DNA of 7,194 nt from the NCBI RefSeq assembly GCF_001945605.1, contig NZ_MPKA01000076.1:1-7194 (forward strand). The letters run 5' to 3'. The position numbers and the translations under genes are program-made. Of the stretch, positions 1 through 7,194 are shown piece by piece (position 1 is the first letter of the stretch; each line of letters begins with the position of its first letter). Source of the DNA: Dubosiella newyorkensis (GTDB lineage Bacteria > Bacillota_I > Bacilli_A > Erysipelotrichales > Erysipelotrichaceae). The notes under the pieces are model-generated. The model made no database searches. It had not been told where the DNA came from and saw nothing but the letters and a program-made list of their open reading frames with translations.

Positions 1-2
1 TA

Positions 3-113
3 GAAGGATTCTACAATACGATCCGGATCCATTCCCATTGCGGATACGAATCCCCGATGGAATACGAGAAAAATTACAAGATATTGAAAAAGATGCGTTT
101 AGAAAAAAATTGA
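3..113 (+). CDS. rve-type DDE transposase (IS3-family-like), C-terminal fragment; the 5' part lies outside the window
   Basis: Frame 3 reads EGFYNTIRIHSHCGYESPMEYEKNYKILKKMRLEKN, then TGA at 111-113. The string YN-x2-R-x-H-x3-GY-x-SP-x-EY is the conserved tail that follows the catalytic core of rve/IS3-type transposases. It is absent from the ORF track because it has no start codon in the window. The IS right end cannot be placed without the left inverted repeat. Confidence 0.55.
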   Translation, partial: EGFYNTIRIHSHCGYESPMEYEKNYKILKKMRLEKN

Positions 114-493
114 GAAGCGTCATTGACAATGGGGATCCCTAAGATAAGCTTGGGGCTTTTCAAGCTGCAGCAAAAGCTGGGAGTTTGAAAAGCAACAAGA
201 AATGGGTTCTTAGGGATGGGGCCCGTAGTCAATGGAAAGCGGAACAAATTTTTTCGGATTTGTCAAAAACAGAAATTTAGATTGTCCTCAAACTTGACAT
301 AGTACCAGATAGTGCCAAAGCAACAGAATCAGAGACGAAGGATGAACTGATTAAAATTGATGAAGATATTTCTACTGCAGAAGAGAAGAAACAATCGAAT
401 GGAGTAGTTGGAAATAAATCAGAAATATTAAAAGAGGACATAATAAGTGAATTTGAAATTAATCTTAGTGATACTGAGATATATACGAATAAA

Positions 494-3400
494 ATGTTTG
501 AATATAATTTTGATGACACTAACCGTTTTAGAGATTATTCAATAGAAGATGGTTATGGAGATGTCAATATGAGAAATTTAACGTTTACCAATCAAGATGG
601 TGAAATGTTGATTTTTCAAGAAGAGAATTTTTATGTTTATACAAAAAATAATAATGGATGCTATAAATCACGACTAAGCCCACTAGGAATGCGTTTTATA
701 AGTTGTGAAGATTTTCCCGATAAAAAAAATTATATTATAGAATTAAAAAATCCTATTTTTTCGGTTTTAGGCTACAATGGAGGATATTGGATCGAACATA
801 AGACATTGGGTGATATTTGGACAGCAGATATTTATGGCGGAATTTCTGAAGAAAAAATGGAATTAAATTTACGGCTTAATAACGGGGTCGTCGTGAGTCA
901 TATAGTGGTGGATCTAAATGAAGATTTTAAAAAGCAAATGTTAAAAGCTTTGGAAAAAGGTGAAGAAAATAAACCTGATATTCCAACACAGATTTATGAT
1001 TCTTTCTATCATGAAAATGATTTAGATTTTATTGAACAGACGTATATTGCTACTTCTCCAGAAAGCTTGAAGGAAGAATTATCCCGTATTGTTGTATTCA
1101 ATGATAATGAAAGTATGTTGGATATTTTTCTAGGAGAATGGAATGTAACAAATGTCGCGCAAGGAATCGCAAAAAATATTCTTTCTGTAAAAGCTCTTAA
1201 AGGTGGAGAAACAAGCTTTGGATTAAAACTTGGGGATAAAATAATATCTGAAGTGAACTGTAAGGTTATTCCTAAATTTACTTTATCGGAATCTAAAGTA
1301 TCTCTCGATCAAGATAAGAAAGAAGTTACTTTAACCGCAGAATCGGAGTTTATTTCGGATGAGCTGGCAAATGAAATTCTCGATAAACTAAAATGGGAGA
1401 ATAATAGTTCGGCTAAAGTTGATATCAAAAAAGAATTTAAGGATGGAAAATTTACGATCACTTTTACATTGTATCCAAGTTTGGAAGTGTATAAAGATGA
1501 GAGTTCTTCGTTAGTAATCAAAAATTTAAATATGAAAGATATTACTTTAGAAATCTTTCAAAAAGGCCATTTTGAATATAAGGAACTTTATCAGATACTG
1601 AATAGCCCGGGATTTAAAAATTCTATGATTCAGTATTTGACGAAAGATGGTAATTTCACGGCTTCGCTGCTTGTTTCTGAAAAAGATCCAAAATTTGGAA
1701 CAGCGCTGGCGAAAGCCTATTCAGATCTCTATTTTAGAGGGTTAGATGGTTGGAAGGAGATCATTGCGAGTGAGGCATCTAAAGATCTCGCGACGGATAT
1801 TCTGATTGGATATATTTATAATTCAAGTGATATTATTTCTCAAATGTCTGCAGAGAAAGAAGGGTTTTCTTTAGTCAAAAAATTAAGCGAAGCACTGAAA
1901 TGGTATTTAGCAAAAGAAATGAATGAACATTTGGAAGATGCGGGAATACTTAATCAACTGAACAAAGAAATTACTTCATTACAAGATAGCAGTGAGTTTT
2001 CAAAAGCGTTGATTAGCGGAAAGATAGACGATGTATTGGATATTCTGGTTAAAAATGGCTCAAATATCTCAGCGAAAAAGATCTCAGATTTTTTTAATAG
2101 ATTTTATAAATCAAGCGAATATGTGAATAAAGCAAGTGAATATTTAAAGAAATTCGGATATGCTGTCGATGGAATCATGGTAACGAAAGATACCATGAAT
2201 AATTTTAGTAAATTCAATGCTTTAGCCAATGCGAATAAGTATTATATTGAAATGTTGGATTATATAGAAAAAAACTGTGAATTGAAGGCAATGGTCAACG
2301 CTTCGAAAGAAGTCAAAGCATTGATTTATCGTGAATTTAGTTCTTTAGAATATGTTCTTCAAGATGCTATTCAGAAAGGTACGGACATCGCAATCAATGA
2401 AGCTCTCAAATTTGCGGGCACTAAAGTTCCTATTTTAAATATTATAAAAACCGGATTTGATTTAGGAAAATTTGCTGGAAATGCTCTGTTTAACGTGAGC
2501 AGTATGCAAGAGTCTTATGATAAGTTAAGGTGTTATACCTATCTCAATAAAGCGCTCTCATCCTGGACTATATCTAAAAACACAAAATTCGCAGAATCAT
2601 TGATTTCACAAAACAATGTCGATGCTGATAATGCGGCTTATGAATATTTGTATACTCTTGATATTTTAGCCGAAGGACGAATCGGCGGAGAAAAGACATT
2701 ACAAAAATATCTGGATTATATTTGGATGAATAAAAATGAAGAATTAATTCGATTAAGTAAGACCATTCAAGAAGGAATTGAATCTCAGAACAAGTATTGG
2801 GATTTAGGAAAACTGATGGAGAAATGTGTCACGGTTAACATTTCATGTCCGGTGGATATTCAAGTATTCGATAAAAATGGGGGTTATCTTTTTACCATCA
2901 AAGACGGAAAGGAAATGGCAGAACAATTGGACGGATTGCGTTATAACGTGGAATACGATCAATTAGTAGATGACTATAATAAAATTCTGACATTTAATCC
3001 AGAGACTGGGTATTCTTTAAAACTTGTCGGTTATTCAACGGGATGTGTTGATTATCTTGTGATGTATAAAGATGAAAATGGATTATCAAGATATAAAACA
3101 ATCAATAATATTCCGATTGAGAAAGGAACAGAGATATCAATCAAACATATCGACGAAAATGCAAAGTTGATTTTATCAGAAAACGATTTGAAGAAAATGG
3201 TTTATGAACCGGTATTAAGAGAATCGCAAAAATATCAAAAGGTCGATTCGATCGATTTAAAAGTTAAGAATAGGGTAATGGCTCCAGGAGAATCGCAACC
3301 TATTTATACTGTATTAAATCCATCCGATTCTACTATAAGCGATGTGTACTGGTCCACCAGCAATTCAGATATTATTCGCATTTCTGATGATGGAATTCTT

Positions 3401-3844
3401 ACAGCCATAAAATCGGGTACAGCCACGATTTGGGCCTATACGGTAGATGGAGCAAAAAAAAGGGTAATAATTACAGTAAGCAATCTAAATGAAATTGGAG
3501 ATAAAACGGATGATCCAATCAATGATAAGAATCCATCAGAAAAGCCAACTCCACCGATTAATGACCCAAACAAGAAACCGGATACGAACGATCCTGGGGA
3601 TACGAATAAACCAGACGAAAAACCATCAAATAATACGCCAGTTATCAAGCCGATGGTAAACAAAGGAAACGAAACCAAAGTCATTCCTGTAAAAGCGGAA
3701 TCGACCATCGAAAAAGTGAATGGATCATCTATAAAGCACTCGCCAGAAACTGGCATCGCCATTCAGAAGAGCAGCTCCATATGGATGAATATCCTCAGTT
3801 TGCTTGGCCTTGGATGGATCGTTCATAAGAAACGGAACCATTAA
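494..3844 (+). CDS. Cell-wall-anchored surface protein (Big_2 Ig-like domain, Pro-rich stalk, SPETG sortase signal). The N-terminal ~900 aa belong to no family I recognise. The start is uncertain and the gene may be 5'-truncated.
   Basis: Uninterrupted 1116-codon ORF ending in TAA 3842-3844, with a C-terminal Big_2-like segment, a P/N/D/K-rich linker and a tripartite sorting signal. There is no Shine-Dalgarno sequence before ATG 494 and no N-terminal signal peptide (MFEYNFDDTNRFRDYSIEDG...). The frame is open upstream to 281. An alternative start is ATG 569, with GGAG at 557-560. Confidence 0.85.
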   Translation: MFEYNFDDTNRFRDYSIEDGYGDVNMRNLTFTNQDGEMLIFQEENFYVYTKNNNGCYKSRLSPLGMRFISCEDFPDKKNYIIELKNPIFSVLGYNGGYWIEHKTLGDIWTADIYGGISEEKMELNLRLNNGVVVSHIVVDLNEDFKKQMLKALEKGEENKPDIPTQIYDSFYHENDLDFIEQTYIATSPESLKEELSRIVVFNDNESMLDIFLGEWNVTNVAQGIAKNILSVKALKGGETSFGLKLGDKIISEVNCKVIPKFTLSESKVSLDQDKKEVTLTAESEFISDELANEILDKLKWENNSSAKVDIKKEFKDGKFTITFTLYPSLEVYKDESSSLVIKNLNMKDITLEIFQKGHFEYKELYQILNSPGFKNSMIQYLTKDGNFTASLLVSEKDPKFGTALAKAYSDLYFRGLDGWKEIIASEASKDLATDILIGYIYNSSDIISQMSAEKEGFSLVKKLSEALKWYLAKEMNEHLEDAGILNQLNKEITSLQDSSEFSKALISGKIDDVLDILVKNGSNISAKKISDFFNRFYKSSEYVNKASEYLKKFGYAVDGIMVTKDTMNNFSKFNALANANKYYIEMLDYIEKNCELKAMVNASKEVKALIYREFSSLEYVLQDAIQKGTDIAINEALKFAGTKVPILNIIKTGFDLGKFAGNALFNVSSMQESYDKLRCYTYLNKALSSWTISKNTKFAESLISQNNVDADNAAYEYLYTLDILAEGRIGGEKTLQKYLDYIWMNKNEELIRLSKTIQEGIESQNKYWDLGKLMEKCVTVNISCPVDIQVFDKNGGYLFTIKDGKEMAEQLDGLRYNVEYDQLVDDYNKILTFNPETGYSLKLVGYSTGCVDYLVMYKDENGLSRYKTINNIPIEKGTEISIKHIDENAKLILSENDLKKMVYEPVLRESQKYQKVDSIDLKVKNRVMAPGESQPIYTVLNPSDSTISDVYWSTSNSDIIRISDDGILTAIKSGTATIWAYTVDGAKKRVIITVSNLNEIGDKTDDPINDKNPSEKPTPPINDPNKKPDTNDPGDTNKPDEKPSNNTPVIKPMVNKGNETKVIPVKAESTIEKVNGSSIKHSPETGIAIQKSSSIWMNILSLLGLGWIVHKKRNH
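3242..3478 (+). other. Bacterial Ig-like group 2 (Big_2) domain-coding segment of the surface protein
   Basis: VDSIDLKVKNRVMAPGESQPIYTVLNPSDSTISDVYWSTSNSDIIRISDDGILTAIKSGTATIWAYTVDGAKKRVIITV shows the usual Big_2 pattern: L-x-G-x-x-x-L, v-x-P-x-x-a, v-x-W-x-S-S-n-x-x-v-a-x-v-x-x-x-G-x-v-t-a-x-x-x-G-x-a-x-I-x-a. Recognised by eye, not by HMM. Confidence 0.6.
3509..3652 (+). repeat. Pro/Asn/Asp/Lys-rich low-complexity wall-spanning linker with three imperfect 12-14-aa units
   Basis: The three units are DDPINDKNPSEKPT (3509-3550), PPINDPNKKPDT (3551-3586) and NDPGDTNKPDEKPS (3587-3628), followed by NNTPVIKP. This is the typical position, just upstream of the sorting signal, of a peptidoglycan-spanning stalk. 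Confidence 0.5.
3740..3841 (+). other. C-terminal cell-wall sorting signal: SPETG motif, hydrophobic segment and basic tail
   Basis: SPETG is encoded at 3740-3754. It is followed by IAIQKSSSIWMNILSLLGLGWIV (hydrophobic) and HKKRNH (positively charged) directly before the stop. This is the classical tripartite architecture of sortase substrates, with an (S/P)PxTG-type variant instead of LPxTG. Confidence 0.75.
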
Positions 3845-3846
3845 AC

Positions 3847-3894
3847 AAAAAAAGAATCAGACCTCATGCGAGAAATCTGATTCTTTCTTTTTTT
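3847..3894. terminator. Bidirectional rho-independent terminator between the convergent surface-protein gene and the kinase operon
   Basis: Perfect inverted repeat aaagaatcaga (3851-3861) / tctgattcttt (3876-3886) around a 14-nt loop. It is flanked by an A-run at 3847-3853 (a U-run on the minus strand) and by cttttttt at 3887-3894 (a U-run on the plus strand). The minus-strand ORF 3857..4672 has its stop codon (3857-3859) inside the left arm. Confidence 0.65.
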
Positions 3895-4672
3895 GAATGT
3901 GTTCTTGCTCCATGAAGTTGAGCAGATCGTGTCGAAGCCTACGCCACTCTTCATCCGGTTGTTCCGAGCGCAAATAATAACGCAGCTGCTCACGATAGAC
4001 AGCCTCGAGGCTCTTCAAACTTTTTTTCTCTCTTTCTTTTCTGACAAAGCGACTAAGCGAAAAGAGCGTGAAAAGATTGAGCCCATACAACAAAACGACA
4101 ATGATCCAATACCAAGAATCAAAAAACATATTTTGATGGACCATGCTCACTTCAAACACAAGCAGGACCTGCAAGATCGTATTGAGCAAAAGCGTAGCCA
4201 AATAACTCAACATTTTCAGGTTTGTTAAATCGAGATTCGAAAAGAAACGCAAAAAAAGGATCGTCAAGAAAGCCATCTCAATAGTCGTTGCCCAAGTCAA
4301 TACAATTTGAAGCTGAGTAAAAGAGAAAAGATCAAAAAACGCTTTTGTAGAAAGATAGGAAATACACTGGCCAAACAATTCCACGAGAATTAAGATCGTC
4401 TCATACAACAAGATCGCAAGAACGATCCGCCTCCAGCTCTCCCTACAAAAAAGCACACGACAAAGAAGACCAAAAAATAAGCAATTCACCAAATTTTTAA
4501 GAATGACATCCACATTTGAAAGCCATAAATTGATCGGAACAAAAAGAACCACCGAAACGACCCAAATGATCAAAAAATAGAAAACAGGACGTTTTGAATG
4601 CAAATAACAAGCAAACCAAGCGGATTGGATCGCCGTCTGCAATAGAACAGCGATCAAATACCAAATCAGCAT
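3857..4672 (-). CDS. Polytopic membrane protein equal to the sensor half of an AgrC/HPK10-type histidine kinase (6-7 TM plus H-box RRLRHDLLNFM), with no ATPase domain. Probably a 3'-truncated kinase paralog.
   Basis: 271 aa with six to seven hydrophobic helices in aa 1-209, then a charged linker (KEREKKSLKSLEAVYREQLRYYLRSEQPDEEW) and RRLRHDLLNFM (His codon 3929-3931). That is the R-H-D-x-x-N box of LytTR-associated kinases. The ORF ends 18 codons after the His. Its ATG (4672-4670) overlaps the upstream gene's TGA (4668-4666) as ATGCTGA. Confidence 0.7.
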   Translation of the reverse strand: MLIWYLIAVLLQTAIQSAWFACYLHSKRPVFYFLIIWVVSVVLFVPINLWLSNVDVILKNLVNCLFFGLLCRVLFCRESWRRIVLAILLYETILILVELFGQCISYLSTKAFFDLFSFTQLQIVLTWATTIEMAFLTILFLRFFSNLDLTNLKMLSYLATLLLNTILQVLLVFEVSMVHQNMFFDSWYWIIVVLLYGLNLFTLFSLSRFVRKEREKKSLKSLEAVYREQLRYYLRSEQPDEEWRRLRHDLLNFMEQEHIQKKKESDFSHEV

Positions 4673-5526
4673 TCATCCACCTCGTTTTCTCGATCCAAAC
4701 ACAACGTGGCCGTGCTTTTACACCAACCATCCTCGATCTTTTGTGAAAATAAACCACCATGCTTACGACAAGCATTCTCGATGATCAACAAACCAAGACC
4801 GTGCTTCATTTTCTCTTTCTTTGTCGAACGACCTTTCTCGATCGAAACATTCTCCAAGACCGTATTGTCGACCTTACACACAAGAACGTTCGCCCTAACG
4901 AATAAATGAATATCGATCTTGCGCTCGTGATCCAAAGAAAGCGTCGCCTCGATCGCGTTATCGATCAAATTGGTCAACACGCTCACCAACACAAAATCAT
5001 CCAAAGCCAATTCTTTCGGAATCGCAGCCACGATCGAATGTTCGATCCCGCCCTCCTTCATCTTTAGAGCCTTGTGATAAAGAAGCGAATCCACAAGATG
5101 ATTGGGACAATAGTTTATAAAAAGCGAATCACGCTCTTCATCAAGAGCCACATCGATCTTTTCTCTCCATCGACCTTCATCCCCATTCTCGCATCCTTCT
5201 TCTTGCATGCACACTTTTAATTTCTTTTTCAAACGAGCCATATCTTCTTCCGCCTTCATCGTCGCTAAAATATGCTCATTCTCCATCTTGACCTGGAGCT
5301 CGAATGCTTGCTGATGGGCATCTTCCTCCATCTTGGAAACGAGCTGACAAAACAATCGAACTGAAAAAAAGATAGAAATAAAAAGAAGAAGAAAAATCGC
5401 CCACATCATGATTGGCAAAATACTCTTTCCTGAATTCTGTTTCGCCCAAAAAAGAACGGAAATCAGTAATCCTTCTACGATCAAATAGGCGACAAGAAAC
5501 CATCGAACCGAAAACGAAGATTTCAT
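4666..5526 (-). CDS. Membrane-bound GHKL-ATPase sensor kinase-like protein (AgrC/LytS-like, HATPase_c_5 type), 2 TM, with a degenerate H-box
   Basis: 286 aa with two N-terminal TM helices joined by a very short outer loop (AKQNSGKS). N-box VLTNLIDNAIEA at about nt 4945-4977 and G2-box HGLGL at nt 4789-4803. The PNHLVDSLLYHKALKMKEGGIE segment is typical of this kinase class. At the H-box position it reads ARLKKKLKVCM (nt 5218-5235 encode RLKKKL). Its ATG overlaps the response-regulator stop as ATGA (5526-5523). Confidence 0.85.
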   Translation of the reverse strand: MKSSFSVRWFLVAYLIVEGLLISVLFWAKQNSGKSILPIMMWAIFLLLFISIFFSVRLFCQLVSKMEEDAHQQAFELQVKMENEHILATMKAEEDMARLKKKLKVCMQEEGCENGDEGRWREKIDVALDEERDSLFINYCPNHLVDSLLYHKALKMKEGGIEHSIVAAIPKELALDDFVLVSVLTNLIDNAIEATLSLDHERKIDIHLFVRANVLVCKVDNTVLENVSIEKGRSTKKEKMKHGLGLLIIENACRKHGGLFSQKIEDGWCKSTATLCLDRENEVDEC

Positions 5527-6239
5527 TTCTCCAACTCCCTAGACTCGATCAAATATTGATGAAACGCCTCCTTGATCGAACGCTGATAACTTCTCGAAAC
5601 CGAAAGCAAAGCGCCATCCCGCATTTTCAAATCACGCACCATATACGAAGAAACGTGATCAAAATTCACGACAAACGCCCGATGCGAACGATGAAACGAC
5701 ATCGGAAGGACTTGAGACAACGCTTCAAGATCCTCCTTGATCTTGAGCGTCTGCTCCTCCATATGCACAAGCGTATACCGCTTGATCCGCTCCAAATAAT
5801 AAATCGCATTCGGATCCAAACGAACGATCGAAGAATTCGTATGGACGACGATCGAACTTGACAACTCATTGAGCAAACCGATCGCCTTGAGGATAGCAGG
5901 CTCTAAACGAGCTTCTTTTTGTGGCTTATACACAAAATAGCAATGCTCCACCTCATAGACATCGCATGCTTTTTCTAAAAAAGAACTCATAAAAATGATC
6001 ACACACAACGGATCGATCTTCTTGATCGCTTTTGCCAAAACGATCCCATCTTCACCTTTTGCCAAAACGATATCAACGATCACGATCCGCTTCTTTTCAT
6101 GAAAGCGAACATGCTCCAACAGACCCTTGCCATCTAAAAAACCAAGAACCGAAGCCGACGGAAACCGACACTCGATCCATTGGATCAAATCTTGACGGAA
6201 CGAACGATCGTCTTCACAAACAATGATTTCAAACTTCAT
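5523..6239 (-). CDS. LytTR-family response regulator (N-terminal receiver domain plus C-terminal LytTR DNA-binding domain)
   Basis: 238 aa. The receiver has an acidic pocket (CEDD, aa 8-11), phospho-acceptor Asp in IVIVDIVL (D56), IIFMSS and YFVYKP. The C-terminal half, IVVHTNSSIVRLDPNAIYYLERIKRYTLVHMEEQTLKIKEDLEALSQVLPMSFHRSHRAFVVNFDHV, matches the LytTR pattern (i-x-l-x-x-I-x-Y-x-E ... F-x-R-x-H-R-S-x-x-V-N). First gene of the operon. Confidence 0.9.
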   Translation of the reverse strand: MKFEIIVCEDDRSFRQDLIQWIECRFPSASVLGFLDGKGLLEHVRFHEKKRIVIVDIVLAKGEDGIVLAKAIKKIDPLCVIIFMSSFLEKACDVYEVEHCYFVYKPQKEARLEPAILKAIGLLNELSSSIVVHTNSSIVRLDPNAIYYLERIKRYTLVHMEEQTLKIKEDLEALSQVLPMSFHRSHRAFVVNFDHVSSYMVRDLKMRDGALLSVSRSYQRSIKEAFHQYLIESRELEK

Positions 6240-6265
6240 CTTCTTCCAACTTTCTTTTTTATAGA

Positions 6266-6294
6266 ATTATAAAACAAGAGGAAAAAAGAGGAAA
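6266..6294 (-). promoter_or_regulatory. Candidate promoter of the regulator-kinase operon: perfect -10 TATAAT plus two tandem TTTCCTCTT repeats over the -35 region
   Basis: On the minus strand, TATAAT lies at 6271-6266, 27 nt upstream of ATG 6239, with a weak GGAAG Shine-Dalgarno sequence in between. The -35 position reads TTTCCT (poor). TTTCCTCTT occurs twice with a 10-bp period (6294-6286 and 6284-6276) immediately upstream of the -10. Confidence 0.35.
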
Positions 6295-6341
6295 GCGAAT
6301 GATGCAAAAAAATACAATTAAACTGATATTCTATTCGGACA

Positions 6342-6378
6342 GAAAAAGGTCTATATCCGCTATAGCCGATATAGACCT
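6342..6378 (-). terminator. Hairpin terminator downstream of the Fe-S oxidoreductase gene remnant (could act in both directions)
   Basis: aggtctatat (6347-6356) pairs perfectly with atatagacct (6369-6378). The stem extends inward (c6357:g6368, g6359:c6366, c6360:g6365) around a TATA tetraloop. On the minus strand it is followed by TTTTTCTG. On the plus strand it is followed by atctctttatttt. It starts 16 nt after the stop at 6395-6397. Confidence 0.5.
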
Positions 6379-6394
6379 ATCTCTTTATTTTCAC

Positions 6395-6673
6395 TCAAAG
6401 CTTTGTTTTGCCGCTCAGAATATTTTGATAATCCTCCCAATTCTTTTCCAGCAAACTTGGCGTATCCAATTTATAAGGACACTTTGAAGCGCATTGATTA
6501 CAATGCAGACATTGCTCGATCTTTGCCATCTCGTTTTGCCAAGACTCGGAAAGCCAATTTTGAGAAGGCGCCCGACGCACCATCAACGACATCCTAGCGC
6601 ACTGATTGATTACGATCCCTGCAGGACAAGGCATACAATACCCACACCGTTGAAAACTGGTTTGTTTTAGTTT
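6395..6673 (-). pseudogene. C-terminal remnant (~90 aa) of a two-[4Fe-4S]-motif oxidoreductase, of the kind found fused to aldo/keto reductase domains; the 5' part is missing
   Basis: The frame is open from 6673 and reads KLKQTSFQR-CGYCMPCPAGIVINQC...EQCLHCNQCASKCPYKLDTPSLLEKNWEDY..., ending in TGA 6395-6397. The second motif is a canonical CxxCxxCxxxCP. The first motif lacks its first Cys (Phe at that position), and the frame closes within 10 codons upstream, abutting the TnpB stop codon. The track ORF 6395..6634 starts at the Met of the conserved CMPCP string, so that Met is not a real start. Confidence 0.55.
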
Positions 6674-7086
6674 TCATGCCCCGTTGCCAGGGACAGCTCC
6701 AGGCTTTGCCTGGTTGACGCTTCACAGAGGTCTGCCGATAAAGATGGTCTTACGTCCTCTCCGCGTCCGTTTTCGGCCTCCGAAGCACTCCCGGCGGCCA
6801 GTATATTGATTGCTGCATTCAGGTCACGATCCATGACCATCCCGCAGGCTTCGCAGATATAAGTACGTTCACTCAGGGCAAGCTTGGTTTTTACATGCCC
6901 GCAATGGCTGCATTTTTTCGATGTCGGTTCGAATCTTTTGATGACTGTGAGTTTCCGGCCTCTCTGGGCACACTTATATTCGAGCTGCTGACGGAGCTTG
7001 CCAAACCCGGCATCCGAGATGGCTTTTGCCAGCCTGTGATTTCTGACCATTCCCTTTACGTACAGATTGGATTTAGTATTAATGGT
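6667..7086 (-). mobile_element. tnpB: IS200/IS605-family TnpB (RNA-guided nuclease), C-terminal fragment only; N-terminal RuvC-I/WED/REC parts are absent
   Basis: NLYVKGMVRNHRLAKAISDAGFGKLRQQLEYKCAQRGRKLTVIKRFEPTSKKCSHCGHVKTKLALSERTYICEACGMVMDRDLNAAINILAAG carries three hallmarks. These are the (E)DLxVKGM box (here SNLYVKGM), the CxxC...CxxC zinc ribbon (nt 6844-6912) and the RuvC-III DRDxNAAxNI box (nt 6802-6831). TAA lies at 6667-6669. Sequence upstream of about 7070-7086 has no TnpB character. The block is visibly more GC-rich than its flanks. The 5' boundary is approximate. Confidence 0.75.
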
Positions 7087-7114
7087 GCATCCCTTAAACC
7101 TCTGAAAATTCAAG

Positions 7115-7123
7115 TGGTAGAAT
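7115..7123 (+). promoter_or_regulatory. Candidate extended -10 promoter element (TGgTAGAAT) for the plus-strand gene starting at 7170
   Basis: tggtagaat at 7115-7123 fits TGnTAnAAT. The -35 position (taaacc, 7095-7100) is poor, which extended -10 promoters tolerate. It lies 47 nt upstream of ATG 7170. Confidence 0.25.
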
Positions 7124-7169
7124 GTCATAAGAAGAACAATTTGAATTCCAGAATGAGGAGGAATGAAAA

Positions 7170-7194
7170 ATGGCAAAGCAATATGAAAAAGACT
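7170..7194 (+). CDS. Start of an unidentified plus-strand gene (MAKQYEKD...) that continues beyond the window
   Basis: Strong Shine-Dalgarno sequence GAGGAGG (7155-7161), an 8-nt spacer, ATG 7170-7172, then an open frame to the window end. Only 8 codons are visible, so no functional call is possible. Confidence 0.3.

Follow-up and report, generated by a model that had tools for sequence, protein, structure and literature searches.

A probable AgrC-type histidine kinase divided between two proteins of Dubosiella newyorkensis, with the phospho-acceptor histidine on one and the ATPase domain on the other

Two adjacent genes of Dubosiella newyorkensis appear to encode complementary parts of a single histidine kinase. 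We analysed positions 1 to 7,194 of contig NZ_MPKA01000076.1 (assembly GCF_001945605.1); this whole stretch of 7,194 nucleotides is referred to here as the window. It contains a three-gene operon on the minus strand, encoding a response regulator (5523-6239), a 286-residue kinase (4666-5526), and a 271-residue protein with seven transmembrane (TM) helices (3857-4672). An initial reading of the sequence alone had proposed that the two latter proteins have complementary defects, and this proved correct: the ATPase-bearing protein lacks an H-box histidine, whereas the 7-TM protein has the H-box but lacks the ATPase. Domain content, conservation, and gene order were all observed directly. On the evidence of conservation and gene context, we consider it probable that the two genes encode two halves of one AgrC-type (HPK10) kinase, an obligate heteromer in which His-248 (H248) of the 7-TM protein (the sensor) would be phosphorylated in trans by the 286-residue protein (the catalytic subunit). 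The features of the operon are as follows.

6240..6394, minus strand: intergenic region upstream of the operon, comprising the upstream gene's terminator hairpin followed by AT-rich sequence that contains TATAAT
5523..6239, minus strand: LytTR-family response regulator, 238 residues, phospho-acceptor D56 (Response_reg and LytTR Pfam matches)
5523..5526, minus strand: ATGA, shared by the stop codon of the regulator and the start codon of the catalytic subunit (sequence read)
4666..5526, minus strand: proposed catalytic subunit, a 286-residue short AgrC-type kinase with two TM helices, His-less DHp-like helices, and an ATPase domain (HATPase_c_5, hhalign, AlphaFold2)
5359..5499, minus strand: two-helix membrane anchor, residues about 10-56 (AlphaFold2 helices 2-30 and 37-109)
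5272..5274, minus strand: codon of H85, a semi-conserved non-canonical His in the motif E-H-I-L-A-T-M (short-kinase comparison)
5218..5235, minus strand: degenerate H-box R98-L-K-K101-K-L103, with K101 at the canonical His site (BLASTP, hhalign)
4699..5100, minus strand: ATP-binding (CA) domain, residues 143-276, with N-box N186-A194 (4945-4971) and H242-G-L-G-L (conserved ATP-site residues)
4666..4672, minus strand: ATGCTGA, in which the sensor gene starts before the gene for the catalytic subunit stops; GAGGTG precedes the ATG by about 6 nt (sequence read)
3857..4672, minus strand: proposed sensor/phospho-acceptor subunit, 271 residues, 7-TM, ending after DHp helix 1 (hhalign, family search)
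4052..4672, minus strand: seven-helix membrane sensor domain, residues 1-207 (AlphaFold2)
3917..3934, minus strand: H-box R247-H248-D249-L-L-N252, His codon at 3929-3931 (family conservation, 6E52 match)

Both gene borders were read directly. At 5523-5526, AAA-TGA closes the regulator and ATG-AAA opens the kinase, and at 4666-4672 the end of the kinase gene (GAT GAA TGC TGA) overlaps the start of the sensor gene (ATG CTG ATT TGG), in agreement with the initial proposal that all three genes are translationally coupled. The regulator, annotated as WP_076341632, matched the Pfam families Response_reg (E 3.8e-9) and LytTR (E 1.1e-15). As had also been claimed, its translation retains the residues needed for phosphorylation, i.e., D10/D11, D56, and K105. 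The TATAAT in 6240-6394 would be the operon promoter; a consensus promoter scan of 6240..6394 returned no minus-strand promoter upstream of the operon, and there were no Rfam matches in the whole window. Just upstream lie a fragment of an IS605-type TnpB gene and a fragment of a ferredoxin-domain gene.

An agr-type quorum-sensing locus has genes for an AgrB-type peptidase and an AgrD-type precursor adjoining the kinase, and neither is found here. None of the six window proteins scanned with Pfam, among them all operon members, matched AgrB; genes for a signal peptide or an AgrB-like protein are likewise absent, and the operon genes overlap or abut, so that there is no space between them for a small gene. 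The 271-residue sensor had no Pfam match at all, and an AgrB identity for it was rejected on that ground.

The 286-residue protein matched Pfam HATPase_c_5 (E 1.7e-16), and in hhalign comparisons it aligned with positions 150-416 of canonical kinases of the same family (probability 99.8). In the AlphaFold2 model, TM helices at residues 2-30 and 37-109 (the latter one continuous helix) are followed by a helix at 117-132 and the ATPase domain at 143-276, and hhalign aligns the anchor helices with the final two TM helices of the canonical kinases. The best PDB match to this model was the AgrC kinase module (6E52, E 3.6e-11), and the AgrC ATP-binding domain (4BXI) matched it with an rmsd of 2.9. 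In a small sample of nine lineages, the short kinases retain every ATP-site residue that canonical kinases retain, N186, D189, N190, E193, K236, G243, and G245 being invariant in both groups. Across the same nine lineages there is no conserved histidine besides that of the ATP-site HGxGL; within the degenerate H-box, L99 is invariant. In three of the lineages, the second DHp helix is largely missing, so the geometry of the bundle cannot be canonical.

In the AlphaFold2 model of the sensor, seven membrane helices (2-23, 29-53, 56-74, 80-109, 120-144, 152-176, and 184 onward) lead into a long cytoplasmic helix with H248 (pLDDT 85.6). Basic residues, read directly from the translation, lie in loops 1 and 3 and after TM7. 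The His codon is the CAC at 3931-3929 within CGA-CAC-GAT, encoding R247-H248-D249. The model and the direct reading confirm the 6-7-TM sensor domain and the His codon at 3929-3931 that the sequence-only reading had described, although its statement that the protein stops 18 residues later required correction, the actual distance from H248 to the end being 23 residues. Of the 414 positions in the staphylococcal AgrC model, 24-235 were matched by the sensor (E 3.5e-5), whose H-box helix aligned with the AgrC segment MRKFRHDYVN in 6E52. Thus, the polytopic sensor domain and the R-H-D-x-x-N H-box of an HPK10/AgrC-type kinase are found in the sensor, which ends 23 residues after the His and has no HATPase_c_5 domain, while HATPase_c_5 with its N-box and HGxGL is found in the 286-residue protein, and the cognate LytTR response regulator is encoded beside them. 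These elements lie not on a single polypeptide but in two separate open reading frames. The pattern is that of a split histidine kinase, i.e., a His protein without an ATPase and an ATPase protein without an acceptor His, whose genes co-occur.

A profile search of 1.84 billion representative proteins returned 51 relatives of the 7-TM protein, nearly all of 250-310 residues. Only two of the 51 were full-length kinases, and these were in the weakest class of matches. The 38 members that were aligned are 16-46% identical to the window protein, yet R-H-x-x-x-N (R247, H248, and N252) make up their only invariant columns, with D249 conserved in at least 90% of them. The C-terminal end lies at a median of 14.5 residues past the His (range 9-55, n = 38) and no more than 16 residues past it in 26 of the 38 sensors. 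In AgrC, helix 1 ends at H+13 and the hairpin runs from H+14 to H+17 (PMC6755735), so the sensors end at the DHp hairpin. It had been considered that the third gene might prove to be full-length in orthologous loci, but we found the opposite: all 38 aligned relatives stop just past the H-box, and the close relatives are all split as well, with the His helix and the catalytic domain on different polypeptides. When the sensor family was compared with canonical kinases using hhalign, its match spanned positions 41-247 and took in the H-box (probability 98.2, E 4.3e-14), and 15 of the 38 sensors independently matched the N-terminal half of the AgrC model. All named members are from Erysipelotrichaceae, in genera that include Dubosiella, Faecalicoccus, Amedibacillus, and Floccifex, and are annotated "hypothetical protein". 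Among the paralogs of Dubosiella muris, the membrane domains are 25-49% identical and the H-box windows 73-87% identical; the paralogs diverge where sensing would occur.

The local paralogy of the sensor and the short kinase noted in the sequence-only reading is weak but real. BLASTP aligned sensor residues 189-265 with kinase residues 42-118 (E 0.010 for this single comparison) without gaps, W189-H248 lying on W42-K101. The hhalign comparison with canonical kinases gave the same register, with the canonical His on K101, whereas MAFFT placed the His on E94; neither of these is a histidine, and H85 or another His does not occupy the acceptor position in any of these alignments, as had been considered. 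The initial claim that K-K-K stands opposite R-H-D holds in the BLASTP and hhalign alignments, therefore, but not in that from MAFFT. Hydropathy cross-correlation gave r values of 0.30-0.34 at offsets of 147 and 144 and was flat at 154, and a choice between K101 and E94 would depend on the alignments only. Direct profile-profile comparison of the sensors with the short kinases was weak (probability 6.6, E 0.0055), and the case for paralogy comes mainly from the common canonical profile matched by both families, of which the sensors cover positions 41-247 and the short kinases 150-416, the overlap being the last two TM helices plus helix 1. Judged by these alignments, the sensor and the short kinase are derived from one kinase family, most likely after a full-length kinase was duplicated in tandem and the two copies underwent complementary losses.

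The readable loci retain the regulator together with a short kinase lacking the His and from one to four sensor genes in tandem, the LytTR regulator being called in those whose gene tables cover that side. Both kinase and regulator accompany the sensors in the window and in loci L013, L007/L014, L015, L016, L021, and L031. At L030 only the kinase was identified beside the sensor, and at L017 only the start of the short kinase precedes the contig end, making nine of the 13 kinds of locus read in which a kinase gene adjoins the sensors. Orphan sensors without an adjoining kinase gene occur at L027, L028, and L029, and the L032 contig ends before any kinase gene. All three genes are under purifying selection: within species, dN/dS was 0.14-0.25 in sensor comparisons and 0.11-0.25 in those of the kinase, the regulator having a value of 0.15; one further sensor comparison, at 0.68, derives from only seven nucleotide differences.

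Complex formation, trans-phosphorylation, transfer to the regulator, and the signal itself are what we infer from these data, in the following scheme. The 271-residue protein would contribute the 7-TM ligand-sensing domain and the first DHp helix with a phosphorylatable H248. Anchored alongside it by a 2-TM hairpin, the 286-residue protein would supply the His-less copy of this helix, the short second helix, and the ATP-binding domain. Both cytoplasmic helices are predicted to exit the membrane in the same register and might thus pair in a hetero-oligomer, in which the catalytic domain would phosphorylate H248 of its partner in trans; the phosphoryl group would then move to D56 of the LytTR regulator, changing transcription. 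Adjacent genes encode wall-anchored surface proteins and are candidate members of the regulon. Fusion of the two genes by a programmed frameshift was also considered but was rejected, the order being kinase then sensor and each protein having its own membrane anchors.

Could the sensors have a role other than as kinase substrates? They might be phosphatases of the regulator, phosphate sinks, or inhibitors that dock on the regulator via the H-box helix. In that case another donor, such as acetyl phosphate or some distant kinase, would phosphorylate the regulator, and the ATPase protein that lacks the His would be a pseudokinase scaffold. The H-box Asp and Asn contribute to phosphatase activity in other kinase families, and the existence of orphan sensors without an adjoining kinase would fit such a role. 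Kinase-like proteins with a conserved His and no ATPase are, moreover, a known category for which a phosphatase or phospho-acceptor function has been proposed (PMC5847659). We nevertheless regard this explanation as unlikely. The ATP-binding residues of the short kinases are as conserved as in active kinases, and a scaffold role does not readily explain this. The kinase gene also adjoins the sensors with overlapping start and stop codons in most kinds of locus (nine of 13, as above), and in the Dubosiella muris genome a full cluster is found about 6 kb from the orphan sensor.

It seems quite improbable that the 286-residue protein is a self-sufficient kinase using a non-canonical His, with the 7-TM protein as an accessory co-sensor. 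The best candidate is H85, since the motif E/Q-H-[ILV]-[LV]-A-x-M is found in seven of the nine kinase lineages and H85 lies 105 residues from the N-box Asn, near the spacing in AgrC, where about 100 residues separate H239 from that Asn. However, H85 is missing from L021 and L030, whose kinases have no histidine anywhere in the helix, and is replaced by Tyr in one Dubosiella muris variant (L007), and every alignment places the canonical site elsewhere. H143, H151, and H163, which had likewise been put forward, are not conserved among the short kinases, so that the explanation by a non-canonical His is largely, but incompletely, excluded. Nor would it account for the invariant RHDxxN of the sensors or for the fact that they end precisely at the hairpin. 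We attach next to no probability to the operon being a decaying remnant, with a third gene that would be a pseudogene, truncated from a full-length kinase, and a second gene that would have lost its His. The TnpB and ferredoxin-domain fragments do indicate a disturbed neighbourhood, but the genes remain intact, with translational coupling and a dN/dS well below 1, and the truncated form is the rule rather than peculiar to one genome, occurring with the same end point in 51 representative clusters over several genera; this conservation of the short third gene led us to reject the idea. Errors of assembly or gene calling are an unlikely source of the pattern because relatives of the sensor recur on hundreds of contigs. 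A kinase split into sensor and catalytic proteins, also among the original suggestions, is the only remaining reading that explains the invariant H-box of the sensors.

Class I histidine kinases are regarded as homodimers, each chain having both His and ATPase. AgrC of Staphylococcus aureus and the HPK10 kinases that act with LytTR regulators (of the AgrA, ComE, and PlnC type) share with the present system a polytopic 6-7-TM sensor, and the R-H-D-x-x-N H-box (H239 in AgrC), HATPase_c_5 domain, and LytTR partner of AgrC are also found here. However, AgrC is a homodimer of one polypeptide, whereas here the His helix and ATPase are on two polypeptides, each with a membrane anchor; unlike agr loci, there are no AgrB or AgrD genes nearby, and up to four sensor genes per catalytic gene. 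In EnvZ, NtrB, and AgrC, dimers of His-minus and ATPase-minus mutants signal by trans-phosphorylation, but those are engineered point mutants of full-length proteins, while the proteins described here are natural, truncated, and conserved. To our knowledge, the known natural split kinases are of the CheA type. In CheA3/CheA4 of Rhodobacter sphaeroides, which phosphorylate only when mixed (PMC3591291), and in Synechocystis Hik36/Hik43 (PilL-N/PilL-C; PMC7656254), the His and the ATP-binding domain are on separate proteins, as here, and activity requires both. In these CheA-type pairs, however, the His is in an autonomous HPt domain, the proteins are soluble or array-bound, and the split falls between domains, whereas in the present membrane-bound class I kinase it passes through the DHp hairpin. 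The "HisKA, no HATPase" proteins (the "possible incomplete histidine kinases" of P2CS) similarly combine a sensor with a His helix in the absence of an ATPase, but have a complete HisKA with both helices, are mostly archaeal and cytoplasmic, and have no described His-less catalytic partner (PMC5847659). In GacS-RetS, two distinct membrane proteins of the kinase family interact through their DHp regions (PMC5992135). Both of these are complete kinases, however, and their interaction serves regulation and is not constitutive. A literature search returned nothing relevant on a split AgrC/HPK10 kinase, on Dubosiella kinases, or on LytTR systems in Erysipelotrichaceae.

A single catalytic subunit is probably shared, in related genomes, by two to four sensor paralogs whose membrane domains have diverged while their H-box helices are near-identical. 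More tentatively, the system may be a modular receptor kinase, in which interchangeable 7-TM sensors, each with its own phospho-His helix, would time-share one His-less, membrane-anchored catalytic subunit. We know of no such arrangement, with a shared catalytic subunit, described for class I histidine kinases. If it exists, the dimerisation/phosphotransfer bundle would be assembled from different polypeptides, one regulator could integrate from one to at least four signals, and sensors could be added by simple gene duplication. A natural, conserved split at the DHp hairpin, with only the sensor half multiplied, would constitute a new two-component architecture; it would serve as a natural model for the long-standing questions of whether autophosphorylation proceeds in cis or in trans and by what route a signal passes from membrane to catalytic domain, and would offer a ready-made modular scaffold for sensor engineering. 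Because the family is unannotated and its named members are confined to gut Erysipelotrichaceae, it would represent unexplored signalling in these commensals.

The regulator, kinase and sensor genes form a tight three-gene pack on the minus strand, with start/stop overlaps ATGA and ATGCTGA that were read directly from the sequence:

5523-6239, minus strand: response regulator, 238 aa (Pfam Response_reg and LytTR), annotated as a LytR/AlgR regulator in D. newyorkensis
4666-5526, minus strand: kinase, 286 aa (Pfam HATPase_c_5, E 1.7e-16), annotated as "GHKL domain-containing protein"
3857-4672, minus strand: sensor, 271 aa, annotated as "hypothetical protein" in D. newyorkensis

The sensor had no match in a Pfam scan and weakly matched positions 24-235 of the 414-position staphylococcal AgrC model of NCBIfam (E 3.5e-5); its histidine codon (3929-3931) lies inside CGA-CAC-GAT, i.e., R247-H248-D249. 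The sequence-only reading had described the two proteins as tandem kinase paralogs with complementary defects, one lacking the acceptor histidine and the other the ATPase. We confirmed this observation with minor corrections; the sensor stops 23 residues past the histidine, not 18 as had been claimed. Within D. newyorkensis, sensor comparisons gave a dN/dS of 0.14-0.25, apart from one of 0.68 that rested on only 7 differences; the kinase gave 0.11-0.25 and the regulator 0.15. In some strains the kinase has 290 aa, with four additional C-terminal residues (locus L010, 1150-2022, versus 4666-5526 in the window), and overlaps the sensor gene by 19 nt instead of 7; the sensor start, MLIW, is alike in both groups of strains.

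Kinases 50% identical to that of the window led to loci of the same layout, in which the downstream membrane proteins all stop right after W-R-R-[LI]-R-H-D-L-[LI]-N-F. A sensor profile search of 1.84 billion representative proteins (E cut-off 0.001) gave 51 matches, nearly all of 250-310 aa with the end of the profile at the end of the protein; only two were full-length kinases (431 and 442 aa), both weak (E about 1e-4). When 38 members, 16-46% identical to the window protein, were aligned, the only invariant columns were R247, H248 and N252, with D249 and Y226 conserved in at least 90%. Pairwise identity rose from 0.20 in the membrane domain and 0.22 in the linker to 0.54 in a 15-residue H-box window. 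No Pfam family consistently matched these 38 sensors, 15 of which had a match in the AgrC model, to its N-terminal half; every family member with a name belongs to the Erysipelotrichaceae (Dubosiella, Faecalicoccus, Amedibacillus dolichus and Floccifex porci). The C-terminus lay a median of 14.5 residues past the histidine (range 9-55; 16 or fewer in 26/38), the longer tails appearing low-complexity in the alignment. In the dimerisation/phosphotransfer (DHp) domain of AgrC, H+13 is the end of helix 1 and H+18 the start of helix 2 (PMC6755735), so the sensor family ends at the DHp hairpin. Truncation just past the H-box is the rule among orthologous sensors and not an accident, and the proposal of a decaying remnant, i.e., a pseudogene, was rejected on that ground.

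Compared with canonical (full-length HPK10/AgrC-type) kinases, the sensor family covers profile positions 41-247, H-box included (probability 98.2, E 4.3e-14), and the short kinases cover positions 150-416 (hhalign). Both cover the last two TM helices and DHp helix 1, as expected if a full-length gene was duplicated in tandem and the copies then underwent complementary losses. AlphaFold2 models agreed with this profile-based relation. The sensor model (pLDDT 85.6, pTM 0.76) has seven membrane helices, the last extending to residue 236, then a kink and a helix at 240-270; the C-terminal helix aligns with AgrC "MRKFRHDYVNILTT" in PDB 6E52. The kinase model (pLDDT 77.2) has helices at 2-30 and 37-109, a loop, a helix at 117-132 and an ATPase domain at 143-276; among PDB entries it best matched 6E52/6E95 (AgrC kinase module, E 3.6e-11) and 4BXI (AgrC ATP-binding domain).

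The helix register read from the sequence was borne out by BLASTP, which aligned sensor 189-265 with kinase 42-118 without gaps, H248 falling on K101 (E 0.010, the value for one single comparison). Alignment of seven short kinases with ten canonical ones by hhalign again gave the K101 register (probability 99.8, E 2.8e-30). MAFFT, however, placed the canonical K-x-R-H-D onto kinase K91-A-E-E94-D95, which better fits the helix-hairpin distance. Hydropathy cross-correlation left both registers standing, and neither K101 nor E94 is a histidine.

We compared short-kinase residues across nine lineages. The ATP-site residues N186, D189, N190, E193, K236, G243 and G245 were invariant in all nine and in canonical kinases, and beyond H-G-x-G-L no histidine was conserved across the nine. 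This bears on the alternative that the short kinase uses a non-canonical histidine (H85, H143, H151 or H163) as its own acceptor. H85, in the motif E/Q-H-[ILV]-[LV]-A-x-M, was kept in seven lineages; it was missing from L021 and L030, whose kinases have a helix without any histidine, and one metagenomic variant of Dubosiella muris has Tyr in its place. H143 was missing from L015, where H151 is Gln, and H163 was Tyr in the D. muris and M10-2 kinases. A self-sufficient kinase of this kind is thus unlikely. Most of DHp helix 2 was absent from the short kinases of L016, L021 and L030, and in lineages without that helix the canonical bundle geometry cannot apply. With an intact ATP site, no internal acceptor and a neighbour whose sole invariant feature is an acceptor motif, the comparative evidence argues for phosphorylation in trans between a sensor and a catalytic polypeptide. 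This split-kinase reading is the best supported of those proposed from the sequence, and we consider it probable.

Gene order, with lengths in aa, was as follows in the window and in loci carrying relatives:

Window, Dubosiella newyorkensis: regulator, kinase (286), sensor (271)
L013, Firmicutes bacterium M10-2: regulator, kinase (278), two sensors
L007, L014 and L025, Dubosiella muris: regulator, kinase (278), four sensors
L015, metagenome: regulator, kinase (277), sensor (268)
L016, Faecalicoccus-like: regulator, sensor (256), kinase (276), sensor (251)
L021, metagenome: regulator, kinase (255), three sensors
L030, metagenome: kinase (267), two sensors
L031, Floccifex-like: regulator, kinase (274), two sensors
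L017, metagenome: two sensors followed by a kinase start
L032, metagenome: four or more sensors in tandem, at the end of a contig
L027 and L029, metagenome: sensor without an adjoining kinase

Besides its cluster of four, D. muris has one more sensor gene, the fifth, at a distance of about 6 kb (L028). The paralogs of this species are 25-49% identical in the membrane domain versus 73-87% in the H-box window, a pattern that fits diversified sensing feeding into what would be one docking surface. The third D. muris sensor occurs in a 261-aa form (P0019) and a 233-aa form (L007, 6001-6702, versus L014); the latter lacks 28 internal residues of the membrane domain and was found on many contigs (P0020-P0022). 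In the same species the regulator has luxS (AI-2 synthase) directly upstream, with an acylphosphatase gene before luxS (L001, 4517-4996; L007, 2119-2598), an arrangement not seen upstream of the regulator in the window. One paralog of the L032 array (3-725) has the H-box R-H-D-L-I-H-W and, alone among the family members seen, lacks the H-box Asn.

Three further genes flank the operon in the window:

494-3844, plus strand: 1116-aa surface protein with a Big_2 domain and, at the C-terminus, an S-P-E-T-G sorting-like signal that precedes a hydrophobic stretch and a basic tail
6395-6634, minus strand: 79-aa ORF with a 4Fe-4S dicluster motif (Fer4_17, E 5.8e-7)
6667-7176, minus strand: TnpB-like ORF, 169 aa, matching RNA-guided TnpB over no more than its C-terminal quarter

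The 1116-aa protein gene (G+C about 32% versus about 42% for the operon) is convergent with the sensor gene, 12 bp separating the stop codons. Large surface-anchored proteins also lie beside related loci (1453 aa with SPETG, L013; 1764 aa, L021), and a 620-aa one with SPDTG adjoins the orphan sensor of L029; such proteins may be regulon targets. The 1116-aa frame is apparently open upstream of the listed ATG (250-500, plus strand) and the ortholog in other strains has 1287 aa (L010), so the window copy may have an N-terminal disruption or a miscalled start. The 169-aa ORF matches TnpB profile positions 294-388 of 389 (E 4.6e-31) in a patch of 51% G+C, and Rfam showed no RNA there; the ORF has the appearance of an IS200/IS605-family remnant or of a gene with a broken frame that reaches the window edge. 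The 79-aa ORF, followed by a clear hairpin terminator (about 6347-6385), resembles the C-terminal part of a longer oxidoreductase gene, which the adjoining insertion element may have cut.

In the split kinase as we propose it, sensor and catalytic subunits would sit side by side in the membrane, the sensor with its N-terminus out and C-terminus in, as the positive-inside loop distribution suggests, and the catalytic subunit with both ends in. The cytoplasmic helices of both would exit the membrane in the same register and then pair. A ligand on the 7-TM domain would shift H248 relative to the partner's ATP site, H248 would be phosphorylated in trans, and the phosphoryl group would move to D56 of the LytTR regulator. 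Genes for AgrB and AgrD are not present at the locus. Where there are multiple sensors, they would compete for, or share, one catalytic subunit.

The natural split kinases CheA3/CheA4 (PMC3591291) and Hik36/Hik43 (PMC7656254) are CheA-type enzymes, with the histidine in a separate HPt domain, whereas the split proposed here would fall within the DHp of a membrane-bound class I kinase. Archaeal histidine kinase-like proteins with HisKA and without an ATPase domain are on record (PMC5847659). Our literature search, whose coverage was incomplete, found no published description of the sensor family or of any membrane-bound class I kinase whose split lies inside the DHp. On the reading preferred here, the locus encodes a variant split histidine kinase that was not described before in that literature, from a protein family that lacks annotation.
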